Assembly (NCBI RefSeq): GCF_057098645.1
Contig: NZ_CM169472.1
Reading direction: 5' to 3' (one strand)
Length of the DNA: 64,000 nucleotides
The notes under the pieces were generated by a model that saw nothing but the letters and a program-made list of their open reading frames with translations, ran no database searches and had not been told where the DNA came from. The translations under genes were made by a program, and so were the position numbers. This document shows, one piece after another, positions 1 through 64,000 of this stretch (positions are counted from its first letter, which is position 1; every line of letters starts with the position of its first letter).

Positions 1-188
1 CGACGATGATGGGCAGCCGCAACGCCACGCCGGAAGATTTTGCTAAAGTCGGTCGACTGATGGCGGAAGGAAAAATCACTGCTGACATGATGTTAACCCA
101 TCGCTATCCGTTCGCCACGCTGGCAGAAACCTACGAGCGCGATGTGATTAACAATCGTGAGTTAATTAAAGGCGTAATTACTTTCTGA
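1..188 (+). CDS. lgoD: L-galactonate 5-dehydrogenase (YjjN/LgoD), C-terminal fragment; 5' end lies outside the window
   Basis: ORF 6..188 ends ...HRYPFATLAETYERDVINNRELIKGVITF, which I recognise as the C-terminus of the Zn-dehydrogenase upstream of opgB in K-12. Confidence 0.6.
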   Translation, partial: TMMGSRNATPEDFAKVGRLMAEGKITADMMLTHRYPFATLAETYERDVINNRELIKGVITF

Positions 189-325
189 TAAGGCGAGATT
201 ATTAAAGTTGCCATGCAGCGTCCGGGGAAGTGTTGGGCGCTGTTTTTTTTGTTTCTTAATAATGTGTTGTAAGCCGGAGAAGGTGTGTAGGTCGCACCCT
301 ATGCGACCTACATATCAGTCAGGAA

Positions 326-2614
326 TTACCCTTCACGTTCTACCACTTTAATTTCCACCATGCCGATCCCGAGCTTACGCGGCGAGTGTCCGAGGATATT
401 CCCTTCGTTGGTTGAGACAGGTTCCGGCGGCACAATTACCAGTGTGTCGGCATCGGTTGGGTTATCGAAATGCAGTGTGGTGGTGGTCACTTCATTGCCC
501 AGCACAAGAGTTTGTTCTTCATTGCCTACGCGTACCGGAATAGGACGGCTGGCGTTATTGCCGTATGCTTTGGCGGTAATCACCAGGTCAAATTTCTTCG
601 GCAGCGGATGCTTGTACTCGATTTTTACTTCATCGCCCAGCTGCGCGTTGGACCAGCGGCCCCACGACTCCGGACGGGAAATCCCGCTAAACTGTTTCAC
701 CTCTTCTGGCGCACCGGCGACGTTAAAGATGAAACTGTCGGCTTTGTAGCGAATATCGTTATCAACAATCTTCAGCGTATCGACATTGCCTTTGTAACGC
801 GCCATGTCGATGACCGTATCTTTAAATGCCGTCTTGCTCTTCCATGTTGTTTTGTCAACATGCTGAACAATTTGCTGACCGCCAAGCTGCCCCTGCGAGA
901 CACACCAGTCGGTGGAAAGTGCCAGTTCCGGAGCCCAGAGTTGTGCCATCTTGTAGCAACGGTCAACCCAGACGAAATTGTCGCGTGGAGCGAAATCGGC
1001 CAGCTGGAAACGCAGCGGTGCTGAGTATTCGCTTTCCGGCAGCGGTTCCACGCGTTTGTCTGAAACCCGCAACAGCAGCGGCAAACGGAAATGGCTACCC
1101 GAGAAGGCAATCATGTTTTTCTGCTGGTCGATGGTGAACTCTTTCATCTCTTTAGGGAATTTCCACAGGCGGATGATATCTGGCTTCCACGCCAATGTTT
1201 TCTCTTTGATATTGAGGAAGATTTCCGACATCGACTGCCCGGATAAACTGCTACGACCAAGTCCGAGATAGTTATCGCCACCGAGAATGTCCAGCACCGT
1301 CGCGCCGTTATCCATCGTGTTACGCTTCACTGCCAGCGTCTCTTGCTGCGGCTTGTCGCCACGAATGACAAAAAACAGGTTATTGCGATCCTGCTTATTG
1401 AGGTATTTCCACGCCGTGTTGTTCATCGCTAAATGGTCAGAAGAGACGACGATGACGGTATCTTTAAACCACGGTGACGCTTTGATTTTGTTGATAAACG
1501 TCGCGATGTTCTCCTGGCTGCAACTTACCGCGCTGAATGACTGATTCGGCTTACCGTCAAAATCATATTTTTTGCGGTTACAGGTGCGCGAGATAAAACC
1601 ATCCGGGTGATGGGTATCGACTGTCAGGGTAAACAGTGAGAATCGCTGACCTGAGCGGGAAAGCTCTTCAAACTTTTTCCACGCTTCATCGAGAACGGTA
1701 TCGTCGTAGAATCCCCAGTCGTTGCGATAGTGCGGGTCGGCTACCACGCTTTTCAGCTCTTCTGAGCCGTATAAGTGGTCGAAGCCATGCGACTTCAGGA
1801 ACACATCTTTACCGGCAAAACGCAGATTCGCGCCCTGCACGAAATAGTTCTGATAACCCGAGTTTTTCAGGATATCGCCCAGACAGATGTTCTGCGGGAA
1901 GAAGCTGGAAACAGAAGCGGAGGCGTTACCTTCAAAGGGGGCAAACAGCGGTATGCCACACTGAGAAGCCACCATGCCCGCAATCGTGTAATCTGTTCCC
2001 GGCAGCTGCTGCGTGTGGCTGAAATCCAGGCCTTCATCTTTCAACGCGCCCAGTTCAGGCGTGAGATCCGGGAAAGCCTCGTTATCAAAATAGGTCCGCT
2101 CGAGACTTTCGCCGTAGATATAAACCAGGTTGAGTTTCGGGTCAGGGATAGTTTTCGATGGCTCTTTATAATAAGCCGCAAAGTCCGGGTCGCCGTCGCG
2201 TGACTGGGATTTCACCAGTTCCGTTATCTGACGAAATGCCGGGCTGGCGTCCACCGAACCCAGCGCCAGTAAGAGCGCCAGCAGGCTGTAACCAAAATGG
2301 TGCGGATGATGACGACGGCGCAGGATCCAGCCCAGCGCACCGAACACCGCCGTCAGCCCCAGCACAATGCCGATACCCGGCAGGATGTATTTGCTGACGC
2401 CAGCACCGGTCAGGCTGTTGGTTAAGGTATAGAGAACCGCGTCGTTAATACCATCGCCAGTAAAATAGTCGCTGGCAAACAGGGTGATATTTAAAACGAC
2501 AAATAGCCCCAGCACCGTTAATGTGGCTGCAAACCACCAGGTGTTACGTCCCGCTTTCCATGCGTAAATCAGCACAGAGGCGAGAAAAAGGGCGAAAGAG
2601 AGTAGTTCTGACAA
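326..2614 (-). CDS. opgB: Phosphoglycerol transferase I (OPG biosynthesis, sulfatase family)
   Basis: 762-aa ORF with N-terminal membrane helices and a sulfatase-like domain; matches remembered OpgB/MdoB and the K-12 gene order. Confidence 0.9.
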
Positions 2615-2867
2615 CGGGCGATCCTCACTAAACCGGGCCGTTTAGCCAACGTTTAAGCTTTTTGAGAAGCACAATGTAATGGCGTCGCCATATTGCTGCA
2701 ATTCTAGTGTCAAAAAAATGCGATGTTGTTAGGAATTAGTTTATAAACAGACTTTTTTGATCGCGGTCGCTTCCCGTGTAACAGGGGGAAAACCGTCCAG
2801 GAGCAGGGAAAAGGGCAGGAGAGAGCCGCGTCAGCCGGGTAACAGCTAAAACGCGGCGTTTCGCGGT

Positions 2868-3302
2868 TCAGGAAATGAAGTTCAGCCCCTGCTTTAACAC
2901 CAGATCGCAGGCTTTGGTTTTCACCTTTTCTGCCAGCGGAGTCGTTCCGATGTTATCCAGATTGAGTTGCTGACCATCTTTGGTTTTCAGCAAACCCTGA
3001 ATACCGTCCAGATAGTTGGTGTCTTCTTTTTGCTCTTCACTGTTCAGGCCCAGCTTTTCCAGCACCTGATTCTTGATGTTTTCGGCATCGGTTACCGACG
3101 CCAGCTTTTGCTTCGCGCAGTATTGCAGAATGCCTGCGGCATTGTTCATGTTATCTGCGCTTAAGGCCTGGTTTCCGCTGCTAAGCAAGTTAGTTAATGA
3201 CGCGAGCGACCAACCGCCTTCCTGTGTCGTGCTGTTTTGGTTGCCAAGTTCGCTGGCGGCAATGGCACAGCACAGAAGATGTTTAACAGTTTTCATCATC
3301 AT
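2868..3302 (-). CDS. yjjA: YjjA, secreted DUF2501-family protein
   Basis: 144-aa ORF with an N-terminal signal peptide (MMMKTVKHLLCCAIAASE...); sits between opgB and dnaC. Confidence 0.8.
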   Translation of the reverse strand: MMMKTVKHLLCCAIAASELGNQNSTTQEGGWSLASLTNLLSSGNQALSADNMNNAAGILQYCAKQKLASVTDAENIKNQVLEKLGLNSEEQKEDTNYLDGIQGLLKTKDGQQLNLDNIGTTPLAEKVKTKACDLVLKQGLNFIS

Positions 3303-3347
3303 TACTCAAGGTGGAATTGTGTCGCAGTATACCGCCAGAAACGGGGA

Positions 3348-4085
3348 TTAATACTCTTTACCTGTTACACGGCTACGGTAGCTATCCCAGTTGAAGATCA
3401 CCCACAAACTGTTACCCAGGCGCATACGGTCCATCACGCGTTCGCCCAGCAACTTGGTCATCTCTTCCATATTACTATTGGTCAGCATCCCGGTTGGGCG
3501 TTTGGAAGAAGAGCGGCGATCGACGATCTGGTTGATGATCACTTTTTCGTATTTCGATTCGGTCTGCACGCCGATCTCATCGATCACCAGCAGATCAACG
3601 TTGCTCAGATCGTTAAGCAGTTGTTCTTCGCTGGTACCGCTATTCCTGAAGGTATCTTTCATCGCCGACATAATATCGGCCACGGTGATGATCAATACGG
3701 ATTTACCGCGTAGCAGCAGCTCGTTGCAGATTGCCGCCGCCAGATGGTTTTTGCCGGTTCCTGGCTTACCAGAAAAGATAAAGCTGGCGATGTTGCCGTC
3801 AAACTCTTCGACATACTGGCGCGCTTTGCTTAACGCATTCATCTGCCCTTCACACTCAACGCGATAGTTCTCAAAGGAGCAGTTCTGATGCAGTGGACGA
3901 ATACCGGAGCGGTTAAAGGTGCGCTGCATTTTCATCGCCCGATTTTCACGTTCGAGAGCGGCAGAGCGGATCGCCCCTTGTTCTTTTTGCCAGGCCAGTA
4001 GTTCTTCACCCGTTTTGAATGCGGGTTTGATATGGGCAGGCATCATTTTTTGCAGGCGTTGCATCAGGTCGCCAACGTTTTTCAT
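3348..4085 (-). CDS. dnaC: DNA replication protein DnaC (helicase loader)
   Basis: 245-aa ORF with Walker A GKPGTGKNHLAAAI; immediately downstream of dnaT. Confidence 0.92.
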   Translation of the reverse strand: MKNVGDLMQRLQKMMPAHIKPAFKTGEELLAWQKEQGAIRSAALERENRAMKMQRTFNRSGIRPLHQNCSFENYRVECEGQMNALSKARQYVEEFDGNIASFIFSGKPGTGKNHLAAAICNELLLRGKSVLIITVADIMSAMKDTFRNSGTSEEQLLNDLSNVDLLVIDEIGVQTESKYEKVIINQIVDRRSSSKRPTGMLTNSNMEEMTKLLGERVMDRMRLGNSLWVIFNWDSYRSRVTGKEY

Positions 4086-4087
4086 CG

Positions 4088-4627
4088 TTACCCTCTGAAT
4101 CCTGGTGGAATTTGGCTGTCAGGTTCGCTGACCGTATTCACATCTCGTTTCGGCAGTCCGCCGTTGCTGGCACGACCGATTTGCAGGCTGCGCGCCAGTT
4201 TTTGTTGCCACTGCACATGGTGAAAGACTTTACCTTCCGCCTGCCAGTAGGCAATGAATGAGGCCAGTTCTTCGGTGGTCACCGGCTCTCTTAGCGCCAC
4301 GCCCCATAGCGCCGCCAGGCGGATAAAATCGGCATCGGGTTGCCAGTCCGGATACATGGCGAATTTCCCCATGGGTACAGCAACGGGAGCGGCTTGCGGT
4401 TCCTGATAGAGTTGATCGTCCAGATCGACATCGCTTCCCGGACGCGCCAGCTTTTCTTCCAGCGCCAGCAGTTCAGCCAGGCGTGCAGGCGTGACGGCAT
4501 AAAACGCCGGGGCATTGTTAGCAAATACGGCAACCACACCGCCTTCAGCTTTTGCCAGAACGGTTTGGTGATCGTGTACCAGGGCGTCAATACCAACGAC
4601 GTCCGGGGTCAAAACTCTGGAAGACAT
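4088..4627 (-). CDS. dnaT: Primosomal protein DnaT
   Basis: Starts [16 protein letters not shown]... and ends ...[13 protein letters not shown]; the ORF-track start at 4639 looks like an upstream extension. Confidence 0.9.
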
Positions 4628-4733
4628 ACTGTTTCTCAAATATGGAACGATGAACGAGAAGGGAGATAACTTTTATAGTAACACACGGAGGAGAGGAGGC
4701 TGTCTCTCATCCGTGTGCTTAAGCGAGGCAATT

Positions 4734-5207
4734 TTATACGCGAGGGCGCTTGCGGTACAACCATAATCCAGGAATGGAAAGACCGATGGATAACGCACCA
4801 ACAATCGATGAAGCTGTAAGAAAGTTGGTTAACAGGGTAATCATCAACGGTTCGCTGTAACCTAACTGGCTGATTTTTACCGCCGAAATCATTGCGGTAT
4901 AAGCCGATATGCCCGGGAACATAGGGATAACGGCCGCCACGGTAAACACTTTCGGATGCGCCAGATACCAGCGCGACCATTGAATACCAATGGTGCCGAC
5001 CAGCATAGAAGCCATAAAGGTTGACCACTCAATATTCAACCCGCTGGTCATCAAGATCATTCGGGAACCATGACCTATCGAGCCAAGCAGCGCACACCAG
5101 CGTAACGCCCGCACGGGAACGTTGAACACCATCGCAAAGCCGACCGCAGGAATGGCGGCGAGGATCATATCCTGCGCCAATGCAAACAGAAATTCGATCA
5201 CACCCAT
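4734..5207 (-). CDS. yjjB: Inner membrane protein YjjB (ThrE-family transporter subunit)
   Basis: Hydrophobic 157-aa protein starting [14 protein letters not shown]...; paired with yjjP. Confidence 0.85.
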
Positions 5208-5968
5208 CCGCGTAGCCCCCAAATCGTCAGTGCCATCACCACGCCGACGCAGGTAGCCAGTGTCAGCAGACTGGCGATCGCCCAGCGTGCCAGTCCGGTA
5301 TTGATGTGGCCTTTAAACATATCGGCGACGGCATTAATCAACGGAAAGCCCGGCACCAGCAGCAGAACGCTGGCGGCCATCGCAATGGTGGGGGTATTGC
5401 TGAAAGTGGGGAGTTGCAAAAGCAATCCGGAAATGGTGGTGGCGGCGAAAGCGGTAAGGCAAAAGTTGATCTGTGGATGAAGATGACGTTGTGCCAGCAG
5501 CTGGCGGATATACATCGCGGTCGTACTGGCAAAGAAGGTGATGACGGCACCATCCCAGCCACCGTTATTGAGTTTACAGAAACAGGCGCAAGAAAGGCCA
5601 ACCATTAAGGCTACCAGCCATCTTGGGTAACGTAATGGCTGAATTTGGCTAAATCGTTTCTCTACGCCTTTGTAATCCAGCAGATGGTGCTCCGCCAGAA
5701 TCACAATGTGCTGGACTTCAGTCACCACATGCATATTAATGCCGCGATCGTGATTTTTTCGTGTCGATGTCAGGCATTGCCCATCTTTAATAGTTGTCAG
5801 CACTATGGCGTTCGAAGAGATAGAACTTTCGACGCTGTCCATTCCCAGCGCCCGACCCAGTCGTGAGGAAAGCTCATCAACCAACGCGCTTTCCGCACCA
5901 TGTTGCAAAAGAAATAATCCACACTGGATACAAAGCCGTGTTACGGCTCGCTGTTGCTCAGTTTGCAT
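5198..5968 (-). CDS. yjjP: Inner membrane protein YjjP (ThrE-family transporter subunit)
   Basis: Starts [21 protein letters not shown]...; overlaps the yjjB start; the ORF-track start at 6031 is an upstream extension. Confidence 0.85.
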
Positions 5969-6039
5969 AACTCGCCCTTTGTCATAGACGTGATGCGTAT
6001 TGTTCAGATAATGAGAATCCATTTGTATCATGAAGCACG

Positions 6040-6587
6040 GTTGTTTTGCGGTAGGTTAAGATCAAAATTGCGCTGATTAATCCTGGTTATCGGGAGACGC
6101 TTGGTGATAAAAAGCGAATTATCTCTCGCCGTAAACAAACTATCGCATGAATATTATCACTATAATGAATTTATTGTTTGACCTTTACGAGTCAGGATAA
6201 TAGATAACCGGGCGCGTTTTTTAGTGTTAACAAGTTAAAACCATCAGGTTTTATTGAATAAATATTGATTGTGTGATTTTTACATTCTGCGGGAAGAGAT
6301 ATCATTTAATTATAAATTAAATGAATGAGATTTCTGTTTTTCATTAAGTATTTCTAACAACTTAATGTAGATATTTTAAATGTCTCCAGGCTATTTCACC
6401 AGGTTATCATTTGATGCTAACCTTCTGACACATGCAGTGGAGTTAATGTGCAGCAGGAGTATGCTGATATGAAAGTGAATGCAAAGGATAAATTATTCGC
6501 TTAATCTATTAATTTGCTGGAAATATTTAAGGAATGAATATCCTGAATAAACCATCATGATTTATAGACAGTGGATGTGGAGGAAAT
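6040..6587. promoter_or_regulatory. AT-rich regulatory region upstream of yjjQ-bglJ (yjjP-yjjQ divergent intergenic region)
   Basis: ~550 bp strongly AT-rich non-coding stretch between divergent genes, typical of an H-NS-silenced promoter region. Confidence 0.5.
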
Positions 6588-7313
6588 ATGTTGCCAGGAT
6601 GCTGCAAAAATGGAATTGTTATCAGTAAAATACCTGTTATGCAAGCAGGGTTAAAAGAGGTCATGAGGACTCACTTCCCTGAATATGAAATAATATCCAG
6701 CGCCTCTGCGGAGGACCTTACCTTATTACAATTACGTCGTTCCGGATTAGTCATTGCTGATTTAGCCGGTGAAAGTGAAGATCCACGTTCTGTTTGTGAA
6801 CATTATTATTATTTAATCTCACAATATCGGGAAATTCACTGGGTTTTCATGGTGTCACGCTCCTGGTATTCCCAGGCAGTAGAACTGCTCATGTGCCCTA
6901 CGGCGACGTTATTGTCTGATGTTGAACCCATTGAGAATCTGGTCAAGACCGTACGTTCCGGCAATACGCACGCAGAGCGTATCAGCGCTATGCTGACTTC
7001 CCCGGCAATGACTGAAACTCATGATTTTAGCTATCGCTCCGTCATTCTCACTCTTTCAGAGCGCAAGGTACTGCGGCTATTAGGTAAAGGATGGGGCATC
7101 AACCAGATAGCTTCATTGCTTAAGAAAAGTAATAAAACTATCAGCGCCCAAAAAAACAGTGCGATGCGTCGACTGGCAATTCACAGCAACGCTGAAATGT
7201 ATGCATGGATAAATAGCGCGCAGGGTGCAAGAGAACTTAACTTGCCTTCTGTTTATGGAGATGCCGCAGAATGGAACACAGCCGAATTAAGAAGAGAAAT
7301 GTCGCACTCATAG
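6588..7313 (+). CDS. yjjQ: LuxR/FixJ-type transcriptional regulator YjjQ
   Basis: 241-aa ORF with a C-terminal LuxR-type HTH ([23 protein letters not shown]...). Confidence 0.88.
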
Positions 7314-7948
7314 AAAAATGCGTCATGAGTAGTATCGGTATTGAGAGTTTATTCAGAAAGTTTGCGGGTAGCCCTTATAAGCTCCATACCTATACCAGTC
7401 AGGAGTCATTTCAGGATGCCATGTCGCGGATCTCGTTTGCGGCGGTCATTTTTTCTTTTTCTGCCATGAGAAGTGAGCGCAGAGAGGGATTATCTTGCCT
7501 GACTGAACTGGCGATTAAGTTTCCGCGTACCCGGCGTTTAGTTATTGCGGATGATGATATTGAAGCTCGGCTGATTGGTTCATTGTCGCCATCACCGCTG
7601 GACGGTGTATTAAGTAAAGCGTCAACGCTGGAGATTTTTCATCAGGAACTCTTTTTGTCATTAAATGGTGTACGTCAGGCGACCGACCGACTGAACAATC
7701 AGTGGTACATTAACCAAAGCCGGACGCTAAGCCCGACGGAGAGAGAAATATTGCGCTTTATGTCGCGTGGCTACTCAATGACACAAATTGCCGAGCAGCT
7801 TAAACGTAATATCAAAACGATCCGCGCGCATAAATTTAATGTGATGTCGAAACTGGGCGTCAGTTCTGATGCAGGGTTGTTGGAGGCCGCAGATATTCTG
7901 TTATGTATGCGGCATTGCGAAGCAAGTAATGTGTTGCATCCCTATTAA
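7271..7948 (+). CDS. bglJ: LuxR-type transcriptional activator BglJ
   Basis: 225-aa ORF overlapping the yjjQ 3' end, with a C-terminal LuxR HTH ([25 protein letters not shown]...). Confidence 0.88.
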
Positions 7949-7985
7949 TCCGCATGATGCCGGGTTTACTTCCCCGGCAGTGCTT

Positions 7986-8774
7986 TCATTTCAGCGTACA
8001 ATCGCCACATTGCTGCACATCCGGTAAGCGATAACGCTGGCAGCAAGTGCGGCGCACCAGCAGGCCGTCGCGCAGTACCACGGTACGCCAGAGTGGATTA
8101 TCTTCACCGGTAGTAAGCGTTTTCTCAAAAAAGAGGGCATGGCGCAGCGATTCAACCGTCGCCTCGCCGAGCAGTTGCTTCATCTCAGTAAGATACCAGT
8201 TGATCAAATAACCGGTATTACTCCAGATAAGTTTGCCGTTAATCTCTCCCGTTGCTTCTAGTGCCAGCACAACCGGAACCAGCGCCTGGCTGATTAACGT
8301 TTCCATTCGATGCTGCGGCGAATGTGGTGTTACGTTTTTATCTTCACACACATCGACCCAGAAACAGGCGACGCGTCCGGTTTCGTGAAACTCAGCATGG
8401 AAATGTTCCGGCGACACATCTAATGCTTTTTCCTGCGTCAGTAGCGCCAGCATTAATGGTGGTACCATCAGGCCGATATACCACTGCGCCCACAGTGAGA
8501 TCAGCGGTTTGTTCTCGCGGATCATCGTTGGTTGGTTGCGATAGATATGATCGGAATAGACCGCCAGTAGAGAACTTAGAGCATTCGGTGATGACCATTG
8601 CGCCAGCGTCATGGCGTTAAGCGGAGCGGGTTCATCCAGGCGGATAAACTCCAGCAAATGTTCACGATGTTCGGCGATCATCGCCCGTACGGCTTGTGCA
8701 AGCCCAGCATCCTGCGGCTGGAGATGTGTTCGCCAGATGACATCTTCATAGAGCGGTGCGGAACGATAGGCCAT
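7986..8774 (-). CDS. fhuF: Ferric-siderophore reductase FhuF (2Fe-2S)
   Basis: 262-aa ORF ending with the Cys cluster ...RRTCCQRYRLPDVQQCGDCTLK. Confidence 0.88.
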   Translation of the reverse strand: MAYRSAPLYEDVIWRTHLQPQDAGLAQAVRAMIAEHREHLLEFIRLDEPAPLNAMTLAQWSSPNALSSLLAVYSDHIYRNQPTMIRENKPLISLWAQWYIGLMVPPLMLALLTQEKALDVSPEHFHAEFHETGRVACFWVDVCEDKNVTPHSPQHRMETLISQALVPVVLALEATGEINGKLIWSNTGYLINWYLTEMKQLLGEATVESLRHALFFEKTLTTGEDNPLWRTVVLRDGLLVRRTCCQRYRLPDVQQCGDCTLK

Positions 8775-8914
8775 AATCGGGATAGTAATCTAAATGATAA
8801 TGATTGCTAATCCTAGCGATAGGTTTACCCGATAGCAAGGGATTTCTCTGGCTTGCAAATGATAAAAATTATCATATGATATTGGTTATCATTATCAATG
8901 AAAGAGATGAAACC

Positions 8915-9151
8915 ATGTTGCAACGTACGCTGGGCAGTGGCTGGGGAGTGTTGCTGCCGGGATTGCTGATTGCAGGGCTGATGTATGCGGATTTATCGCC
9001 GGATCAGTGGCGGATTGTCATTCTGATGGGATTGATATTGACGCCGGTGATGCTGTATCACAAACAGTTACGGCATTACGTTTTGCTACCATCGTGCCTG
9101 GCGCTTAGTGCTGGCATCATGCTGATGCTAATGAATTTGAATCAGGGATGA
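8915..9151 (+). CDS. yjjZ: Small membrane protein YjjZ
   Basis: ATG at 8915 gives the 78-aa hydrophobic protein MLQRTLGSGWGVLLPGLLIAGL...; the longer track ORF from 8804 is probably an extension. Confidence 0.7.
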   Translation: MLQRTLGSGWGVLLPGLLIAGLMYADLSPDQWRIVILMGLILTPVMLYHKQLRHYVLLPSCLALSAGIMLMLMNLNQG

Positions 9152-9189
9152 AAAATCAAGGAAGAAACAAGAAAGGAAGTAAAGATAAT

Positions 9190-9276
9190 TGGTGCGAGGG
9201 GGGGGACTTGAACCCCCACGTCCGTAAGGACACTAACACCTGAAGCTAGCGCGTCTACCAATTCCGCCACCTTCGC
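9190..9276 (-). tRNA. leuV: tRNA-Leu (CAG)
   Basis: 87-nt sequence whose reverse complement is GCGAAGGTGGCGGAATTGGTAGACGCGCTAGCTTCAGGTGTTAGTGTCCTTACGGACGTGGGGGTTCAAGTCCCCCCCCTCGCACCA. Confidence 0.95.
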
Positions 9277-9310
9277 ACAGTCATCTTACTTTTTTTGATA
9301 TCGCCTCGTT

Positions 9311-9397
9311 TGGTGCGAGGGGGGGGACTTGAACCCCCACGTCCGTAAGAACACTAACACCTGAAGCTAGCGCGTCTACCAATTCCGCCACCTTCGC
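9311..9397 (-). tRNA. leuP: tRNA-Leu (CAG), middle copy with one base change in the variable arm
   Basis: Same 87-nt tRNA except gtaagaacact versus gtaaggacact on the plus strand. Confidence 0.93.
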
Positions 9398-9425
9398 CCA
9401 GTGCGAGCAATATCAACGTGGTTTT

Positions 9426-9512
9426 TGGTGCGAGGGGGGGGACTTGAACCCCCACGTCCGTAAGGACACTAACACCTGAAGCTAGCGCGTCTACCAATTC
9501 CGCCACCTTCGC
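9426..9512 (-). tRNA. leuQ: tRNA-Leu (CAG)
   Basis: Third tandem copy, identical to the first. Confidence 0.95.
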
Positions 9513-9629
9513 ATACCATCAATTCTTAAAAAGAATTGCTACCACGGAGGCGCATTCTAGTGGTTTTCAGCTTTTCGTCAATAGTTAATTATCGACAGAG
9601 GTGTAATTGCTGGAAAAATATCCATCAGG

Positions 9630-9800
<171 letters not shown>

Positions 9801-9812
9801 TCGGCGAGATAA

Positions 9813-10844
9813 TTAACCTTTCTTCGCCTGGAGGGTCATAATGGCGCGATACACCTTGAAGCGCCCGGTTTGCGCGATAACTTCATGGAAGCCAAATGTC
9901 TCATCCAGCACGTCCGGGTAAGGCAGGAAGGCGTTCGCTACAATTCGCAGCTCGCCGCCGCTATTAAGATGACGCACCGCGCCGCGAATCAGCGTTTGCG
10001 CCGCATCCAGGCTGGTTTGCATCCCATCGTGGAACGGCGGGTTGGAGATGATCATATCAAAACGACCTTTCACCTCGGAAAAGACGTTGCTGGCAAAGAC
10101 TTCACCTTCAACACCGTTGGCCGCAAGCGTTGCACGGCTGGCTTCTACCGCCGGGGCAGAGACATCGCACAGAGTGAGACGAATTTTCGGCGAATGGCGC
10201 GCAAAGGCAACCGAAAGCACGCCCGCGCCACAGCCGACATCCAGCACTTTACCTTTCGTGTGCGGAGTTAACGTTGAGAGCAGCAACTGGCTACCGACAT
10301 CCAGACCGTCGCGGCTAAACACGCCAGGCAGCGTTTTGACCGTCAGGCCATCGACGCTGTATTCGCCCCAGAATTTATCGGCATCAAATACCGGCTGTTT
10401 TTCCAGACGACCAAAATAGAGGCCACAGCGACGAGCGCTGTCGACTTTATTCAACGGCGCATAATCTGCCAGCATCTGCTCGGCGCTGCGCACGCCGCTG
10501 CGGTTCTCGCCAACGACAAAAATATCTGTCCCCACTGGCAGCAGAGAAAGTAAATTCATCAACTGGAACTGGGCTTCCGGTTTGTTCTTCGGCCAGTAGT
10601 AAATCAGCGTATCGCAATCTGCGACATCATCCGCCGTGGCGACCAGGCTAAAACGGGCGTTATCCCCCATCTGGCGGCTTAACACCTGCCAATGGTGGAA
10701 TTGCTGGGTATGAGCACGGCTGGCCGCGGTATCTAAACGCGCGGGCAGGTCATCCTGTAAGTCTCCGGCAAACAGAATACGGCTTTGTTCGAAATCATCA
10801 CTGTGACGCAGCAAGACTTCACTTGCCGGGGTAAATGCAGACAT
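9813..10844 (-). CDS. rsmC: 16S rRNA m2G1207 methyltransferase RsmC
   Basis: 343-aa ORF with a SAM-binding motif ([12 protein letters not shown]) and NPPFH motif. Confidence 0.9.
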
Positions 10845-10946
10845 GGAATGCTCCTCAATTGATACTGGCGGCGATTATAGCCATATGTTGGCGCGGTATC
10901 GACGAATTTGCTATATTTGCGCCCCTGACAACAGGAGCGATTCGCT

Positions 10947-11360
10947 ATGACATCCCGACGAGACTGGCAGTTACAGCAACTGGGCATTACCCAGTGGTCG
11001 CTGCGTCGCCCTGGCGCGTTGCAGGGGGAGATTGCCATTGCGATCCTGGCACACGTCCGTCTGGTGATGGTGGCAAACGATCTTCCCGCCCTGACTGATC
11101 CTTTAGTGAGCGATGTTCTGCGTGCATTAACCGTCAGCCCCGATCAAGTGCTGCAACTGACGCCAGAAAAAATCGCGATGCTGCCGCAAGGCAGTCGCTG
11201 CAACAGCTGGCGGTTGGGTACTGACGAACCGCTATCACTGGAAGGCGCTCAGGTGGCATCACCGGCGCTCACCGAATTACGGGCAAACCCAACGGCACGC
11301 GCCGCGTTATGGCAACAAATTTGCACATATGAACACGATTTCTTCCCTCGAAACGACTGA
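10947..11360 (+). CDS. holD: DNA polymerase III psi subunit
   Basis: 137-aa ORF MTSRRDWQLQQLGITQWSLRRP...; co-oriented with and overlapping rimI. Confidence 0.9.
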   Translation: MTSRRDWQLQQLGITQWSLRRPGALQGEIAIAILAHVRLVMVANDLPALTDPLVSDVLRALTVSPDQVLQLTPEKIAMLPQGSRCNSWRLGTDEPLSLEGAQVASPALTELRANPTARAALWQQICTYEHDFFPRND

Positions 11361-11775
11361 TTTACCAGCGGCTTACCACATTGAACAACGCGCCCACGCC
11401 TTTCCGTGGAGTGAAAAAACCTTTGCCAGCAACCAGGGCGAGCGTTATCTCAACTTTCAGTTAACGCAAAACGGCAAAATGGCGGCGTTTGCGATTACGC
11501 AAGTGGTGCTGGATGAAGCTACATTGTTCAATATTGCGGTCGATCCTGACTATCAGCGTCAGGGATTGGGAAGGGCGCTGCTGGAACATCTGATCGACGA
11601 ACTGGAAAAACGCGGCGTGGCGACACTATGGCTGGAAGTCCGTGCCTCAAATGCTGCCGCCATTGCCCTGTACGAAAGTTTAGGCTTTAACGAGGCGACG
11701 ATTCGCCGCAATTACTACCCCACCACGGACGGTCGCGAAGACGCCATCATCATGGCGTTGCCAATCAGTATGTAA
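11329..11775 (+). CDS. rimI: Ribosomal-protein-S18 alanine N-acetyltransferase RimI
   Basis: 148-aa GNAT-fold ORF ([21 protein letters not shown]). Confidence 0.9.
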
Positions 11776-11789
11776 GACAAGGTGGAATA

Positions 11790-12467
11790 ATGAAGTGGGA
11801 CTGGATTTTCTTTGATGCCGATGAAACGCTGTTTACCTTTGACTCATTCACCGGCCTGCAGCGGATGTTTCTTGATTACAGCGTCAACTTTACCGCTGAA
11901 GATTTTCAGGACTATCAGGCCGTTAACAAGCCACTGTGGGTGGATTATCAAAACGGCGCGATCACTTCATTACAGCTTCAGCACGGGCGTTTCGAGAGCT
12001 GGGCCGAACGGCTGAAAGTTGAAGCAGGCTTGCTTAACGATGCCTTTATTAATGCGATGGCGGAAATCTGTACGCCGTTGCCGGGCGCGGTTTCTCTGCT
12101 TAACGCCATTCGTGGCAACGCTAAAATCGGCATCATCACCAACGGTTTTAGCGCCTTGCAGCAAGTGCGTCTGGAACGGACGGGCCTGCGTGATTACTTC
12201 GATTTGCTGGTGATTTCCGAAGAAGTTGGCGTTGCCAAACCGAATAAGAAAATTTTCGATTATGCGCTGGAACAGGCGGGCAATCCTGACCGTTCACGCG
12301 TGCTGATGGTTGGCGACACTGCCGAGTCCGATATTCTCGGTGGCATCAACGCCGGGCTTGCGACCTGCTGGCTGAATGCGCACAATCGCGAGCAACCAGA
12401 AGGCATCGCGCCCACCTGGACCGTTTCTTCGTTGCACGAACTGGAGCAGCTCCTGTGTAAACACTGA
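11790..12467 (+). CDS. yjjG: HAD-family pyrimidine 5'-nucleotidase YjjG
   Basis: 225-aa ORF with the HAD motif FFDADETLF near the N-terminus. Confidence 0.9.
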
Positions 12468-12557
12468 TTGCCTCCCCCCCGTTGATGGGTAAAATAGCCG
12501 CAATTTTTCGTTTTCAACAAGCGCGGCGCGATGCCGCTTACTCAAGAAGAAAGAATT

Positions 12558-12622
12558 ATGACGTTGTCTCCTTATTTGCAAGAGGTGGCGAAGCGCCGCA
12601 CTTTTGCCATTATTTCTCACCC
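12558..12622 (+). pseudogene. prfC: Native 5' end of prfC ([22 protein letters not shown]...) cut off by prophage integration
   Basis: atgacgttgtctccttatttgcaagaggtggcgaagcgccgcacttttgccattatttctcaccc encodes the canonical PrfC N-terminus, then reading diverges into phage DNA at 12623. Confidence 0.8.
12609..12622. other. attL core (attatttctcaccc), identical 14-bp copy at attR
   Basis: Exact 14-bp identity with 55730..55743; chromosomal sequence on the left, phage sequence on the right. Confidence 0.7.
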
Positions 12623-12786
12623 CAATAATTAAGCCCAAATTAAAGCTCTTTTACTCTTTCAAAGTCCTTTCAGTTAATTGAGTGTTAATCATATAACTCA
12701 TTTAATAACATGATGTTATGTGGTTTCTTTAATTGAAAATTCTTTCATGTAACTTTAAATCGATCAGGTTGCTTTCATCAAAAATC

Positions 12787-12843
12787 TGTACATGTGCTTG
12801 TACATAATGTACAAAACAGCAGAGGTGGTTTTTTATTTGTACA
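12787..12843. promoter_or_regulatory. Cluster of four TGTACA motifs directly upstream of int; candidate integrase arm-type or repressor binding sites
   Basis: TGTACA at 12787, 12799, 12808 and 12838; TTGTACATAAT recurs at the attR side (55656). Confidence 0.4.
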
Positions 12844-12852
12844 AGGTGAGTA

Positions 12853-14091
12853 ATGGCGCTGTCTGATGCGTGGTTGCGTTCAGTCGTTGGAAAGGAACGT
12901 GATAAGGTTTTGGTTAAATCCGATCGTGATGGTCTGTCTGTCAGAGTATCACCGAAAGGTCGCGTAGTGTTCCAATATCGTTATCAATGGGCAGGGAAAG
13001 GTGAGCGCCTTGATATCGGAACTTACCCGGCAACTGGATTAAAAGAGGCCAGAGAAGAAGTTATCCGTCTCCGTGGTGAACTCGAGTCAAACCGCAATCC
13101 ACGATTAGTCAAGCAGGCTGAAAAACGAAAAGCTACTGAAGCTATGACGGTAGAGTCTGTGATCCGTGCCTGGTATGAAGCATATTGTGTAAAAAATAAA
13201 AAAGGTTCTGAACAGATACTCCGCTCGTTTGAGCTGCACCTGTTCTCTAAAATCGGGAATATCCCTCACGATGCAGCTACATTGCATGATTGGTTAGAAG
13301 TCCTGGAGCCTCTTAGCACTAAGACTCCAGCAATAGCAGACCGATTGCTAATTAACGCAAAGCAGGCCCATGTCTGGGCGTATAAGAGAAAGCTCATTGA
13401 AACTCGCCCGCTGTCGGATATCACGGGTAAAGATATGGATATCCGTAAAGGTCAGAAGAAACGGTTTCTGACACATGATGAAATTAAAATCCTTTATGCT
13501 GCGATCGATGGTTCTCGAATGGTTCCCAAATACCGGGCCTTCATTAAACTATTGCTGCATTTCGGCTGTCGTAGTTCAGAGCTGATTACTGCCAGGGTGG
13601 ATGATTTTGATTTCATTAATAAGGTATGGACTGTACCGCCAGAACGACATAAGACAGGTGATATAACAGGCGAACCGCTAAAGCGCCCCATTATTGAACC
13701 GGTTGAAGAGCTTATAAAATACGTTATCTCTATGAACAACGGTTCCGATATGCTTTTTACCAAGGAAGGAAGCAAGGAGCCAGTTGGTCGGACATCATTG
13801 CAGTCGCTGCCTTACAATTTAATGCAGTACGCATGGCGGCGTTTGGGGTATCAATTTCCTCATTGGTCTCTTCATGATTTGAGACGAACAGCACGAACAA
13901 ACTTTTCTGATCTTACTGCGCCTCATATTGCTGAAATAATGCTCGGTCATAAACTGCCAGGGGTATGGCAAGTTTATGATAAGAGCGATTATCTAGAAGA
14001 ACAGCGTAAAGCCTATCAGGCATGGTGGGATAGGGTTGATTCGATTCTTACTTACACTAATTTAGGTTCCAACAGACAGCCTATTGAATAA
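12853..14091 (+). CDS. int: Phage tyrosine integrase (P4-type, N-terminal arm-binding DUF4102-like domain)
   Basis: 412 aa; catalytic signature HDLRRTARTN ... LGHK ... VYDKSDY; adjacent to attL. Confidence 0.9.
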   Translation: MALSDAWLRSVVGKERDKVLVKSDRDGLSVRVSPKGRVVFQYRYQWAGKGERLDIGTYPATGLKEAREEVIRLRGELESNRNPRLVKQAEKRKATEAMTVESVIRAWYEAYCVKNKKGSEQILRSFELHLFSKIGNIPHDAATLHDWLEVLEPLSTKTPAIADRLLINAKQAHVWAYKRKLIETRPLSDITGKDMDIRKGQKKRFLTHDEIKILYAAIDGSRMVPKYRAFIKLLLHFGCRSSELITARVDDFDFINKVWTVPPERHKTGDITGEPLKRPIIEPVEELIKYVISMNNGSDMLFTKEGSKEPVGRTSLQSLPYNLMQYAWRRLGYQFPHWSLHDLRRTARTNFSDLTAPHIAEIMLGHKLPGVWQVYDKSDYLEEQRKAYQAWWDRVDSILTYTNLGSNRQPIE

Positions 14092-14203
14092 TGAATAGAC
14101 ATACAGAGTAAGAAAATAGTAATGATTCTTGGATTATAATTAACTGGTTGCTGATATTTTGATTTGCCGATTTATGAAGAGACGGTCATTATACTTATAA
14201 AAA

Positions 14204-14237
14204 CACCACTCCTTATCCTTACAGAAATAAGGAGTGG
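14204..14237. terminator. Bidirectional hairpin terminator between the convergent int and deaminase genes
   Basis: Perfect 10-bp inverted repeat ccactcctta / taaggagtgg with T/A-rich flanks. Confidence 0.6.
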
Positions 14238-14243
14238 AAACAG

Positions 14244-15851
14244 TTATGGCTGAGACTCTGGTTTAGCAATCTCGTTTATAAATTTCTTAGCTACAACAGT
14301 CTCATACTTTCTATAATCATCAAGATATTGAACATCTATATGATTTTCGTAGCGAGCATTAAATTTATTTGCAGCCCCTGTTTTATCATCTTTACGTTCA
14401 TCCGTTGGTCTGAAAAATTTATGGTAGCGGCGGGGTGATACCCCCTCAAAATCACAAAATATTACTTTGGAAGATTCTTCGTTCTTTGTTATTGCATCAT
14501 TATGCAGATCAAGAGCAAGACTTTTATCAAATGGCTCTATATATACTACTTTTTTTATTCCAGCTGCGACAATATGCCTTGCACAGTTGTGGCAGGGATA
14601 GGTTGTCGTAAAAAGAATTTTATCTTTAGTATCGCCGTTTTGTTTTCTAGCCATTGATGTAATGACGTCCATTTCAGCATGAATTGATCTGGAGTACTCC
14701 ATTACACTTGATATTTTGCTGTCTTTGTAAATGCCTTCTGCAATATTATCTAATTTGTTTAGAAGTCGTGTTATATTAATATCGGCAACAGTTTGTCCTG
14801 CGGAAATACCTAATACAGTTCTTACTTCGGTTGATAATATGCTTTTTATACGGTCTTTAATTTTTAGCTTGTTTGCATCATTATAACACTTACCACTTTT
14901 GTGAACGCATCGATGATCGTTATCAAAATCATCACTGCTATACAACCCGCCACCAGCTTTAGGTACGTCGTTCTTACCCACGGCAAGCAAATTCCCTTCA
15001 TCATCAAACAGTGCAGCCCCTACTTGACGTGATAAACAAGCTGATTGTAATGATGTTGAAAAGGCAGCATACATACCTTTCTCGTTAAAAGTTGGTGTTA
15101 AACCATTTTTGCCATGAATAAGACCGAAAAACCGATCAATCTTCTTCTTTAATTCACTTTTTTGGCTGAAGTTATTTTTAATAAAAAAATCTGAATCAAG
15201 AATGGTTTCCCCGGTTCTTTGTCCATACGGATCAGAGGATTTATTATCAATATTGATAATTAAATGAAGGTCGTTCTTTGTCGATTCGTCATCAATGAGA
15301 TTCTGAATTCGGTAATCTAAATCGCGCAAAACTCCTAACAAATAGAAATTATGCTGATATATAACTCTGAATAACTCTATTTCTTCCGGCCTTTTGAATT
15401 GATCAATGATGAAGACAGTACCTTTATATTCATCATTATTATAATCATTATTATAATCAATATTATTTTTCTCTGCTGCGATTGCTGCAATAGCAGCTTC
15501 TGCAAGCAACTCATTTTTTTTGTAATGTTTACGAAGTTTATTGGCAATATCCTGGAGTTTTAAATGTCTATTAGCTTGTGTGCTTTCGGATACCTTCAGT
15601 GCTGCTGGCTCAAAATATAATGGGTTTTCCATAAGCGCACTTATGCGGATGTGTACAACATTATACCCCCATTCTTTGGATATCTCTTCGATAATTTTGT
15701 TTATCGTTCTCATGCCACATCCAACATATCCACACAATCCAAGATAAATATCTTTTGATTGTCGTGAATTCACAATCTCAAGTGATGATGCCGATGTTGA
15801 GCCTTTTTTTTCATTCAGCTTTTGTGGAGTTTTTTTTGCTGCTTCAGCCAT
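14244..15851 (-). CDS. AvcD-like / dCTP-deaminase-family defense protein: N-terminal degenerate P-loop NTPase (kinase-like) fused to a C-terminal dCMP/cytidine-deaminase (CDA-fold) domain
   Basis: 535 aa; degenerate Walker A LGLCGYVGCGMRT (aa 38-49); deaminase zinc motifs HAEMDVI (aa 391) and PCHNCARH (aa 419-426); AT-rich cargo between int and xis. Confidence 0.7.
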   Translation of the reverse strand: MAEAAKKTPQKLNEKKGSTSASSLEIVNSRQSKDIYLGLCGYVGCGMRTINKIIEEISKEWGYNVVHIRISALMENPLYFEPAALKVSESTQANRHLKLQDIANKLRKHYKKNELLAEAAIAAIAAEKNNIDYNNDYNNDEYKGTVFIIDQFKRPEEIELFRVIYQHNFYLLGVLRDLDYRIQNLIDDESTKNDLHLIINIDNKSSDPYGQRTGETILDSDFFIKNNFSQKSELKKKIDRFFGLIHGKNGLTPTFNEKGMYAAFSTSLQSACLSRQVGAALFDDEGNLLAVGKNDVPKAGGGLYSSDDFDNDHRCVHKSGKCYNDANKLKIKDRIKSILSTEVRTVLGISAGQTVADINITRLLNKLDNIAEGIYKDSKISSVMEYSRSIHAEMDVITSMARKQNGDTKDKILFTTTYPCHNCARHIVAAGIKKVVYIEPFDKSLALDLHNDAITKNEESSKVIFCDFEGVSPRRYHKFFRPTDERKDDKTGAANKFNARYENHIDVQYLDDYRKYETVVAKKFINEIAKPESQP

Positions 15852-15861
15852 TGCTAATTAC

Positions 15862-16047
15862 CTAGTCGAAAACTATATCAGTATTTATTATTTCAAAAAA
15901 TGCATCAAGAATTTCTTTATTTTTCTTTTTACTTTCAAATGAAATGACATTATCTTGATTAAATGTTGTTAATTCAATGCAGATAGAATCAACCTGATCA
16001 TTGGCGGCGATGCTCGATTCTATTTCATTAAATGCTATTACATTCAT
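15862..16047 (-). CDS. Small upstream ORF (61 aa) co-oriented with the deaminase gene; possibly an AvcI-like antitoxin locus (peptide or sRNA)
   Basis: Stops 10 nt before the deaminase start codon; very AT-rich; no recognisable domain; weak RBS. Confidence 0.35.
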   Translation of the reverse strand: MNVIAFNEIESSIAANDQVDSICIELTTFNQDNVISFESKKKNKEILDAFFEIINTDIVFD

Positions 16048-16391
16048 TTATCTTATCCAAACATAATAAAAAACCATATGGCCTTTAGTGTACAACAAAA
16101 CCATACTCTTTCCCCTCATTTTAGAGGGGGAAGTGTGGTCCACATCATGTTTTTTCCCACCCATGAAAATGTTCACCTAGGCTGGTGATGCATTTTATGT
16201 ACATCAACTCTTTGAGTTGAATCATTATTTTAGTATTTTTTCTATCATTGTGTAAATGTCTTCGTTTCAATACATCATGCTTGGGGAGCGGTCCCCGTTT
16301 CCTGATAATTAATGCTTGTGGATAGCAACGTCCGTGCCTGTATCGCTCAGACAGACGCTTACCGTGCCATAGACGTGTCTGTTCACATACG

Positions 16392-16586
16392 TCATTCAAT
16401 AACTCCTGCAAACCTGTAAATCTTGCGTGAAGCCCATTTATTTGGGCATGATTTAATATCAGGATCTGGAAAATCAGGCCTGTACTTCTGGCCAGTTCTC
16501 CGGTTTACGCTGTTCCAGCGAAGAACTGTCGATACTGAAACGCCACAGAAGTCGGCGACTTGTTTAGTTGTCATTAAGTTGTTCAT
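16392..16586 (-). CDS. xis: Excisionase / AlpA-family HTH DNA-binding protein
   Basis: 64 aa; MTTKQVADFCGVSVSTVLRW HTH, then the proline-rich FPDP segment typical of AlpA/Xis. Confidence 0.65.
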   Translation of the reverse strand: MNNLMTTKQVADFCGVSVSTVLRWNSVNRRTGQKYRPDFPDPDIKSCPNKWASRKIYRFAGVIE

Positions 16587-17206
16587 TACTTCACCTCCTG
16601 CGGCGGTTCCGGTAGCGGCATCCAGTGGGTTACTTTCGATGCCGGTTCTTCTCCATTGTCAGTAACTGCCCACCATTTGTTTCTCGAACAATCATAATAC
16701 CCTTCGAAGGTATCGCACTCAGTCCAGCCGTAAGACTTACCCCGACACCAAACATACTGTTTATCGTTCGGCATTCGCTCACTACAGCTTATCCAACCAT
16801 CCGGAGTTACCGGAGAGTTGCCCGACAGCTTGTTCAACTTGTAAGTCTGGCTTACAGGTTTGGCACCATGAAGCATGGTGGCGCGGCAGGCGTTCCAGCC
16901 TTCATCAAAACCGACTATGCCATTATTTAAAGACGGACGAGCATCTGGCACCACCAGTACTGGCTTGGCTATATATAGCGGCTGAACATACCAGCCCTTT
17001 GATAACCAACTGTCAGCAATGTTTTTGCTCCTGGTTATTGCCGGAATACCTAAGCCATTGTCTGAATGCAGCCATGCCACCGGCTCCTCTTCCAGCGATG
17101 CCAGAGCAATTTCATAAGCACGGCGCTCAATATCGTCTCGAACCTCTAGGCTGCTGATTCGTTCTTTGATTTCTTTAATCAGTTCTTTATTGGTAAATGT
17201 GGTCAT
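16586..17206 (-). CDS. Phage DUF551-domain protein
   Basis: 206 aa with a Trp/Cys-rich C-terminus ending ...KVTHWMPLPEPPQEVK, typical of DUF551. Confidence 0.6.
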   Translation of the reverse strand: MTTFTNKELIKEIKERISSLEVRDDIERRAYEIALASLEEEPVAWLHSDNGLGIPAITRSKNIADSWLSKGWYVQPLYIAKPVLVVPDARPSLNNGIVGFDEGWNACRATMLHGAKPVSQTYKLNKLSGNSPVTPDGWISCSERMPNDKQYVWCRGKSYGWTECDTFEGYYDCSRNKWWAVTDNGEEPASKVTHWMPLPEPPQEVK

Positions 17207-17568
17207 TATGCTCCAGCCTCCGGCGCTTTGGGTATTACTGCCCAGTGAGTGATATTGAAGTTTTCAAGGTCCCCGACCTGAAATGTCCACTGCCATTCTC
17301 CGGTTTCTTTTTGTCCCCAGGTGTACCAGAGAGAACGCCAGCCAATCAGCCAGCCTTCTCCGTTAGCATCAAATAACAGAACACTTTCATTTGCTGGTGG
17401 CAGTTCAGCTGACACTGGTATTATTTTGTTTTCCAGTGCCGCACATTTAGCTTCAAGCGCGTCGAATTTACGTACCAGGTACTCAGCATTTGTTTCGTTC
17501 ACTTTCAGATCTCGCGGTACACATTTCCCGCGAAGAAACCCTTCCATTTCGAAAACATTCATGCGCAT
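17206..17568 (-). CDS. Phage early protein, hypothetical (YfdS-like position)
   Basis: 120-aa ORF translationally coupled to its neighbours in the early-left operon. Confidence 0.5.
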   Translation of the reverse strand: MRMNVFEMEGFLRGKCVPRDLKVNETNAEYLVRKFDALEAKCAALENKIIPVSAELPPANESVLLFDANGEGWLIGWRSLWYTWGQKETGEWQWTFQVGDLENFNITHWAVIPKAPEAGA

Positions 17569-18095
17569 TTGCGTAACTCCGATAATTCGTTAAAGCGTTC
17601 CATAAACATCCCGTAGGCATGGCCTGGAGCCAGTGGAATCACGTTGATCATCTCTGTTGCCGGGATACCTTCCAGCACAGGCCAGAAAGAGCCATCATCA
17701 AGCCCGAGATCGCGGCGTTCGGTTGCCAGCATGATGAGATCGGCATATTTCACGGGTGTACTCATAACCGGGGGTAACCCGTATTTCTCACGGATTACGG
17801 CGTCTATTTTTTCTTCCATCCGTTTATAGTCAGGAAGAAGGCGTTTCAGTGGAGCCGGGATGTCCTGGCAATACGCTTCTGTTGCATCATGCATTAACGC
17901 TTCAAAAGCAAATTCCTGCGGTACCAGTTTGCTGCAAAGCACCGCATGTTGGGCGACGCTGTAGAAGTGTGAAAGATGACCGGCAAAGCGACAGATATTT
18001 GAAAGGGAAACTGCGATATCGTTAATCACGATGTCGTCTTTATTTATCCTGTCATAATAAAAATGCTTCCCGGAAAAAGTTTTAATAAATGACAT
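17559..18095 (-). CDS. HD-domain phosphohydrolase (YfdR-like 5'-deoxynucleotidase)
   Basis: Starts MSFIKTFSGKHFYY...; HD motif ...VAQHAVLCS ... MHDATEAY; the ORF-track start at 18122 is an extension. Confidence 0.7.
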   Translation of the reverse strand: MSFIKTFSGKHFYYDRINKDDIVINDIAVSLSNICRFAGHLSHFYSVAQHAVLCSKLVPQEFAFEALMHDATEAYCQDIPAPLKRLLPDYKRMEEKIDAVIREKYGLPPVMSTPVKYADLIMLATERRDLGLDDGSFWPVLEGIPATEMINVIPLAPGHAYGMFMERFNELSELRKCA

Positions 18096-18222
18096 TTTGT
18101 TCTCCACGTATATGCGCTGCACCGCGCTGAATTTTGGTTAAAGAAAACCCTCGCCATCAGGCGATTATTGAGTCAATTATGTTTCCATAAATGCCCCCGC
18201 AGGGGCATTTGCAGTAAGGAAA

Positions 18223-19047
18223 TCAGGCGGTAAAAGTACCAATAAAGGTTTCTACTTTGCTGTCTTTGAGTTTCTCAACAAGCAGATCACGAAATTCGTT
18301 AGCCATTTCTTCCTGCACTGCTTCCAGCTGAATAATGCGCAGAACCAGTACAGGACGATCGCCAGTGATAATGCTGAGGCGTAATTTAAACGGACGTTCT
18401 TGCAGGCCTTCAAACGGAACGCATTTAAATTCAAATGCCACTGGCATAATGTCTTTGGTCTTCGCTTCGACAGATTCCATCAGGGAGCGTTTGCCGCTGA
18501 AGTCATTATCTTCAAAATCAGCGGTCTGGTTTGCTTCAATCGTGATTTTACGGACTGCCGCAGCCGCTTTTGTTGCCTGAATGGCGTCACCATTAGCATC
18601 AAAGCCCACAAGGTAGTCGGCCCAGTCTTCAATCCATTCTGCCAGTGACTTCTGGGAGTTACGCTCGCCGTTAACAGACAACAGGGCAGAGAACGGTGCT
18701 GTCTTTTTCAGTTTGAGAGTGGCGGTGTTATCTGCGTGACCTGGTTCATCAATAGTACCCAGGTTAAGCACACTGACGGCACGCATATTATCAGCATCGA
18801 TAAAGCAGCGGGTGCCTTCATCTGCAAGATCTTTAGAATAACGGGTAAAATCATCGATGCTGGCAGTGGAAAGCGCGCCACGGAAACGGAAGCGATTTAA
18901 ATTAAATTTTTCCAGATCATGAATGCGGAAATTCTCAGGCAATGCCACAGCATCGGCACCAATCTTACTGATAATTTCATTAACACCCTGAGCAGAAATA
19001 AGGGCATGGATTTGATTAATTGCGGTTGCGTCTAAGTTCTGAGACAT
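18223..19047 (-). CDS. YfdQ-like (DUF2303) phage protein
   Basis: 274 aa, [21 protein letters not shown]...; length and sequence match remembered CPS-53 YfdQ. Confidence 0.65.
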
Positions 19048-19112
19048 AATAAGTCCTCACTATATAAAGATATTCAGTGATGAGATAAATAATCAGTTAA
19101 TTAAGAACGATA

Positions 19113-19475
19113 TTAATGACCTGCTGCGCGTAGTTTTCCGTCAGGTTCACCGGCAAGAGTCAGTAATTGTCCCTGGTCTTCCTGCAGAATAGTCAGGCGA
19201 CCACCGCGATTGACATACATCGGCGTTTCGGTGGTGTCTTCTTCGGAAATTTTCCCGCGGTTAGTCGGGCGAACATATGAGAGTTTGTGTTTGATTTTCA
19301 CACGGTTCTCATCAAATGGTTCGATTTCCAGGTTGAGTGAGACCTTACCTTTGGTTTTCGTGTTCATCACACCGGAAGCGACTTCACTGAGAACTGCGCC
19401 GATTTTGGTTTCAAATACGCCGCCGTCCAGCTCCCCGATAAATGCCTGCACATCAGTACTGCGTTCGCTAGCCAT
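19113..19475 (-). CDS. Phage early protein, hypothetical (YfdP-like position)
   Basis: Likely start MASERSTDVQAFIG... preceded by AGGAG at the right spacing; the track ORF 19113..19706 runs further upstream with no RBS. Confidence 0.5.
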   Translation of the reverse strand: MASERSTDVQAFIGELDGGVFETKIGAVLSEVASGVMNTKTKGKVSLNLEIEPFDENRVKIKHKLSYVRPTNRGKISEEDTTETPMYVNRGGRLTILQEDQGQLLTLAGEPDGKLRAAGH

Positions 19476-20070
19476 TTTGCTGCTCCTCATCATATCGACC
19501 CTGCAAGGTCGGTTGGTTTCTCCACAAAACAGAGAAGAACACCTGCGGTGGCAGCCGCCCGGATGGATTGGGTTATGAGCCCGTCGTCCGGTGATGCTCT
19601 TCTCTGTTTTGTAAAAAGAGCGGTACCAGCCGGAAGCAAGTGTACAAACTGGTACCGCCAAAGCAGTGGCTGTTGTGGTGGGCTTGTCACTCAGGCGTAT
19701 GGTCAACCTGACAATCCGGTGTCCTCAACGGGGAAAGAGTAACCCCGCCATACTTACCGCCGCGCCATTTCGCGGATTACCACAACGCTGAGAGCACTTA
19801 GCCAGTTACAGCACCACACTTTGTCGCGGCTCCATAAATGCCCTCATCGTTGCACCCTGGTCTCTTCCCAGGCGTCAAACCGAATCGCCACGCTGGTTAG
19901 GCGTCTTATCAGCATCATCATTGACTTGCACATTCCGGCTACCTGGTTTGTTTGCCCGAGCAAGGAGTGGATTGTCCCCTTTAACGTCCCCAGACCGCTA
20001 ACGACGCATGTGCCATACGCCGTGTTACAACCAAATTTTGTTTAATCTTGCCTGTGCTGTGTTTCTTTTA

Positions 20071-20100
20071 GATACATTATGTATCCCAAGGGTACATTGT
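20071..20100. promoter_or_regulatory. Candidate OL/pL operator region (palindromes with the GGTACA half-site)
   Basis: Perfect 15-bp palindrome gatacattatgtatc (20071..20085) and gtatcccaagggtacat; the half-site recurs in the cI-cro intergenic region. Confidence 0.4.
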
Positions 20101-20106
20101 CAAGTA

Positions 20107-20129
20107 TAAAAAAACCTGCCGAAGCAGGT
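20107..20129 (-). terminator. Rho-independent terminator downstream of cI
   Basis: Minus-strand hairpin cctgcttcggcagg followed by a U7 tract. Confidence 0.75.
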
Positions 20130-20141
20130 TATAAATATTGA

Positions 20142-20816
20142 TTAGGCCTTTATTATGTATCTTCTTGGTTTTCCTGAGAAAATCACTGTACCAATTATAG
20201 AGCAATTACCGTTGATCTTAATGTAAGGTTCAGGCCAGTTTGGGTTTAATGCTTTGAGGTAACGCTGTGTTCCATCTTCTATCAACCGCTTGAAGGTGGT
20301 TTCGCCTGTATCGTGCATCAATGCAATAACGTCGTCACCGTGGCAGGCAGGGACTTCAGGATCAACAAAAATCATGTCTCCCGGGCGGTACTCATCAATC
20401 ATTGAATCACCAATCACCCGCAAGATATAAGTCATTTCGCCACAGGGTACAGGGCAGGGGTAAGTTTCTGCTGTGCTCAAATCAACCTCAGAATAGCCAA
20501 CTTCTTTCCATGCTCCGGCCTGTACCCATGATATGACAGGGACTAACGTTATTTGTTTGTTAGTGATTGAAACATCAGGTTTTTTTGTGATGTTCGTGGT
20601 CTGGTGTTCTTGATCAAGCCATCCGACAGGCAGGTCGAAACATTTTTCGATGTGCCGCGCCATGCTGTCACCGATATTTTTAGTAGCACCATCTCCCATA
20701 AACCTGCTGGTCTGGGTTGGCTCGCGATCAATCATGGTGGCAAAGGAAGAATTCCCGCCAACACCATCTCTCAGTTTTCTGGCGTTAGACCGCCGGATGT
20801 CATGGACTGTTTTCAT
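20142..20816 (-). CDS. cI: CI-like prophage repressor (HTH plus LexA-like S24 peptidase domain)
   Basis: 224 aa; C-terminal S24 region with GDSM motif (VIGDSMIDEYRPGDMIFVDPE); divergent from a cro-like gene. Confidence 0.85.
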   Translation of the reverse strand: MKTVHDIRRSNARKLRDGVGGNSSFATMIDREPTQTSRFMGDGATKNIGDSMARHIEKCFDLPVGWLDQEHQTTNITKKPDVSITNKQITLVPVISWVQAGAWKEVGYSEVDLSTAETYPCPVPCGEMTYILRVIGDSMIDEYRPGDMIFVDPEVPACHGDDVIALMHDTGETTFKRLIEDGTQRYLKALNPNWPEPYIKINGNCSIIGTVIFSGKPRRYIIKA

Positions 20817-20832
20817 AAAGAAATTAAAACCT

Positions 20833-20851
20833 TTGTACCGATAAGGTACAA
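20833..20851. promoter_or_regulatory. Operator in the cI/cro divergent promoter region (OR-like)
   Basis: Perfect palindrome TTGTACC-gataa-GGTACAA; a second imperfect copy (tgtatacc gga ggtacata) overlaps the cro RBS at 20884..20904. Confidence 0.6.
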
Positions 20852-20906
20852 GTATCTTGAAGGTTCATCTTAATCATGTAATATGTATACCGGAGGTACA
20901 TATTGT

Positions 20907-21107
20907 ATGAAAGCGTATTGGGACTCTTTAACCAAAGAACAGCAGGGCGAGTTGGCCGGAAAAGTTGGCTCAACACCAGGCTATTTACGGCTGGTTTTCA
21001 ATGGTTATAAAAAAGCCAGTTTTGTGCTGGCTAAAAAACTTGAGCAATGCACGTCAGGTGCAATTACGAAATCTGACTTAAGACCGGATATCTATCCGAA
21101 AGATTAA
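20907..21107 (+). CDS. cro: Cro/YdaS-like HTH regulator
   Basis: Small HTH ORF divergent from cI; GGAGG RBS before the ATG at 20907. Confidence 0.7.
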   Translation: MKAYWDSLTKEQQGELAGKVGSTPGYLRLVFNGYKKASFVLAKKLEQCTSGAITKSDLRPDIYPKD

Positions 21108-21138
21108 CAGAACACCTTCAATTTTTAACCACAGAACG

Positions 21139-21702
21139 ATGAGGCTAACCGTGGGTAAGCATCACTGGAAAGTAGAAAAACAGCCTGAGTGGTACGTGAA
21201 AGCTGTCAGAAAAACTATCGCGGCGTTGCCGGGGGGGTACGCTGAAGCTGCTGAGTGGCTAGATGTAACAGAGAACGCTTTATTCAACCGCCTTCGTGCA
21301 GATGGCGATCAGATTTTCCCGCTGGGATGGGCAATGATTTTACAGCGCGCGGCTGGCACTCACTACATTGCGGATGCTGTCGCACAGTCTGCTGGTGGGG
21401 TGTTTGTATCGCTTCCTGAAATTGAGGAAGTAGAGAACGCCGATATAAACCAGCGCCTGCTGGAAGTCATCGAACAGATCGGGAGTTACTCAAAGCAGAT
21501 TCGTTCGGCAATCGAAGATGGGGTAGTGGAGCCACACGAGCAGACAGCAATTAATGATGAGTTGTATCTGTCAATTTCGAAGCTCCAGGAGCATGCAGCA
21601 CTGGTCTACAAAATCTTTTGCGCTCCAGAAAAGAGTGACGCCCGCGAGTGTGCAGCTCCGGGCGTCGTGGCGTTTTGTGTCTGTGGAGAAACTAACGCAT
21701 GA
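21139..21702 (+). CDS. CII-like / YdaT-family phage regulatory protein
   Basis: 187-aa ORF directly after cro; assigned by position and general resemblance to prophage CII/CP76-type proteins. Confidence 0.45.
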   Translation: MRLTVGKHHWKVEKQPEWYVKAVRKTIAALPGGYAEAAEWLDVTENALFNRLRADGDQIFPLGWAMILQRAAGTHYIADAVAQSAGGVFVSLPEIEEVENADINQRLLEVIEQIGSYSKQIRSAIEDGVVEPHEQTAINDELYLSISKLQEHAALVYKIFCAPEKSDARECAAPGVVAFCVCGETNA

Positions 21703-22535
21703 ACAGTTTAACGGCAAATAACCGTTTGTCGCAACAGCTGGTGGTCAGCGTCGCTGAACACCTGTTGTTACGGCATGAATGCAGATTACCAAATCACCTG
21801 GCTGTAAGTAACCACAGAGAACTTTACCTGACTGTGGGGGGCGAGTTGTGCAGGAACTTAACCGCTGGTTTCGTGACGGAAGAGGGCTTTATGTCCATGT
21901 TATTCGTTGGGAGCCAGAAACACAGCGCGTTATCTATCTTCGCAAAGACTACCCGCATGAGTGCTTTAGTCCTTTGTGGAAATTCAGGCGTGATTTTGTT
22001 GAGTGTGAAGGACCACCAGCACATTGATTCTGCCATTCCGGGACGTTACACTGTTCAGGCACCTTATAAAGCGGGTGCCGGGATTGGCGTCCTGGAAATG
22101 TTATCGGCGATATATGACGCGCCAGCGTCTTTTTTATCGTCTGCGTCTGTGCACACCCAAATTATGGTGGGCTGGACGGGGGCACCGAAAGGTGCGCCGG
22201 TTTCCGATAACGCCGGTTACGCCAACCCCGTTCAGTTCACCACCAGCGAAATTGGCGTTTCCGGTGGTGAAGGTAATTCACTGTTATCGGAGGCTGCCAT
22301 CATGGCTACTGTCCCAGCCCTCACTCGTCTGAATGATGAAGACTTACATAAACTCAGTTATGTAACAACTGCACTACGTGCTCTGCGCAAGGTAACTCTT
22401 TCGGATCCGCAGGCGCATCAAGTTCTGGTAGAAACCCTTCTTAACTTGCAGGCTGAACGTATTCGTCTGGCGGATAAGGCTAATTTTCATATTCACCGTC
22501 TCCTGAATATCAGCGGAGGGCATCGTCATGCTTAA
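21699..22535 (+). CDS. Hypothetical phage protein (replication-module position)
   Basis: 278-aa ORF translationally coupled between the CII-like and O-like genes; no motif recognised. Confidence 0.5.
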   Translation: MNSLTANNRLSQQLVVSVAEHLLLRHECRLPNHLAVSNHRELYLTVGGELCRNLTAGFVTEEGFMSMLFVGSQKHSALSIFAKTTRMSALVLCGNSGVILLSVKDHQHIDSAIPGRYTVQAPYKAGAGIGVLEMLSAIYDAPASFLSSASVHTQIMVGWTGAPKGAPVSDNAGYANPVQFTTSEIGVSGGEGNSLLSEAAIMATVPALTRLNDEDLHKLSYVTTALRALRKVTLSDPQAHQVLVETLLNLQAERIRLADKANFHIHRLLNISGGHRHA

Positions 22536-22764
22536 TCCGTTGATCCTCAATATTTGCCGTTTGCTTCAGCGTAAAAAAACATCAATTCCTACAGTTGGGC
22601 AGTGGTACACCACACCTGCAGGGCATGTTCTACGTGTTAGCCTGGTTGACCGTGAATGCCAGAAGGTGATTTGTGAACCGCTGGGCCGTAATTACCGCGT
22701 CAGTATGCCGCTTATAGCCTTTCGCTCCGGAAAAAACATGAAGCATCTCGGAGGTGCAGCATGA
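22528..22764 (+). CDS. Hypothetical small phage protein
   Basis: 78-aa ORF with overlapping stop/start coupling to its neighbours. Confidence 0.4.
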   Translation: MLNPLILNICRLLQRKKTSIPTVGQWYTTPAGHVLRVSLVDRECQKVICEPLGRNYRVSMPLIAFRSGKNMKHLGGAA

Positions 22765-23579
22765 GTATGGAGCTGATGGTTAAAGCGATGAAAATTCGAG
22801 TGGGTAATCCATTGCGAAAACTGGTTCTGATCAAGCTGGCTGATAATGCCAGCGATCAGGGTGAGTGCTGGCCCAGCTACCAGCATATTGCTGACCAGTG
22901 CGAGATTAGCAAACGTTCTGTGATGAATCATATTGCGGCCCTTTGTGAGTCCGGGCTGGTAAAAAAAGTCACCCGGAAAGGTGAAAAAGGTAACTCAAGT
23001 AATATCTATCTCCTTCATCTGGATGGTGCAGGAGATTCACTAGGGGGTAGTGCAAATAATTCACTATCTGGTGCAGCAAATTCACCAGGTAGTGCAGGAG
23101 TTGCACCAGGGGGTAGTGCAGGAGATTCACCCAGAACCAGTCACTCTTTTGAACCAGTCAAAGAACCAGTCAATGAACCAATAGCTGTTGGTGCATCAGT
23201 TGATGAGTCCGTGCGAGTTCGTTCAAACCGACCGGAATATTCTCCGGAGTTTGAGCAGGCATGGCTGGCATATCCCAAACGTGCTGGTGGCAATTCAAAA
23301 TCTGCAGCCTTCAAAGCCTGGAAAGCCCGTTTGAATGAGGGGGTAAACCCCGAAACCATGCTGGAAGGTGTGAAACGCTATGCGGGCTGGGTATCTGCGA
23401 TGGGTAACAGCGGCACACAATTTGTGAAACAGGCTGTCACGTTCTTTGGTCCGGATCGTCATTTCGAAGAATCCTGGGAAGTTCCTGCGGTATCTGCAGC
23501 CAGACGTGAGGACCCGTACTTCAAATCCAGTTACGACAACGTGGACTACAGCCAGATCCCGGCAGGATTCAGGGGGTGA
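22761..23579 (+). CDS. Replication initiator (O-like N-terminal HTH) with a DnaT-like C-terminal domain
   Basis: N-terminal HTH (IADQCEISKRSVMNHIAALCESGLV); Gly/Ser-rich linker encoded by repeats; C-terminus ...DYSQIPAGFRG matches host DnaT ...[10 protein letters not shown]. Confidence 0.7.
   Translation: MSMELMVKAMKIRVGNPLRKLVLIKLADNASDQGECWPSYQHIADQCEISKRSVMNHIAALCESGLVKKVTRKGEKGNSSNIYLLHLDGAGDSLGGSANNSLSGAANSPGSAGVAPGGSAGDSPRTSHSFEPVKEPVNEPIAVGASVDESVRVRSNRPEYSPEFEQAWLAYPKRAGGNSKSAAFKAWKARLNEGVNPETMLEGVKRYAGWVSAMGNSGTQFVKQAVTFFGPDRHFEESWEVPAVSAARREDPYFKSSYDNVDYSQIPAGFRG
23034..23190. repeat. Iteron-like direct repeats inside the O-like gene (candidate ori)
   Basis: ggtgcaggagattcac at 23035 and 23126; five gtagtgca/ggtgcag units; three gaaccagtca units at 23145..23182. 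Confidence 0.5.
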
Positions 23580-23911
23580 TCATGAGTCTTTTGAATGACG
23601 TTCAGAAATTCATTGAAGCCCATCCGGGGTGTACTTCCGGAGACATTGCGGATGCTTTTGCAGGTTACTCACGGCAGCGCGTACTGCAGTCAGCAAGCAA
23701 GTTACGTCAGAGTGGGCGTGTGGCTCACCGTTGTGAAGGGGATACACGCAGACATTTCCCGCGCCTGACTGAGAGAGCGCAGGAGCCGGAACCACAACCA
23801 GTTCGTGAAACCAGACCTGTGCGCAATTTCTATGTCGGCACTAACGATTCCCGGGTGATTTTGTGCCTGACTCGCCAGGCGGAAAAACTGGTCAGGGAGA
23901 TGGCGGCATGA
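23576..23911 (+). CDS. Hypothetical phage protein
   Basis: 111-aa ORF coupled between the replication gene and the LexA-like gene. Confidence 0.4.
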   Translation: MIMSLLNDVQKFIEAHPGCTSGDIADAFAGYSRQRVLQSASKLRQSGRVAHRCEGDTRRHFPRLTERAQEPEPQPVRETRPVRNFYVGTNDSRVILCLTRQAEKLVREMAA

Positions 23912-24234
23912 CGACGTTAACTCAATGCCAGCAGCAGGTGCTGGATATGCTGATTTCTTACCAGAAAGAACGTGGCTTCCCGCCAACCAATCAGGAGGTG
24001 GCAACCATGCTGGGATACCGTTCAGTGAATGCAGCGGTGGAGCATCTTCGCGCACTGGAGAAAAAAGGCGTCATCACGATAAAGCGTGGCGTGGCCCGGG
24101 GGATCACGCTTCATACCGCAGTGAAGGACGACGACAGCGAAGCGGTCGGTATCATCCGCGCACTGCTTGCCGGTGAGGAGAACGCCAGGCTGCGTGCAGC
24201 CCACTGGTTACATGAGAGGGGCCTGAAAGTATGA
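23908..24234 (+). CDS. LexA N-terminal DNA-binding-domain-only protein (no S24 peptidase domain)
   Basis: MTTLTQCQQQVLDMLISYQKERGFPPTNQEVATMLGYRSVNAAVEHLRALEKKGVITIKRGVARGITL closely parallels the LexA N-domain; the protein ends after ~108 aa. Confidence 0.7.
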   Translation: MTTLTQCQQQVLDMLISYQKERGFPPTNQEVATMLGYRSVNAAVEHLRALEKKGVITIKRGVARGITLHTAVKDDDSEAVGIIRALLAGEENARLRAAHWLHERGLKV

Positions 24235-24620
24235 AGTTGATCCTGCCTTTCCCGCCCAGTGTGAACACGTACTGGCGACACCCCAACAAAGGGGCATTTG
24301 CTGGTAAGAGCCTGATAAGCGAGGCGGGGCGAAAATTTCAGAGCGCGGCGTGCGCAGCAATAGTTGAGCAGTTACGTCGTCTGCCGAAACCAACGTCGGC
24401 ACCTGCTTCAGTGGAGATCGTGTTGTTTCCTCCGGATAACCGGATCCGCGATCTGGACAACTATAACAAGGCGCTGTTTGACGCCCTGACCCACGCGGGT
24501 GTGTGGGAAGACGACAGACAGGTGAAAAGAATGCTGGTGGAGTGGGGACCGGTTATCCCGAAAGGGAAGGTCGAGATCACTATCAGTAAGTATGAGAAAC
24601 CGGCGGGTGCAGCCGCCTGA
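24231..24620 (+). CDS. rusA: Holliday junction resolvase RusA
   Basis: MKLILPFPPSVNTYWRH... canonical RusA N-terminus. Confidence 0.9.
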   Translation: MKLILPFPPSVNTYWRHPNKGAFAGKSLISEAGRKFQSAACAAIVEQLRRLPKPTSAPASVEIVLFPPDNRIRDLDNYNKALFDALTHAGVWEDDRQVKRMLVEWGPVIPKGKVEITISKYEKPAGAAA

Positions 24621-24639
24621 TTAAGAGGAGAAACGAAGT

Positions 24640-25449
24640 ATGAATAATCTGATGGTCATTGATGGTATTGAAGTTCGTCGTGATGCTTATGGGCGTTACA
24701 GCCTGAACGATCTGCATCGCGCAGCAGTAGCATCTGGTGCAAATGCCAGAACCAAGGAGCCAGGAAAGTTTCTTTCCAGCCAACAAACTGTTGAGCTTGT
24801 TCATGAATTGACCAACACCCAGAATTTGGGTGTTGACCCGGTGAGTGTGATTCATGGGGGAAATGAACGGGGAACGTATGTCTGCAAGGAACTGGTGTAT
24901 GCCTATGCAATGTGGATCAGCCCTTCATTCCATCTGAAGGTGATCCGTACTTTCGATATGGTAACCAGCGCACCGGAAAAATTATCCGGGCAGGCTGCTG
25001 ACAAGATGCAGGCTGGTGTGATTCTGCTGGACTTTATGCGTCGGGAATTAAACCTGTCTAACTCATCTGTGCTTGGTGCCTGTCAGAAACTCCAGGAGGC
25101 TGTTGGCTTACCGAATCTGGCACCGCGCTATGCCATTGATGCTCCAGCTGATGCACACGATGGCTCAAGTCGCCCGACACTGTCACTGAGTGCACTGCTG
25201 AAACAGTATGGTATCCGCCTGACGGCTAATCAGGCATATCATCAGATGGTGAAGCTGGGGATCGTCGAGCAGCGCGAACGATACAGCCGTACCGCGATTA
25301 ACAACATCAAAAAATTCTGGTCGCTGACAGCGAAAGGCTGCATGTTCGGCAAGAACATCACCAGTCCCGCAAATCCGCGCGAGACGCAGCCGCATTTCTT
25401 CGAATCCCGATTCCCTGAGCTGTTAAAGCTGCTCGATACCGTTCATTGA
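24640..25449 (+). CDS. KilA-N domain protein (antirepressor-like)
   Basis: N-terminal KilA-N-like segment (IEVRRDAYGRYSLNDLHRA). Confidence 0.65.
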   Translation: MNNLMVIDGIEVRRDAYGRYSLNDLHRAAVASGANARTKEPGKFLSSQQTVELVHELTNTQNLGVDPVSVIHGGNERGTYVCKELVYAYAMWISPSFHLKVIRTFDMVTSAPEKLSGQAADKMQAGVILLDFMRRELNLSNSSVLGACQKLQEAVGLPNLAPRYAIDAPADAHDGSSRPTLSLSALLKQYGIRLTANQAYHQMVKLGIVEQRERYSRTAINNIKKFWSLTAKGCMFGKNITSPANPRETQPHFFESRFPELLKLLDTVH

Positions 25450-25450
25450 G

Positions 25451-26446
25451 GTGACCGTGAGAGCACTACTGACCCCTGAAATTGCCCCGCGTATGGGGAT
25501 CGTATTGTTCAGGCCAGGTTCAGAGCTGATGCCCCTGTTTATGCAGGGGCGTGTCCTGCTGGAGCCTGAGCCGGAACGTTATTCATCTTTCGCTAGTGGT
25601 GCCGTTCCGGCGGCATCACAACCGCTGGCGGATGATCCTGCCGTTCGGGCCGTGTTCCGCAATGAGGCAGTGATCCGTCGTGCTGGTGGCGTGGAATGTC
25701 TTGAAAGCTGGTTACTTCGTGAAAAAGGCTGCCAGTGGCCTCATTCCGACTGGCACAGCGAGAACATGACCACAATGCGACACGCTCCGGGTGCAATCCG
25801 TCTGTGCTGGCACTGCGATAACCAGCTGCGCGATCAGTTCACGGAACGGCTGGAATCAATGGCAACGGATAACTGTGCCCGCTGGGTGTTGTCTGTTGTG
25901 CGTCGGGATCTCGGTTTTGATGACAGTCACGTTGTGACAATGCCGGAACTGTGCTGGTGGCTGATTCGTAATGACCTGGCGGATGCCTTACCGGAAAGTG
26001 CAGCCCGTAAGGCACTGAGATTACCGAAGCCTGTTGTGCCGTCTGTCACCCGGGAAAGTGACCTTGTGCCTTCGGTTCCTGCCACCAGCATCATCCAGGA
26101 TAAAGCGAAAAAGGTGCTGGCGCTGAAAGTGGATCCGGAGTCGCCGGAGTCTTTTATGTTACGCCCCAAACGTCGCCGCTGGGTTAATGAAAAGTACACG
26201 CGCTGGGTTAAGACGCAGCCGTGCGCATGTTGTGGAAAGCCAGCTGATGATCCCCACCACCTGATAGGCCACGGTCAGGGTGGAATGGGTACAAAAGCGC
26301 ATGATCTCTTTGTGTTGCCTTTGTGCAGAAAGCATCACGACGAGCTGCATGCGGATACCGTGACATTTGAAGAGAAGTATGGCTCCCAGCTGGAGCTGAT
26401 ATTTCGTTTTATCGATCGTGCGCTGGCAATAGGCGTACTGGCGTAA
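25451..26446 (+). CDS. DUF968-family phage protein (YdfU-like; Cys/His cluster, possible HNH-like nuclease)
   Basis: C-terminal CACCGKPADDPHHL ... LCRKHHDELH cluster; sits before Q as in Qin-type prophages. Confidence 0.6.
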   Translation: MTVRALLTPEIAPRMGIVLFRPGSELMPLFMQGRVLLEPEPERYSSFASGAVPAASQPLADDPAVRAVFRNEAVIRRAGGVECLESWLLREKGCQWPHSDWHSENMTTMRHAPGAIRLCWHCDNQLRDQFTERLESMATDNCARWVLSVVRRDLGFDDSHVVTMPELCWWLIRNDLADALPESAARKALRLPKPVVPSVTRESDLVPSVPATSIIQDKAKKVLALKVDPESPESFMLRPKRRRWVNEKYTRWVKTQPCACCGKPADDPHHLIGHGQGGMGTKAHDLFVLPLCRKHHDELHADTVTFEEKYGSQLELIFRFIDRALAIGVLA

Positions 26447-26459
26447 GTGGAGAACGAGC

Positions 26460-27212
26460 ATGAACCTTGAAGCCTTACCAAAATATTACTCCCCAAAATC
26501 TCCAAAACTGAGTGATGACGCACCGGCGACAGGCTCTGGTGGTTTAACAATTACGGATGTAATGGCTGCGCAGGGGATGGTGCAGTCGAAAGCACCGCTT
26601 GGGTTTGCCTTATTCCTGGCAAAAGTTGGCGTTCAGGATCCTCAGTTTGCGATTGAAGGTCTGCTCAATTACGCGATGGCACTGGATAACCCGACATTGA
26701 ACAAATTGAGTGAAGAAATCCGGTTACAGATCATCCCTTACCTTGTGAATTTTGCCTTTGCTGATTATTCCAGGTCTGCGGCAAGTAAGGCTCGCTGTGA
26801 GCATTGTGATGGTACTGGATTTCATAATGTATTGCGCGAGGTGGTGAAACACTCCAGAAGCGGGGAATCTGTTATCAAGGAAGAGTGGGTGAAGGAACTA
26901 TGTCAGCATTGTCATGGTAAGGGAGAAGTCAGCACAGCGTGCAGAGGGTGTAAGGGTAAAGGTATTGTCCTGGATGAAAAAAGAACCCGGCTTCATGGTA
27001 CGCCTGTTTATAAGATTTGTGGGCGTTGCAATGGTAACCGGTTTAGCCGTTTACCAACCACACTGGCGCGGCATCATGTCCAGAAGCTGGTACCTGCCCT
27101 GACGGATTATCAGTGGTACAAAGGATATGCAGATATCATTGATAAACTGGTTACAAAGTGCTGGCAGGAAGAAGCATATGCAGAGACACAATTGAGAAAA
27201 GTGACAAGATAA
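26460..27212 (+). CDS. Late-gene antiterminator Q (Qin QuuQ/YdfT-like, 250 aa, four CxxCxGxG zinc-finger repeats)
   Basis: CEHCDGTG, CQHCHGKG, CRGCKGKG, CGRCNGNR repeats; immediately upstream of a promoter-terminator pair and the lysis genes. Confidence 0.75.
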   Translation: MNLEALPKYYSPKSPKLSDDAPATGSGGLTITDVMAAQGMVQSKAPLGFALFLAKVGVQDPQFAIEGLLNYAMALDNPTLNKLSEEIRLQIIPYLVNFAFADYSRSAASKARCEHCDGTGFHNVLREVVKHSRSGESVIKEEWVKELCQHCHGKGEVSTACRGCKGKGIVLDEKRTRLHGTPVYKICGRCNGNRFSRLPTTLARHHVQKLVPALTDYQWYKGYADIIDKLVTKCWQEEAYAETQLRKVTR

Positions 27213-27249
27213 ATGATTTTCGCCGAAGATGGCGACATGATGCTTGCGT

Positions 27250-27290
27250 TTTTCAAAAAATATGGATAAGATTTTCCCAACGATGGGCTT
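27250..27290 (+). promoter_or_regulatory. Candidate late promoter PR' / Q-utilisation region
   Basis: TTGCGT-17 nt-TAAGAT about 40 nt upstream of the tR' hairpin; position typical for PR'. Confidence 0.35.
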
Positions 27291-27320
27291 TGTATGTCTA
27301 CCGTTGATAAGATTTAAGAA

Positions 27321-27345
27321 CCCGCCGCTGAGCGGGTTTTTTTGT
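27321..27345 (+). terminator. tR'-like intrinsic terminator downstream of Q
   Basis: aacccgccgctgagcgggttttttt hairpin plus T-tract. Confidence 0.75.
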
Positions 27346-27492
27346 GCCTGATGTCTCATGAAACTATGAAATGGATTGGTGCGTTAAACATTTTTTCTTA
27401 TTATCTTTTAGATTTTGGAGAGATGGGTAACGTCTGTATTCCAGAAACTCGATGAATATTTAATAAATTAGTTTCAATGATGCTTCTAGGTT

Positions 27493-27918
27493 ATGAGTGT
27501 AATGAAAAAGGTATTAATAGCAGCGATAGGTTTTTGTTTAGTTGGTTGTGCAGGTATGAAATTACCTGAGTATTCGCAAGTTAAAGCAAGTCCGTATTAT
27601 ACAGATTGCCGTGCGTTTGCCATGGATGTTTATAAAAATGATGGATACAGCAAAATTGCGAAAACCACTATCCTTAGCATGGATGATGTGAAGGCTAGAT
27701 ATATTGTTACAGGGTGTGTAGTTGCTATGGGGAAAAACACTGTAGAGGAAATTAAAGCTGATCTCTCTGCTAAAGGGAGTTCTTTTGGGCTTATCAGTGG
27801 TGCTTGTTCTAGTGCTGCATGTCGGGTTGATGTAGAGCAGCAAATGAACGCTTATATACTTGGTAGTTATTATGCTACAAATAAAAAATTCCCGGATAAA
27901 ATGAAAGCAGAGTTTTAA
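27493..27918 (+). CDS. Lipoprotein moron (signal peptide with lipobox LVGC, Cys-rich mature part)
   Basis: MKKVLIAAIGFCLVGCAG... (alternative start at 27502); AT-rich; bracketed by near-identical terminators. Confidence 0.65.
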   Translation: MSVMKKVLIAAIGFCLVGCAGMKLPEYSQVKASPYYTDCRAFAMDVYKNDGYSKIAKTTILSMDDVKARYIVTGCVVAMGKNTVEEIKADLSAKGSSFGLISGACSSAACRVDVEQQMNAYILGSYYATNKKFPDKMKAEF

Positions 27919-27996
27919 GCAAACCTTGTTTTCGATTATATGCCGAAGATAAATGTTAGTAACGGCATAATAAGTAAATATATAGCTGTGATAGCA

Positions 27997-28020
27997 ACCC
28001 GCCACTGAGCGGGTTTTTTG
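27997..28020 (+). terminator. Second copy of the tR'-like terminator after the lipoprotein gene
   Basis: aacccgccactgagcgggtttttt, nearly identical to 27321..27345. Confidence 0.7.
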
Positions 28021-28117
28021 TACCTGTAAACTTGGTGCAGTACAGTAAACACGCTGGTGGTCGTGAATACTGACTTTTTATCTTGCTGGCTTTTTAGACA
28101 AGAGTTATTGGTATGTC

Positions 28118-28345
28118 ATGTTAACCAGAAGGGAAAAAGACATGCTAAAACAGCAAGATATGACAGAAACCGCCGCCGCAGTCCTTCATTTCTTACCTGC
28201 TGACAAGTGGGTAACGCCACGCATGATGACGAGAACTACCGGAGTAAGCGAAGCCCAGTGCCAGTTAATACTGACTCAGTTAGTTCTGGCGGGTCTGGCG
28301 AAGGATAACGGCGGGTACGGGAATAAATTCAGACGCTGCCAGTAA
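28118..28345 (+). CDS. Hypothetical small phage protein
   Basis: 75-aa ORF between the moron and the methyltransferase. Confidence 0.4.
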   Translation: MLTRREKDMLKQQDMTETAAAVLHFLPADKWVTPRMMTRTTGVSEAQCQLILTQLVLAGLAKDNGGYGNKFRRCQ

Positions 28346-28495
28346 TGGCGGTTTCCTGCTGTGAAAATGGGCGGCTGGTGGGTGTTGGTAGCACCTGCCA
28401 GCCATTCGCTCATGCTTACTGGTCACAAGCGAACCACGGCCCACTGCTTTAGCGCAAAAGCAGAGTGAGCCTACCAGAGTTACGCTTACTGATCC

Positions 28496-29548
28496 ATGAA
28501 AAATACTGTAAAAATAAACAGTGTTGATTTAATCAACGCTGATTGCCTGCATTTTATTCAGTCCCTGCCTGATAACTCCATTGATCTGATTGTTACCGAT
28601 CCGCCGTACTTCAAAGTGAAGCCCAACGGCTGGGACAATCAGTGGAAAGGGGACGAAGATTACCTGAAGTGGCTGGACCACTGTCTGGCCCAGTTCTGGC
28701 GGGTACTGAAACCAGCCGGAAGCCTTTACCTGTTCTGTGGGCATCGCCTGGCATCTGATATTGAGATCATGATGCGTGAACGTTTCAACGTGCTTAACCA
28801 TATCATCTGGGCGAAGCCGTCCGGACGTTGGAATGGGTGTAATAAAGAAAGTCTGCGCGCATATTTTCCTGCCACAGAGCGCGTTCTGTTTGCTGAACAT
28901 TACCAGGGGCCATATCGCGGCAAAAGTGACGGCTATGCGGCAAAAGAAAGGGAACTCAAACAGCACATAATGGCACCGCTGATATCGTATTTCAGGGATG
29001 CTCGTGCCGAACTGGGTATAACGGCAAAACAAATTGCTGAAGCCACAGGTAAGAAAAATATGGTTTCCCACTGGTTTGGTGCCAGTCAGTGGCAGTTGCC
29101 GAATGAGGCTGACTATCGGAAGTTACAGGCACTGTTTTCCCGTATAGCGGCAGAGAAGTTTCAGGAACAACAACTGGAACAACCACACCACCAGCTGGTG
29201 GCATCTTATGATTCACTGAATCGCAAATATTCTGAATTGCTGGATGAGTTTAAATCTCTCCGGCGCTATTTCTCCGTATCAGTCTCCGTGCCTTATACCG
29301 ATGTCTGGATGCATAAACCCGTTCAGTTCTACCCGGGTAAACATCCGTGTGAGAAACCGGCGGATATGCTCAGGCAAATAATCAATGCCAGTAGTCGACC
29401 TGGTGATCTGGTTGCTGATTTTTTTATGGGATCCGGTTCCACAATAAAAGCAGCAATGGCGCTGGGGCGTCGGGCCTTAGGTGTTGAGCTTGAGTCAGAG
29501 CGGTTTAACCAGACAGTGAAAGAGATAAACGAGCTGGTGGGGAAATAA
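28496..29548 (+). CDS. Orphan DNA methyltransferase (N6-adenine/N4-cytosine class, DPPY motif)
   Basis: LIVTDPPYF catalytic motif and a C-terminal SAM-binding region ([13 protein letters not shown]); no adjacent restriction gene. Confidence 0.8.
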
Positions 29549-29554
29549 TCTGGT

Positions 29555-29577
29555 GGCCACGTCAGGTGGCCTTTTTA
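29555..29577 (+). terminator. Hairpin plus T-tract after the methyltransferase gene
   Basis: ggccacgtcaggtggcc followed by ttttta. Confidence 0.5.
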
Positions 29578-29615
29578 TTTCCATTACACAGCACCCGCAT
29601 CTGCGAGGTGGGGTT

Positions 29616-29831
29616 ATGAAATCCATGGATAAGTTAACAACGGGTGTCGCCTATGGCACCTCAGCAGGTAGTGCCGGTTACTGGTTTTTACAGCTGCTCG
29701 ATAAAGTCACGCCCTCACAGTGGGCAGCAATAGGTGTGCTGGGTAGCCTGGTATTTGGCCTGCTGACGTACCTGACAAACCTTTATTTCAAGATTAAAGA
29801 AGATAAGCGCAAGGCTGCGAGAGGTGAATAA
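29616..29831 (+). CDS. Pinholin, phage 21 S21-like, with dual start (MKSMDK... / MDK...)
   Basis: [71 protein letters not shown] closely matches remembered S21. Confidence 0.85.
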
Positions 29832-30328
29832 TGCCTCCATCATTACGAAAAGCAGTTGCTGCTGCTATTGGTGGCGGAGCAATTGCTATAGCATCAGTGT
29901 TAATCACTGGCCCAAGTGGTGACGATGGCCTGGAAGGTGTCAGCTACATACCATACAAAGATATCGTTGGCGTATGGACTGTATGTCACGGACACACCGG
30001 AAAAGACATCATGCTCGGTAAAACGTATACCGAAGCAGAATGCAAAGCCCTCCTGAATAAAGACCTTGCCACGGTTGCCAGACAAATTAACCCGTACATC
30101 AAAGTCGATATACCGGAAACAACGCGCGGCGCTCTTTACTCGTTCGTCTACAACGTGGGTGCTGGCAATTTCAGAACATCGACGCTTCTTCGCAAAATAA
30201 ACCAGGGCGATATCAAAGGCGCATGTGACCAGCTACGTCGCTGGATATACGCTGGCGGTAAGCAATGGAAAGGCCTGATGACTCGTCGTGAGATTGAGCG
30301 TGAAGTCTGTTTGTGGGGGCAACAATGA
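29831..30328 (+). CDS. SAR endolysin (phage 21 R21-like lysozyme with N-terminal signal-anchor-release helix)
   Basis: N-terminal Gly/Ala-rich SAR helix ([21 protein letters not shown]) followed by a lysozyme domain; start overlaps the holin stop. Confidence 0.85.
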
Positions 30329-30792
30329 GCAGAGTAACCGCGATTATCTCCGCTCTGGTTATCTGCATCATCGTCTGCCTGTCGTGGGCGGTCAATCATT
30401 ACCGTGATAACGCCATCGCCTACAAAGAACAGCGAGATAAAAAAGTCAGTGAGCTGAAGCAGGCGACCGCCACCATTACTGACATGCAGCAGCGCCAGCG
30501 TTCTGCTGATGCACTCGATGCTAAATACACGAAGGAGTTAGCTGATGCGAAAGCTGAAAATGATGCTCTTCGGCGCAAGCTTGATAATGGTGGTCGGGTG
30601 TTCGTCAAAGGAAAATGCCCTGTGCCATCCTCAGCCGAAACCTCCAGCGCCTCCGGCATGGGCAATGATGCCACCGTCGAACTCTCTCCAGTTGCTGGAC
30701 GAAACGTTCTCGGTATCCGGGACGGAATTATCCGCGACCAAACAGCACTGAGAACGCTTCAGGAATACATCAGGACGCAATGCCTTCGATGA
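30325..30792 (+). CDS. Spanin inner-membrane subunit Rz
   Basis: N-terminal TM helix then a coiled-coil periplasmic region; directly after the endolysin. Confidence 0.8.
30545..30751 (+). CDS. Spanin outer-membrane lipoprotein Rz1, embedded in Rz in the +1 frame
   Basis: [21 protein letters not shown] lipobox followed by a proline-rich segment; entirely inside the Rz ORF. Confidence 0.8.
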
Positions 30793-30965
30793 TAGCGATA
30801 ATTTTACTCATCATCCTTCACATCTGGCTCTGTAGACAGGATGGTGATCACTTCTGGAGTGAATCCAGATTAAACATCTCATTGCTGATGCTTGATATTG
30901 AGCATCTTGCGCGCGGTAAGGGGCTGCGTTGAGATAAGAGCCAGTCATTACAAATACCAGGATTT

Positions 30966-30990
30966 AGCCTCGCATTCGCGGGGCTTTTTA
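30966..30990 (+). terminator. Hairpin plus T-tract after the lysis cassette
   Basis: agcctcgcattcgcggggct followed by tttttatt. Confidence 0.5.
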
Positions 30991-31073
30991 TTGCCATTAC
31001 AAAAGCCACTCCCTACAGAGTGGCTTTGATAATGGCTTATACCCTACACGGGATAGCTTAACTGATATCCCTT

Positions 31074-31289
31074 TTAACGGATAAAGGTATTCAAGCCTGA
31101 CACATCATGCGCTGTATCGTCGCCGTATTCCCGTATTAACAGAGACCGTAGCCCGACGGGGAACTCCTTCTGCGCGAGTGTGCGGGAATAATCAAAAACG
31201 ATGCACACCGGGTTTTTACCGCGTTTATGGTTCGCGGGTTTGTCCCTCATGCTCGCCAGTCCTGTGCGGGGGTGGAAGAAACAGGACAC
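31074..31289 (-). CDS. Hypothetical small ORF at the phage right-end region
   Basis: 71-aa ORF with no recognisable features; may not be a real gene. Confidence 0.25.
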   Translation of the reverse strand: MSCFFHPRTGLASMRDKPANHKRGKNPVCIVFDYSRTLAQKEFPVGLRSLLIREYGDDTAHDVSGLNTFIR

Positions 31290-31418
31290 TTACACAGATT
31301 CTTGTGGGCACGATGCTATGCCTTTCTGGATTATCCCGATGCCATTCATGCAAGGTGTTGTATCAGACGTTCGTCAGAGCTGTCAGGCTGACGGGTCCTC
31401 CCGGTGGGGTGGCCTGCC

Positions 31419-31440
31419 ACGGGGCGGGAGCGTCGCGGAA
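31419..31440. other. Candidate cosN (cohesive-end site)
   Basis: acggggcgggagcgtcgcgg resembles lambda cosN ACGGGGCGGCGACCTCGCGG (16 of 20); lies ~186 bp before the small terminase start, as in lambda. Confidence 0.55.
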
Positions 31441-31607
31441 AAAGGCTAGTTTTTGCATTTTTATCGGCCACCATCATCTTTTCATCTTATTGATTATTAA
31501 TGGTTATTTGTTTTTTGTATGTCGAATTGAGTGTTTTTTGTTCGACATCGAACGCGTTTTCTTAAAGTTGTTCGCACGATGCATGTTTAAAGCTCTCCGG
31601 AGGAAAT

Positions 31608-32099
31608 ATGGATCATGAGTTGAAAAACCTGGTGCTGAATATTAATCAACTGGCGGCTTTATCTGGTCTGCACCGCCAGACTGTCGTGGCAAGACTGAAA
31701 AACATTCGTCCCGCTGGTGGACATGACAAACTCAAGCTATACCGGTTGACCGATATTCTGACTGAATTTATGGGGTTACCACCGCCGGTTGCTGAGGGCG
31801 AAATGGATCCACATGAACGCAAAGCCTGGTATCAGTCTGAACGTGAGCGTCTTAAGTTCGAACAGGAAACGGCACAACTCATTCCGGCCAGTGATGTCAG
31901 ACGGGAGTTTGCCATCTGGGCAAAAGCGGTCGTGCAGGTGCTGGAGACATTACCGGATATTCTGGAACGTGACTGCGGCCTGCAGCCTGCCGCTGTGAGC
32001 CGTGTTCAGTCCATTATTGATGATCTGCGCGATCAGATAGCCCTGCGGGTGACCGAAGCAGGTGCGGATGATGAGGAGGAATTACAGCAGGAGGAGTAA
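31608..32099 (+). CDS. Terminase small subunit (Nu1-like HTH)
   Basis: N-terminal HTH (LNINQLAALSGLHRQTVVARL); directly before and coupled to the large terminase. Confidence 0.75.
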   Translation: MDHELKNLVLNINQLAALSGLHRQTVVARLKNIRPAGGHDKLKLYRLTDILTEFMGLPPPVAEGEMDPHERKAWYQSERERLKFEQETAQLIPASDVRREFAIWAKAVVQVLETLPDILERDCGLQPAAVSRVQSIIDDLRDQIALRVTEAGADDEEELQQEE

Positions 32100-34201
32100 T
32101 GCTGAATCAGGAAACCGCAAAGGCAGCACGAACCGATTCAGGTTATATCCTTCGCGCACCGAGACGAATGCTGGTTGCTGATGCCGTTGCTCAGTATATG
32201 CGGGTGCCCATGGGGGCCGGGAATTCAGTCCCGTGGGATCCGCTGGTGGCACCGTATGTTATTGAGCCGATGAACTGCCTGGCCTCGCGTGAATACGACG
32301 CAGTGATATTTGTTGGCCCGGCACGAACTGGCAAGACTATCGGCCTGATTGACGGCTGGGTGATTTACAATGTGATTTGCGATCCTGCTGATATGCTGAT
32401 CATTCAGATGACGGAGGAAAAAGCCCGCGAACACTCCAAAAAACGACTTGCCAGAACGTTTCGCGTCAGCCCGGAAGTGGTCAGTCGCCTGAGTCCGAAC
32501 AAAAATGACAACAACGTTTATGACAGAACATTCCTTGCTGGCAACTACCTGAAAATCGGCTGGCCGTCAGTCAATATCATGTCCTCATCAGATTATAAAT
32601 GCGTGGCGCTGACGGATTATGACCGTTTTCCGGAAGATATTGATGGCGAGGGGGATGCCTTCTCTCTTGCCTCAAAACGTACCACCACATTTATGTCCAG
32701 TGGTATGACGCTGGTGGAGAGTTCCCCCGGCAGGGATGTGAAGGATGTGAAATGGCGACGGACTTCACCGCATGAGGCTCCACCAACCACGGGGATACTG
32801 TCGCTCTATAACCGTGGCGATCGCCGTCGCTGGTACTGGCCCTGTCCACACTGTGGTGAGTATTTTCAGCCCTGCGGCGATGTGGTTGCTGGTTTCCGTG
32901 ATATTGCCGATCCCGTGCTGGCAAGTGAGGCGGCTTATATTCAGTGTCCTTCCTGTTCAGGACGGATTATGCCTGAACAAAAACGTGAGCTGAACGGACG
33001 TGGGGTCTGGTTGCGGGATGGTGAATCCATCAATGCGGATGGCAGTCGTTATGGTGATCCCCGACGCTCACGTATTGCGTCATTCTGGATGGAGGGTCCG
33101 GCAGCTGCTTACCAGACACTCTCGCAACTCGTTTACAAACTGCTTACTGCAGAACAGGAATACGAGACAACCGGAAGTGAAGAAACACTCAAGACGGTTA
33201 TCAATACCGACTGGGGATTACCTTATCTTCCCCGTGCCAGCATGGAGCAACGAAAAAGTGAACTGCTTGAGCAGCGGGCAGAGCCAGTTCCTTCCCGCAG
33301 TGTGCCGGATGGCGTTAATTTCCTGGTGGCGACAGTGGATGTGCAGGCGGGACGTCATCGCCGTTTTGTGGTTCAGGTAACGGGCTATGGCAGCCGTGGC
33401 GAACGCTGGATTATTGATCGTTACAACATCACGCAGTCATTGCGCGGTGACAGCGACGGGGAGAGCCAGCGAATTGATCCGGCCAGCTATCCGGAAGACT
33501 GGGATGTCCTGCTGACGGATGTTTTTCATAAAAGCTGGCCGCTGGCCTCCGATCCTTCTCAACAAATGCGACTGATGGCTATGGCGGTGGACTCCGGCGG
33601 TGAAGACGGGGTCACTGATAATGCCTATAAATTCTGGCGTCGTTGCCGTCGTGATGGCCTTGGTAAACGTATTTACCTGTTTAAGGGCGACAGCATCCGG
33701 CGCGCAAAACTGATCACCCGTACATTCCCTGATAACACCGGACGAACGGGCCGACGGGCGCAGGCCGCAGGTGATGTGCCGCTCTGGCTTCTTCAGACGG
33801 ATGCCCTGAAAGACCGGGTGAATAACGCGTTATGGCGTGACTCTCCAGGTCCCGGCTATGTGCATTTCCCTGACTGGCTGGGGAGCTGGTTTTACGACGA
33901 ACTGACGTATGAAGAGCGGAGTAGTGACGGGAAATGGAGTAAGCCGGGTCGCGGTGCCAACGAAGCTTTTGACCTGATGGTGTATGCCGAGGCTCTGGTC
34001 ATTCTGCATGGATACGAAAAGATCCGCTGGCCGGATGCACCGGAGTGGGCGAGCCTGGAAACCTGGCTGGAGTGTGTCCCGGACAGTACCGAACCGTCAC
34101 CCTCACCGGAACCGGTATCCACGCCTGTTAAAAAACAAAAACGGAAGAAAACAGTAACTGACGATGTTAACCCCTGGCTGACTTCCGGAGGATGGTTATG
34201 A
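32099..34201 (+). CDS. Terminase large subunit (GpA-like)
   Basis: 700-aa ORF with a Walker A-like VGPARTGKT; position and size. Confidence 0.85.
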   Translation: MLNQETAKAARTDSGYILRAPRRMLVADAVAQYMRVPMGAGNSVPWDPLVAPYVIEPMNCLASREYDAVIFVGPARTGKTIGLIDGWVIYNVICDPADMLIIQMTEEKAREHSKKRLARTFRVSPEVVSRLSPNKNDNNVYDRTFLAGNYLKIGWPSVNIMSSSDYKCVALTDYDRFPEDIDGEGDAFSLASKRTTTFMSSGMTLVESSPGRDVKDVKWRRTSPHEAPPTTGILSLYNRGDRRRWYWPCPHCGEYFQPCGDVVAGFRDIADPVLASEAAYIQCPSCSGRIMPEQKRELNGRGVWLRDGESINADGSRYGDPRRSRIASFWMEGPAAAYQTLSQLVYKLLTAEQEYETTGSEETLKTVINTDWGLPYLPRASMEQRKSELLEQRAEPVPSRSVPDGVNFLVATVDVQAGRHRRFVVQVTGYGSRGERWIIDRYNITQSLRGDSDGESQRIDPASYPEDWDVLLTDVFHKSWPLASDPSQQMRLMAMAVDSGGEDGVTDNAYKFWRRCRRDGLGKRIYLFKGDSIRRAKLITRTFPDNTGRTGRRAQAAGDVPLWLLQTDALKDRVNNALWRDSPGPGYVHFPDWLGSWFYDELTYEERSSDGKWSKPGRGANEAFDLMVYAEALVILHGYEKIRWPDAPEWASLETWLECVPDSTEPSPSPEPVSTPVKKQKRKKTVTDDVNPWLTSGGWL

Positions 34202-34410
34202 ACCAGAATGATATCGAAGCCATGATTCAGCGTTATACGGAAGCTGAAATGGCGGTGCTGGACGGAAAATCCGTCACCTTTAATGGTCAGCAGATGACCA
34301 TGGAAAACTTATCTGAGATCCGGCAGGGACGGCAGGAGTGGGAGCGCCGCCTTGCGGCTCTGATTACACGACGACGGGGGCATCCTGGGTACCGGCTGGC
34401 GAGGTTCTGA
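34198..34410 (+). CDS. Head-tail joining protein (gpW-like)
   Basis: ~70 aa ending ...RRRGHPGYRLARF (lambda W ends ...RRRGPAGFYV); ATG overlaps the terminase stop (ATGA). Confidence 0.7.
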   Translation: MNQNDIEAMIQRYTEAEMAVLDGKSVTFNGQQMTMENLSEIRQGRQEWERRLAALITRRRGHPGYRLARF

Positions 34411-35918
34411 TGGCAATTCTTGATGATGTGATTGGCGTTTTTTCACCAGGATGGAAAGCGGCAAGGCTGCGTTCCCGTGCGGTGATCCAGGCTTATGAGG
34501 CCGTAAAAACGACACGGACACACAAAGCCCGGCGGGAAAACCGAACTGCCGACCAGTTAAGCCAGTACGGGGCCGTGTCGTTACGTGAGCAGGCCCGTTA
34601 CCTTGATAACAACCACGATCTGGTTATTGGTGTATTTGACAAGCTGGAAGAACGGGTGGTGGGGAAAAACGGGATTATTGTCGAGCCACATCCGGTATTA
34701 CGCAATGGGGCCATTGCCCGTGATCTGGCAGCGGAGATACGCACCCGATGGAGTGAATGGTCTGTCAGTCCGGAAGTCACCGGGCAGTTTACCCGTCCGA
34801 TGCTGGAACGTCTGATGCTGCGTACCTGGCTGCGCGATGGTGAGGTGTTTGCCCAGATGGTTTCCGGGCGCATAAACAGCCTGACGCCTTCTGCCGGTGT
34901 TCATTTCTGGCTGGAGGCGCTCGAGCCGGACTTTATTCCCATGACCAGTGATGAGAGCAACAGGCTGAATCAGGGCGTGTTTGTTGATGACTGGGGGCGT
35001 CCCGAAAAATATCTGGTGTATAAAAGCCGTCCCGTATCCGGGCGGCAGATGGAAACCAAAGAAGTGGATGCAGAGCGAATGCTGCATCTTAAATTTGTTC
35101 GCCGTCTGCACCAGATGCGCGGGACGTCTTTGTTGTCCGGTGTGCTGATCCGCCTCAGTGCCCTGAAAGAGTATGAAGATTCTGAGCTGACTGCAGCAAG
35201 GATCGCCGCTGCTCTGGGGATGTACATCCGGAAAGGCGACGGGCAGAGCTATGAACCGGATGGTAATGGCAGCAAGGAGAATGAACGCGAGCTTACCATT
35301 CAGCCAGGCATTATTTACGACGATCTGAAACCCGGCGAAGAAATCGGAATGGTGAAGTCGGATCGTCCCAATCCTAACCTTGAAACTTTTCGTAATGGTC
35401 AGTTGCGTGCCGTGGCGGCGGGCAGTCGTCTGAGTTTTTCCAGTACGGCACGCAACTATAACGGCACTTACAGCGCCCAGCGTCAGGAACTGGTTGAGTC
35501 TACTGATGGCTACCTGATCCTGCAGGACTGGTTTATTGGTGCCGTCACCCGCCCGATGTATCGTGCCTGGCTGAAACAGGCTGTGGCATCCGGTGTTATC
35601 AGGTTACCCCGCGATCTTGACCGTTCTTCACTGTATACCGCGGTGTATTCCGGACCAGTGATGCCGTGGATTGACCCTGTTAAGGAGGCTGAGGCCTGGA
35701 AAATCCAGATTCGTGGTGGAGCGGCGACAGAATCAGACTGGGTACGTGCTGGTGGTCGTAATCCGGATGATGTCAAACGTCGGCGCAAGGCCGAAATTGA
35801 TGAAAACCGCAAGCTGGATCTGGTATTTGATACCGATCCGGCCAGTGATAAAGGAGGCAGCAGTGCCGCAACGAAACGACAGGAGCCGCAGCACACCGAC
35901 GACCAGTCCGAAGAATAA
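34410..35918 (+). CDS. Portal protein
   Basis: ~500-aa ORF between W and the protease-capsid gene; start MAILDDVIGVF... Confidence 0.8.
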   Translation: MAILDDVIGVFSPGWKAARLRSRAVIQAYEAVKTTRTHKARRENRTADQLSQYGAVSLREQARYLDNNHDLVIGVFDKLEERVVGKNGIIVEPHPVLRNGAIARDLAAEIRTRWSEWSVSPEVTGQFTRPMLERLMLRTWLRDGEVFAQMVSGRINSLTPSAGVHFWLEALEPDFIPMTSDESNRLNQGVFVDDWGRPEKYLVYKSRPVSGRQMETKEVDAERMLHLKFVRRLHQMRGTSLLSGVLIRLSALKEYEDSELTAARIAAALGMYIRKGDGQSYEPDGNGSKENERELTIQPGIIYDDLKPGEEIGMVKSDRPNPNLETFRNGQLRAVAAGSRLSFSSTARNYNGTYSAQRQELVESTDGYLILQDWFIGAVTRPMYRAWLKQAVASGVIRLPRDLDRSSLYTAVYSGPVMPWIDPVKEAEAWKIQIRGGAATESDWVRAGGRNPDDVKRRRKAEIDENRKLDLVFDTDPASDKGGSSAATKRQEPQHTDDQSEE

Positions 35919-35931
35919 TTCCTGGTTCAGG

Positions 35932-37890
35932 ATGCAGGCTGGTCACCAGAGTGACGCGGATATTTATATTTATGACGAGATTGGTTTCTGGGGTGTTACA
36001 GCGAAGCAGTTTATCAGTGATCTGAATGCACTGGGCGATATCACCCACATTAATCTCCATATTAATTCACCGGGTGGCGATGTCTTTGAAGGCATCGCCA
36101 TTTTTAATGCGCTGAAAACACATGGTGCGTCCATTACCGTTTATGTCGACGGTGTGGCGGCGTCAATGGCGTCGGTCATTGCGATGGTGGGAAACCCGGT
36201 CATTATGCCGGAAAACACCTTCATGATGATTCATAAACCATTTGGCTTTACGGGCGGTGATGCGGAGGACATGCGCACCTATGCCGACCTGCTCGATAAG
36301 GTTGAGGCGGTTCTGTTACCCGCTTATGCACAGAAAACCGGGAAAACCACCGATGAAATTGCTGCCATGCTGGCGGATGAGACCTGGATGTCCGGTGCCG
36401 AATGTCTGGCACATGGATTTGCTGATCAGGTAACGCCAGCCGTTAAGGCAATGGCATGTATTCAGTCAAAACGTACAGAGGAATTTAAAAAGATGCCGGA
36501 ATCCATTCGAAACATGATTACTCCGCCACGCAACAGTGCTCCACGCGTACAGGATGATGAACCTGCAGCCTCCCGGACGCCAGTGCAGGCAGCAGCACCC
36601 GTGGTGGATGAAAACAGTATCCGTGCGCAGGTACTGGCAGAGCAAAAAGCGCGTGTAAACGGTATTAATGATCTGTTTGCCATGTTTGGCGGGCGTTATC
36701 AGACGCTGCAGGCTCAGTGTCTTGCCGATCCTGAATGTTCGCTGGAGCAGGCCCGCGAAAAGCTGTTGAACGAGATGGGGCGCGAGTCCACGCCATCCAA
36801 TAAAAATACCCCGGCTCATATTTATGCCGGTAACGGTAATTTTGTGGGGGACGGGATCCGCCAGGCGCTGATGGCGCGTGCCGGATTTGAAAAAACCGAA
36901 CGTGATAATGTCTACAACGGGATGACCCTGCGTGAATATGCCCGTATGTCACTGACTGAACGGGGTATTGGGGTTTCCAGTTATAACCCGATGCAGATGG
37001 TCGGTGCGGCGTTCACACACAGTACGTCTGACTTCGGTAATATTCTGCTGGATGTTGCGAACAAAGCCATTCTGCAGGGCTGGGAAGATGCCCCTGAAAC
37101 CTATGAACAGTGGACGCGGAAAGGTCAGTTGTCTGATTTTAAAATTGCCCATCGTGTGGGTATGGGGGGCTTCAGTGCTCTGCGTCAGGTGCGTGAAGGG
37201 GCGGAATATAAATACGTCACCACCGGAGATAAACAGGCCACTATTGCACTGGCGACCTATGGCGAGCTGTTCAGTATCACCCGTCAGGCCATTATCAATG
37301 ATGATCTGAATATGCTGACCGATGTCCCGATGAAACTGGGCCGTGCGGCGAAATCCACTATTGCCGATCTGGTTTATGCCATTCTGACGTCTAACCCGAA
37401 AATCTCCACAGATAATGTAAGTCTGTTCGATAAAGCGAAACATGCAAACGTACTGGAGAGCGCTGCAATGGACGTGGCATCGCTGGATAAAGCCCGCCAG
37501 TTGATGCGCGTTCAGAAAGAGGGGGAGCGTCATCTGAATATTCGTCCTGCGTTCGTACTGGTACCGACGGCGATGGAGTCTGTTGCTAACCAGGTCATTC
37601 GCTCCTCAAGTGTCAAGGGGGCTGACATTAACGCCGGTATTATTAACCCGGTGAAAGATTTTGCGACCGTTATTGCAGAGCCTCGTCTTGATGATAACAG
37701 CCAGACCACTTTCTACCTGGCTGCGTCCAAAGGCTCCGATACGATTGAAGTGGCTTATCTCAACGGTGTGGATACGCCATATATTGATCAGATGGAGGGC
37801 TTCAGTGTGGATGGCGTGACAACGAAAGTGCGTATTGACGCCGGTGTCGCGCCAGTTGATCACCGCGGTCTGGTGAAATGTACGGCGTAA
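35932..37890 (+). CDS. Prohead protease (ClpP/S49-like) fused to the major capsid protein
   Basis: N-terminal ClpP-like region (INSPGGDVFEGIAIFNALK ... MASVIAM), central coiled-coil scaffold-like segment, C-terminal ~300-aa capsid-like domain; ATG at 35932. Confidence 0.75.
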   Translation: MQAGHQSDADIYIYDEIGFWGVTAKQFISDLNALGDITHINLHINSPGGDVFEGIAIFNALKTHGASITVYVDGVAASMASVIAMVGNPVIMPENTFMMIHKPFGFTGGDAEDMRTYADLLDKVEAVLLPAYAQKTGKTTDEIAAMLADETWMSGAECLAHGFADQVTPAVKAMACIQSKRTEEFKKMPESIRNMITPPRNSAPRVQDDEPAASRTPVQAAAPVVDENSIRAQVLAEQKARVNGINDLFAMFGGRYQTLQAQCLADPECSLEQAREKLLNEMGRESTPSNKNTPAHIYAGNGNFVGDGIRQALMARAGFEKTERDNVYNGMTLREYARMSLTERGIGVSSYNPMQMVGAAFTHSTSDFGNILLDVANKAILQGWEDAPETYEQWTRKGQLSDFKIAHRVGMGGFSALRQVREGAEYKYVTTGDKQATIALATYGELFSITRQAIINDDLNMLTDVPMKLGRAAKSTIADLVYAILTSNPKISTDNVSLFDKAKHANVLESAAMDVASLDKARQLMRVQKEGERHLNIRPAFVLVPTAMESVANQVIRSSSVKGADINAGIINPVKDFATVIAEPRLDDNSQTTFYLAASKGSDTIEVAYLNGVDTPYIDQMEGFSVDGVTTKVRIDAGVAPVDHRGLVKCTA

Positions 37891-37914
37891 ACGTCGCAGA
37901 CAACAACTCTGATG

Positions 37915-37933
37915 GCCCGTAAGGGCTTTTTTT
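37915..37933 (+). terminator. Intrinsic terminator after the capsid gene
   Basis: gcccgtaagggc followed by ttttttt. Confidence 0.7.
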
Positions 37934-37976
37934 GTACCTGAAATCAGCCCCTGAACGGGGCTGTGCGGAGACAGTT

Positions 37977-38300
37977 ATGGCAAAGAATTTTGTAGAAGAA
38001 GGAAAAACGGTGGCGATTGTTGCCAGTGCAGCCATCAGCAGCGGAGATCTGGTGCAGGTGGGCGATGTTTTTGCGGTGGCGCTGACCGATATTCCACAGG
38101 GTGAAACAGGCGACGGCATGACCGAAGGTGTGTTTATGCTGCCTAAGCTGAAAACGGATGACATGAAAACGGGTAAGAAGGTTTATCTGAAGTCCGGAAA
38201 AGTTCAGCTGACTAACAGCGGCTCTGATCCGCTGGTCGGGGTTGTCTGGGCAGATGCCGGAACCAGTGCAGAAGAAGTGCCGGTAAAACTCAATGTCTGA
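37977..38300 (+). CDS. Head decoration / DUF2190-like small head protein
   Basis: ~107 aa from MAKNFVEEGKTVAI... with a GGAG RBS; directly after the capsid gene. Confidence 0.5.
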   Translation: MAKNFVEEGKTVAIVASAAISSGDLVQVGDVFAVALTDIPQGETGDGMTEGVFMLPKLKTDDMKTGKKVYLKSGKVQLTNSGSDPLVGVVWADAGTSAEEVPVKLNV

Positions 38301-38568
38301 TCCCTTTTCCCGGCTGGCAGCGCGTATGGATGCTATCACGGTCAGAAAGATGGGAAAGACAGCCTCGATTAATGATGTCGATATGACTGTGATCCCGGGA
38401 GAAACACTGGCAGAACTGAATGCTCTGTCCGGACCTGCGGTCTCTCTGGTGGTGTTTTCTTCGGGATACCGCCCACGGCGCGGGGATCGCGTTGTTTATG
38501 ACGGACAACAATGGACGGTCACACGGCATGAACGCTTTAACGGTAAGCCAATGATCTTTATTGAGTAA
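38293..38568 (+). CDS. Head-tail joining protein (lambda FII-like)
   Basis: 91 aa with ...RPRRGDRVVYDGQQWTVTRHE..., similar pattern to lambda FII; precedes Z. Confidence 0.55.
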   Translation: MSDPFSRLAARMDAITVRKMGKTASINDVDMTVIPGETLAELNALSGPAVSLVVFSSGYRPRRGDRVVYDGQQWTVTRHERFNGKPMIFIE

Positions 38569-38579
38569 AGAGGTGTGGG

Positions 38580-39158
38580 ATGAAGGGGCTTGAGAATGCC
38601 ATCCGTAATCTGAACAGCCTTGATACCCGTATGGTGCCACAGGCCAGCGCATGGGCGATAAACCGTGTGGCACAGAAAGCGGTCTCGGTTGCCACCCGGC
38701 AGGTTGCCGGGAATACCGTTGCGGGAGATAACCAGGTGAAAGGGATCCCCCTGAAACTGGTACGTCAGCGTGTCCGGGTGTTTAAAGCCAGTCCGTCAGG
38801 AAAAATGACGGCCAGGATCCGCGTTAACCGGGGCAATCTGCCCGCCATTAAGCTGGGGACAGCCCGGGTCAGACTGGCCCGGCGTGGTGGAAAACTGCAG
38901 TACCGTGGCAGTGTGCTGAAGGTGGGTAAATATCTTTTCCGGGATGCGTTTATTCAGCAACTGGCGAATGGTCGCTGGCATGTGATGCGGCGTATTGATG
39001 GCAAAAATCGTTACCCCATTGATGTGGTGAAAATCCCGCTTTCCGGACCGCTGACACAGGCATTTGAAGATGCCCGCGACCGCATCATTGCTGCGGAAAT
39101 GCCGAAACAGCTGGGGTATGCACTGAAACAACAACTGAGGTTATGGCTGACCCGATGA
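38580..39158 (+). CDS. Tail completion protein Z (lambda gpZ-like)
   Basis: 192 aa; MKGLENAIRNLNSLDTRMVPQASAWAINRVAQKAVSVATRQVA... matches remembered lambda Z. Confidence 0.8.
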   Translation: MKGLENAIRNLNSLDTRMVPQASAWAINRVAQKAVSVATRQVAGNTVAGDNQVKGIPLKLVRQRVRVFKASPSGKMTARIRVNRGNLPAIKLGTARVRLARRGGKLQYRGSVLKVGKYLFRDAFIQQLANGRWHVMRRIDGKNRYPIDVVKIPLSGPLTQAFEDARDRIIAAEMPKQLGYALKQQLRLWLTR

Positions 39159-39556
39159 ACCGACATACACAAATCCGCCAGGCCGTACTGGCACGCCTTC
39201 GGGAACAGTGTGGAGACAGCGCCACGTTTTTTGACGGGCTTCCGGCATTTATTGATGCGCAGGAACTGCCTGCCGTGGCGGTGTGGCTGAGTGATGCTCA
39301 GTACACCGGAAAAATGACGGATGAAGATGACTGGCAGGCTGTTCTGCATATTGCTGTCTTCATCCGGGCACAGGCACCGGATTCAGAGCTGGATATGTGG
39401 ATGGAGAGCACCATTTTCCCGGCCCTGAATGATATACCGGCACTTTCCGGACTCATCGACACCCTGATCCCTCTCGGTTTTAACTATCAACGTGATAATG
39501 AGATGGCCACCTGGGCGATGGCGGAAATCACGTACCAGATCACGTACACGAATTAA
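39143..39556 (+). CDS. Tail terminator protein U (lambda gpU-like)
   Basis: ...ATFFDGLPAFIDAQELPAVAVWLSDAQYTG ... ELDMWMESTIFPALNDIPALSGL ... ITYQITY parallels lambda U. Confidence 0.85.
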   Translation: MADPMNRHTQIRQAVLARLREQCGDSATFFDGLPAFIDAQELPAVAVWLSDAQYTGKMTDEDDWQAVLHIAVFIRAQAPDSELDMWMESTIFPALNDIPALSGLIDTLIPLGFNYQRDNEMATWAMAEITYQITYTN

Positions 39557-39567
39557 AGGAGGTGGCA

Positions 39568-40311
39568 ATGACCACACCAAATCCACTGGCAAAAACGAAA
39601 GGTGCGGGAACGACGTTCTGGATGTACACCGGCAAGGGCGATGCGTTTGCGAACCCTTTATCGGACACTGACTGGCTGCGTCTTGCGATGGTGAAGGATC
39701 TGCAACCTGGCGAAATGACCGCTGATGCAGAAGATGACACTTATCTCGATGATGAAGATGCAGACTGGAAAACGACAACCCAGGGGCAGAAATCCGTCGG
39801 TGATACTTCGGCGACGCTGGCCTGGCGTCCGGGTGACAGCGGGCAGAAAAAACTGGTTCAGTTGTTCGACTCCGGTGAAGTCTGCGCGTTTCGTATCAAA
39901 TATCCCAACGGCACTGTTGATGTTTTCCGTGGCTGGCTGAGCTCACTGGGTAAAACCATTGCCTCAAAAGACGTGATGACCCGCACAGTGAAAATCAGCG
40001 GTGTGGGGCGTCCGTATCTGGCAGAGGAAGGCACTGAAACAGTGAGCGTTACCGGGCTGACGGTGGCACCGGCATCTGCCAGTGTAAAAGTGGGAGCAAC
40101 CACCACGCTGACCTTTACAGTAAAACCTGACGGAGCCAGTGACAAAGCGATCAGTGTGCATTCGACAGATCCACAGACTGCCACGGTGACCCTGAACGGG
40201 CTTGTGGCCACGGTGAAAGGCGTGAAGCAGGGCAGTGTCAGCATTGTGGGCATGACTTCTGACGGCGATTTTGTGGCAGTGGCTGCGGTGGCTGTCAGCG
40301 CCGCAGGTTAA
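39568..40311 (+). CDS. Major tail protein V (lambda gpV-like, C-terminal Ig-like domain)
   Basis: ...KGAGTTFWMYTGKGDAFANPLSD ... YLDDEDADWKTTTQGQKSVGDTS ... matches lambda V; AAGGAGG RBS before the ATG at 39568. Confidence 0.9.
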   Translation: MTTPNPLAKTKGAGTTFWMYTGKGDAFANPLSDTDWLRLAMVKDLQPGEMTADAEDDTYLDDEDADWKTTTQGQKSVGDTSATLAWRPGDSGQKKLVQLFDSGEVCAFRIKYPNGTVDVFRGWLSSLGKTIASKDVMTRTVKISGVGRPYLAEEGTETVSVTGLTVAPASASVKVGATTTLTFTVKPDGASDKAISVHSTDPQTATVTLNGLVATVKGVKQGSVSIVGMTSDGDFVAVAAVAVSAAG

Positions 40312-40331
40312 CAGGACGATACTCATCATTT

Positions 40332-40356
40332 GCCCCGGTTATCCGGGGCTTTTTTG
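40332..40356 (+). terminator. Intrinsic terminator after V
   Basis: gccccggttatccggggc followed by tttttt. Confidence 0.7.
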
Positions 40357-40371
40357 CAGGTGGAGAACATG

Positions 40372-40758
40372 ATGTTTCTGAAACAGGGCACGTTTAATTA
40401 TGAAAAGCAGTCCGTGGTGCTCAGTGAGCTGTCCGGGCTGCAGAGAATTGAATATCTGGCGTTTGTTCAGCAGCGAACGGCAAAGTTTGATGCCGAAGAG
40501 GGAGAACTGCCGGAGGCTGAACGACAGATTGCTTTTCTGCGGATGGGGATGGATATCAATGCCTGGCTGGTTTCCCGCTCACTGTGGAATGCGGAACAGT
40601 CTCAGGATGTTGAGACGCTTTGCGCATCCGTTATTACAACATGGTCGTATGATGCCCTGGGAGCGGGGGCGGAGATGGTTCTGTCGCTGAGCGGTATGGG
40701 AGCCATTGAGAATGCCGGGGATTTGGAGCATGAGGTGCTGACGCCGGAAAAGTCCTGA
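40372..40758 (+). CDS. Tail assembly chaperone G (lambda gpG-like)
   Basis: MFLKQGTFNYEKQSVVLSELSGLQRIEYLAF... parallels lambda G. Confidence 0.85.
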   Translation: MFLKQGTFNYEKQSVVLSELSGLQRIEYLAFVQQRTAKFDAEEGELPEAERQIAFLRMGMDINAWLVSRSLWNAEQSQDVETLCASVITTWSYDALGAGAEMVLSLSGMGAIENAGDLEHEVLTPEKS

Positions 40759-41096
40759 CGCGGGAAATGCAGTTTGTCATGCGGCTTGCCCGGGAGTTCC
40801 GGCGGGCAGACTGGCGGCGGATGCTGTCGGAAATGTCGGCCACTGAGCTTGGTGAGTGGGGCGATTATTTCCGGATGCAGAGCTTCAGTGATGTCTGGAT
40901 GGATGCGCAGTTTGCCTCGCTGAAGGCATTGATCGTGAGAATGGTGTCCGGCAGCAGTGATGCTGCGGTGGCTGATTTCAGCCTTTTACCGGAAGAGAAC
41001 GGGATACCGGAGCGAACGGACGAAGAACTGATGCATCTTGGAGAAGGTATTTCCGGAGGTGTGCGTTATGGACCAGATAGCCAACCTGGTCATTGA
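40745..41096 (+). CDS. gpT-like segment, expected to be made only as a G-T fusion by programmed -1 frameshift near the end of G
   Basis: Open -1 frame continues from before the G stop (40756..40758) to 41096; candidate slip region ccggaaaag at 40744..40752; exact slip site not resolved. Confidence 0.5.
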
Positions 41097-44000
41097 TTTG
41101 GGGATTGATGCGGCAGAGTTTAAAAATGAAATTCCCCGTATCAAAAACCTTCTGAATGGTGCCGCCAGCGATGCAGAACGGTCTTCTGCCCGTATGCAGC
41201 GTTTTATGGAGCGTCAGACTCAGGCCGCCCGGCAGACAACGCAGGCGGCTTCTTCGGCTGCAACAGCCGCCTCCGTCCATGCGCAGACGGTGGAGAAGAA
41301 CGCACAGGCTCATGAACGCATGGCCCGCGAGGTGGAGAAAACCCGCCAGCGCATGGAGGCGCTGAGCCAGAAAATGCGCGATGAACAGGCGCAGGCCATG
41401 GCTCTGGCGGAGGCTCAGGATAAAGCGGCTGCTGCGTTTTATCGTCAGATTGACAGTGTGAAACAGGCCAGTGCGGGGCTGCAGGAATTACAGCGTATTC
41501 AGCAGCAGATCCGACAGGCCAGAAACAGTGGCGGGATTGGTCAGCAGGATTATCTGGCGCTGATTTCTGAGGTTACGGCGAAAACCCGTGTTCTTACACA
41601 GGCTGAGGAAGAGGCTACCCGACAGAAAGTGGCGTTTATCCGTCAGCTTAAAGAGCAGGCAACCCGCCAGAATCTTTCTTCTTCTGAGTTGCTTCGTGCT
41701 AAGGCTGCCCAGCTGGGGGTAAGCAGTGCTGCAGAAGTGTATATCCGCAAAATGGAGCAGGCAGGAAAAGCCACGCATTCGCTGGGTCTGAAAAGTGCAG
41801 CGGCCCGCCAGGAGATAGGCGTTCTGATAGGTGAACTGGCTCGCGGCAATTTAGGTGCGCTGAGGGGATCCGGGATAACGCTGGCTAACCGTGCCGGATG
41901 GATAGACACACTGATGTCACCGAAAGGCATGATGCTGGGCGGGGTTATTGGCGGTATTGCCGCGGCCGTCTATGGTCTGGGTAAAGCCTGGTATGATGGT
42001 CAGAAGGAGGGGGAAGAATTTAACCGCCAGTTGTCGCTGACGGGGCATTATGCCGGAGTCACTGCCGGGCAGCTGTGGACGCTCAGTCGTGCTATTTCCG
42101 GGAATGGTATTACGCAACATGCTGCAGCCGGTGCGCTGGCTCAGGTGGTGGGGAGTGGTGCATTTCGTGGAAACGATATCGGTATGGTGGCGAGAGCTGC
42201 CGCACAGATGGAGCGATCGGTTGGCCAGTCGGTCAGCGATACCATAAATCAGTTTAAGCGGCTGAAGGATGATCCTGTAAATGCCGCGAAGGCTCTGGAC
42301 AATGAGCTGCATTTTCTTACTGCCACTCAGCTTGAGCAGATACGCGTCCTTGGGGAACAGGGGCGGTCCAGTGATGCGGCACGGATAGCCATGTCTGCAC
42401 TGGCAGAGGAAACCGGTCGGCGTACTGCGGATATTGATAATAACCTCAATGCGCTGGGCAGTACGCTGAAGTATCTGTCTGATTTATGGAGTCGTTTCTG
42501 GGATGCGGCCATGAATATTGGTCGTGAAGACTCGCTGGATGAACAGATTTCCGCTTTACAGGAGAAAGTGTCGCAGGCGAAAAGACTCCCCTGGACGGCA
42601 TCATCTTCTCAGGTTGAGTACGATCAGCAGCGTCTTAACGAGCTTCAGGAGAAAAAACGCCAGAAGGATTTGCAGGATGCAAAAGAGCAGGCAGAGCGGA
42701 ATTATCAGGAGCAACAGAAACGCCGTAATGCTGAAAATGCTGCACTGAACCGGATGAATGAAACGGAAGCAGCACGACATCAGCGTGAAATTGCGCGTAT
42801 TAATGCCATGCAGTACGCCGATCAGGCTGTCAGGGATGCGGCGATACAACGTGAAAATGAACGTTACGAGAAAGCCCTGGCATCCGGTAAGAAAAAAACA
42901 CGCGAACCCCGTAATGATGAGGCCACCCGGTTATTGCTGCAGTACAGTCAGCAACAGGCACAGGTGGAAGGACAGATTGCTGCTGCCAGACAGTCAGCAG
43001 GCATTGCCACGGAAAGGATGACAGAAGCGCATAAACAGCTTCTGGCTCTGCAGCAGCGCATCAGCGACCTGGACGGGAAAAAACTGACGGCAGATGAAAA
43101 GAGTGTGCTGGCCCGTAAAGATGAACTGATTCAGGCACTGACGCTGCTGGATGTAAAACAGCAGGAGCTTCAGAAACAGACGGCACTCAACGAGCTGAAG
43201 AAAAAAACAATTCAGCTGACCAGTCAACTGGCTGAAGAAGAGCGCGCTCAGCGTCAGCAACATGACCTGGATATCGCCACGGTGGGTATGGGTGATCAGC
43301 AGCGGCAGCGATATCAGGTACAACTGAGTCTTCGCCAGAAATACCAGCAACAGCTGGAACAGTTGAGGCGGGATAGTGAGCAGAAAGGAACATATAACAC
43401 GGATGACTACAGAAAGGCCGAGCAGGCGCTGACGGAGAGCCTGAACCGACAACTGAATGAGAATCGCCGTTACTGGCAACAGCTTGAAGTTGTGCAGGGT
43501 AACTGGAAAAACGGAGTCCTGCGTGCATTTCAGGATTTTACCGTGGATGCAGATAATACGGCAGGAACAGCAGAACAGGTGTTCTCGTCAGCCTTCAGCA
43601 ACATGGGAAATGGCCTGGCAACTTTTGTCACTACCGGCAAACTCAATTTCAAATCCTTCACCTCTTCTGTGCTGTCAGATATGGCGAAAATCCTGGCGCA
43701 GGCAACCATGATGAAATCGATAAAAGGGATTGGCAGTGTACTGGGATTTGATCTCAGCAGCCTTTCCCTGAATGCCAATGGGGGGATTTATCAGTCTGCT
43801 GATTTGAGTCGTTACAGTGGCACGGTGGTTAACCGTCCGACGTTTTTTGCTTTTGCAAAAGGCGCGGGTGTGATGGGGGAAGCGGGACCTGAAGCCATTC
43901 TGCCACTGCGTCGTGGTGCTGACGGTAAGCTGGGGGTTGTGGCGGATATTGGTGGTTCAGGTATGGCGATGTTTGCCCCGCAGTACAACATCGAGATCAA

Positions 44001-44133
44001 TAACGATGGCACGAACGGGCAGATAGGTCCGGCTGCCCTGAAGGTGGTTTATGACCTTGGGAAAAAAGCGGCAGCGGACTTTATGCAACAGCAGGCCCGT
44101 GATGGTGGTCGGTTAAGTGGAGCATATCGGTAA
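41068..44133 (+). CDS. Tail tape measure protein (gpH-like)
   Basis: ~1020-aa coiled-coil-rich protein between G-T and M; GGAGG RBS before the ATG at 41068. Confidence 0.88.
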   Translation: MDQIANLVIDLGIDAAEFKNEIPRIKNLLNGAASDAERSSARMQRFMERQTQAARQTTQAASSAATAASVHAQTVEKNAQAHERMAREVEKTRQRMEALSQKMRDEQAQAMALAEAQDKAAAAFYRQIDSVKQASAGLQELQRIQQQIRQARNSGGIGQQDYLALISEVTAKTRVLTQAEEEATRQKVAFIRQLKEQATRQNLSSSELLRAKAAQLGVSSAAEVYIRKMEQAGKATHSLGLKSAAARQEIGVLIGELARGNLGALRGSGITLANRAGWIDTLMSPKGMMLGGVIGGIAAAVYGLGKAWYDGQKEGEEFNRQLSLTGHYAGVTAGQLWTLSRAISGNGITQHAAAGALAQVVGSGAFRGNDIGMVARAAAQMERSVGQSVSDTINQFKRLKDDPVNAAKALDNELHFLTATQLEQIRVLGEQGRSSDAARIAMSALAEETGRRTADIDNNLNALGSTLKYLSDLWSRFWDAAMNIGREDSLDEQISALQEKVSQAKRLPWTASSSQVEYDQQRLNELQEKKRQKDLQDAKEQAERNYQEQQKRRNAENAALNRMNETEAARHQREIARINAMQYADQAVRDAAIQRENERYEKALASGKKKTREPRNDEATRLLLQYSQQQAQVEGQIAAARQSAGIATERMTEAHKQLLALQQRISDLDGKKLTADEKSVLARKDELIQALTLLDVKQQELQKQTALNELKKKTIQLTSQLAEEERAQRQQHDLDIATVGMGDQQRQRYQVQLSLRQKYQQQLEQLRRDSEQKGTYNTDDYRKAEQALTESLNRQLNENRRYWQQLEVVQGNWKNGVLRAFQDFTVDADNTAGTAEQVFSSAFSNMGNGLATFVTTGKLNFKSFTSSVLSDMAKILAQATMMKSIKGIGSVLGFDLSSLSLNANGGIYQSADLSRYSGTVVNRPTFFAFAKGAGVMGEAGPEAILPLRRGADGKLGVVADIGGSGMAMFAPQYNIEINNDGTNGQIGPAALKVVYDLGKKAAADFMQQQARDGGRLSGAYR

Positions 44134-44462
44134 TGGAGACGTTTCACTGGAAAGTGCGCCCGGATATGAATGTGGTATCAGAGCCGAAAGTGGTGACAGT
44201 GAAGCTGGGCGATGGTTATGAACAGCGTCGTGCGGCGGGACTGAATAACCAGTTGTCGACTTACAGCGTGACGATACGTGTTCGTAAATGTGAACACCCA
44301 TCTTTAAAAGCCTTTCTGGAACGGCACGGTGGCGTCCGTGCATTTCAGTGGACGCCACCTTATGACTGGAAACCGATTAGGGTGGTTTGTCGTAAATGGT
44401 CGGCAAGCGTGGGGGCGCTGTGGGTAACCATAACGGCAGATTTTGAACAGGTCGTGGCATAG
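44133..44462 (+). CDS. Minor tail protein M (lambda gpM-like)
   Basis: 109 aa, METFHWKVRPDMNVVSEPKV... Confidence 0.85.
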   Translation: METFHWKVRPDMNVVSEPKVVTVKLGDGYEQRRAAGLNNQLSTYSVTIRVRKCEHPSLKAFLERHGGVRAFQWTPPYDWKPIRVVCRKWSASVGALWVTITADFEQVVA

Positions 44463-44471
44463 GAGGCTCTG

Positions 44472-45170
44472 ATGCAGGATATTCCACAGGAAACACATCA
44501 TGAGACGACACGCCTCACTCAGTCAGCCCAGGTGGTGCTCTGGGAAATCGATCTGACAGAGGTCGGTGGTGAACGTTATTTTTTCTGTAATGAGCAGAAC
44601 GAAAAAGGTGAGCCGGTTACCTGGCAGGGGCGGCAGTATCAGGCATACCCCATTCAGGGGACGGGATTTGAACTGAATGGCAAGGGCAGTGCTGCCCGTC
44701 CGACACTGACGGTTTCTAACCTGCACGGCATGGTCACCGGGATGGCGGAAGACCTGCAGAGTCTGGTCGGCGGAACGGTGGTCAGGCGTAAGGTTTACGC
44801 CCGTTTTCTGGATGCGGTGAACTTCGTCAACGGAAACAGCGACGCCGATCCGGAGCAGGAGGTGATCAGCCGCTGGCGCATCGAGCAGTGCAGCGAACTG
44901 AGTGCGGTCAGTGCCTCCTTTGTGTTGTCCACACCGACGGAAACGGATGGTGCCGTTTTTCCGGGGCGCATCATGCTGGCCAACACCTGCACCTGGACCT
45001 ATCGCAGTGATGAGTGCGGTTATCACGGTCCGGCTGTCGCGGATGAATATGATCAGCCGACGTCCGATATCACGAAGGATAAATGCAGCAAATGCCTGAG
45101 TGGCTGTAAGTTCCGCAATAATGTCGGCAACTTTGGCGGCTTCCTTTCCATTAACAAACTTTCGCAGTAA
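44472..45170 (+). CDS. Minor tail protein L (lambda gpL-like)
   Basis: 232 aa with a C-terminal Cys cluster (CSKCLSGCKF). Confidence 0.85.
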   Translation: MQDIPQETHHETTRLTQSAQVVLWEIDLTEVGGERYFFCNEQNEKGEPVTWQGRQYQAYPIQGTGFELNGKGSAARPTLTVSNLHGMVTGMAEDLQSLVGGTVVRRKVYARFLDAVNFVNGNSDADPEQEVISRWRIEQCSELSAVSASFVLSTPTETDGAVFPGRIMLANTCTWTYRSDECGYHGPAVADEYDQPTSDITKDKCSKCLSGCKFRNNVGNFGGFLSINKLSQ

Positions 45171-45175
45171 ATCCC

Positions 45176-45919
45176 ATGACAGAGACAGAATCAGCGATTC
45201 TGGCGCACGCCCGGCGATGTGCGCCAGCGGAGTCGTGCGGCTTCGTGGTGAGAACGCCGGAAGGGGAAAGATATTTTCCCTGCGTGAATATCTCCGGTGA
45301 GCCGGAGGATTATTTCCGGATGTCGCCGGAGGACTGGCTGCGGGCAGAGATGCAGGGTGAGATTGTGGCGCTGGTCCACAGCCACCCCGGTGGCCTGCCC
45401 TGGCTGAGTGAGGCTGACCGGCGGCTGCAGGTGCAGAGTGATTTGCCATGGTGGCTGGTCTGCCGGGGGGCGATTCATAAATTCCGCTGTGTGCCGCATC
45501 TTACCGGGCGGCGCTTTGAGCACGGGGTGACGGATTGTTACACGCTGTTCCGGGACGCTTACCATCTGGCGGGGATTGAGATGCCGGATTTTCATCGTGA
45601 GGATGACTGGTGGCGTAACGGCCAGAATCTCTATCTGGATAATCTGGAGGCCACAGGACTGTATCAGGTGCCGTTGTCATCAGCACAACCGGGTGATGTG
45701 CTGCTGTGCTGTTTTGGTTCATCGGTGCCGAATCATGCCGCCATTTACTGTGGTGACGGCGAGCTGCTGCACCATATTCCTGAACAACTGAGCAAACGAG
45801 AGAGGTATACAGACAAATGGCAGCGACGCACACACTCCCTCTGGCGTCACCGGGCATGGCACGCATCTGCCTTTACGGGGATTTACAACGATTTGGCCGC
45901 CGCATCGACCTTCGTGTGA
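45176..45919 (+). CDS. Tail assembly protein K (lambda gpK-like, JAB/MPN plus NlpC/P60 domains)
   Basis: JAB-like HSHPGG motif and an NlpC/P60-like Cys/His region. Confidence 0.85.
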   Translation: MTETESAILAHARRCAPAESCGFVVRTPEGERYFPCVNISGEPEDYFRMSPEDWLRAEMQGEIVALVHSHPGGLPWLSEADRRLQVQSDLPWWLVCRGAIHKFRCVPHLTGRRFEHGVTDCYTLFRDAYHLAGIEMPDFHREDDWWRNGQNLYLDNLEATGLYQVPLSSAQPGDVLLCCFGSSVPNHAAIYCGDGELLHHIPEQLSKRERYTDKWQRRTHSLWRHRAWHASAFTGIYNDLAAASTFV

Positions 45920-46458
45920 AAACGGGGGCTGAAGCCATCCGCGCACTGGCCACACAGCTCCCGGCGTTTCGTCAGAAACTGAGCGACGGCTGGTATCAGG
46001 TACGGATTGCCGGGCGTGATGCAGGCGAAAATGAATTATCAGCCCGTCTTAATGAACCGCTGGCAAATGGTGCTGTGATCCATATCGTGCCGCGTCTGGC
46101 AGGAGCCAAAAGTGGCGGTGTGTTTCAGGCTGTGCTGGGGGCGGCTGTTATGGCGGTTGCTATATGGATGCCGGGGGTAGGAATTATGGCGAGTAATCTG
46201 CTGTTTTCTCTCGGTGCCAGTATGACGCTTGGCGGTGTTGCACAGATGCTGGCCCCTAAACCCAAAACCCCCCGCACACAGACAACGGATAACGGCAAAC
46301 AGAACACCTATTTTTCTTCACTGGATAATATGGTTGCCCAGGGCAATGTCCTGCCCGTTCTGTACGGTGAAATGCGTGTGGGGTCGCGGGTGGTATCTCA
46401 GGAGATCAGCACGGCAGATGAAGGTGATGGTGGTCAGGTTGTGGTGATTGGTCGCTGA
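45817..46458 (+). CDS. Tail assembly protein I (lambda gpI-like)
   Basis: MAATHTLPLASPGMARICLYGDLQRFGRRIDLRVKTGAEAIRALATQLPAFRQKLSDGWYQVRIAGRD... near-identical to remembered lambda I; overlaps the K 3' end. Confidence 0.88.
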   Translation: MAATHTLPLASPGMARICLYGDLQRFGRRIDLRVKTGAEAIRALATQLPAFRQKLSDGWYQVRIAGRDAGENELSARLNEPLANGAVIHIVPRLAGAKSGGVFQAVLGAAVMAVAIWMPGVGIMASNLLFSLGASMTLGGVAQMLAPKPKTPRTQTTDNGKQNTYFSSLDNMVAQGNVLPVLYGEMRVGSRVVSQEISTADEGDGGQVVVIGR

Positions 46459-46518
46459 TGAAAAATGTTTTATGTGAAACCGCCTGCGGGCGGTTTTGTC
46501 GTTTATGGAGCGTGACGA

Positions 46519-49500
46519 ATGGGTAAAGGCAGCAGTAAGGGGCATACCCCGCGCGAAGCGAAGGACAACCTGAAATCCACGCAGTTGCTGAGTGTGATTG
46601 ATGCCATCAGTGAAGGGCCGGTTGAAGGTCCGGTGGATGGATTAAAAAGCGTGCTGCTGAACAGTACGCCGGTGCTGGACAGTGAGGGGAATACCAACAT
46701 CGCCGGTGTCACGGTGGTGTTCCGGGCTGGTGAGCAGGAGCAGACTCCGCCGGAGGGATTTGAATCCTCCGGCTCCGAGACGGTGCTGGGTACGGAAGTG
46801 AAATACGACACGCCGATCACCCGCACCATCACGTCGGCAAACATCGACCGTCTGCGCTTTACCTTCGGTGTACAGGCACTGGTGGAAACCACCTCAAAGG
46901 GTGACAGGAATCCGTCGGAAGTCCGTCTGCTGGTTCAGATACAACGTAACGGTGGCTGGGTGACGGAAAAAGACATCACCATTAAGGGCAAAACCACCTC
47001 GCAGTATCTGGCCTCGGTGGTGGTGGGTAGCCTGCCGCCGCGCCCGTTTAATATCCGGATGCGCAGGATGACGCCGGACAGCACCACAGACCAGCTGCAG
47101 AACAAAACGCTCTGGTCGTCATACACCGAAATCATCGATGTGAAACAGTGCTACCCGAACACGGCACTGGTCGGCGTGCAGGTGGACTCGGAGCAGTTCG
47201 GCAGCCAGCAGGTGAGCCGTAATTATCATCTTCGCGGGCGCATTCTGCAGGTGCCGTCGAACTATAACCCGCAGACGCGGCAATACAGCGGTATCTGGGA
47301 CGGAACGTTAAAGCCAGCATACAGCAACAACATGGCCTGGTGTCTGTGGGATATGCTGACCCACCCGCGCTACGGCATGGGGAAACGTCTTGGTGCGGCG
47401 GATGTGGACAAATGGGCGCTGTATGTCATCGGCCAGTATTGCGACCAGTCGGTGCCGGACGGTTTTGGCGGCACGGAGTCGCGCATCACCTGTAACGCTT
47501 ACCTGACCACACAGCGTAAGGCGTGGGATGTTCTCAGTGATTTCTGCTCGGCGATGCGCTGTATGCCGGTATGGAACGGGCAGACGCTGACGTTCGTGCA
47601 GGACCGACCGTCGGATAAGGTGTGGACCTATAACCGCAGTAATGTGGTGATGCCGGATGATGGCGCGCCGTTCCGCTACAGTTTCAGCGCCCTGAAGGAC
47701 CGCCATAATGCCGTTGAGGTGAACTGGATTGACCCGAATAACGGCTGGGAGACGGCGACAGAGCTTGTGGAGGACACGCAGGCCATTCTCCGTTACGGTC
47801 GTAACGTCACGAAGATGGATGCCTTTGGCTGTACCAGCCGGGGGCAGGCACACCGCGCCGGGCTGTGGCTGATTAAAACGGAGCTGCTGGAAACGCAGAC
47901 TGTGGACTTCAGCGTGGGCGCAGAAGGGCTTCGCCATGTACCGGGCGATGTCATTGAAATCTGCGATGATGACTATGCGGGTATCAGCGTCGGCGGGCGC
48001 GTGCTTGCGGTAAACAGCCAGACCCGGACACTGACGCTCGACCGTGAAATCATGCTGCCATCCTCCGGAACCACGCTGATAAGCCTGGTTGACGGAAATG
48101 GCAATCCGGTCAGCGTGGAGGTCCAGTCCGTCACCGACGGCGTGAAGGTGAAAGTGAGCCGTGTTCCTGACGGCGTTGCCGAATACAGCGTGTGGGGGCT
48201 GAAGCTGCCGACGCTGCGCCAGCGCCTGTTCCGCTGCGTGAGTATCCGTGAGAACGATGACGGCACGTATGCCATCACCGCCGTGCAGCATGTACCGGAG
48301 AAAGAAGCCATCGTGGATAACGGGGCGCACTTTGACGGTGACCAGAGCGGCACGGTGAATGGTGTCACGCCGCCAGCAGTGCAGCACCTGACCGCCGAAG
48401 TCACTGCAGACAGCGGGGAATATCAGGTGCTGGCGCGATGGGACACACCGAAGGTGGTGAAGGGCGTGAGCTTCCTGCTCCGTCTGACCGTAACAGCGGA
48501 TGACGGCAGTGAGCGGCTGGTCAGCACGGCCCGGACGACGGAAACCACTTACCGCTTCACACAACTGGCGCTGGGGAACTACAGGCTGACAGTCCGGGCA
48601 GTAAATGCGTGGGGGCAGCAGGGCGATCCGGCGTCGGTATCGTTCCGGATTGCCGCACCGGCAGCGCCGTCGCGGATTGAGCTGACGCCGGGCTATTTTC
48701 AGATAACCGCCACGCCGCATCTTGCGGTTTATGATCCGACGGTACAGTTTGAGTTCTGGTTCTCGGAAAAGCGGATTGCGGATATCAGGCAGGTTGAAAC
48801 CACAGCACGCTATCTTGGCACGGCGCTGTACTGGATAGCCGCCAGTATCAATATCAAACCGGGCCATGATTATTACTTTTATATCCGCAGTGTGAACACC
48901 GTTGGCAAATCGGCATTCGTGGAGGCTGTTGGTCAGCCGAGTGATGATGCATCCGGTTATCTGGATTTTTTCAAAGGCGAGATAGGGAAAACCCATCTGG
49001 CTCAGGAGCTGTGGACGCAGATTGATAACGGTCAGCTTGCGCCTGACCTGGCTGAAATCAGGACGTCCATTACGGATGTCAGCAATGAAATCACGCAGAC
49101 CGTCAATAAGAAACTGGAAGACCAGAGTGCTGCAATTCAGCAGATACAGAAGGTTCAGGTTGATACAAATAATAACCTGAACAGCATGTGGGCTGTGAAG
49201 CTGCAGCAGATGCAGGACGGACGCCTTTATATCGCGGGTATTGGTGCCGGTATTGAGAATACCCCTGACGGCATGCAGAGTCAGGTGCTGCTGGCGGCGG
49301 ACAGGATTGCGATGGTTAATCCTGCGAATGGCAACACAAAACCGATGTTTGTTGGTCAGGGCGATCAGATATTCATGAACGACGTGTTCCTGAAACGCCT
49401 GACGGCTCCCACCATTACCAGCGGTGGAAATCCGCCGGCATTTTCCCTGACACCAGACGGAAAGCTGACCGCTAAAAATGCGGATATCAGCGGTAATGTG

Positions 49501-50001
49501 AATGCAAATTCAGGGACGCTCAACAATGTCACGATTAATGAAAACTGTCAGATTAAGGGGAAACTGTCAGCCAATCAGATTGAAGGCGATATTGTCAAAA
49601 CGGTCAGCAAGTCTTTCCCCTGCACGAACAGTTATGCCAGTGGCACCATCACGGTAAGAATCAGTGATGATCAGAAATTTGACCGGCAGGTCATGATACC
49701 GCCAGTGTTATTCCGCGGTGGTAAGCATGAGAATTTCAACAGTAATAACCAACAGTCATACTGGTATTCAACCTGCCGGTTAAGAGTGACCCGCAATGGT
49801 CAGGAGATTTTTAAGCAGTCCACGACGGATGCTCAGGGCGTATTTTCCTCAGTTATAGATATGCCTGCCGGACAGGGGACGCTGACACTGACATTCACCG
49901 TATCTTCATCAGGAGCGAATAACTGGACACCAACAACCAGTATCAGCGATCTGCTGGTTGTGGTGATGAAAAAATCCACAGCAGGTATCAGTATCAGCTG
50001 A
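46519..50001 (+). CDS. Central tail fiber / host specificity protein J (lambda gpJ-like)
   Basis: 1160-aa ORF following I; size, position and fibronectin-like repeats. Confidence 0.9.
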
Positions 50002-50018
50002 ATTTTATAACCCAGAAC

Positions 50019-50043
50019 GGGCGTCAGAAATGACGCCTTTTTT
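50019..50043 (+). terminator. Intrinsic terminator after J
   Basis: ggcgtcagaaatgacgcc followed by ttttttatt. Confidence 0.7.
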
Positions 50044-50067
50044 ATTGCAGAAAAGCGAGAGGTAATT

Positions 50068-50667
50068 ATGCGTAAACTTTATGCCGCCATTTTGTCCGCA
50101 GCCATTTGTCTGGCCGTATCCGGTGCGCCTGCATGGGCGTCTGAACATCAGTCCACGCTGAGCGCGGGGTATCTTCATGCCCGGACGAACGTTCCCGGCG
50201 GTGATGATCTGAACGGGATTAACGTGAAATACCGTTATGAGTTTACGGACACACTGGGGATGGTGACGTCGTTCAGCTATGCAGGAGACAAGAATCGCCA
50301 GATTACCCGTTACAGCGATACCCGCTGGCATGAAGATTCCATTCGTAACCGCTGGTTCAGCGTAATGGCGGGGCCGTCTGTGCGCGTGAATGAATGGTTC
50401 AGCGCGTATGCGATGGCGGGTGTGGCTTACAGCCGTGTGTCGACTTTCTCCGGGGATTATCTCCGCGTAACTGACAACAAGGGGAAAAAGCACGATGTGC
50501 TGACCGGAAGTGATGACGGTCGCCACAGCAACACGTCTCTGGCGTGGGGAGCTGGCGTGCAGTTTAACCCGACCGAATCCGTGGCCATTGATGTCGCTTA
50601 TGAAGGCTCCGGCAGTGGTGACTGGCGCACTGACGGTTTCATCGTGGGTGTCGGTTATAAATTCTGA
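50068..50667 (+). CDS. lom: Lom outer-membrane beta-barrel protein (Ail/Lom family moron)
   Basis: Signal peptide and beta-barrel ending ...GVGYKF; position after J as in lambda. Confidence 0.88.
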
Positions 50668-50695
50668 TTAGCCAGGTAACACAGTGTTATGACAG

Positions 50696-50720
50696 CCCGC
50701 CGGTTCAGGCGGGCTTTTTT
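50696..50720 (+). terminator. Intrinsic terminator after lom
   Basis: gcccgccggttcaggcgggc followed by tttttt. Confidence 0.7.
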
Positions 50721-50725
50721 GTGGG

Positions 50726-53700
50726 GTGAATATGGCAGTAAAGATTTCAGGTGTACTGAAAGACGGCACAGGAAAACCGGTACAGAACTGCACAATCCAG
50801 CTGAAAGCAAAACGTAACAGCACCACGGTGGTGGTGAACACGCTGGCCTCAGAAAATCCGGATGAAGCCGGGCGTTACAGCATGGACGTTGAGTACGGGC
50901 AGTACAGCGTTATTCTGTTGGTGGAGGGATTCCCGCCGTCACATGCCGGGACCATCACCGTGTATGAAGATTCCCGACCCGGTACGCTGAATGATTTTCT
51001 CGGTGCCATGACGGAGGATGATGCCCGTCCTGAGGCACTGCGCCGTTTTGAACTGATGGTGGAAGAGGTGGCGCGTAACGCGTCCGCGGTGGCACAGAAC
51101 ACGGCAGCCGCGAAGAAGTCAGCCAGCGATGCCGGCACATCAGCCCGTGAGGCGGCAACCCATGCGACTGATGCTGCAGGCTCAGCACGCGCAGCCAGCA
51201 CGTCAGCCGGACAGGCCGCGTCGTCGGCTCAGTCAGCGTCTTCCAGCGCAGGAACGGCATCAACAAAGGCCAGTGAAGCATCGAAAAGTGCTGCTGCTGC
51301 AGAGTCCTCAAAAAGCGCGGCGGCTACCAGTGCCGGTGCGGCGAAAACGTCAGAAACGAATGCTGCAGCGTCACAAAAATCTGCAGCCACTTCTGCATCC
51401 ACCGCGACCACGAAAGCGTCAGAAGCTGCCACCTCAGCCCGGGATGCAGCGGCCTCAAAAGAGGCAGCGAAATCATCAGAAACGAGCGCAGCCTCGAGCG
51501 CCAGTAATGCCGCTTCCTCGGCAACAGCGGCAGGAAATTCCGCGAAGGCGGCAAAAACGTCCGAGACGAACGCCAGGTCTTCTGAAACGGCAGCGGAACA
51601 GAGCGCCTCAGCTGCGGCAGACTCTGAGACAACAGCTGCATCATCGGCCCGTGAGGCGTCCATTAAGGCAGAGGAGGCAGCAGTCAGTGCCACCGCCGCC
51701 GGAAAATCGGCAGAAAGCGCCGCATCATCCGCTTCAACAGCCACAACGAAGGCTGGCGAAGCCACTGAACAGGCCAGCGCAGCAGCGAGGTCTGCTTCCG
51801 CAGCGAAGACATCCGAAACGAACGCGAAAGCGTCGGAAACCAGCGCAGAATCCTCAAAAACGGCTGCCGCATCGTCCGCCAGTTCGGCGGCGTCATCGGC
51901 ATCATCGGCGTCTGCTTCAAAAGATGAGGCGACCAGACAGGCGTCAGCAGCGAGGGGCAGCGCCACGACGGCATCCACGAAGGCGACAGAGGCTGCTGGC
52001 AGTGCGGCAGCGGCAGCACAGAGCAAAAGTACGGCAGAATCCGCAGCAACGCGCGCCGAGACAGCAGCAAAACGGGCAGAGGATATTGCATCCGCCGTGG
52101 CGCTTGAGGATGCGAGCACGACGAAAAAGGGGATAGTACAGCTCAGCAGTGCGACCAACAGCACTTCCGAGTCACTGGCGGCAACGCCAAAAGCCGTTAA
52201 GGCCGCGTATGACCTGGCTAACGGGAAATACACCGCACAGGATGCAACGACAGCACAGAAAGGGATAATCCAGCTAAGCAGCGCGACCAACAGCACGTCT
52301 GAAACGCTGGCGGCAACGCCAAAGGCAGTAAAAGCAGCCAATGACAATGCTGAGAAACGTCTGCAGAAAGATCAGAACGGTGCGGATATCCCTGGCAAAG
52401 ACACCTTTACGAAAAATATTGGTGCCTGCCGTGCCTTCGGTGGGTCAGTAAGCACAACAACAGGAAACTGGACGACTGCACAGTTTATCGAGTGGCTGGA
52501 TTCTCAGGGAGCATTTAACCATCCATACTGGATGTGCAAGGGTTCCTGGTCTTATGGCAATAATAAAATCATTACTGATACTGGCTGCGGTAATATTCAT
52601 CTCGCCGGAGCTGTCATTGAAGTAATGGGGATAAAGTCAGCGATGACGATCCGCATTACCACACCGACCACCTCCACTGGTGGTGGAACAACTAACGCCC
52701 AGTTTACCTATATTAATCACGGAACAGATTATTCACCTGGCTGGCGAAGGGACTATAACTCCAGAAATAAGCCAACGGCATCAGAGATCGGGGCGTTACC
52801 GTCAGGTGGAACAGCAGTATCATCAGTTAATCTGTCTTCAAAAGGTCGGGTAACCGCGCTGACAGACAATACGCAGGGGGCAACAGGTCTTGAGTTATAC
52901 GAGGTGTATAACAACGGATATCCAACAGCGTATGGAAATATCATTCACCTGAAAGGGATGACAGCCGTTGGCGAAGGTGAGTTACTCATCGGCTGGAGTG
53001 GTACAAGCGGTGCTCATGCTCCGGCATTTATTCGTTCACGACGGGATACGACCGACGCAAACTGGTCGCCGTGGGCGCAGCTTTACACCTCGGCTCATCC
53101 TCCTGCAGAGTTTTATCCAGTCGGTGCACCAATCCCGTGGCCATCAGATACCGTTCCGTCTGGTTATGCCCTGATGCAGGGGCAGACTTTTGACAAATCT
53201 GCTTACCCGAAACTTGCAGCCGCTTATCCGTCAGGCGTGATCCCTGATATGCGTGGCTGGACGATTAAGGGCAAGCCCGCCAGTGATCGAGCCGTATTGT
53301 CTCAGGAACAGGACGGCATTAAATCACACACCCACAGCGCCAGCGTATCCAGTACGGATTTGGGGACGAAAACCACATCGTCGTTTGATTACGGCACTAA
53401 ATCCACGAATAACACTGGTGCGCATACCCATAGTGTTAGCGGTACGGCTGCTTCAGCCGGTGCACATACCCATTCGATGACATTTGTTTCAGGTGGTTCC
53501 AGTGGTGCTCCGGGAAGTGGATCACCTGATTACTCTAAATACAGTGTTAACACTTCTTCTGCAGGCGCTCATACGCACTCTGTATCGGGTACTGCTGCAA
53601 GCGCAGGTGCACACGCACATACTGTCGGTATTGGTGCTCATACGCACTCCGTTGCGATTGGTTCACATGGACATACCATCACCGTTAACGCTGCTGGTAA

Positions 53701-53755
53701 CGCGGAAAACACCGTCAAAAACATCGCATTTAACTATATTGTGAGGCTTGCATAA
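50726..53755 (+). CDS. Side tail fiber protein (Stf-like) with a long Ala/Ser/Thr-rich repeat region and C-terminal GAHTHS repeats
   Basis: 1009 aa; residues ~120-470 are low-complexity repeats; C-terminal [20 protein letters not shown] tail-fibre repeat motifs. Confidence 0.85.
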
Positions 53756-54336
53756 TGGCATTCAGAATGAGTGAACAACCACGGACCATAAAAATTTATA
53801 ATCTGCTGGCCGGAACTAATGAATTTATTGGTGAAGGTGACGCATATATTCCGCCTCATACAGGTCTGCCTGTAAACAGTACCTATATTGCACCGCCAGA
53901 TATTCCGGCTGGTTTCGTGGCTGTTTTCAACAGTGATGAGTCATCGTGGCATCTCGTTGAAGATCATCGGGGTAAAACGGTTTATGACGTGGCTTCCGGC
54001 GACGCGTTATTTATTTCTGAACTCGGTCCGTTACCGGAAAATGTTACCTGGTTATCGCCGGAAGGGGAGTTTCAGAAGTGGAACGGCACAGCCTGGTTGA
54101 AGGATACGGAAGCAGAAAAACTGTTCCGGATCCGGGAGGCGGAAGAAACAAAAAACAACCTGATGCAGGTAGCCAGTGAGCATATTGCGCCGCTTCAGGA
54201 TGCTGCAGATCTGGAAATTGCAACGGAGGAAGAAATCTCGTTGCTGGAAGCATGGAAAAAGTATCGGGTATTGCTGAACCGTGTTGATACATCAACTGCA
54301 CCTGATATTGAGTGGCCAGCAGCACCTGTAGGATAA
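53755..54336 (+). CDS. tfa: Tail fiber assembly protein (Tfa)
   Basis: 193 aa following and coupled to stf; C-terminal ...[23 protein letters not shown]... Confidence 0.85.
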
Positions 54337-54434
54337 AACAAAAACTTTATATAGAGTGCTCTTTTTACAATGTCAGATAAATGCTGGCCGAAATGTAATT
54401 CATTAGAAGTAAAAAACAGAATGGTTTGAGGGTG

Positions 54435-54480
54435 TGTCATCCCTTTATTATTAATAGTGAAAGGGATGACATTCTTTTTT
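54435..54480 (+). terminator. Strong intrinsic terminator after the tail fiber operon
   Basis: tgtcatccctttattattaatagtgaaagggatgaca followed by ttctttttt. Confidence 0.75.
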
Positions 54481-54676
54481 AAGGAGTGTCTTTTTTATCG
54501 GAATATAAGTTGAGATAATGTTTAACTCGATTATAAAAATGTTTTTTCTTATCTCTTGGAATGCTTACTATTATATGCATTATGGGGCTTGTGTTTGCCG
54601 ATAATTTAGCTGATGCATACATTGAAGCAAGGAATTCAATATCAGTATTGTCAAAATTAAAACTTTCTCCATCCAT
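54479..54676 (-). CDS. Hypothetical small ORF in an AT-rich insert
   Basis: 65-aa ORF in very AT-rich DNA; no motif; may be non-coding. Confidence 0.25.
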   Translation of the reverse strand: MDGESFNFDNTDIEFLASMYASAKLSANTSPIMHIIVSIPRDKKKHFYNRVKHYLNLYSDKKDTP

Positions 54677-54996
54677 TTCAATTCCTTATGTGTTTGGCTC
54701 GGTATACTGTATCCCATGAGATTTTACGTAAATTGTCATATCTAATATTGCAATTATAATTGTAGCTAATTATTTTAAATTAGGTGAAAGTTTATTGCGA
54801 ATGATTAACTCGGAAAAAAAGATTTCTCACGGTTAGTAAGTATATTAGGTCAGTATTCAGATATGAGTAGTGTTAACGACTAAATTTGCAATCACATATA
54901 GATTTTTGTTCTAATAAAGATGTTTTATTTGGCGATTCGTCAAGCATCTCCACTTAAGCAATCGTATATATTAAGAGTGCAAAAGAGAAGGGACAA

Positions 54997-55095
54997 CGTT
55001 GCTCGCACTCTGGAATAAATATCGGGTATTGTTAAAGTGTGGTGATACATAATTGTACGGGATATTGAGTGGCCTGAAGTCCCAGTCATTGAGTA
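54997..55095 (+). pseudogene. Remnant of a tail fiber assembly gene 3' end
   Basis: ...ctggaataaatatcgggtattgttaaagtgtggtgatacat... is ~70% identical to the tfa 3' end at 54255..54336; reading frame broken. Confidence 0.6.
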
Positions 55096-55213
55096 ATCTT
55101 TTCGTGATATGCCGCAGAAACGTTGTATGCAGGAACGTGCTGCGGCTAACTGGTGAACTTTCGATAGTGCGGGTATTGAATGATTTCCAGCCGTTACCGA
55201 TTTTACGTGCTAA

Positions 55214-55462
55214 TTAGTGAACAAACCACTCGTCAGCAGACTCCCAGGTATCTTTCAGAGTTTCCTGAACAAAAGTTTTAGCTGAATCTTTATCGGCAGT
55301 GCGCGTAACAGAAAGGCCATCGTTGCTGGTGGTTTTTACGATCACCTCTACATCGTCATAACGCTTACTGATGCGTCGAGTTAATTCTTCCTTTAACGCA
55401 TCCACAGCACCGTTTGGCATTTTAGTCATTTTCTCTTTGGCTATGCAGATCTCAATACGCAT
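55214..55462 (-). CDS. DinI-like protein (SOS-regulated RecA modulator family)
   Basis: 82 aa, [11 protein letters not shown]...[16 protein letters not shown] closely parallels chromosomal DinI. Confidence 0.85.
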
Positions 55463-55477
55463 AAAAATCCCTCTACA

Positions 55478-55521
55478 CTGTGTTTGTATACAGTATTATT
55501 TTTAACTGTATGAATAAACAG
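55478..55521. promoter_or_regulatory. Two tandem LexA boxes (CTGT-N8-ACAG) in the dinI-like promoter
   Basis: CTGTgtttgtatACAG at 55478..55493 and CTGTatgaataaACAG at 55506..55521, directly upstream of the minus-strand dinI-like start. Confidence 0.8.
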
Positions 55522-55546
55522 TGTCAATAGAACAAAGATTGCTGCA

Positions 55547-55662
55547 TGTACAAATGTTCTTTGGCTACAAATACACCTACTGATCATGTTCTGCTATGCT
55601 CTGATACCTCCAAAATGTACAATCAGCGGCATGAATTTTTCTTTGTACATATGATTGTACAT
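55547..55662. promoter_or_regulatory. TGTACA motif cluster on the attR arm / phage-supplied prfC promoter region
   Basis: TGTACA at 55547, 55616, 55644 and 55657; mirrors the cluster at attL. Confidence 0.4.
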
Positions 55663-55681
55663 AATCAAAGAGACAACAATT

Positions 55682-57268
55682 ATGACAAGCCTTTTGGCCG
55701 CAGAGGTAGCGAAAAGAAGAACCTTTGCAATTATTTCTCACCCGGACGCCGGTAAGACTACCATCACCGAGAAGGTGCTGCTGTTCGGACAGGCCATTCA
55801 GACTGCCGGTACAGTAAAAGGCCGTGGTTCCAACCAGCACGCTAAGTCGGACTGGATGGAGATGGAAAAGCAGCGTGGGATCTCCATTACTACGTCTGTG
55901 ATGCAGTTTCCGTATCACGATTGCCTGGTTAACCTGCTCGACACCCCGGGGCACGAAGACTTCTCGGAAGATACCTACCGTACCCTGACGGCGGTGGACT
56001 GCTGCCTGATGGTTATCGACGCCGCAAAAGGTGTTGAAGATCGTACCCGTAAGCTGATGGAAGTTACCCGTCTGCGCGACACGCCGATCCTCACCTTTAT
56101 GAACAAACTTGACCGTGATATCCGCGACCCGATGGAATTGCTCGATGAAGTTGAGAACGAGCTGAAAATTGGCTGCGCACCGATCACCTGGCCAATTGGC
56201 TGCGGCAAGCTGTTTAAAGGCGTTTACCACCTTTATAAAGATGAAACCTATCTCTATCAGAGCGGTAAAGGGCACACCATTCAGGAAGTCCGCATTGTTA
56301 AAGGGCTGAATAACCCGGATCTCGATGCTGCGGTTGGTGAAGATCTGGCACAGCAGCTGCGTGACGAACTGGAACTGGTTAAAGGCGCGTCTAACGAGTT
56401 CGACAAAGAGCTGTTCCTTGCGGGCGAAATCACTCCGGTATTCTTCGGTACTGCGCTGGGTAACTTCGGCGTTGATCATATGCTGGATGGCCTGGTGGAG
56501 TGGGCGCCTGCGCCGATGCCGCGTCAGACCGATACCCGTACCGTAGAAGCGAGCGAAGATAAATTTACCGGCTTCGTATTTAAAATTCAGGCCAACATGG
56601 ACCCGAAACACCGCGACCGCGTGGCGTTTATGCGTGTGGTGTCCGGTAAATATGAAAAAGGCATGAAACTGCGCCAGGTGCGCACTGCGAAAGATGTGGT
56701 GATCTCCGACGCGCTGACCTTTATGGCGGGTGACCGTTCGCACGTTGAAGAAGCGTATCCGGGCGATATCCTCGGCCTGCACAACCACGGCACCATTCAG
56801 ATCGGCGACACCTTTACCCAGGGTGAGATGATGAAGTTCACCGGTATTCCGAACTTCGCACCAGAACTGTTCCGTCGTATCCGCCTGAAAGATCCGCTGA
56901 AGCAAAAACAGCTGCTCAAAGGGCTGGTACAGCTTTCCGAAGAGGGCGCGGTGCAGGTGTTCCGTCCAATCTCCAACAACGATCTGATCGTTGGTGCAGT
57001 TGGTGTGCTGCAGTTTGATGTGGTGGTAGCGCGCCTGAAGAGCGAATACAACGTTGAAGCAGTGTATGAGTCAGTCAACGTTGCCACTGCCCGCTGGGTA
57101 GAATGTGCAGACGCGAAGAAATTCGAAGAGTTCAAGCGTAAGAACGAAAGCCAACTGGCGCTTGATGGCGGCGATAACCTCGCTTACATCGCTACCAGCA
57201 TGGTCAACCTGCGCCTGGCACAGGAACGTTATCCGGACGTTCAGTTCCACCAGACCCGCGAGCATTAA
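55682..57268 (+). CDS. prfC: Peptide chain release factor 3 with a phage-supplied replacement N-terminus
   Basis: Translational GTPase with G1 motif [12 protein letters not shown]; N-terminus [16 protein letters not shown]... replaces native [17 protein letters not shown]... Confidence 0.9.
55730..55743. other. attR core (attatttctcaccc)
   Basis: Exact copy of 12609..12622; phage sequence on the left, native prfC on the right. Confidence 0.7.
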
Positions 57269-57660
57269 TTCTTGCCTCCAGGGCGCGGTAGCCGCTGCGC
57301 CCTGTCAATTTCCCTTCCTTATTAGCCGCTTACGGAATGTTCTTAAAACATTCACTTTTGCTTATGTTTTCGCTGATATCCCGAGCGGTTTCAAAATTGT
57401 GAACTATATTTAACAAAGTGATGACATTTCTGACGGCGTTAAATACCGTTCAATGCGTAGATATCAGTATCTAAAGCCGTCGATTGTCATTCTACCGATA
57501 TTAATAACTGATTCAGAGGCTGTAATGGTCGTTATTCATCACTCATCGCTTTTGTGATGGCGACCATTGACTTCTGTAGAGGGTGAAGTCTCTCCCTATT
57601 CAGCAATGCAACCTCGTGTTGCCAGGCTCAAATTACGAGCAAACATACAGGAATAAATCG

Positions 57661-58266
57661 ATGACTATGACAAGACTGAAGATTTCGAAAACTCTGCTGG
57701 CTGTAATGTTGACCTCTGCCGTCGCGACCGGCTCTGCCTACGCGGAAAACAACGCGCAGACTACCAATGAAAGCGCAGGGCAAAAAGTCGATAGCTCTAT
57801 GAATAAAGTCGGTAATTTCATGGATGACAGCGCCATCACCGCGAAAGTGAAGGCGGCCCTGGTGGATCATGACAACATCAAGAGCACCGATATCTCTGTA
57901 AAAACCGATCAAAAAGTCGTGACCCTGAGCGGTTTCGTTGAAAGCCAGGCCCAGGCCGAAGAGGCAGTGAAAGTGGCGAAAGGCGTTGAAGGGGTGACCT
58001 CTGTCAGCGACAAACTGCACGTTCGCGACGCTAAAGAAGGCTCGGTGAAGGGCTACGCGGGTGACACCGCCACCACCAGTGAAATCAAAGCCAAACTGCT
58101 GGCGGACGATATCGTCCCTTCCCGTCATGTGAAAGTTGAAACCACCGACGGCGTGGTTCAGCTCTCCGGTACCGTCGATTCTCAGGCACAAAGTGACCGT
58201 GCTGAAAGTATCGCCAAAGCGGTAGATGGTGTGAAAAGCGTTAAAAATGATCTGAAAACTAAGTAA
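57661..58266 (+). CDS. osmY: Osmotically inducible periplasmic protein OsmY (two BON domains)
   Basis: [28 protein letters not shown] signal peptide then BON repeats. Confidence 0.9.
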
Positions 58267-58392
58267 TTCGTCGTAATTCGTCCTCCCGAACTTTGTCGGG
58301 AGGCGCGATGTGCACCACACTAAAAATATCGCATTGAGTGATTTTCACGCTCATATCAAGCGGTGACATTAACTATGGTAAAGGAGACGCTT

Positions 58393-58554
58393 ATGTTTCG
58401 TTGGGGCATCATATTTCTGGTTATCGCGTTAATCGCCGCCGCACTTGGGTTTGGTGGTCTGGCCGGTACCGCTGCAGGCGCAGCTAAAATTGTCTTTGTC
58501 GTCGGGATTATTCTGTTCCTGGTGAGTTTGTTCATGGGCCGAAAACGACCCTAG
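58393..58554 (+). CDS. ytjA: Small membrane protein YtjA (DUF1328)
   Basis: 53 aa, [53 protein letters not shown]. Confidence 0.8.
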
Positions 58555-58584
58555 ATTTCAGACCATTAAGAAAATTTTATCCAA

Positions 58585-58610
58585 AGCCAGTCCAGCGGAC
58601 TGGCTTTTGC
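58585..58610 (+). terminator. Intrinsic terminator after ytjA
   Basis: agccagtccagcggactggct followed by tttg. Confidence 0.6.
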
Positions 58611-58675
58611 GGTTTTAGCGAATAATAAATTGCGTTACTTTGTCATTCTTTCACAACAAAAACAGGAAGGCAGAG

Positions 58676-59749
58676 GTGGGGCAGCGAATACCTGTAACGC
58701 TTGGTAATATTGCGCCGTTGTCGCTAAGGCCGTTCCAGCCTGGACGAATAGCTCTGGTGTGCGAAGGCGGCGGACAGCGTGGAATTTTCACGGCTGGCGT
58801 GCTGGATGAGTTTATGCGCGCGCAGTTTAATCCTTTCGATCTTTATCTCGGCACATCTGCCGGGGCGCAGAACCTCTCGGCGTTTATCTGCAATCAGCCC
58901 GGTTACGCGCGCAAAGTCATCATGCGCTATACCACAAAACGCGAATTTTTCGATCCATTGCGCTTTGTCCGTGGAGGAAATCTTATCGATCTCGACTGGC
59001 TGGTGGAGGCCACCGCAAGCCAGATGCCGTTGCAAATGGATACCGCCGCGCGGTTGTTTGACAGCGGCAAATCGTTTTATATGTGCGCCTGTCGTCAGGA
59101 TGACTACGCGCCGAATTACTTTTTACCAACCAAACAAAACTGGCTGGATGTGATTCGCGCCTCCAGTGCGATACCTGGCTTTTATCGTAGCGGAGTGTCG
59201 CTGGAAGGCATTAACTACCTGGATGGCGGGATCAGTGATGCGATTCCGGTTAAAGAGGCGGCAAGGCAGGGCGCTAAAACGTTGGTCGTCATCCGCACTG
59301 TGCCGTCACAAATGTACTACACGCCGCAGTGGTTCAAACGCATGGAACGCTGGCTGGGTGACAGTAGCCTGCAGCCGCTGGTCAATCTGGTGCAGCATCA
59401 TGAAACCAGCTATCGTGACATTCAGCAATTTATTGAGAAACCACCGGGCAAGCTGCGGATATTCGAAATTTATCCGCCGAAGCCATTACATAGTATCGCG
59501 CTTGGCAGTCGGATTCCGGCGCTGCGTGAAGACTATAAACTTGGGCGTTTATGCGGTCGTTATTTCCTCGCCACGGTTGGCAAGCTATTAACTGAAAAAG
59601 CGCCGCTTACCCGCCATCTGGTGCCAGTGGTGACGCCGGAATCGATTGTCATTCCGCCTGCGCCAGTCGCCAACGATACGCTGGTTGCCGAAGTGAGCGA
59701 CGCTCCGCAGGCGAACGACCCGACATTTAACAATGAGGATCTGGCTTGA
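58676..59749 (+). CDS. yjjU: Patatin-like phospholipase YjjU
   Basis: GTG start giving MGQRIPVTLGN...; patatin motifs GGGQRG and GTSAG. Confidence 0.85.
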   Translation: MGQRIPVTLGNIAPLSLRPFQPGRIALVCEGGGQRGIFTAGVLDEFMRAQFNPFDLYLGTSAGAQNLSAFICNQPGYARKVIMRYTTKREFFDPLRFVRGGNLIDLDWLVEATASQMPLQMDTAARLFDSGKSFYMCACRQDDYAPNYFLPTKQNWLDVIRASSAIPGFYRSGVSLEGINYLDGGISDAIPVKEAARQGAKTLVVIRTVPSQMYYTPQWFKRMERWLGDSSLQPLVNLVQHHETSYRDIQQFIEKPPGKLRIFEIYPPKPLHSIALGSRIPALREDYKLGRLCGRYFLATVGKLLTEKAPLTRHLVPVVTPESIVIPPAPVANDTLVAEVSDAPQANDPTFNNEDLA

Positions 59750-60528
59750 TTTGCCGTTTTATCGATACCCACTGCCATTTTGATTTCCCGCCGTTTAGTG
59801 GCGATGAAGAGGCCAGCCTGCAACGCGCGGCACAAGCGGGCGTAGGCAAGATCATTGTTCCGGCGACAGAGGCGGAAAATTTTGCCCGTGTGTTGGCATT
59901 AGCGGAAAATTATCAACCGCTGTATGCCGCATTGGGCTTGCATCCTGGTATGTTGGAAAAACATAGCGATGTGTCTCTTGAACAGCTACAGCAGGCGCTG
60001 GAAAGGCGTCCGGCGAAGGTGGTTGCGGTGGGGGAGATCGGTCTGGATCTCTTCGGCGACGATCCGCAATTTGAGAGGCAGCAGTGGTTACTCGACGAAC
60101 AACTGAAACTGGCGAAACGCTACGATCTGCCGGTGATCCTGCATTCACGGCGCACGCACGACAAACTGGCGATGCATCTTAAACGCCACGATTTATCGCG
60201 CACTGGCGTGGTTCACGGTTTTTCCGGCAGCCTGCAACAGGCCGAGCGGTTTGTACAGCTGGGCTACAAAATCGGCGTAGGCGGTACTATCACCTATCCA
60301 CGCGCCAGTAAAACCCGCGATGTCATCGCAAAATTACCGCTGGCATCGTTATTGCTGGAAACCGACGCGCCGGATATGCCGCTCAACGGTTTTCAGGGGC
60401 AGCCTAACCGCCCGGAGCATGCTGCCCGTGTGTTTGCCGTGCTTTGCGAGTTACGCCCGGAACCCGCGGATGAGATTGCCGAAGTGTTGCTTAATAACAC
60501 GTATGCGGTGTTTAACGTTCGTGGGTAG
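59746..60528 (+). CDS. yjjV: TatD-family metal-dependent hydrolase YjjV
   Basis: IDTHCHFDF N-terminal metal-binding motif of the TatD family. Confidence 0.85.
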   Translation: MICRFIDTHCHFDFPPFSGDEEASLQRAAQAGVGKIIVPATEAENFARVLALAENYQPLYAALGLHPGMLEKHSDVSLEQLQQALERRPAKVVAVGEIGLDLFGDDPQFERQQWLLDEQLKLAKRYDLPVILHSRRTHDKLAMHLKRHDLSRTGVVHGFSGSLQQAERFVQLGYKIGVGGTITYPRASKTRDVIAKLPLASLLLETDAPDMPLNGFQGQPNRPEHAARVFAVLCELRPEPADEIAEVLLNNTYAVFNVRG

Positions 60529-60945
60529 TTTGCCCTTCGTAGGCAGCATCCGGCAGTCGGCGCATAATGCCTGATGCGACGCTTAACGCGTCTTATCATG
60601 CCTACAGGTTTGTGCCGAACCGTAGGCCGGATAAGGCGTTCACGCCGCATCCGGCAGTTGGCGCACAATGCCTGATGCGACGCTTGTCGCGTCTTATCAT
60701 GCCTACAAGTCTGTGCCGAACCGTAGGCCGGATAAGGCGTTCACGCCGCATCCGGCAGTCGGCGCATAATGCCTGATGCGACGCTTGTCGCGTCTTATCA
60801 TGCCTACAGGTTTGTGCCGAACCGTAGGCCGGATAAGGCGTTCACGCCGCATCCGGCAGTTGGCGCACAATGCCTGATGCGACGCTTGACGCGTCTTATC
60901 AGGCCTACAAGTCTGTGCCGAACCGTAGGCCGTATCCGGCATGTC
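60529..60945. repeat. Tandem REP/BIME array (four ~100-bp units)
   Basis: Four repeats of ...gcctgatgcgacgctt(g/a)(t/a)cgcgtcttatcatgcctaca(g/a)g(t)ttgtgccgaaccgtaggccggataaggcgttcacgccgcatccggcagt(c/t)ggcgca(t/c)aat... Confidence 0.85.
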
Positions 60946-61807
60946 ACAAATAGAGCGCCGGAAATATCAACCGGCTCACCCCGCGCACCTTTAATGCATC
61001 AGCCAACGGCTCAACGTCTTCCGGCGTGGCGCTCGCCCAGCTTTGCGCCTCGCCATACACGCCGTGGGCATGAAACGCGTTCAGGCGAACCGGAACATCG
61101 CCAAGTCCCTTGATAAACGCCGCCAGTTCTTCGATGTGTTGCAAATAATCCACCTGGCCTGGGATCATCAGCAAACGCAGTTCCGCCAGCTTGCCGCGCT
61201 CTGCCAGCAAATAGATGCTGCGCTTAATCTGTTGATTATCGCGTCCGGTTAATTGTTGATGACATTCGCTACCCCATGCTTTGAGATCGAGCATTGCGCC
61301 GTCACACACCGGGAGTAATTTTTCCCAGCCGGTTTCGCTCAACATACCGTTACTGTCCACCAGACAGGTGAGATGGCGCAGTTGCGGATCGTTTTTGATA
61401 GCAGTAAACAGCGCCACTACAAACGGCAGTTGGGTCGTGGCTTCGCCGCCGCTTACCGTTATCCCTTCAATAAACAGCACCGCTTTGCGCACATGGCTAA
61501 GCACCTCATCCACGCTCATGGATTGCGCCATTGGCGTGGCATGTTGCGGACACCTCTTCAGGCTGGTATCACATTGCTCGCAGACCACAGCGTTCCACAC
61601 CACTTTGCCGTCAACAATCTGCAACGCCTGATGCGGACACTGTGGCACGCACTCCCCACAGTCATTGCAACGTCCCATCGTCCACGGATTGTGACAGTTT
61701 TTGCAGCGCAGATTGCAGCCCTGCAAAAACAGAGCCAGACGACTGCCTGGCCCGTCAACGCAGGAGAAGGGGATAATCTTACTGACTAAAGCGCATCTGC
61801 TGTTCAT
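60944..61807 (-). CDS. yjjW: Glycyl-radical enzyme activating protein YjjW (radical SAM)
   Basis: N-terminal radical-SAM cysteines ([16 protein letters not shown]) plus ferredoxin-like Cys clusters. Confidence 0.88.
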
Positions 61808-63329
61808 GGCTTATCACGCGCGGCTGGCGTTCCAGAATACGAGTGTTGCGTGCGGCTTCTTCGCCCAGCCAGGTGGTGTTGGTGCGTGAACCTTCGGCGC
61901 GATATTTTTCTAAATCCGACAAACGCACCATATAACCGGTAACGCGAACCAGATCGTTACCGCTGACATTAGCGGTAAATTCACGCATTCCGGCTTTAAA
62001 GGCACCGAGGCAAAGCTGTACCAGCGCCTGCGGATTACGTTTGATGGTTTCGTCGAGCGTCAGAATGTCGCTGATGCCGGAATAATAATAAGCATGATGC
62101 GGGGCGACAGTTTGCAGATGGGTGATCGGATCTGGCTCATCGCCATACGGCAAACGCGCGCCCGGCGTGGTGCCGATATCGGAACTGATCCCCGACTGTG
62201 CGTGTAACATGGCGCGTTTTTGCCAGCCATATTTCACGGGGGTATTGGCGACAAACTCCGCCAGTTGCGCGCTGATGCGATAACCTACTTCATTTGCGGC
62301 GGCTTCTTTACCGTAGCGCGCGGCAATCCCTTCTTTTTCACACAGCAAGTTAACCGCTTCCGCCAGCCCATACATGCCAAACATTGGCACAAAACGTTCA
62401 GGGTTAATCAGCCCTTCTTTCACCAGGAAGCTATTCTCAAAGAAGTGTGATTGTTGATAGAGGAATTCACACCGCGCATCGATGATGGCGATCTGCTGCT
62501 GGCAGTAGTGCGGTAGAGTGCGCGTAAAGAAGTCATCCAGCGATTCGCTGCGCTCGGCAATGGCTTTCAGGTTAAGGCGTACCAGCGTGCTGCCACCACC
62601 CGCCAGCGGCAGTGAGTTGTAACAGCTCACTATCCCGTAGCCCCCTTTTGTGAAAATTTTATCATGCACCGGACCGTTGGCGACGTGCGGTTTGCTACAT
62701 TCACAGATGTTTTTCGCCACTTCCAGCAGCAGGTCATCAGGGGTGATTTCAGGATCGTAGATAAAGGTCAGGTTCGGTGAAACCTGCTTCAACTCTGCGT
62801 CTGCACGTAAGATTGCACGGGTAATGGGCGAATCAGACGGGCCGATATTGGCGTGCATAAAGGCGTCTGGCAGGGTTCTGTCGAGGTAACGCCAGAAACG
62901 TTTTATTCGAAGATCGATCTCGTCTTGTGTTAGAATTCTAACATGCGGTTGCAACAACACATCCAGTTGCCCCAGGTAGACCGGCATCGATGTGACCGAC
63001 GGTACGTGGTGGTAAAGAATGGTCAGCAGAGAGAGTGCGTCATCAAGATCTTTCGCGCCTTCCAGCTCCAGCCATTCGGAACCGTTCGCCAGAAAACGGG
63101 CGTAATCGGGTAAGACATAGCGCGGTTTGTACGGCGCATGACCTTCAAACATATCGCAGATTACACCTTCATCCAGCGCGCGGCGGGCTTCGGCAGGAAG
63201 CTGTGGGTAAGGCAGATTGTTTTCTGCTTCCAGTGCCAGAAAATGGCGCTTCTGCTCCGGGCTAAGCACTGGGCTGGTGACAATTTGCTGGCAACGTTGT
63301 TGCAGTGCATTTTCATGAGAAGTGGGCAT
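61779..63329 (-). CDS. yjjI: YjjI, glycine-radical-enzyme family protein
   Basis: 516-aa ORF co-transcribed with yjjW; matches the K-12 gene order. Confidence 0.85.
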
Positions 63330-63586
63330 CTTCTTTTCCTTTTATGCCGAAGGTGATGCGCCATTGTAAGAAGTTTCGTGATGTTCACTTTGATCCTGAT
63401 GCGTTTGCCACCACTGACGCATTCATTTGAAAGTGAATTATTTGAACCAGATCGCATTACAGTGATGCAAACTTGTAAGTAGATTTCCTTAATTGTGATG
63501 TGTATCGAAGTGTGTTGCGGAGTAGATGTTAGAATACTAACAAACTCGCAAGGTGAATTTTATTGGCGACAAGCCAGGAGAATGAA

Positions 63587-64000
63587 ATGATTGATCTGAA
63601 AGCAAGCAGCCTGCGTGCACTGAAATTGATGGACCTGACCACCCTGAATGACGACGACACCGACGAGAAAGTAATTGCTCTGTGTCATCAGGCCAAAACC
63701 CCGGTCGGCAATACCGCCGCTATCTGTATCTATCCTCGCTTTATCCCGATTGCTCGCAAAACACTGAAAGAGCAGGGCACCCCGGAAATCCGTATTGCTA
63801 CGGTAACCAACTTCCCACACGGTAACGACGACATCGAAATCGCGCTGGCAGAAACCCGTGCGGCAATCGCCTACGGTGCTGATGAAGTTGACGTGGTGTT
63901 CCCGTACCGCGCGCTGATGGCGGGTAACGAGCAGGTTGGTTTTGACCTGGTGAAAGCCTGTAAAGAGGCTTGCGCGGCAGCGAATGTACTGCTGAAAGTG
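63587..64000 (+). CDS. deoC: Deoxyribose-phosphate aldolase, N-terminal part; 3' end lies outside the window
   Basis: [52 protein letters not shown]... matches DeoC. Confidence 0.9.

Follow-up and report, generated by a model that had tools for sequence, protein, structure and literature searches.

The middle gene of a tandem array of three tRNA-Leu(CAG) genes carries a U at tRNA nucleotide 48, the position at which the two outer genes carry a C. We estimate at about 90% the probability that this U is the ordinary allele of leuP, present in the K-12 reference, in the majority of Escherichia coli, and in the middle gene of the orthologous array next to rsmC across the Enterobacteriaceae, and that it represents an old, vertically inherited difference between paralogs defining a second tRNA-Leu(CAG) isodecoder. 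We interpret the base as an old isodecoder rather than as a strain polymorphism or an error because it is found in most E. coli, in other genera, and usually also in leuT outside E. coli. The base difference itself is known from earlier work and unremarkable, and the sole addition made here concerns how deeply it is conserved.

ARAGORN detected exactly three tRNA genes in the window, i.e., the entire 64-kb stretch of DNA that was analyzed, all encoding tRNA-Leu(CAG) and all located on the minus strand. The first gene of the operon is leuQ (positions 9426 to 9512), followed by leuP (9311 to 9397) and, in the final position, leuV (9190 to 9276). A three-way alignment of these genes, each 87 nt in length, revealed 86 invariant columns out of 87, the sole variable column being column 48, with T in leuP and C in leuQ and leuV. 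On the plus strand, this corresponds to an A at position 9350 (leuP) versus a G at positions 9229 (leuV) and 9465 (leuQ). The original prediction of three tandem genes with identical outer copies was borne out by both ARAGORN and the alignment, and the single changed base of the middle copy, which converts a C-G pair of the variable arm into a U·G pair, was found again by the alignment and by ViennaRNA. The three genes obtained the same score of 48.5 bits with the Rfam tRNA model (RF00005; gathering score, 29) and have the long variable arm, folded as a stem-loop, of class II tRNAs. No sign of a pseudogene in the form of disrupted stems, indels, or a model score lower than that of the paralogs was found in leuP.

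The operon is leuQ-leuP-leuV, encoding tRNA-Leu1, and lies between rsmC and yjjZ. According to the annotation of K-12 and to that of the closest genome for window positions 5000 to 14000, rsmC is located upstream and yjjZ/fhuF downstream, the yjjZ open reading frame ending at about position 9150 of the window. In NC_000913.3, leuV, leuP, and leuQ are annotated at positions 4606079 to 4606401, flanked by yjjZ and rsmC, with the same spacing as in the window (28 nt between leuQ and leuP and 34 nt between leuP and leuV). By exact string comparison, leuQ, leuP, and leuV of the window do not differ at any position from their K-12 counterparts, and the leuP-specific U is shared as well, since K-12 leuP (b4369; NC_000913.3, 4606200 to 4606286) has the same T at nucleotide 48. 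All 87 nt of leuP, both spacers, the promoter, and the yjjZ and rsmC neighbors are the same as in K-12, and the differences are confined to the wider flanks, with single-nucleotide polymorphisms on the fhuF side and an integrase-led island after yjjG. The 451 nt between positions 9150 and 9600 are 100% identical to the corresponding sequences of MG1655-derived, O145, C, C600, and other unrelated strains. For positions 5000 to 14000, the best match in the collection of complete RefSeq E. coli genomes reached 99.5% identity (strain C325 and O145:H28-like strains), and only 35 records reached 99%. The lineage of the window therefore has no exact counterpart in this collection and may be Shigella, which is outside the collection. 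Thus, with flanks at most 99.5% identical to complete genomes and an operon at 100%, the window originates from a strain different from K-12 in which the operon is unchanged.

The base had been put forward as an easy check of assembly accuracy or of strain divergence. This use could not be retained: the reference carries the same difference (T in K-12 MG1655 leuP), and a U that is common to K-12, to most E. coli, and to many genera is therefore uninformative on assembly errors or on divergence between strains.

Compared to K-12 leuQ, leuV, and leuT, which encode the major tRNA-Leu1 isodecoder, leuP has the same CAG anticodon, the same class II architecture, and 86 of 87 nt in common, and it shares its transcript with leuQ and leuV. 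The C at nucleotide 48 of these three genes forms a C-G pair in the variable-arm stem, whereas the U of leuP forms a U·G pair. Other E. coli tRNAs offer parallels. Thus, tRNA-Tyr1 (tyrT/tyrV) and tRNA-Tyr2 (tyrU) are two variable-arm nucleotides apart. Like leuP and leuQ, the members of the tRNA-Tyr and val pairs have the same anticodon and differ by 1 or 2 nt outside the identity elements, although they concern other amino acids and loci. The valV and valW genes have been described as "nearly identical" (PMC2190699). The status of leuP as a one-nucleotide exception among the tRNA-Leu1 genes has been stated in print (PMC12472396), and a tRNA-sequencing preprint groups (leuP) separately from (leuQ leuT leuV).

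The region upstream of leuQ has the sequence features of a strong sigma-70 promoter on the minus strand (positions 9554 to 9581), with a −35 hexamer TTGACG (9581 to 9576), a 16-nt spacer, and a −10 hexamer TAGAAT (9559 to 9554), followed by the G+C-rich sequence GCGCCTCC. In a scan of positions 8800 to 9900 for matches to the consensus, and for such matches only, the site at 9581 to 9554 displayed 10 of 12 consensus bases and was joint best among six sites. We take it to be the published leuV/leuQ promoter. The 5′ leader of leuQ contains an inverted repeat (positions 9520 to 9538, minus strand; RNA CAAUUCUUUUUAAGAAUUG) that is predicted to form a hairpin and is paired in the minimum free energy fold of the precursor. 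No intrinsic terminator was found downstream of leuV on the minus strand, consistent with the reported fate of the precursor, whose tRNAs are released from one another by RNase P alone and whose transcription stops at a Rho-dependent terminator after leuV (PMC2190699). Based on this literature, leuQ, leuP, and leuV would be cotranscribed from the TTGACG/TAGAAT promoter and then separated by RNase P.

The two spacers that surround leuP are complementary to each other. The 5′ leader of leuP, in the leuQ-leuP spacer (positions 9404 to 9416, minus strand; RNA UUGAUAUUGCUCG), and its 3′ trailer, in the leuP-leuV spacer (positions 9295 to 9308, minus strand; RNA CGAGGCGAUAUCAA), can pair over 13 bp with a duplexfold energy of −15.4 kcal/mol, a value reached by 1.3% of shuffled sequences. 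The complementarity was preserved across 46 distinct arrays of the Enterobacteriaceae, with 96.8% of the cells paired versus at most 45% when the partner is slid. Covariation is weak, as only two double changes were observed and the score was 0.111, versus 0.095 in shuffles. The helix is therefore best described as a conserved complementarity in the sequences rather than as a proven structure, and it encloses the middle gene regardless of the allele.

In both the C and the U version, ViennaRNA folds the variable arm into a 4-bp stem (nucleotides 46 to 49 with 54 to 57) closed by a UUAC loop. The partner of nucleotide 48 is G55, so that the change in leuP replaces C-G by U·G; in our own assignment of the standard numbering, these nucleotides presumably correspond to positions e12 and e22 of the variable-arm stem, respectively. 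The predicted cost of the U·G pair is 2.9 kcal/mol, both for the isolated arm hairpin (−5.2 kcal/mol for C versus −2.3 kcal/mol for U) and for a hand-drawn cloverleaf (−30.0 versus −27.1 kcal/mol). The U variant would accordingly retain the stem with a weaker pair. This predicted weakening is the one feature that could designate the middle copy as a decaying, nonfunctional tRNA gene, an explanation to which we give very little credence. A single wobble-compatible change is involved, the covariance model score equals that of the neighboring genes, the gene is part of a cotranscribed operon, and its sequence is conserved across families. A truly damaged copy looks different, as illustrated by the leuV gene of strain Nissle, which has lost 9 nt and is not called by ARAGORN. 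Based on the score, the nature of the change, and the conservation, the pseudogene explanation was rejected.

Leucylation in E. coli does not correlate with the sequence or the folding of the tRNA-Leu variable arm, as reviewed previously (PMC9976931). The identity elements recognized by E. coli leucyl-tRNA synthetase are A73 and tertiary elements of the D and T loops, and truncated tRNAs devoid of the arm are still charged (PMC9976931). Since the synthetase does not read the variable arm, the U variant should be charged like the C variant, and by analogy with these identity studies the U isodecoder would also decode CUG like its C neighbors. The original assessment of the change as probably neutral is therefore reasonable with respect to aminoacylation (PMC9976931), but strict neutrality is uncertain in view of the long retention of the base beside nearly saturated synonymous sites (see below).

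The distribution of the alleles was determined in 5,429 complete E. coli records with an 88-nt query that covers the variable site and the leuQ-leuP spacer, such that a match of "≥99%" is an exact match. Queries of 149 nt were unfit for this purpose, since one mismatch still falls within the "≥99%" band. The exact T allele of leuP was present in 4,526 of the 5,429 records. The exact full-length C allele was present in about 108 records (561 minus 453 partial matches), and about 340 records had a full-length match with another difference. The middle gene was scored as absent from about 453 records, in which the query was not matched over 80% or more of its length. Thus, the minority states in E. 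coli are a C at leuP in about 2% of the records and loss of the gene in about 8%. For leuT, which was also counted with short queries (88 and 91 nt were used) that reach "≥99%" only by an exact match, the allele is C in K-12 and T in just 4 of the 5,429 records. One of the four tRNA-Leu(CAG) genes of E. coli is of the U type, and relatives often have two.

The U of leuP is real, because 4,526 E. coli records, each assembled independently, contain exactly this base together with the flanking spacer. An origin of the base in sequencing or assembly, such as mispolishing within the repeat, has a negligible probability in our assessment. Tandem repeats are indeed error prone, and a record labeled "MG1655" (NZ_CP025268.1) displays the reverse change, with a C in leuP resulting in a C-C-C array, together with a homopolymer error in the form of a run of nine G residues in leuV (positions 1113 to 1200 of the extracted locus). 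The array of this record is probably an assembly artifact, and some other C-C-C records may be polishing artifacts. The T of leuP, however, occurs with identical flanks in the K-12 reference and in the 4,526 E. coli records, and the base is found in dozens of other species, leading us to reject a sequencing error.

Several assemblies, including NZ_CP025268.1, contain at least 9 rather than 8 C/G residues in the run located in the T arm and acceptor stem of the Leu(CAG) genes. The run of eight G·C pairs in these genes is a documented indel hot spot (PMC8510543), so that the longer runs reflect either genuine mutations or errors in the assembly of homopolymers.

The C-C-C arrays include those of O55:H7 strains, of enterotoxigenic E. 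coli (ETEC) H10407, of B7A, and of several dog isolates. In O55:H7, which is related to O157:H7, the array has been homogenized to C-C-C. Loss of the middle gene mostly concerns O157:H7, plus a few other strains, and all of the O157:H7 records sampled matched the tRNA body only. O157:H7 strain 611 has, in place of the three genes, a single tRNA-Leu(CAG) gene (positions 1202 to 1288 of the extracted locus) flanked by rsmC and yjjZ. The U copy is occasionally overwritten, giving C-C-C, or deleted, giving the single-gene O157:H7 locus, probably by gene conversion or unequal crossing-over between nearly identical repeats. The array is dynamic within E. coli, with about 8% of complete genomes, mainly O157:H7, being reduced here to one gene for the tRNA that is used most. 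A C-C-C array in an assembly deserves a second look, as it may be real, as in O55:H7 and ETEC H10407, or a polishing artifact.

In Nissle 1917 (CP007799.1), the T allele is present in leuP and in the copy occupying the leuV position, which contains a 9-nt deletion (AATTCCGCC). ARAGORN made no tRNA call for this deleted copy in positions 1203 to 1600 of the extracted locus. In this strain, an IS630 fragment replaces the DNA that precedes the −10 and −35 region of the promoter.

The polymorphism of the site within E. coli (about 2% C and about 8% gene loss) would be the basis for regarding the U as a recent neutral mutation of the strain or lineage and hence as a useful marker of divergence. We nonetheless consider this very improbable, since the window has the majority and reference allele and it is the minority states that are derived. 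In addition, the operon is still 100% identical to that of K-12 even though neither K-12 nor any complete RefSeq genome has the same flanks. A strain-specific polymorphism was rejected, as the T is shared by K-12, by the majority of E. coli, and by other genera.

The distribution of the T allele beyond E. coli was investigated by scanning one genome per species with a 22-mer specific for this allele, which retrieved at least 120 loci; the scan detects T-bearing sites only and undersamples species lacking T. Among the matches listed, ARAGORN identified T in the middle gene of arrays of the type LeuC-28-LeuT-~31-LeuC in E. albertii, other Escherichia, Salmonella arizonae, and Citrobacter. The same array was found, again among the matches listed, in Klebsiella oxytoca, K. 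grimontii, K. indica, K. spallanzanii, and Raoultella, as well as in Kosakonia, Pseudocitrobacter, Phytobacter, Intestinirhabdus, and others. Exceptions were C-C-T arrays in Pluralibacter and Trabulsiella and, among the matches listed, one T-T-C array in Kosakonia arachidis. In the arrays of Enterobacter and Lelliottia, C5 and U49 are found instead in the first two genes. Two-gene arrays were found in the Morganellaceae, with the order T-C in Xenorhabdus and C-T in Proteus and Morganella. Analysis by tblastn revealed that rsmC adjoins the arrays in both the Enterobacteriaceae and the Morganellaceae and that yjjZ is located on the opposite side in the Enterobacteriaceae. The locus is therefore orthologous.

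The T allele is also present as leuT, in the argX-hisR-leuT-proM operon, in most of the genera with C-T-C arrays and additionally in E. whittamii, Pantoea, Morganella, and Xenorhabdus. The leuT genes of Citrobacter, Enterobacter, Klebsiella, Raoultella, Pantoea, Morganella, Xenorhabdus, and E. whittamii thus have the U48 of E. coli leuP, although leuT of these and other Enterobacterales belongs to a separate locus and operon. In K. pneumoniae, E. cloacae, and E. hormaechei, each represented by a complete chromosome or large scaffolds, leuT was the only hit among the matches listed, which implies that the arrays of these species lack T48.

Since the 22-mer selects for T, metagenome contigs were scanned in an allele-blind manner for three tandem cores with a pyrimidine at the variable site, a search that sees only arrays whose cores are otherwise identical. 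Among the 53 arrays retrieved, 49 were C-T-C, three were C-C-C, and one was C-C-T; counted by spacer haplotype, the numbers were 18, 2, and 1, respectively. Based on the adjacent RsmC sequence, Escherichia-like arrays comprised 27 C-T-C and 2 C-C-C. The non-Escherichia arrays, in which RsmC was 84 to 92% identical, comprised 19 C-T-C, 1 C-C-T, and one four-gene array with C in all copies. The metagenome C-C-C arrays contained two spacers of the leuP-leuV type, as predicted by unequal crossing-over.

At the 4-fold degenerate sites of rsmC, K-12 is 46 to 59% identical to other genera of the Enterobacteriaceae and 23 to 45% identical to the Morganellaceae. The C/T/C states thus persist beside freely evolving sites that have reached or nearly reached saturation, which argues against a strictly neutral site, within the limits of a small and related sample. 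A rough calculation of our own, which is based on the rsmC 4-fold values and assumes independence, gave a P value of about 0.05 for retention of the T, the sample being in fact nonindependent. In the Morganellaceae, the C and U isodecoders share G5 and U79, whereas those of the Enterobacteriaceae have A5 and C79, forming an A5·C mismatch. Concerted changes have thus occurred at nucleotides 5 and 79, on either side of nucleotide 48, yet the C/U difference has been kept in the Morganellaceae.

Two readings are compatible with these observations. The U may be a nearly neutral relic that is faithfully copied and occasionally erased, or weak selection may act to keep at least one U copy, a possibility that we place well below an even chance. 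Under weak selection, the retained U copy would be leuP in E. coli and either leuT or both genes in other taxa. Maintenance of the U variant by selection as a distinct isodecoder, because of its stability, modification, processing, or interaction with another factor, would explain why the C/U difference has survived homogenization, and we regard it as possible without being probable. The retention of C-T-C across genera with neighboring 4-fold sites near saturation is in favor of selection, as is the persistence of C/U in the Morganellaceae between shared nucleotides 5 and 79. Change of an outer C to T was almost never seen where the middle gene has T (one T-T-C array among the matches listed), and C-C-C and deleted arrays, which arise repeatedly in E. 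coli, remain at about 2% and 8%, respectively. In addition, where leuP or leuT has a C, the other gene usually has a U: leuP is of the U type and leuT of the C type in E. coli, and the reverse, with U in leuT and an array lacking T among the matches listed, holds for K. pneumoniae. Low mutation rates do not explain the conservation, since these genes are mutational hot spots (PMC8510543).

Several observations speak against selection. No U seems to be present at leuP of O157:H7, O55:H7, and ETEC H10407, and leuT is almost always C in E. coli; successful lineages can therefore dispense with the U at leuP. In E. coli leucylation, no factor is known to read the variable arm (PMC9976931). Finally, the cross-species sample is small, phylogenetically nonindependent, and partly ascertained on the T itself, with a P value of only about 0.05. 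We consider it unlikely that the U·G tRNA-Leu(CAG) differs in function from the C-G version and that the Enterobacterales have retained it, as leuP and/or leuT, from a time preceding the split of the Enterobacteriaceae and Morganellaceae, despite concerted evolution and the frequent conversion and deletion of the array. If true, this would point to an unrecognized role for the variable-arm stem of the most abundant tRNA of the cell. Retention of C-U-C raises the question of whether bacterial isodecoders that differ in one variable-arm pair are really equivalent.

Other features of the window are located at various distances from the operon. An open reading frame encoding 412 amino acids (positions 12853 to 14091, plus strand), located just after yjjG, corresponds to an annotated tyrosine recombinase gene of the closest genomes; the K-12 gene at the position after yjjG is presumably prfC. 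About 8 kb past this open reading frame, Rfam detected isrK and C4 antisense RNA (positions 22059 to 22247, plus strand). The recombinase and these RNA hits suggest an integrated prophage-like island. Repeats of the REP/BIME type (Rfam naRNA4) were found between the leuQ promoter and rsmC (positions 9652 to 9734, plus strand), and three more naRNA4-type repeats are clustered at positions 60625 to 60905.

Follow-up and report, generated by a model that had tools for sequence, protein, structure and literature searches.

A cdtI-type lambdoid prophage in Escherichia coli prfC that carries a replacement start for the gene

Results

A split prfC flanks a lambdoid prophage

The 64-kb stretch of DNA analysed here (the window) holds a lambdoid prophage of 43.1 kb (12623-55743) within the 5' end of prfC. 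The features that define the two junctions are as follows.

11790-12467, plus strand: yjjG, pyrimidine 5'-nucleotidase gene, the host gene upstream of prfC (open reading frame; PGAP annotation of the matching region)
12468-12557, plus strand: putative native prfC promoter and leader (90 nt), cut off from the gene (consensus scan; identical to empty-site genomes)
12468-12495, plus strand: promoter-like TTGCCT-16-TAAAAT (consensus scan)
12558-12632, plus strand: native prfC 5' stub, 24 codons
12609-12622, plus strand: attL core ATTATTTCTCACCC, codons I18-P22 of RF3
55682-55729, plus strand: phage-borne surrogate prfC 5' end, 16 codons (contiguous with int in free phage genomes)
55730-55743, plus strand: attR core ATTATTTCTCACCC
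55682-57268, plus strand: hybrid prfC, 528 aa plus a stop codon at 57266-57268

A preliminary description of this DNA had placed the native PrfC N-terminus at 12558-12622, where it breaks into phage DNA, and the translation agrees: the stub has 22 native PrfC codons followed by two phage codons and a stop. The equivalent of this stub in a sister genome is labelled an incomplete pseudogene by PGAP. Translation of the open reading frames likewise confirmed that the full-length gene at 55682-57268 opens with a phage-encoded N-terminus, its 5' portion being phage DNA. The exact 14-bp core reported at both junctions, ATTATTTCTCACCC, has only those two copies in the window, and a control of 100 shuffles gave an expectation of none by chance. 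It marks the insertion point, prfC codons 18-22 in the segment AIISHP, where the P-loop of the RF3 GTPase begins.

The same description held that about the first ten residues of PrfC are altered. The protein is indeed altered, but to a smaller extent, of about six residues: LSPYLQ at positions 3-8 is exchanged for the five residues SLLAA, so that hybrid PrfC is one residue shorter than the native protein. Residues 1-2 (MT) and everything from E9 onwards have the same protein sequence in both. At the DNA level, nine bases over the start codon, AATTATGAC (the upstream AATT and the first five coding bases), are common to the surrogate and the native gene.

The prophage appears complete and carries a dCTP deaminase beside int

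Between the two junctions we identified genes for integration, excision, repression and lysis, as well as structural genes, and the prophage looks complete.

12853-14091, plus strand: integrase, tyrosine recombinase, 412 aa (Pfam Arm-DNA-bind_3, PF13356; Phage_int_M, PF22022; Phage_integrase, PF00589; phrog_1)
14244-15851, minus strand: anti-phage dCTP deaminase, cargo (NCBIfam NF041025, 464.7 bits against a cut-off of 400)
16392-16586, minus strand: excisionase, Xis (phrog_1553, E 7.9e-35)
20142-20816, minus strand: CI-like / LexA-family prophage repressor (phrog_4, E 1.3e-48; "LexA family protein" in the sister genome)
26460-54336, plus strand: late region with Q antiterminator, DNA methyltransferase, lysis genes, terminase and portal (homology and annotation) and, further within it, a protease-capsid fusion, tape measure, J, Lom, tail fibre and tail fibre assembly
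55214-55462, minus strand: DinI-like gene, the last phage gene, divergent from hybrid prfC (NCBIfam NF007893; phrog_189)

The slot between int and xis, occupied here by the dCTP deaminase, holds an AIPR-family protein in otherwise similar prophages of other E. coli genomes and thus looks like a swappable position for defence cargo. At the opposite end, we found no cdtABC open reading frames in the roughly 880 bp between 54336 and 55214, an interval in which no open reading frame exceeds 65 aa.

Several RNA and repeat families were also matched. Rfam models placed an isrK Hfq-binding RNA (22059-22135, plus strand) and a C4 antisense RNA (22160-22247, plus strand) in the prophage early region, and the IS009 sRNA model (223.6 bits; 54098-54296, plus strand) matched within the tail fibre assembly gene, in its 3' part. 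The host DNA contains three tandem tRNA-Leu(CAG) genes (9190-9512, minus strand) and matches to naRNA4 (REP-type) repeats at 9652-9734 and 60625-60905.

Both att arms are rich in a short repeat

The hexamer TGTACA occurs 16 times in the window, and eight of these copies fall within the 640 bp flanking the core, in both att arms.

12787-12843: P' arm, four TGTACA repeats (12787, 12799, 12808, 12838), just upstream of int (motif scan)
55547-55661: P arm, four TGTACA repeats (55547, 55616, 55644, 55656; motif scan)

The last two repeats of the P arm, 12 nt from each other, precede the surrogate ATG by 38 and 26 nt. The attP of R997, an SXT/R391 element, and several IMG/VR lineages show the same layout of paired repeats before the start codon. 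The TGTACA repeats are most likely arm-type sites for the N-terminal domain of the integrase. Read from the sequence, a perfect inverted repeat, AATTATT (55729-55735) and AATAATT (12624-12630), flanks the attP core. These would probably be the core-type sites, in which case strand exchange would fall within TCTCACCC.

Surrogate starts recur across an integrase clade

The window module combines a tyrosine recombinase with N-terminal arm-binding, central and catalytic domains, the AIISHP site of prfC, and a frame-restoring surrogate in attP. Its integrase shares 98% identity with the phage cdtI enzyme and, over 99% of its length (E 2e-75), 38% with the enzyme of R997. The integrases of cdt phages and SXT elements have been placed in one cluster that targets prfC (Smyshlyaev 2021, PMC8138268). 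Relatives in Salmonella (84% identity), Xenorhabdus (64%), Pseudomonas (52%), Vibrio diabolicus (51%) and Acidovorax (51%) are all encoded just after a prfC stub whose last residues are AIISHP.

A degenerate scan of IMG/VR recovered at least six further lineages with different element-borne N-termini (for example, MSNEINRRR, MNEKFINEINDRR, MSNQEFLNEINRRR and MNDYLNSIQAKETKRRR), usually with two GTACA repeats ahead of them. Landing in prfC with a surrogate start is a general strategy of this integrase clade. Not every member sits at prfC, however: a relative in Pantoea agglomerans (56% identical), considered as a prfC-site member, was rejected since it has no prfC or GTPase stub upstream and adjoins fimbrial genes; a GTACAT-type repeat still lies ahead of its int. 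Upstream of int in Moraxella phage Mcat16 (41% identical integrase) we found no GTPase surrogate.

At one end of a 47.6-kb IMG/VR contig (IMGVR_UViG_3300038708_000015), non-prfC DNA adjoins an SXT-type surrogate, MANQDFLNEINKRR, accompanied by TGTACAAAT repeats; the other end has MNNFINEINKRR and full prfC. The contig could hold two elements at prfC, in tandem or nested.

Transcription of hybrid prfC would start in phage DNA

The preliminary description had made prfC expression dependent on a phage-supplied promoter and leader. The dependence on phage DNA follows from the geometry of the locus: dinI is divergent and the native promoter stays behind at attL, so transcription of the hybrid must begin in phage DNA. 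The promoter itself is a prediction, and would lie within the 220 bp between dinI and the ATG.

A consensus scan of 55150-55800, together with reading by eye, did not find a strong sigma-70 promoter on the plus strand upstream of the hybrid ATG. The sole plus-strand match of the scan, TCTACA-16-TATTAT (55472-55499, 9/12), overlaps one of two LexA-box-like sites.

55478-55493 and 55506-55521: well-formed LexA-box-like sites CTGT-N8-ACAG (CTGTGTTTGTATACAG and CTGTATGAATAAACAG), between dinI and hybrid prfC

The other site overlaps a leftward promoter-like sequence of dinI, TTGACA-18-AAAAAT. Two further candidates were set aside: TTGTAC/CATAAT within the arm repeats, whose elements are only 11 nt apart, and TATGCT-17-TACAAT, which scores only 8/12. 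The Shine-Dalgarno sequence of hybrid prfC is weak.

At the other junction, the plus strand carries the promoter-like site of host prfC, the stub and int, the last of these 220 nt downstream of the stub. Neither a terminator between stub and int nor a promoter of int's own was predicted in 12468-12853. Speculatively, int in the lysogen may be read from the host prfC promoter, and in the free phage it might be read from the surrogate side. We therefore raise, tentatively and with only a modest chance of its being right, the idea that the att site acts as a promoter swap, handing a phage promoter to prfC and placing int behind the host prfC promoter. In the free phage, the promoter driving the surrogate would then read through the core into int; it could be the LexA-box-overlapped match at 55472-55499 or lie within the arm sites 26-38 nt before the ATG. 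Such a swap would wire RF3 expression in about 12% of E. coli genomes to the SOS response or to integrase occupancy, and would make int expression dependent on the integration state.

The surrogate is conserved as a coding sequence

In the nine codons before the core (EVAKRRTFA), host and phage differ at 8 of 27 bases (GTG/GTA, AAG/AAA, CGC/AGA twice, ACT/ACC and GCC/GCA), and all eight differences are synonymous. When eight random substitutions were introduced, the peptide was left intact once in 2 million trials (P about 5e-7). Divergence restricted to synonymous sites indicates that the surrogate is under selection as a coding sequence. Among E. coli phages the surrogate is nearly invariant: in an exact-core scan of IMG/VR nearly all hits were E. 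coli attL copies, apart from three attR, and the surrogate showed essentially no change. The argument for selection consequently rests on the host-phage comparison and on other lineages, and in place of the within-family variation that the exact-core scan lacked we used that comparison and a relaxed IMG/VR pattern.

These data bear on whether integration simply knocks out prfC, leaving a frame that is intact on paper but unexpressed, its promoter and ribosome-binding site lost. [quoted passage not shown] The loss would also be tolerated, because RF3 is dispensable. The preliminary description had assigned prfC to an essential pathway, but the gene is not essential: delta-prfC strains of E. coli are viable and in routine use (PMC2791158), and Ogura 2007 agrees (PMC2323221). 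A silent gene does not, however, account for eight of eight synonymous differences in nine codons or for the retained AATTATGAC over the start codon, and many independent element lineages keep an in-frame ATG and surrogate, as does a relative that targets lepA. SXT hybrids, moreover, are reported to be functional: passages of two papers that cite Hochhut and Waldor 1999 state that SXT/R391 integration restores a functional hybrid prfC (PMC7251087, PMC12210918). We consider a knock-out unlikely and infer that the hybrid protein works as RF3.

The surrogate might instead be a passive leftover of host DNA, captured by imprecise excision in an earlier host so recently that its frame is intact by coincidence. 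Captured DNA would, like the surrogate, encode a peptide identical to the host's next to the core, and the first residues of the surrogate resemble natural RF3 N-termini elsewhere (for example, MTKQAAEV in Pseudomonas). Yet 30% DNA divergence over the 27 bases before the core without a single amino-acid change calls for long purifying selection, and elements with integrases of only 38-52% identity show the same solution. A passive origin is thus very unlikely, and the selection on the surrogate, together with the kept start-codon bases, argues against host scrap as it does against a dead hybrid.

The empty site and attP are found intact in other genomes

We reconstructed attB (12223-12622 joined to 55744-56143) and found it contiguous in 4,717 of 5,426 complete E. 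coli genomes; in one it is 100% identical and annotated as yjjG-prfC. The empty-site genomes carry the native N-terminus, not MTSLLAAEV, and the 14-bp core is present in the reconstructed empty site. The reconstructed attP (55343-55743 joined to 12623-13022) is contiguous in the free phages cdtI (99.4%), 2H10 (97.4%) and Ayreon (97.2%), and in the cdtI record it lies between the dinI gene and the integrase gene. With both sites reconstructed and matched, the initial view is borne out: a prophage interrupts the 5' end of prfC and itself provides the gene with a new one. These matches show that the prophage entered prfC by site-specific recombination at the 14-bp core common to attP and attB.

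The same attR, consisting of the dinI-like gene and hybrid prfC, is present in 665 of the 5,426 complete E. coli genomes (about 12%, at a query coverage of at least 80%), and genomes with the identical junction have prfC annotated as intact by PGAP. The attL junction was found in dozens of IMG/VR contigs. That the split gene is an artefact of assembly or rearrangement rather than of site-specific integration has practically no chance of being correct, and is already contradicted by the identical attR in 665 independent complete genomes, the attL contigs, the attP in sequenced free phages and the core that is exact at both ends.

Discussion

We conclude with high confidence that a complete cdtI-type lambdoid prophage occupies prfC, with the native start left behind as a stub and a phage surrogate fused in frame to the rest of the gene. 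The tyrosine integrase recombined the 14-bp core of attP with its copy in prfC codons 18-22. The attP side away from int brings a start codon and 16 codons in imitation of the beginning of prfC; upon integration, the native 5' end becomes a dead stub at attL and the surrogate is joined in frame to the remainder of prfC at attR. The phage would thereby gain a target that is near-universal and highly conserved, and whose use would not harm the host.

The arrangement has practical value for genome annotation: prfC begins with phage DNA, and a 24-codon stub lies at least 43 kb upstream, in about one in eight complete E. coli genomes. Pipelines or pangenome studies can miscount such a gene as a disrupted core gene. 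By the present analysis, the inclusion of prfC among prophage-disrupted genes in the survey of Bobay 2013 looks like an over-call of this kind. More broadly, a mobile element here lands on the most conserved codons of a universal gene and repays the damage with a surrogate start. Should the replaced promoter change RF3 regulation, many lysogens of Shiga-toxin and cdt phages would be among those concerned.

The arrangement is already known from Stx1 phages, phage cdtI and SXT/R391 elements. Exactly this organization was described for an Stx1 phage by Ogura 2007 (PMC2323221), and prfC is a recurrent site of Stx1a and Stx2c phages (PMC10132054). The Stx1/Stx2c prophages at prfC in E. coli O103:H2, O165/O172 (CC119) and O145:H28 have integrases 95-97% identical to that of the window and the same att. 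Unlike them, the window prophage lacks stx and has the dCTP deaminase as cargo beside int. Another close match is phage cdtI (NC_009514 / AB285204), which shares the attP region (99.4% over 801 bp), the dinI gene beside attP and the lambdoid gene order, but carries cdtA, cdtB and cdtC just before dinI. The element in the window is a cdtI-type lambdoid phage without the cdt toxin genes.

SXT/R391 elements also integrate at the 5' end of prfC (PMC2786100, PMC2791158). As their representative we used R997 from the plasmid collection; none of the integrase homologues listed was named IntSXT. SXT, R391 and R997 share with the window the same prfC codons, a surrogate-bearing attP and a homologous integrase with the same three domains. 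In the R997 attP, two TGTACAAA repeats 12 nt apart are followed after about 24 nt by the ATG and surrogate N-terminus; it reads TGTGTACAAATCCGTGTACAAAC, 17 nt and the surrogate peptide, the same architecture as in the window. However, these elements are conjugative and not phages, their integrase has diverged to the 38% identity given above, and the int of R997 faces the core, whereas that of the window points away from it, on the same strand as the stub. For their core a length of 17 bp is reported (PMC7251087), whereas the identity in the window extends over 14 bp. The family is defined by an integrase near-identical to IntSXT (PMC2791158), which the window integrase is not, and instead of the tra, setCD and setR backbone the window prophage carries terminase, portal, capsid, tape measure, J, tail fibres and lysis genes.

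The core in the R997 record (NZ_KY433363) reads GCT ATC ATC ATT ATT TCC CAC CC, or AIIIISHP, and is thus longer by one ATCATC or ATTATT. The ATCATC of Vibrio type and the ATTATT of E. coli type both seem to have been retained, and this may be a real hybrid core or a result of circularisation of the record.

Klebsiella phage Kpn_R1 (PQ800145, 1255-1302) extends the comparison to a second gene. Its integrase, a sister of that of the window, is 46% identical to it, and its attP has a start codon and MKNIRNFSIIAHID, the beginning of LepA as far as the P-loop position that is homologous with the prfC core; in 5,421 genomes the start of E. coli lepA matches this stretch at 88%. As in the window, two direct arm repeats lie just upstream, with the repeat TGTCCA instead of TGTACA, but the target of Kpn_R1 and its relatives is lepA, a paralogous GTPase gene. 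This suggests that the integrase clade has moved between the paralogous translational GTPase genes prfC and lepA, each time with homologous P-loop codons as the target and with a matching surrogate start.

A looser parallel is offered by phage 21 and e14 at icd, which, in the account given in a passage of PMC3603311, likewise enter a conserved coding gene and keep its reading frame with a phage copy of the displaced end. There the 3' end is replaced and the host promoter and start are kept, whereas in the window the 5' end, the start codon and the promoter are replaced.

Follow-up and report, generated by a model that had tools for sequence, protein, structure and literature searches.

The stretch of DNA analyzed here (64,000 nucleotides, hereafter the window) carries a lambdoid prophage of 43 kb inserted in the 5' end of prfC. 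On the left, a predicted promoter-like site of native prfC (12468..12495, + strand, TTGCCT-16-TAAAAT) precedes the native start codon at 12558, and the truncated 5' end of the gene (12558..12622, +) forms the B side of attL. The native frame is broken after a 14-bp block, ATTATTTCTCACCC, whose attL copy (12609..12622) represents the core or overlap region and whose identical attR copy lies at 55730..55743. At the right end the phage supplies a replacement prfC 5' end (55682..55743, +), which begins with a start codon at 55682 and runs into the attR core. LC727891 and related Stx phage records annotate these 14 bp as the insertion duplication. The prophage is common in E. coli, being found in 698 of 5,426 complete genomes (at least 80% of a query covering 12500-14200 present), and its relatives include Stx1a, Stx2c and Cdt-I converting phages.

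The integrase gene follows the left junction directly, and prfC' (12558-12622), the P' arm and int all lie on the + strand. The P' arm extends from the core to int (12623..12852, +) and the P arm occupies 55530..55729 (+); the latter is kept as a block in phages whose neighboring genes differ. In the free phages 2H10 and Ayreon the P' arm is contiguous with 55530-55743, and in the genomes of 2H10, Ayreon and cdtI the whole of 55200-55743 is joined directly to 12620 onward. The sequences at the two ends of the prophage, and with them the two TGTACA clusters described below, are therefore the arms of a single attP. Terminator prediction gives no candidate in the interval from the native prfC promoter (12468-12495) to int, so int in the lysogen may be read through from the host promoter, across the leader of the truncated prfC.

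The int gene (12853..14091, +) encodes a tyrosine integrase of 412 residues with three Pfam domains, Arm-DNA-bind_3, Phage_int_M and Phage_integrase. The first of these (DUF4102) covers residues 3-90 (E = 5e-16), and sequence matches in the PDB are the N-domains of CP4-like integrases. An AlphaFold2 model of the protein (mean pLDDT 84.5) places N-domain strands at residues 20-23, 28-32, 38-46 and 49-58 with pLDDT of about 90. The integrase is 98% identical to that of the cdtI phage, a member of the "SXT cluster" of the IntSXT subgroup, all members of which insert at prfC (PMC8138268). This cluster, comprising the SXT/R391 integrative elements and phage cdtI, inserts in the 5' end of the gene (PMC8138268; Hochhut and Waldor, 1999, cited there), and the present prophage resembles it in this insertion point, in the DUF4102 domain and in the element-supplied 5' end.

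The excisionase gene xis (16392..16586, -) encodes a protein of 64 residues of the HTH_17/AlpA type (phrog_1553, E = 8e-35). In most relatives xis comes directly after int, and here the two are separated by a gene for 535 residues (14244-15851, -) that matches the PADLOC "dCTPase" anti-phage defense model (E = 2.4e-164) as well as dCMP-deaminase PHROGs, and that looks like defense cargo put into the int-xis module. At the other end a DinI-like gene (55214-55462, -) adjoins the P arm; its promoter region contains two perfect LexA-type boxes of the form CTGT-N8-ACAG (55478-55493 and 55506-55521), of which the window holds five against 0.67 expected. The immunity region (20142-20882), consisting of cI and its operator, is essentially identical to that of Shigella phages SfV and SfIV. 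These phages differ from the prophage in integrase and morphogenesis genes, which points to modular exchange.

TGTACA clusters on the two arms of attP

A sequence-only reading of the window had drawn attention to the hexamer TGTACA at both prophage ends. Its four copies just upstream of int are all present (12787, 12799, 12808, and 12838), as are the first three of the four that it listed on the attR arm (55547, 55616, and 55644); the last begins at 55656, one base from the 55657 given. The sequence said to be shared by both ends, TTGTACATAAT, has exactly two copies in the window (12798 and 55655). The clusters had also been called mirrored. Both arms do carry one, but the best-defined pairs, 12787/12799 and 55644/55656, are direct repeats with a 12-bp period that point in the same direction (TGTACAT->).

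Overall the hexamer is of ordinary abundance, with 16 copies in the window against 12.5 +/- 3.5 in shuffled sequences, and its distribution is what stands out: 8 of the 16 fall within two short AT-rich stretches that flank the prophage. Local composition predicts 0.07 copies in 12625-12852 and 0.05 in 55530-55682, and four are observed in each. When 16 sites were placed at random, four never fell within 120 bp (0 of 20,000 placements). The enrichment that the earlier reading had proposed to check is thus far above chance, and a similar density does not recur elsewhere in the prophage, the remaining seven prophage copies being scattered over 43 kb.

On the P' arm, the distal member of the 12-bp pair (12787..12792, +; putative site P'-a) is found at a distance of 165 bp from the core, with the int ATG (12853) a further 66 bp along. 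The proximal member (12799..12807, +; P'-b), TGTACATAA, is the best match to gTGTACATAa, the consensus of the integrase family described below. The two further copies on this arm are best read as inverted. One of them (12808..12813, -), TGTACATTA on the minus strand, is an extra copy specific to the enterobacterial clade, and the other (12838..12843, -) abuts the Shine-Dalgarno sequence of int (TGTACAAGGTGagtaATG). The cluster ends 10 bp before the ATG, such that the P' sites cover -66 to -10 of the gene. On the P arm, the 12-bp direct pair is made up of TGTACATAT (55644..55652, +; P-a) and a second copy of TGTACATAA (55656..55664, +; P-b), the latter 26 bp before the element-borne prfC ATG. 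Two distal copies, at 55547..55552 (183 bp before the core) and 55616..55621 (114 bp before it), have weak flanks and are ambiguous in orientation, and their conservation is variable outside E. coli phages. Measured from the 14-bp core, the sites span -183 to -74 on P and +165 to +216 on P'. The core hexamer is itself palindromic, which is unusual for arm-type sites, and asymmetry comes only from the flanking bases.

Repeats and integrases of related elements

Upstream regions were compared for 80 genome loci with integrases 42-98% identical to that of the prophage, giving 78 distinct sequences from Enterobacterales, Pseudomonas, Acinetobacter, Burkholderiales, marine gamma-proteobacteria and alpha-proteobacteria. 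Most of the 80 integrase genes follow a truncated 5' end of prfC, and some follow lepA. In a motif-blind scan of the 150 bp upstream of int (n = 78), the offset at which exact 6-mer direct repeats are commonest by far is 12 bp, with 192 instances compared to about 3 in shuffled sequences and 19 in a coding control; secondary peaks occur at 10 and 20 bp. A pair of GTACA motifs, always exactly 12 bp apart, is found just 5' of int in 69 of the 78 loci, and in 48 of these 69 an inverted copy abuts the Shine-Dalgarno sequence at a median of -19 from the ATG. The family consensus, gTGTACATAa, is asymmetric, and the inverted copies have the same flank. The window fits this pattern with its pair at 12787/12799 and its inverted copy at 12838, to which the copy at 12808 is a clade-specific addition. 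Among 22 distinct close relatives none of the 24 motif positions varies, compared to 58 of 206 other positions in the P' arm (Fisher p = 0.0009). The pair (TGTACAtaattgTGTACAtaa) is still kept in Moraxella phage Mcat19, which has an integrase of 41% identity and a different insertion context.

A search of viral contigs with the integrase alignment yielded only relatives of 97-99% identity. One Vibrio homolog (P0118) proved to belong to a type I restriction-modification island and not to an SXT ICE. The locus of Candidatus Symbiopectobacterium endolongispinus (L012) has an in-frame stop in its int homolog (…FQYRYQ*AG) and TGTAAA in place of the TGTACA equivalent to 12808; it looks like a decaying copy in a symbiont genome.

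The far arm was reached with the element-borne PrfC N-terminus as a probe, and with a LepA probe for elements inserted in lepA. In divergent viral contigs the 12-bp pair recurs 20-45 bp ahead of the prfC start codon that the element brings, matching 55644/55656 in the window, and lepA-inserting elements have equivalent arms with the pair upstream of the element-borne lepA start. The comparison with att arms of related prfC-inserting elements, which the sequence-only reading had suggested, therefore finds the 12-bp pair kept on both arms. Logan contigs for P0023 and P0031 end at the att site. The E. coli genome collection yielded no lepA-type prophage, and the Gifsy-1-type phage SPN3UB was used instead.

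Insertion in the 5' end of lepA rather than prfC was seen at a series of loci (L062, L067, L069, L070, L164, L188-L243, and L246). These elements enter the homologous coding region for the G1 motif (RNFSIIAHID in one of the two genes) and likewise supply a replacement start codon, from which it follows that the family targets paralogous genes for translational GTPases at the same position.

Three subclades have changed the hexamer at every copy while keeping the architecture. In L047 and L051 the motif is GGTGTAAA (GTGTAAA) with inverted TTTACACC; in L027 and L058 GGTACAAA takes the place of the usual hexamer; and in L065, L069 and Klebsiella phage 5 LV-2017 it is TGTCCA(T) with inverted ATGGACA. 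The contiguous attP of SPN3UB allows both arms of one element to be seen, and TGTCCA is present on both, as a 12-bp pair before the surrogate lepA start and as a 12-bp pair with two inverted copies before int. These switches can be followed in the integrase itself. Residue 41, within the strand at 38-46, is Gln in all 73 loci with (T)GTACA apart from L027 and L058; the three switched classes have Met, Ser or Phe there, with Phe accompanying TGTCCA. Every motif switch coincides with loss of Gln41, a correlation built on only some three independent switches. If side chains alternate as is the rule along β-strands, residues 29, 31, 41 and 43 would point to the same side of the sheet, along with the invariant Arg31 and Arg43.

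Which protein reads the repeats?

The candidates are the repressor CI, which the sequence-only reading had put forward beside the integrase, a host factor or RNA polymerase, the excisionase, and the integrase. For CI the starting point is an inverted repeat near cI that is present as that reading had described it: the cI-cro operator TTGTACCGATAAGGTACAA (20833-20851) has the form TTGTACC-N5-GGTACAA, in which the two GTACs begin 11 bp from each other and an inner C/G is present, and no second strict copy of the operator exists in the window. Since the operator TTGTACCgataaGGTACAA and TTGTACA have TTGTAC in common, the clusters could be extra CI operators that silence int and the junction promoters in the lysogen. 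However, the arms carry direct repeats of 12 bp that lack the inner C/G, and the motif does not travel with the repressor. SfV has a cI that is 99.6% identical and the same operator with a different integrase, and its 37 kb contain three TGTACA, none of them at attP. Conversely, the Stx1a phage LC727891 keeps all eight sites while a cI match is absent from its first 12 kb, and the cI matches of at least 99% include none of the Stx1a phage records. The motif is also kept in non-lambdoid islands of many genera, e.g., a Vibrio type I restriction-modification island. By spacing and symmetry, and by comparison with SfV, Stx1a phages and non-lambdoid elements, the proposal of extra repressor sites finds no support; comparative data already largely refute it, and we regard it as the least probable of the explanations weighed here, with hardly any chance of being correct.

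Slightly less remote, and still very improbable, is a role outside recombination altogether, with the repeats acting as promoter elements, host-factor sites or a hairpin in the int 5'-UTR. CATAAT within TGTACATAAT does resemble a -10 element on both arms, and in the mRNA the inverted copy beside the Shine-Dalgarno sequence could form base pairs with a copy further upstream, a pairing that switched motifs would keep. Yet a sigma-70 promoter scan of both arms gave no consensus for int or the surrogate prfC: the P' arm was blank, the P-arm pair had no match on the forward strand, and the only signals were the native prfC promoter and those of the dinI region. A hairpin in the int leader was rejected, as the predicted fold of the 12780-12870 RNA is unremarkable (z = -1.03) and leaves the relevant copies unpaired; nor would a hairpin account for the 12-bp direct pairs or for the P arm. 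A host factor common to alpha- through gamma-proteobacteria, for its part, would not be expected to switch its motif element by element alongside the N-domain of the integrase.

The excisionase requires closer attention. In 57 of 67 loci int and an HTH_17/AlpA-type excisionase are inherited together; int is thus not the only shared DNA-binding protein, and assignment of the repeats to the integrase has to rest on patterns of co-variation. Xis, binding at TGTACA, would bend the arms and set the direction of recombination, and as a neighbor of int in those 57 loci it could in principle co-evolve with a conserved motif. Recombination directionality factors (RDFs) typically bind tandem repeats, in keeping with this reading, but their sites are usually confined to one arm, whereas TGTACA is found on both with inverted copies included. 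Xis sequences also vary greatly among lineages that share TGTACA, even in the recognition helix, which reads VSVSTVLRW in enterics, CSASTLWRY in Acinetobacter and CSSRTLFRR in Pseudomonas, and conversely one Xis type is common to the TGTACA locus L015 and the switched loci L058 and L027. The Gifsy-1 Xis site, footprinted by Flanigan and Gardner in 2007, is reported to consist of three imperfect direct repeats 10 bp apart within 31 bp, a layout that does not fit that of TGTCCA in SPN3UB. A motif that is constant across very different Xis types and present on both arms was consequently rejected as an RDF site, and the excisionase is an improbable reader of TGTACA, if a little less so than a promoter or host factor. 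A tripartite Xis site for Gifsy-1 is mentioned in PMC2603039.

Xis type is tracked instead by a second, lineage-specific repeat that lies between the core and the TGTACA pair. In the window three imperfect direct repeats, CTCTTTTA, CTCTTTCA, and TCCTTTCA, occupy 12646..12672 (+), with further copies of CTTTCA at 12742 and 12772; CTTTCA occurs four times in the window. Among the relatives compared for this repeat (L005, L006, L012, and L072-L082), the unit is CTTTCA in enterics, TTTCAA in Acinetobacter (three times at 10-bp spacing), TAATCA or TAGTCA in Xenorhabdus and Photorhabdus, and AGACAA elsewhere. The CTTTCA-type repeats are candidate sites for Xis or an accessory protein.

The reading that best accommodates these patterns is that the TGTACA repeats (gTGTACATAa) are arm-type sites of the prophage's own heterobivalent tyrosine integrase, and we consider this likely with good confidence. 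The assignment to Int is made because the motif is conserved, switches together with residue 41, and is independent of both cI and Xis type. The integrase has an N-terminal domain in addition to its core-binding and catalytic domains, as seen in the Pfam matches and the AlphaFold2 model. The repeats are distinct from the core and lie on both arms within a few hundred bp of the crossover. The motif also follows the integrase, in 69 of 78 loci across classes of Proteobacteria, and its switches are concerted. The other half of what the sequence-only reading had offered, arm-type sites on P and P', thus receives strong comparative support from the attP flanks, the arm-binding domain, conservation and co-variation with the N-domain.

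Predicted arm sites and known systems

How might these sites work? In the excised phage the two clusters flank the 14-bp prfC core and together form attP. The C-terminal domains of Int would act at the core, and its N-terminal arm-binding domain would dock on TGTACA, probably through the exposed face of the β-sheet that includes Gln41, with each 12-bp direct pair accommodating two Int protomers side by side. Bending of the DNA by accessory proteins would then allow one integrase to bridge arm and core, giving rise to integrative and excisive complexes. A search of both arms for the IHF consensus with up to one mismatch gave no match. Bound at the P' sites, at -66 to -10 of the int start, the integrase probably also represses its own gene, as do IntS of KplE1 and P4 Int. 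On the other arm, the P pair is 26-38 bp ahead of the prfC ATG that the phage supplies and would overlap whatever promoter drives the hybrid gene, and it is a matter of speculation that Int could affect expression of hybrid prfC. The anatomy of the sites, their conservation and their co-variation with the integrase N-domain are observed; Int binding, the geometry of the intasome, autoregulation and any effect on prfC are steps that we infer.

The best-known precedent is phage lambda, whose Int recognizes the arm-type sites P1, P2 and P'1-P'3. Both systems have short repeats that are distinct from the core and located on both sides of it in attP, some copies being tandem and closely spaced, and both integrases have a separate N-terminal arm-binding domain. 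In the prophage, however, this domain is of the DUF4102/Arm-DNA-bind_3 type rather than the lambda type, the motif gTGTACATAa has a palindromic core, and the predicted sites are arranged as one 12-bp pair per arm plus inverted copies beside int.

A closer parallel for regulation is provided by KplE1 (CPS-53), with IntS and TorI, and by P4, with Int and Vis. In these elements the int promoter overlaps attL and is repressed by Int, and a layout in which target gene, attL and int follow one another in a single orientation defines a class for which negative autoregulation has been demonstrated experimentally (PMC2951348). The window has this order too: int adjoins attL and is read in the same direction as the target gene upstream, from which the entire attL arm separates it. 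The distance of 230 bp from core to ATG is in the range of the autoregulated cases (PMC2951348), the putative arm-type sites are immediately upstream of int, and the excisionase is AlpA/Vis-like. With P' sites at -66 to -10 and this KplE1-type layout, autoregulation of int is likely by analogy. Two differences are that the target is the protein-coding prfC instead of a tRNA gene, and that the native prfC promoter may read into int, given that no terminator is predicted between them.

A further comparison is with SPN3UB, of the Gifsy-1 type. Its integrase is a homolog (about 46%, a value obtained with the related Klebsiella phage), it enters lepA at the equivalent G1-motif region of the paralogous GTPase gene with a 14-bp core, and it has a 12-bp direct pair per arm with inverted copies before int. 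It differs in the hexamer, TGTCCA, and in having Phe at integrase residue 41. According to PMC2603039, only Xis sites had been characterized for Gifsy-1. A search of the accessible literature retrieved no description of TGTACA as an arm-type or attP motif, nor of arm sites for SXT-cluster or Gifsy-1 integrases. The kind of element described here is textbook, and what appear to be new are this instance, its deep conservation and the correlation with residue 41.

The finding leaves the understanding of how integrases work unchanged. It does supply an attP map for a very common family of E. coli prophages, which by homology extends to many other elements inserting in prfC or lepA, and which consists of a 10-bp arm consensus, a fixed 12-bp pair per arm, inverted copies beside the ribosome-binding site of int, and one residue that is a candidate for setting specificity. 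Such a map can be used to delimit prophage ends, to predict cross-action between integrases and to design studies of int autoregulation, and it may also help to study how elements rewire a host gene of an essential pathway. A more ambitious proposal, tentative and on present evidence rather unlikely, is that the arm sites double as operators, with P' throttling int and P coupling expression of RF3 to the state of the prophage, and that arm specificity is largely set by a single β-strand residue (Gln41 for GTACA, Phe for GTCCA). If it were true, one-residue specificity would make arm recognition predictable and reprogrammable across the family, including Stx, Cdt and Gifsy phages and islands in prfC and lepA.

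Finally, an isolated TGTACA at 16198, between the putative defense gene and xis, has a good extended match on the minus strand (TGTACATAAA) and may represent either chance or a stray site for Int.

Follow-up and report, generated by a model that had tools for sequence, protein, structure and literature searches.

Introduction

The AvcID systems of Vibrio (DcdV/DifV), described from VSP-I of V. cholerae and from V. parahaemolyticus, consist of a two-domain deaminase toxin, AvcD, preceded in the same operon by an antitoxin locus, avcI, and are activated by transcription shutoff (bioRxiv 10.1101/2021.03.31.437871; PMC10511110). The literature classes AvcID among the type III toxin-antitoxin (TA) systems, whose antitoxin is an RNA. 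In V. cholerae, constructs still inhibit when they lack a ribosome-binding site (RBS) or carry a stop codon in place of the start, and the authors likewise report that DifV carries no tandem repeats (bioRxiv 10.1101/2021.03.31.437871). AvcD is activated by rifampicin and not by spectinomycin, the loss of avcI RNA tracks this activation, and a complex of AvcI RNA and AvcD has been reported in vitro (PMC10511110). The minimal Vibrio AvcI regions, of 174 nt and ~171 nt, equal a small ORF of 56-57 codons. RNA-only inhibition has been demonstrated for V. cholerae only. The AvcI-insensitive mutants of the V. cholerae system have E123K, A126T, K201R, K511E and Q514R.

In enterotoxigenic E. coli (ETEC) H10407, AvcD depletes deoxycytidine (dC) nucleotides; the small-ORF region upstream of its own gene neutralises it and was tested as a whole, with RNA and peptide not separated (Hsueh et al.; bioRxiv 10.1101/2021.03.31.437871). 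The system protects against T3 and SEC phages (bioRxiv 10.1101/2021.03.31.437871; PMC10511110). AvcI of ETEC and AvcI of P. mirabilis inhibit the cognate AvcD only, and translation was not excluded there (bioRxiv 10.1101/2021.03.31.437871).

Several further systems share parts of this design. The dCTP deaminases of E. coli AW1.7 and U09 also join an N-terminal kinase-like domain to a C-terminal zinc deaminase (Tal et al. 2022). They defend from their native promoters and need both domains; upon infection dCTP is depleted, and their genes are located in defence islands. The text consulted describes one gene as the whole system and mentions neither an upstream ORF nor an RNA (bioRxiv 10.1101/2021.04.26.441389). 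ToxIN and other type III systems resemble AvcID in having a labile antitoxin transcript upstream in the same operon, with phage transcription shutoff as the trigger (PMC10511110). The ToxIN toxin, however, is an RNase and not a deaminase. Defensive dGTPases also act by nucleotide depletion (Tal et al. 2022), but they are unrelated HD-domain enzymes with another substrate, and an upstream small ORF is not noted for them. The T4-type, human and cyanophage dCMP deaminases and the bifunctional dCMP/dCTP deaminase of PBCV-1 have the cytidine deaminase (CDA) fold of AvcD, the zinc site formed by HAE and PCxxC, and dC nucleotides as substrates, but they have neither a kinase-like domain nor an antitoxin and serve metabolism, not defence. 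These metabolic enzymes are allosterically regulated by dCTP/dTTP.

Here we describe a two-gene locus in a 64,000-nucleotide stretch of DNA (the window). We are confident that it is a nucleotide-depletion defence cassette of the AvcID type. A lambdoid prophage integrated in prfC carries it as a moron, in its int-proximal slot.

Results

Layout of the cassette

The cassette comprises avcD and a 61-codon ORF directly upstream on the same strand (Table 1). Both ORFs lie where the initial annotation had placed them, with the stop of the small ORF 10 nt ahead of the deaminase ATG. This TAG stop overlaps the AGG of a Shine-Dalgarno-like element of avcD. One promoter-like site is located 5' of the small ORF and one terminator-like hairpin 3' of avcD, both as consensus matches only, and no terminator-like hairpin was found between the two genes. 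The hairpin 3' of avcD is likely the end of the operon. The Budvicia cassette retains the promoter-like site as TTTGCA...TAGAAT, the Morganella cassette does not, and the leader segment 16048-16149 has 80-85% identity to both cassettes. Similarity with the loci of Budvicia and Morganella begins at ~16190-16260, and the flanks beyond are unrelated. Bounded in this manner, the cassette is a mobile unit. The AT-richness remarked on initially is evident in a GC content of 0.33-0.36 across 14000-16200, compared with 0.43-0.51 for the phage genes on either side and 0.51-0.57 for those of the host.

Table 1. Coordinates of the prophage and cassette features in the window.
Feature	Position	Strand	Basis and remarks
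attL core ATTATTTCTCACCC	12609..12622	+	Within the displaced 5' end of host prfC
Prophage tyrosine integrase (int), left edge of cargo slot	12853..14091	+	phrog_1, 2.8e-75
Intrinsic-terminator-like hairpin	14206..14237	-	13-bp stem followed by T run; 7 nt past avcD stop
avcD, anti-phage dCTP/dCMP deaminase, toxin/effector	14244..15851	-	535 aa; family models and RefSeq name
C-terminal zinc-dependent CDA-fold deaminase domain	14412..15089	-	~aa 255-480; H391/E393, C420/C423, helical insert
N-terminal P-loop NMP-kinase-like domain	15111..15788	-	~aa 22-247; variant P-loop G41-YVGCGMRT-49
12-nt tandem repeat, 2.9 copies (DYNN repeat)	15432..15466	-	N-domain linker, low confidence
10-nt spacer between small ORF and avcD	15852..15861	-	Sequence read directly
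61-codon ORF, equivalent of the ETEC 'AvcI' ORF	15862..16047	-	Position and sequence; phrog_9966, 1.9e-43
Leader ahead of small ORF	16048..16220	-	3' 100 nt (16048-16149) conserved
Sigma-70-like promoter TTTACA-18-TAAAAT	16227..16256	-	10/12 matches; consensus match only
Excisionase (xis), right edge of cargo slot	16392..16586	-	phrog_1553, 7.7e-36
yfdR, 5'-deoxynucleotidase	17559..18095		phrog_318; PGAP annotation
attR core	55730..55743	+	Prophage gives substitute prfC 5' end

The upstream ORF had been equated with the position of AvcI, and the comparison with ETEC H10407 agrees. On plasmid p58 (NC_017723.1), the small ORF (2618-2803) has the same 61 codons (186 nt) and abuts avcD (2816-4414) on the same strand, with a gap of 12 nt compared to 10 nt in the window. 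The two small ORFs align and have in common NV[IV]xF and a C-terminal ...IL..[DE]I[IV][FL]D-stop, at an identity of only 22-32%, depending on the alignment. By position and sequence, the small ORF is the orthologue of the ETEC AvcI locus. Unlike the window cassette, which is part of a prophage, the ETEC system resides on a 5.8-kb mobilisable plasmid.

The upstream ORF evolves like a protein-coding gene

Between lineages, the small ORF has a dN/dS of 0.18-0.40 and no indels over its 61 codons, with Fisher p values of 1.6e-4 to 9e-3 in five of six pairs. The same signature extends across the family, with dN/dS of 0.11-0.35 and significance in 8/10 pairs. An upstream ORF of at least 50 codons is present at 91% of the loci, as opposed to 11-18% in controls, and these ORFs stay open at 52-80 codons among diverged AvcD loci. 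Shine-Dalgarno-like motifs precede many of their starts. The ORFs used experimentally, from V. parahaemolyticus, ETEC and P. mirabilis (for the last, a same-species homologue was compared), are included in this signature.

The encoded peptides carry a motif that is common to sequences without nucleotide similarity. In most lineages it reads NV[VI]x[FIL] ... K.A...[ILV][LI]..A.KL.W-stop; the terminal Trp is invariant in all 32 sequences, and over the last 15 codons before it the first, second and third codon positions hold on average ~0.50, 0.84 and 0.21 bits of information, respectively. The V. parahaemolyticus ORF ends in Trp-stop like most of the family, whereas the window clade ends in F/L-D-stop, with the motif ...NVISFE...L[DE]AF.EI.N.DI[IV]FD-stop; N33/V34/F37, A49/F50 and I58/F60/D61 are among its conserved residues. 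An hhalign comparison of the window-clade peptide with the Trp-ending peptides (W-family) gives 56% probability (P 1.1e-4), and the two are likely homologous. In the V. parahaemolyticus avcI probe, the primers extend from the ORF ATG (MVTNLN...) to ...QKIRW-TAA; as read from these primers, the published avcI coincides exactly with a small ORF of this kind.

No family in Pfam, NCBIfam or PADLOC matches the small ORF, and its only family is phrog_9966 of PHROGs, of unknown function. A search of 5.8 billion proteins with the W-family profile, a short and divergent query that makes the result unfit as a census, returned only 9 matches, all named 'hypothetical protein' and without Pfam domains.

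Two observations point beyond the peptide. Synonymous divergence is lower in the small ORF than in avcD in 13/13 comparisons, which indicates some extra constraint at the nucleotide level. Furthermore, one IMG/VR prophage (L110) carries a GAA-to-TAA change that turns codon 45 of its small ORF into a stop, next to an intact avcD that is identical to the alleles of L109 and L111.

RNA features of the antitoxin locus

An Rfam scan of 13900-16700 at E<=1 yields three sub-threshold chance matches and no AvcI family. Folding stability, expressed as z-scores from dinucleotide shuffles, averages -0.24 for 36 upstream ORF regions and -0.33 for avcD control segments, and thus shows no excess (Wilcoxon p 0.67). 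RNAalifold on the window, Budvicia and Morganella sequences, which are too few and too similar for an informative result, gives +2.0 kcal/mol for the covariation term, with double changes in only 3/96 pairs. No tandem repeats were found in 15852-16260, and repeat searches yielded no ToxI-like repeats. In contrast to the ToxIN antitoxin, the window region is repeat-free, has no predicted excess structure and contains an ORF under protein-level selection. A 14-nt inverted repeat (15894-15907/16186-16199) is not kept in Budvicia or Morganella and was dismissed as chance.

We propose, tentatively, that the locus published as the AvcI 'sRNA' is, in much of the AvcD family, a gene for a conserved small protein. 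AvcID would then be a dual-function RNA-plus-peptide system or a three-component one, in which the peptide would help to restrain, assemble or trigger the deaminase and would be more than the by-product of an RNA gene.

A rather unlikely alternative is that in the window clade the 61-aa peptide is itself the main AvcD inhibitor, as in type II systems, or that peptide and RNA must join with AvcD in a complex of three components. The protein-type selection in the window clade and family-wide speaks for it, as do the codon-position bias with the invariant Trp, the prevalence of upstream ORFs with Shine-Dalgarno-like motifs at many starts, the unraised RNA stability and the cognate-only inhibition by ETEC and P. 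mirabilis AvcI, where translation was not excluded. It is opposed by the untranslated V. cholerae constructs that still inhibit, by the activation of AvcD by rifampicin and not spectinomycin with a parallel loss of avcI RNA, by the reported RNA-AvcD complex and by the nonsense codon of L110 beside an intact avcD.

The published model of a classical type III system, in which the locus is purely a non-coding sRNA and the ORF is incidental, with a peptide that is non-functional or not made, accommodates this tolerated nonsense variant and the lower synonymous divergence. An incidental ORF, however, would not be expected to persist over 52-80 codons at 91% of diverged loci, nor to be conserved with a three-base period that leaves the wobble positions free, nor to have a pN well under pS or a peptide motif common to nucleotide-dissimilar sequences. 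The missing Rfam family, folding excess and ToxI-like repeats also count against this model, and we regard it as improbable.

Domains and motifs of AvcD

The initial annotation assigned the 535-aa protein to the AvcD/dCTP-deaminase family, and the model and homologue comparison that it had put forward as a check finds significant similarity to these defence proteins. The NCBIfam equivalog NF041025 covers residues 35-487 with 464.7 bits (cutoff 400), and the PADLOC dCTPase model PDLC02373 matches at 1.9e-164; both models derive from the AW1.7/U09 deaminase family. The AW1.7 protein is longer (576 aa versus 535 aa). The match to phrog_9198 of PHROGs scores 1099.6 bits. In RefSeq, the protein is WP_088129574.1, 'anti-phage dCTP deaminase', a name that RefSeq gives it in 48/5426 complete E. 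coli genomes. AvcD of the window is 61% identical to ETEC H10407 AvcD over the full length and ~40% identical to the sampled Vibrio-type AvcD; AvcD homologues number more than 7,900.

Structurally, the AlphaFold model consists of an NMP-kinase-like N-domain and a dCMP-deaminase-like C-domain, in agreement with a fold search, and so bears out the two-domain architecture for which structure prediction had been suggested. The C-domain matches the PDB dCMP deaminases 1vq2, 2w4l, 4p9c and 7fh4. The annotated zinc motifs are present as H391-A-E393 and P419-C420-H-N-C423, and H391, E393, C420 and C423 are invariant across the 100-sequence family alignment. The insert that was said to interrupt the deaminase is seen in PF00383 (dCMP_cyt_deam_1), whose 102 positions are stretched over residues 256-438 (6.5e-14), and in the T4 dCMP deaminase alignment, which is broken at residues 300-386. 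This helical insert holds the invariant C315 and C322.

The P-loop, described as degenerate from the outset, reads G38-L-C40-G41-Y-V-G44-C-G46-M-R48-T49. The canonical Walker-A lysine is missing, with Met at position 47 and Arg at position 48, where most homologues, including ETEC AvcD, have Lys. The GCGMRT form is a clade-wide state common to the window, Budvicia and Morganella proteins. Published inactive controls are S52K in V. cholerae, stated to lie within Walker A (bioRxiv 10.1101/2021.03.31.437871), and S47K+E376K in V. parahaemolyticus, with the S-to-K change in or near the P-loop motif. Because these S-to-K controls are inactive, the analogy suggests that lysine is apparently not tolerated at this P-loop site. 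By comparison with the Budvicia and Morganella orthologues (dN/dS ~0.09), avcD is under strong purifying selection, and all catalytic residues and zinc ligands are intact. On sequence and predicted structure, the protein is a bona fide AvcD-family member with a non-canonical P-loop.

The copy number of the DYNN repeat is the source of the difference between the 535-aa and 531-aa avcD alleles, and the extra 4-aa repeat of the window allele occurs in only 3/48 genomes. The linker with this repeat has pLDDT <50 at residues 136-139. In other strains, decayed cassettes have avcD frameshifted or disrupted by IS421 and the small ORF intact, the pattern expected of a toxin and its antitoxin. That the window cassette is itself such a decayed, inactive copy could be argued from the non-canonical P-loop, the rare 12-nt duplication and these broken copies. 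This is very unlikely, since both ORFs are intact, every invariant family residue is present, the duplication falls within a disordered, length-variable linker, and the P-loop state is clade-conserved under the low dN/dS of avcD.

The cargo slot of the prfC prophage

The cassette was initially interpreted as cargo between int and xis, and the survey of related prophages fits this interpretation. The integrase family of the window prophage occurs in 700/5426 E. coli genomes and the cassette in 48; elsewhere, the int-proximal slot of prfC prophages holds a CHAT protein, an HNH endonuclease or a dGTPase, the last as a dGTPase-family gene in E. coli O157:H7 NE122. Defence cargo is exchanged at this slot, and two different nucleotide-depletion enzymes are among it. 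The genes int and xis do flank the cassette and are convergent in the window prophage; the slot between them is usually filled with cargo in this prophage family, which qualifies the statement that they are normally adjacent. Similarly, yfdR is present in the prophage, but the implied functional pairing of YfdR with AvcD was rejected: yfdR belongs to the backbone whatever the cargo, and yfdR-yfdQ-yfdP is present in related prophages with other cargo. AvcD homologues are also located on small plasmids, ICEs and conjugative plasmids.

We see almost no room for the deaminase being a nucleotide-metabolism enzyme of the phage, that is, a dCMP deaminase for dTTP synthesis by the prophage, despite a C-domain like those of T4 and cyanophage dCMP deaminases and the presence of the 5'-deoxynucleotidase YfdR, because the defence equivalog matches in full length, including a kinase-like N-domain absent from metabolic dCMP deaminases, the alignment with T-even dCMP deaminases covers only 34% of the protein, at 28-29% identity, and the gene is AT-rich, sits in a variable cargo slot and not in the replication module, and is horizontally mobile among Escherichia, Budvicia and Morganella, with related genes on small plasmids and ICEs.

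Discussion

By analogy with the published systems (Hsueh et al.; Tal et al.), AvcD would be held inactive post-translationally in the uninfected cell by an abundant but labile product of the upstream locus. Once a phage shuts off host transcription, this product would decay, and the freed AvcD would convert dCTP and dCMP to dUTP and dUMP. Phage DNA replication would then be starved of dC, with fewer and defective virions as the outcome. Following the V. cholerae and V. parahaemolyticus precedent, the inhibitor would be the transcript of the upstream locus. This role of the transcript is borrowed from relatives with W-ending upstream ORFs, outside the window clade. Because the small ORF is under selection at the amino-acid level, we postulate that it may also be translated and that its peptide may have an accessory function.

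The defence system itself is ordinary and already known, and standard annotation recognises the cassette. The unexpected part is that the upstream 'RNA antitoxin' region evolves like a protein-coding gene. In a system cited as type III, the 'RNA' proves to be an ORF whose amino-acid sequence is under purifying selection and whose peptide motif recurs across the family. How AvcD is kept in its off-state and how infection is sensed thereby become a testable question of RNA versus peptide, and AvcID could be reclassified as a dual-function RNA TA module.

The cassette encodes an anti-phage dCTP deaminase

The product of avcD is recognised by the NCBIfam equivalog for 'anti-phage dCTP deaminase' (NF041025; 464.7 bits, above the curated cutoff of 400) and by PADLOC's dCTPase model (1.9e-164). 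These matches support the initial annotation, and we assign the cassette with high confidence to the AvcID/dCTP-deaminase nucleotide-depletion defence systems. The two ORFs, the 10-nt gap between them, and the flanking int and xis genes (PHROGs matches) all lie where that annotation had placed them, and the locus is AT-rich as described, with a GC content of 0.33-0.36 across 14000-16200 compared with 0.43-0.51 in neighbouring phage genes and >0.5 in host genes. The expected motifs are present, namely GLCGYVGCGMRT at residues 38-49, HAE at 391-393, and PCHNC at 419-423. The Pfam dCMP_cyt_deam_1 match is stretched across residues 256-438 because of an insert in the domain.

Features of the avcID cassette and adjacent prophage genes (window positions)
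Feature	Position	Strand	Basis or remark
avcD, 535 aa	14244..15851	-	ORF table
Small ORF, 61 aa	15862..16047	-	ORF table; stop 10 nt before deaminase ATG
Integrase	12853..14091	+	PHROGs phrog_1, 2.8e-75
Excisionase, 64-aa ORF	16392..16586	-	PHROGs phrog_1553, 7.7e-36
yfdR, HD-domain 5'-deoxynucleotidase	17559..18095		
Sigma-70-like promoter, TTTACA-18-TAAAAT	16256..16227		~170 nt upstream of small ORF
Terminator-like hairpin, 13-bp stem	14237..14206		3' of avcD

The Walker-A lysine is indeed missing (M47, R48). Because the GCGMRT P-loop recurs in Budvicia and Morganella AvcD, the lysine-less P-loop is a conserved clade feature. It also agrees with the published inactive controls, which are S-to-K substitutions in or near the motif: S52K in the Walker A motif in V. 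cholerae (bioRxiv 10.1101/2021.03.31.437871), and S47K+E376K, with S-to-K in or near the P-loop, in V. parahaemolyticus. With a dN/dS of about 0.09 against orthologues with 40-47% synonymous-site divergence, avcD is under strong purifying selection, and the reading of the window gene as a decayed copy was rejected. A 12-nt tandem repeat (15432-15466, 2.9 copies) encodes DYNNDYNN in a disordered linker of the kinase-like domain. The PDB copy searched contained no full-length AvcD-like structure.

With at least 7,925 proteins scoring E<=1e-30, AvcD forms a very large family; its nearest experimentally studied member is that of the ETEC H10407 plasmid p58 (NC_017723.1), with 61% amino acid identity over the full length. 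The window locus is 100% identical to the E. coli chromosome NZ_CP062901.1 (O152:H23), and the identical protein WP_088129574.1 is already named 'anti-phage dCTP deaminase' in RefSeq/PGAP. Among 5426 complete E. coli genomes, 48 carry the cassette at >=95% nucleotide identity and 10 others have more distant homologues, on plasmids, ICEs, and chromosomes. The 535-aa allele was matched at >=99% in only 3 of the 48, most examined copies being 531 aa long. As the cassette is a known system recognised by standard annotation, its novelty is low. Both the small ORF (7763-7948) and the excisionase (about 8293-8487) are unannotated in the RefSeq record identical to the window (L001); records of other strains label the former 'hypothetical protein' and show a partial 'DNA-binding protein' pseudogene at xis, so that annotation varies from record to record.

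avcID occupies an exchangeable cargo slot

The 43-kb prophage spans about 12623-55743 and has inserted into the 5' end of prfC; the 14-bp core ATTATTTCTCACCC occurs at 12609-12622 and again at 55730-55743. The native first 21 prfC codons are displaced, and the phage supplies a different N-terminus to the remaining prfC (12559-12622, 55683-55743). Its integrase family occurs in 700 of the 5426 E. coli genomes, avcID in only the 48. Homology of the integrase-family loci to the window usually ends at the end of int, and the gene that follows elsewhere (comparison loci L099-L102) encodes a CHAT-domain protein, a 377-aa hypothetical protein, an 868-aa HNH endonuclease, or, in O157:H7 NE122, a dGTPase-family protein. 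The slot, equivalent to 14092-16390, is thus an exchangeable cargo site; it often holds defence-like genes, avcID being one alternative. The 5'-deoxynucleotidase YfdR, pointed out earlier as a second enzyme acting on deoxynucleotide pools, is real, but nothing ties it functionally to avcID: yfdR-yfdQ-yfdP is a backbone module kept in related prophages with other cargo (e.g. L100), and YfdR was therefore rejected as a partner. Among the sequenced phages of INPHARED no close AvcD homologue was found (best 40% identical), and 12 IMG/VR viral contigs carry one, always near the contig end.

The Budvicia and Morganella cassettes become similar to the window at about 16190-16260, with unrelated sequence outside this limit; the mobile unit therefore comprises promoter/leader, small ORF, avcD, and terminator. 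No terminator-like element of comparable strength separates the small ORF from avcD, and the TAG stop of the former is overlapped by an AGG Shine-Dalgarno-like element for the latter. The adjacent 100 nt of leader (16048-16149) are 80-85% identical to these cassettes, a conservation about equal to that of the small ORF and much higher than avcD shows at synonymous sites. A small hairpin, CCCCCTC-TAAAAT-GAGGGG, lies within the leader (16130-16112). This stretch could serve as a 5' UTR element, belong to the AvcI RNA, or act as an operator.

The small ORF corresponds to AvcI

Hsueh et al. mapped the V. cholerae antitoxin DifV/AvcI to a small same-strand ORF directly 5' of the toxin gene, with which it is co-transcribed (bioRxiv 10.1101/2021.03.31.437871). 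In the same study, a small annotated ORF was reported ahead of each of the homologues from V. parahaemolyticus, P. mirabilis, and ETEC H10407 and neutralised the cognate toxin, the AvcI of ETEC and P. mirabilis acting on their own AvcD only. The H10407 p58 ORF (2618..2803) has 186 nt and 61 codons, as in the window, and is separated from avcD by 12 nt rather than 10; the two peptides can be aligned. This confirms the proposed placement of the 61-codon ORF at the AvcI position.

In strains 08-00022, N96, and OkiPb01676 (L103-L105), avcD carries an A8-to-A7 frameshift in codons 5-8 (15830-15837), accompanied by IS421 in its 3' part (N96, OkiPb01676) and IS1A in the leader (08-00022, OkiPb01676). 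The small ORF is intact in all three. That the toxin is lost while the antitoxin locus is kept agrees with a toxin-antitoxin relationship. A second A8 run follows a few codons downstream, so that slippage-prone inactivation of avcD is possible. PGAP still names the truncated remainder 'anti-phage dCTP deaminase'.

Evidence for a conserved small protein in the antitoxin locus

We compared 80 AvcD loci from species-representative genomes, together with plasmid, phage, IMG/VR, and metagenome loci. Of the 44 loci in which AvcD shares >=38% identity with the window protein, 91% carry a same-strand ORF of >=50 codons that stops no more than 160 nt from avcD; for the opposite strand the figure is 11%, and for dinucleotide shuffles 18%. 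Shine-Dalgarno-like motifs lie ahead of many of the ATG starts. Small ORFs of 52-80 codons were recorded in the window and in comparison loci L003-L010, L014-L062, L095, L096, and L117, their peptides having an NV[VI]xF motif and a C-terminal amphipathic helix, which most lineages end in Trp-stop and the window clade in F/L-D-stop.

Thirty-two distinct ORFs end in Trp-stop, although for L094 this is probably coincidental. This W-family shares the peptide pattern NV[VI]x[FIL] ... K.A...[ILV][LI]..A.KL.W-stop, despite no nucleotide similarity among its members. Averaged over the 15 codons that precede the terminal Trp, codon positions 1, 2, and 3 carry about 0.50, 0.84, and 0.21 bits of information; Ala is encoded by all four GCN codons, and Leu by both TTR and CTN. 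Such a pattern is the signature of selection on amino acids, not on RNA sequence. Pairwise dN/dS is 0.11-0.35, synonymous changes significantly exceeding non-synonymous ones in 8 of 10 pairs (Fisher p 6e-6 to 2e-3). The window clade, which includes E. coli, Budvicia (89% AvcD identity), Morganella (87%), an IMG/VR prophage (80%), Dickeya (66%), and ETEC (61%), has peptides ending in ...IL..[DE]I[IV][FL]D-stop and keeps the NV[IV]xF element. Its four closest lineages have no indels over the 61 codons, and dN/dS is 0.18-0.40 (significant in 5 of 6 pairs). The two peptide groups are weakly linked by hhalign (probability 56%, P 1.1e-4). We consider it unlikely that the ORF is functionless.

The P. 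mirabilis locus encodes a ...TLDW-stop peptide and that of V. diabolicus a ...KIKW-stop peptide. The V. parahaemolyticus avcI Northern-probe primers run from the ORF ATG (ATGGTTACAAATTTAAATG, MVTNLN) to CAGAAAATTCGTTGGTAA (QKIRW-stop), and the 'avcI' used experimentally is therefore exactly such an ORF; the quoted minimal avcI of about 171 nt equals the length of the near-identical P. damselae ORF. The preprint describes four small ORFs without amino acid or nucleotide similarity (bioRxiv 10.1101/2021.03.31.437871), and later papers (PMC10511110) and a 2025 review still call AvcI non-coding. No mention of the peptide motif was found in the literature searched. The peptide has no family in Pfam, NCBIfam, or PADLOC, and corresponds to phrog_9966 in PHROGs, listed as function unknown. 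Across these small ORFs, termed non-coding sRNA in the literature, wobble positions vary freely and dN/dS lies at 0.1-0.4.

Transcript and peptide as candidate inhibitors

A peptide acting alone as antitoxin is unlikely, in spite of the coding conservation. V. cholerae constructs remain inhibitory when the RBS is missing or a stop replaces the start codon (bioRxiv 10.1101/2021.03.31.437871); rifampicin degrades avcI RNA and activates AvcD while spectinomycin does not, and an AvcI RNA-protein complex has been reported in vitro (PMC10511110). Synonymous divergence is lower in the small ORF than in the adjacent avcD in 13 of 13 comparisons (sign test p 2.4e-4, the pairs not being fully independent), which suggests additional nucleotide-level constraint. 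Finally, in locus L110 (IMGVR_UViG_2778261428_000003) a GAA-to-TAA change at codon 45 removes the conserved C-terminal helix, with avcD intact and identical to the L109 and L111 alleles, although this single case could be a sequencing error. For these reasons the RNA is favoured, and we read the transcript as the inhibitor and the peptide as having a real accessory role. The upstream locus has no Rfam family and no ToxI-like repeats, and the 36 upstream-ORF regions do not fold more stably than control coding segments (mean z -0.24 vs -0.33).

The small-protein evidence is partly in conflict with published Vibrio genetics. Consistently over the AvcD lineages sampled, comparative sequence analysis points to a conserved small protein encoded within the supposedly non-coding antitoxin, and it is this evidence that raises the interest of the locus.

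Follow-up and report, generated by a model that had tools for sequence, protein, structure and literature searches.

For processive antitermination brought about by an RNA without the help of a protein, essentially a single family of phage RNAs is known, namely put. The put RNA acts in cis on the beta' zinc-binding domain of RNA polymerase and permits processive antitermination without a phage protein; the read-through of terminators is blocked by rpoC mutations in the zinc-binding domain such as Y75N. Stem I of put consists of C10-G14/C30-G34 (CGGCG/CGUCG) with the bulge C26-A-U28-G29 and a preceding A9, and cryo-EM has identified the CAUG bulge and the A9-G35 platform as the interface with the beta' zinc-binding domain (PMC9378689). 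Several lambdoid phages have to manage without an N protein. For the passage of early terminators in N-less SfV, SfII, SfIV, ST64B, LLS, mEp460, cdtI and some Stx-converting phages, the literature offers nothing beyond a "maybe put-like": SfII, SfIV, SfV and LLS are described as having no N, and put was speculated for LLS (PMC3851460, PMC12315714).

The locus studied here belongs to this group. The window, i.e. the whole stretch of 64 kb that was analysed, is E. coli chromosome with a lambdoid prophage of the SfV/cdtI/mEp460 type (Table 1). The gap of interest (19476-20106) lies between the repressor gene and the first early-left gene. The predicted pL promoter matches the sigma70 consensus at 11 of 12 positions, points leftward, overlaps operator-like palindromes and is the top promoter-like site in 14000-22500 (8.5 kb); in phage Ayreon a promoter is annotated at the matching position. 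Transcription from it would start at about 20069. The terminator of the cI-like gene, for which Ayreon and SfV also carry an annotated terminator, is the upstream boundary of the unit. Given the repressor end, this terminator, the leftward promoter and the first gene, what fills the gap is the untranslated pL-operon leader of an N-less SfV/mEp460/cdtI-like prophage, and its RNA corresponds to the minus strand. The sequence-only reading had seen no N-like gene, and no N-like protein was found among the early-left ORFs tested against PHROGs, which gave only yfdP/Q/R-type and unknown families. The leader itself is an ordered array of RNA modules, which on the pL strand follow each other as C, a 3' extension, B, A1 and A2, and then the yfdP-like gene.

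Table 1. Features of the leader and its surroundings (positions in the 64-kb window; minus-strand features are read leftward)
Feature	Position	Strand	Basis or remarks
CII-like gene	21139-21702	+	
IsrK and C4 RNAs	22059-22247	+	
cro-like gene	20883-21107	+	
cI-like S24 repressor ORF	20142-20816	-	ORF end at 20142 is the upstream side of the gap
Intrinsic terminator of the cI-like repressor gene, AACCUGCUUCGGCAGGUU + U7	20130-20113	-	terminator scan
Predicted pL promoter	20076..20103	-	-35 TTGACA 20103-20098, 16-nt spacer, -10 CATAAT 20081-20076
Element C core, 179-nt conserved structured RNA	20028-19850	-	covariance model R1, covariation
3' extension of C, ends ...CUCUCAGCGUUGUGG	19787..19849	-	common to epsilon15/phiV10-type copies
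Module B, cargo RNA of ~100 nt, stem-closed	19786-19672	-	closing inverted repeat, homologs, consensus fold
A1, terminator-like hairpin: GCGGUACCAG, 19-nt loop, CUGGUACCGC, then UCUUUUUAC	19660-19613	-	10-bp repeat of the sequence-only reading
A2, long hairpin, lower stem ~20 bp, branched apical part with conserved GACGGGCUCAUAACCCAAUCC	19612-19524	-	18-bp repeat of the sequence-only reading
Small hairpin CGACCUUGCAGGGUCG ahead of the Shine-Dalgarno of the yfdP-like gene (region 19473..19513)	19511-19496	-	sequence, fold
First early-left gene, yfdP-like (phrog_204 match)	AUG 19475-19473, Shine-Dalgarno GAGGAG 19488-19483	-	ORF list, PHROG match
Leftward operon: yfdP-like, yfdQ-like and yfdR-like genes	starts 19475, 19047, 18122	-	

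A search of 19476-20106 with Rfam 15 gave no match at gathering thresholds, and at E <= 10 it gave only sub-threshold matches (E 0.88-9.9), most of which fall on the cI terminator or close to it. Rfam found nothing in HK022 and HK639 either, i.e. it has no put model, so that its negative result on the leader is uninformative about put. ARAGORN detected no tRNA or tmRNA in the leader. With blastn against 50,697 phage records, the leader was recovered in 135 records, 24 of which contain at least 80% of it, including cdtI, Ayreon, 2H10, Stx2c-converting phages and mEp460. Single pieces recur elsewhere: query positions 1-205 in SfV, SfIV and ST64B-like phages, 189-311 in PPompW prophages and Tritos, and 305/384-561 in non-lambdoid phages (phiV10/epsilon15-like, P1/P7/D6/SJ46). 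In mEp460 the immunity region is different and the leader is nevertheless retained from 20042 leftward, which makes the leader part of the early-left module. Of 5426 complete E. coli genomes, 4766 have parts of the leader and 903 have at least 80% of it; on these copies PGAP places either no feature or hypothetical proteins only.

The first module, element C, starts about 40 nt past the predicted pL start. Its structure as an RNA of the pL strand is real: 157-186 nt long across the family, it has four covarying helices and two pseudoknots. Helix P1 has the form CGGCG[UAUGGCACAUG]CGUCG in the window (the region reads A-CGGCG-UAUGGCA-CAUG-CGUCG) and CGGCR[UAUGGCACAUG]YGYCG in the family. P2 (CGGUCUG...CAG-GUA-GCCG) surrounds a variable insert, P3 is a variable hairpin, P4 a short one of 4-5 bp, and P5 a hairpin with the loop GAAGAGA in the window (GAAGAG in the family). 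The first pseudoknot, PK1, joins GCACAU of the P1 loop to AUGUGC and is invariant but for one U-A to U-G change. PK2 is formed by the P4 loop CACC and a GGUG strand, which are replaced by AACC/GGUU in the window and by GGUC/GACC in another locus (L073). RNAalifold alone mis-nested the 5' domain, with PK1 in place of P1; explicit pair counts settled P1.

Covariation carries the assignment of this fold. Among 44 distinct homologs, 98.2% of the cells are paired, versus 26-46% when the partners are slid, and 12 pairs changed on both sides (104 cells); none of 500 shuffles reached the observed values, and pair counts on 48 sequences gave a similar result. G-U pairs are frequent on the minus strand only, which fixes the strand as that of pL. 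Since folding of the single sequence is uninformative (z = -0.84), C cannot be spotted in one sequence and came to light only through covariation across at least 44 distinct homologs. The element is non-coding: substitutions are spread 91/79/81 over the codon phases, the length varies in all residues modulo 3, and 8 of the 44 members have stops in all six frames. Many unpaired nucleotides are invariant, and nucleotides in the junctions are conserved. The covariance model R1 built for C has a single match in the 64-kb window (144 bits, E = 1.7e-45); neither R1 nor nhmmer detected a second, putR-like copy there or in the pR operon. According to ARAGORN and Rfam C is not tRNA-like. No Rfam family exists for it, the GenBank records examined have no annotated feature at its position, and literature searches by topic or sequence string, whose coverage of earlier put-related work is incomplete, did not retrieve it.

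Downstream of the core, the 3' extension is 90-100% identical in 90 loci, phiV10-type included; in epsilon15/phiV10-type copies it abuts the 5' end of tRNA-Arg(UCU). In the window it leads into module B. The closing stem of B is GUUGUGGU / ACCACAAC, and it encloses the hairpins CCGCG/CGCGG, CGGGG/CCCCG and UUGUCA/UGACAA as well as a probable pseudoknot, GUAUGG/CCAUAC. Its consensus fold has 25 pairs, 6 of them with compensatory changes; the folding energy of the single sequence is uninformative here as well (z = -0.98). Homologs of B are 75-92% identical, and P1/P7/SJ46-like phages carry B just downstream of the Pban operator. The P1 ban operon has both B and C, present as separate pieces.

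The two A hairpins coincide with the inverted repeats to which the sequence-only reading had drawn attention. Both repeats are where it had seen them: the larger one has arms of 25 nt (19524-19548 / 19588-19612, 84% complementary) with the noted 18-bp core inside, the smaller one has arms at 19620-19629 / 19649-19658 that are 100% complementary, its end having been given as 19660. The segment 19476-19672, which holds these hairpins, folds at -87.8 kcal/mol compared with -58.5 +/- 4.5 for shuffled sequences (z = -6.5, 0/200), and the whole leader has a z of -3.65. This excess over shuffles, together with the compensatory changes in the helices, bears out the view of a structured, untranslated leader. 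The covariance analysis with homologs that had been proposed as a check was run, and compensatory base changes keep the helices in C, B, A1 and A2.

A1 has a perfect stem of 10 bp with 7 G-C pairs, followed by UCUUUUU. With this GC-rich stem and a U-tract on the transcribed strand, it is a predicted intrinsic terminator. In homologs the stem is exchanged by fully compensated swaps (GGCGGUGCCAG/CUGGCACCGCC, GGCGGUUAUCC/GGAUAACCGCC, GUCGGCGUC/GACGCCGAC) and the tail CUUUUUACA is kept. The terminator scan missed A1 of the window for the only reason that its loop has 19 nt; the A1-type site of phiV10 (14 bp + CUUUUU) was called. Of 42 context groups, 22 have an A1-type hairpin with CUUUUU behind C and ahead of the first gene, as do 95 of 123 distinct downstream sequences; in 15 context groups a second canonical terminator lies past it. 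For A2, 19 distinct variants were compared: 95.5% of the cells are paired, versus at most 50% with slid partners, five pairs are compensated, and none of 500 shuffles comes up to this, which amounts to modest covariation support. A2 adjoins the ribosome-binding site of the first early-left gene and is possibly an RNase III site or an element of stability or translation.

Among known systems, the N/nutL region of lambda is similar in that the leader lies between pL and the first terminator, and A2, as a large hairpin in an untranslated leader ahead of the first gene, recalls the RNase III site in the lambda N leader. The tail of A1, CGCUCUUUUUACAA, resembles lambda boxA, the consensus of which is CGCUCUUA / UGCUCUUUAACAA; most A1 variants, however, read GCCCUUUUU and depart from it. 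This boxA-like string is the only nut-like piece of the leader, in which no boxB-type 15-nt hairpin was found. Antitermination of the lambda N/nut type was rejected, as there is neither an N-like ORF at the first position of the pL operon nor a boxB hairpin. EAR RNA (Bacillales eps operons), conAn and boxA (rrn operons, CRISPR arrays) are alike in placing an element early in a long unit that, as in the leader, contains terminators or long untranslated structured stretches. Their sequences and folds are unrelated to those of C and the hosts are different; conAn requires a protein, the boxA systems use Nus factors, and none of the three is known to move together with a tRNA as cargo. Phage tRNA morons and tRNA-linked large structured RNAs share with C the adjacency to tRNAs and the behaviour of a mobile cassette, but C is not tRNA-like and most of its copies are away from tRNAs.

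At least 170 loci of phages or prophages carry element C; all are from Enterobacterales, of many genera. An invariant 18-mer of C retrieved at least 120 IMG/VR loci with 104 unique cores, and a second pattern gave additional loci. Scanning species-representative genomes yielded 38 pattern matches, from which about 17 chance matches in unrelated taxa were removed with R1; the remaining 21 true members are all from Enterobacterales except for two short mis-binned MAG contigs. Three types of context occur: N-less lambdoid phages, epsilon15-like phages with C ahead of tRNA-Arg, and P1-like phages with C between trnI and ban. In lambdoid loci C always comes right after the repressor gene and pL, with at least three types of repressor: in the two main clusters of repressor ORFs (33 and 31 loci) the ORF ends some 175-235 nt ahead of the 18-mer of C, and mEp460 provides the third type. 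The first genes past C are yfdP/Q/R-like or ParB-like here, never N-like. In the leftward unit of phiV10, C and tRNA-Arg(UCU) are followed by two terminators, the first of them A1-type, then by gene p03 and a last terminator. No sigma70-like promoter was found between the phiV10 terminators and p03, so that p03 needs read-through. In P1/P7, C is in the middle of the operon: trnI lies 14 nt before it and ban immediately behind it, the latter not separated from C by a terminator. A co-oriented tRNA-Arg(UCU) or tRNA-Ile(CAU) stands beside C in 41 of 125 loci, whereas the other 84 lack a tRNA within 1.5 kb in both directions. A terminator usually follows 100-660 nt downstream of C. SfV and ST64B share A1, A2 and the yfdP-like gene with the window; C is absent from them, and another conserved RNA, termed D, follows pL.

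For comparison with put we used HK022 putL and putR, the annotated "putL-like antiterminator RNA" of HK639 and at least 120 more classical put loci. The covariance model for put (R2) is based on 28 putL-type sequences and HK022 putR; it gives 95 bits for HK022 putL, 86 bits for HK639 putL and 52 bits for HK022 putR. At E <= 10, R2 matched neither the leader nor any of 12 loci from phages with C or D, and conversely R1 and nhmmer searches starting from C did not find put. Membership of C in the put family was rejected on these reciprocal covariance models. A blastn comparison of the leaders of the window and mEp460 with the put loci gave nothing at E <= 1e-8. By eye, a stem-closed cassette AAUGCGCAGGCUGAUGCGC...GCCGGAGAUCAGC was seen that follows put in two loci (L232, L167) and C in mEp460.

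Nonetheless, put and C resemble each other in several respects. Both are located in N-less lambdoid hosts shortly downstream of pL, on the transcribed strand and with cargo cassettes and terminators behind them; HK639-like phages have the order pL, put, stem-closed cassettes and first gene, with put in the slot of C. Among 293 fetched loci, 123 have only put, 170 only C and none both. P1 of C in the window and stem I of put are identical in the helix CGGCG/CGUCG, in CAUG and in the A on the 5' side, and in both RNAs the strand (loop) after the 5' half of the shared helix pairs with a distal strand. Most members of the C family, on the other hand, have CGGCA/UGCCG in P1; in place of G35 there is U or C, and PK1 is predicted to pair CAU, including the U equivalent to the essential U28 of put. 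The architecture differs, too: put has about 65-75 nt and two stems (126 nt are annotated in HK639), whereas C has 157-186 nt, four or five helices (P1-P5) and two pseudoknots. HK022 carries put in the pL and pR operons and C has no pR copy, although for HK639 only putL is annotated as well. Unlike put, C also occurs beside tRNAs in epsilon15-like and P1-like phages, and while put is characterized by its read-through, C is known here from sequence anatomy. By these comparisons, what C and put appear to have in common is a 15-nt helix motif and the genomic slot, with nothing more detectable.

The order of elements is consistent: promoter, structured RNA (put, C or D), cargo (tRNA or cassette), terminator and genes. 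Taken with the lack of N, with the mutual exclusion of put and C and with the shared helix, which in put contacts the polymerase, this order makes a put-analogous antiterminator the best explanation of C. We therefore tentatively propose, at a confidence that stays just short of even, that C is a new cis-acting antiterminator RNA analogous to put and paired with A1 as its cognate terminator, which would serve as target and insulator. When the repressor leaves pL, RNA polymerase would transcribe C first, and C would fold while being transcribed into a compact RNA with two pseudoknots. In analogy to put of HK022/HK639, C would stay on its own polymerase and render it termination-resistant. The modified polymerase could then transcribe the cargo B, read through the A1 hairpin and pass A2, so that the yfdP-, yfdQ- and yfdR-like and further genes would be expressed; polymerases without C would stop at A1, which would insulate the operon. 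The modules are conserved and covary as pL-strand RNA, C occupies the slot of put and A1 has the anatomy of a terminator; polymerase binding by C, antitermination and any processing at A2 are inferred. A cis-acting antitermination RNA, one of the possibilities raised by the sequence-only reading, is hence the best-supported functional reading. Yet this idea was only partly right in mechanism: it had been attached to the wrong structures, the flagged repeats not being the candidate antiterminator, which is the larger element nearer pL, and the assignment to the HK022 put type as a family fails, with no match of the put model in the leader and none of the C model to put.

Some observations count against the antiterminator reading. 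C is not detectably homologous to put and has a different architecture; its U28 equivalent is paired in PK1, and there is a single copy with none in the pR operon. SfV and ST64B keep A1, A2 and the yfdP-like gene without C, and C of P1/P7 is in mid-operon without a terminator before ban. The tRNA adjacency in 41 of 125 loci also suits a processed stable RNA. The main rival reading, possible but less probable, is that C, cargo and A1 form a self-contained ncRNA unit, in which C+B or C+tRNA-Arg would be stable, processed, early and trans-acting, e.g. as a decoy, counter-defence or host-takeover RNA. A1 would be merely its terminator, and the early-left genes would be reached by leaky read-through or other signals. 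It would account for the movement of C as a module among lambdoid, epsilon15-like and P1-like phages, for the same-strand tRNA beside many copies, for the separate occurrence of B and C in the P1 ban operon, for cargo cassettes within conserved stems resembling processing stalks and for the terminator usually found a few hundred nucleotides (100-660) behind C; the invariant unpaired nucleotides and two pseudoknots recall a ribozyme or protein-binding RNA. Such a unit sits badly with P1/P7, where C has no promoter or terminator of its own, and with phiV10, where a conserved protein gene is preceded by two terminators and has no promoter-like site between them and itself. Moreover, the lambdoid early-left operon as a whole depends on the passage of A1, and C and put are mutually exclusive in one slot. 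On a more far-reaching reading, which we consider rather unlikely, C and perhaps B would represent a new class of double-pseudoknotted stable phage RNA that is not an antiterminator. It would be expressed and processed together with tRNAs from early promoters and act in trans, e.g. by decoying or inhibiting a factor of host defence or RNA processing, or as a ribozyme, the cassette being bounded by its own A1-type terminator and moving between the three groups of phages.

The compact pseudoknotted fold with its highly conserved junction nucleotides, upstream of a terminator-like hairpin, might also suggest a sensor, i.e. a riboswitch-like aptamer or factor-binding RNA that controls termination at A1 or translation of the first gene. 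We regard this as improbable: the putative expression platform is at a distance of 190-560 nt, beyond unrelated cargo RNAs or a tRNA, the downstream genes are functionally unrelated (yfdP-like, ban, p03, ParB-like), no alternative pairing of C with A1 was seen and no Rfam riboswitch matches. A small protein encoded in the leader is very improbable. Candidates are a 66-aa minus-strand ORF (19690-19490, phrog_33599) and a plus-strand ORF of 64 aa annotated in Ayreon. Both match PHROGs, the minus-strand frame is open in most homologs, and ST64B-type copies, by reading, have an AGGAGG-GUG start inside the A1 loop. However, the only PHROG match of the 66-aa ORF is a function-unknown family, the Ayreon ORF on the opposite strand of the same DNA matches a different one, and matches on both strands point to gene-caller artefacts on conserved DNA. 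By reading, no Shine-Dalgarno was seen before the GTG start in the window-type sequence; substitutions in the 66-aa ORF number 17/20/19 at codon positions 1/2/3, and the frame is broken in L292 (1-nt deletion) and L296 (2-nt insertion + stop), with an offsetting shift in L100. The same columns covary as RNA helices. This reading was rejected for its flat codon-phase substitutions, frame-shifting indels and stops in all frames in some members. The absence of a convincing ORF, which had been claimed for the gap, is thus upheld by the flat substitutions and frame-breaking indels in homologs, and no conserved short protein-coding gene, which was to speak against an RNA regulator, was found in the region. 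Finally, the clearly mosaic character of the region, with pieces recurring independently in different phages, could be taken to mean non-functional DNA with recombination scars and chance hairpins. Hardly any weight can be given to this: it is already contradicted by the covariation counts, with compensatory changes keeping the helices in all four modules, as well as by the retention of C in at least 170 loci across many Enterobacterales genera and by A hairpins that fold far better than shuffles.

Returning to the put-analogous antiterminator, C offers a concrete, widespread and testable candidate, with a covariation-supported fold, a paired terminator and natural swaps (put, C, D). Should C bind RNA polymerase, it would represent a second solution, distinct from put in structure but with the zinc-binding-domain helix of put used again, and would be informative on the reprogramming of polymerase by nascent RNAs. 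Should it not, C is a new large structured RNA of phages with a link to tRNAs. In both cases, gene callers now put spurious "hypothetical proteins" in the leader region. As to the swaps, SfV also has the cI/immunity region of the window, though without C, and the RNA D contains a hairpin that covaries (CCUGG/CCAGG versus CCGGU/ACCGG).

A third conserved RNA, element D, lies directly after pL in SfV and ST64B, in the slot that in the window is held by C, the pseudoknotted RNA of about 180 nt. Its order is ACAGGCAGGACGCCCACGAAGUAGCCGCC, a hairpin and GAUGAUUCG, and the hairpin covaries, with CCUGG/CCAGG in SfV versus CCGGU/ACCGG in ST64B. Element D matched neither the covariance model of C (R1) nor that of put (R2), the antiterminator RNA of HK022 and HK639.

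In P1-like phages, a homolog of module B, the cargo RNA downstream of C, follows the C1-controlled Pban operator at a distance of 20-40 nt. The order in the ban operon is therefore Pban, B, trnA, trnT, tciABC, trnI, C, ban.

Coordinates of RNA elements and other features, within the window or the phage locus named
Feature	Location	Position	Strand
Element D	L002 (SfV)	~3485-3400	minus
Element D	L295 (ST64B)	~2165-2095	minus
Module B homolog	L004 (P7)	5416-5557	minus
Module B homolog	L026	8484-8622	
Module B homolog	L117	1191-1332	
IsrK (63.7 bits) and C4 antisense RNA (82.8 bits), pR operon	window	22059-22247	plus
535-aa ORF, phrog_9198, dCMP-deaminase-like domain	window	14244-15851	minus
Host-side feature	window	9190-9512	minus
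Host-side feature	window	9652-9734	
Host-side feature	window	60625-60905	
Host-side feature	window	54098-54296	

Two derivatives of C are truncated or internally deleted. One (L257, 1636-1671) retains only helix P1 and AGCGGUCCG, with a promoter/operator directly upstream; in the other (L277, 2407-2470), which is followed by a tRNA-Arg, the PK2/P5 part is fused straight onto P1. Several copies of C can occur in a single genome or contig, as in Phytobacter ursingii (L327, L328, L329) and one IMG/VR contig (L014, L015), and in one lambdoid contig a pL-type copy is accompanied, on the opposite strand, by a C-tRNA-Arg-ORF moron copy.

At four HK639-like put loci (L232, L167, L135, L164), the first ~500 nt past put hold one or two variable RNA cassettes, bounded by a 12-bp stem (GGAAUGUUUUGG/CCAAAGCAUUUC) together with an inner stem; one cassette ends in the T-arm-like GGUUCGACUCC, followed by CCACCACACCACCA. 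ARAGORN called odd tRNA-like genes immediately past put in L140, L149 and L193. A put variant (L190, 1203-1280) has a canonical boxA, CGCUCUUUAACAA, immediately 3' of stem I, and the tail of A1, the terminator-like hairpin of the window, is boxA-like (CGCUCUUUUUACAA).

In phiV10 (L005), the annotated CDS PhiV10p04 (2672-2923, plus strand) is probably spurious, because it overlaps tRNA-Arg(UCU) and an A1-type terminator on the opposite strand. The ORFs annotated within the leader of Ayreon, mEp460 and F1055 look spurious, too.

Elsewhere in the window, the IsrK/C4 region, within or adjoining a 278-aa ORF (21699-22535), forms an antirepressor control module like that of P1 immI, here in a lambdoid prophage. 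The 535-aa phrog_9198 ORF, possibly a moron or defence gene, lies at the far end of the early-left region, adjoins the integrase gene (12853-14091, plus strand) and is followed by a strong terminator (14237-14206). On the host side are a tandem array of three tRNA-Leu(CAG) genes close to the prophage end, REP/naRNA4 repeats and a match to IS009 RNA (223.6 bits).
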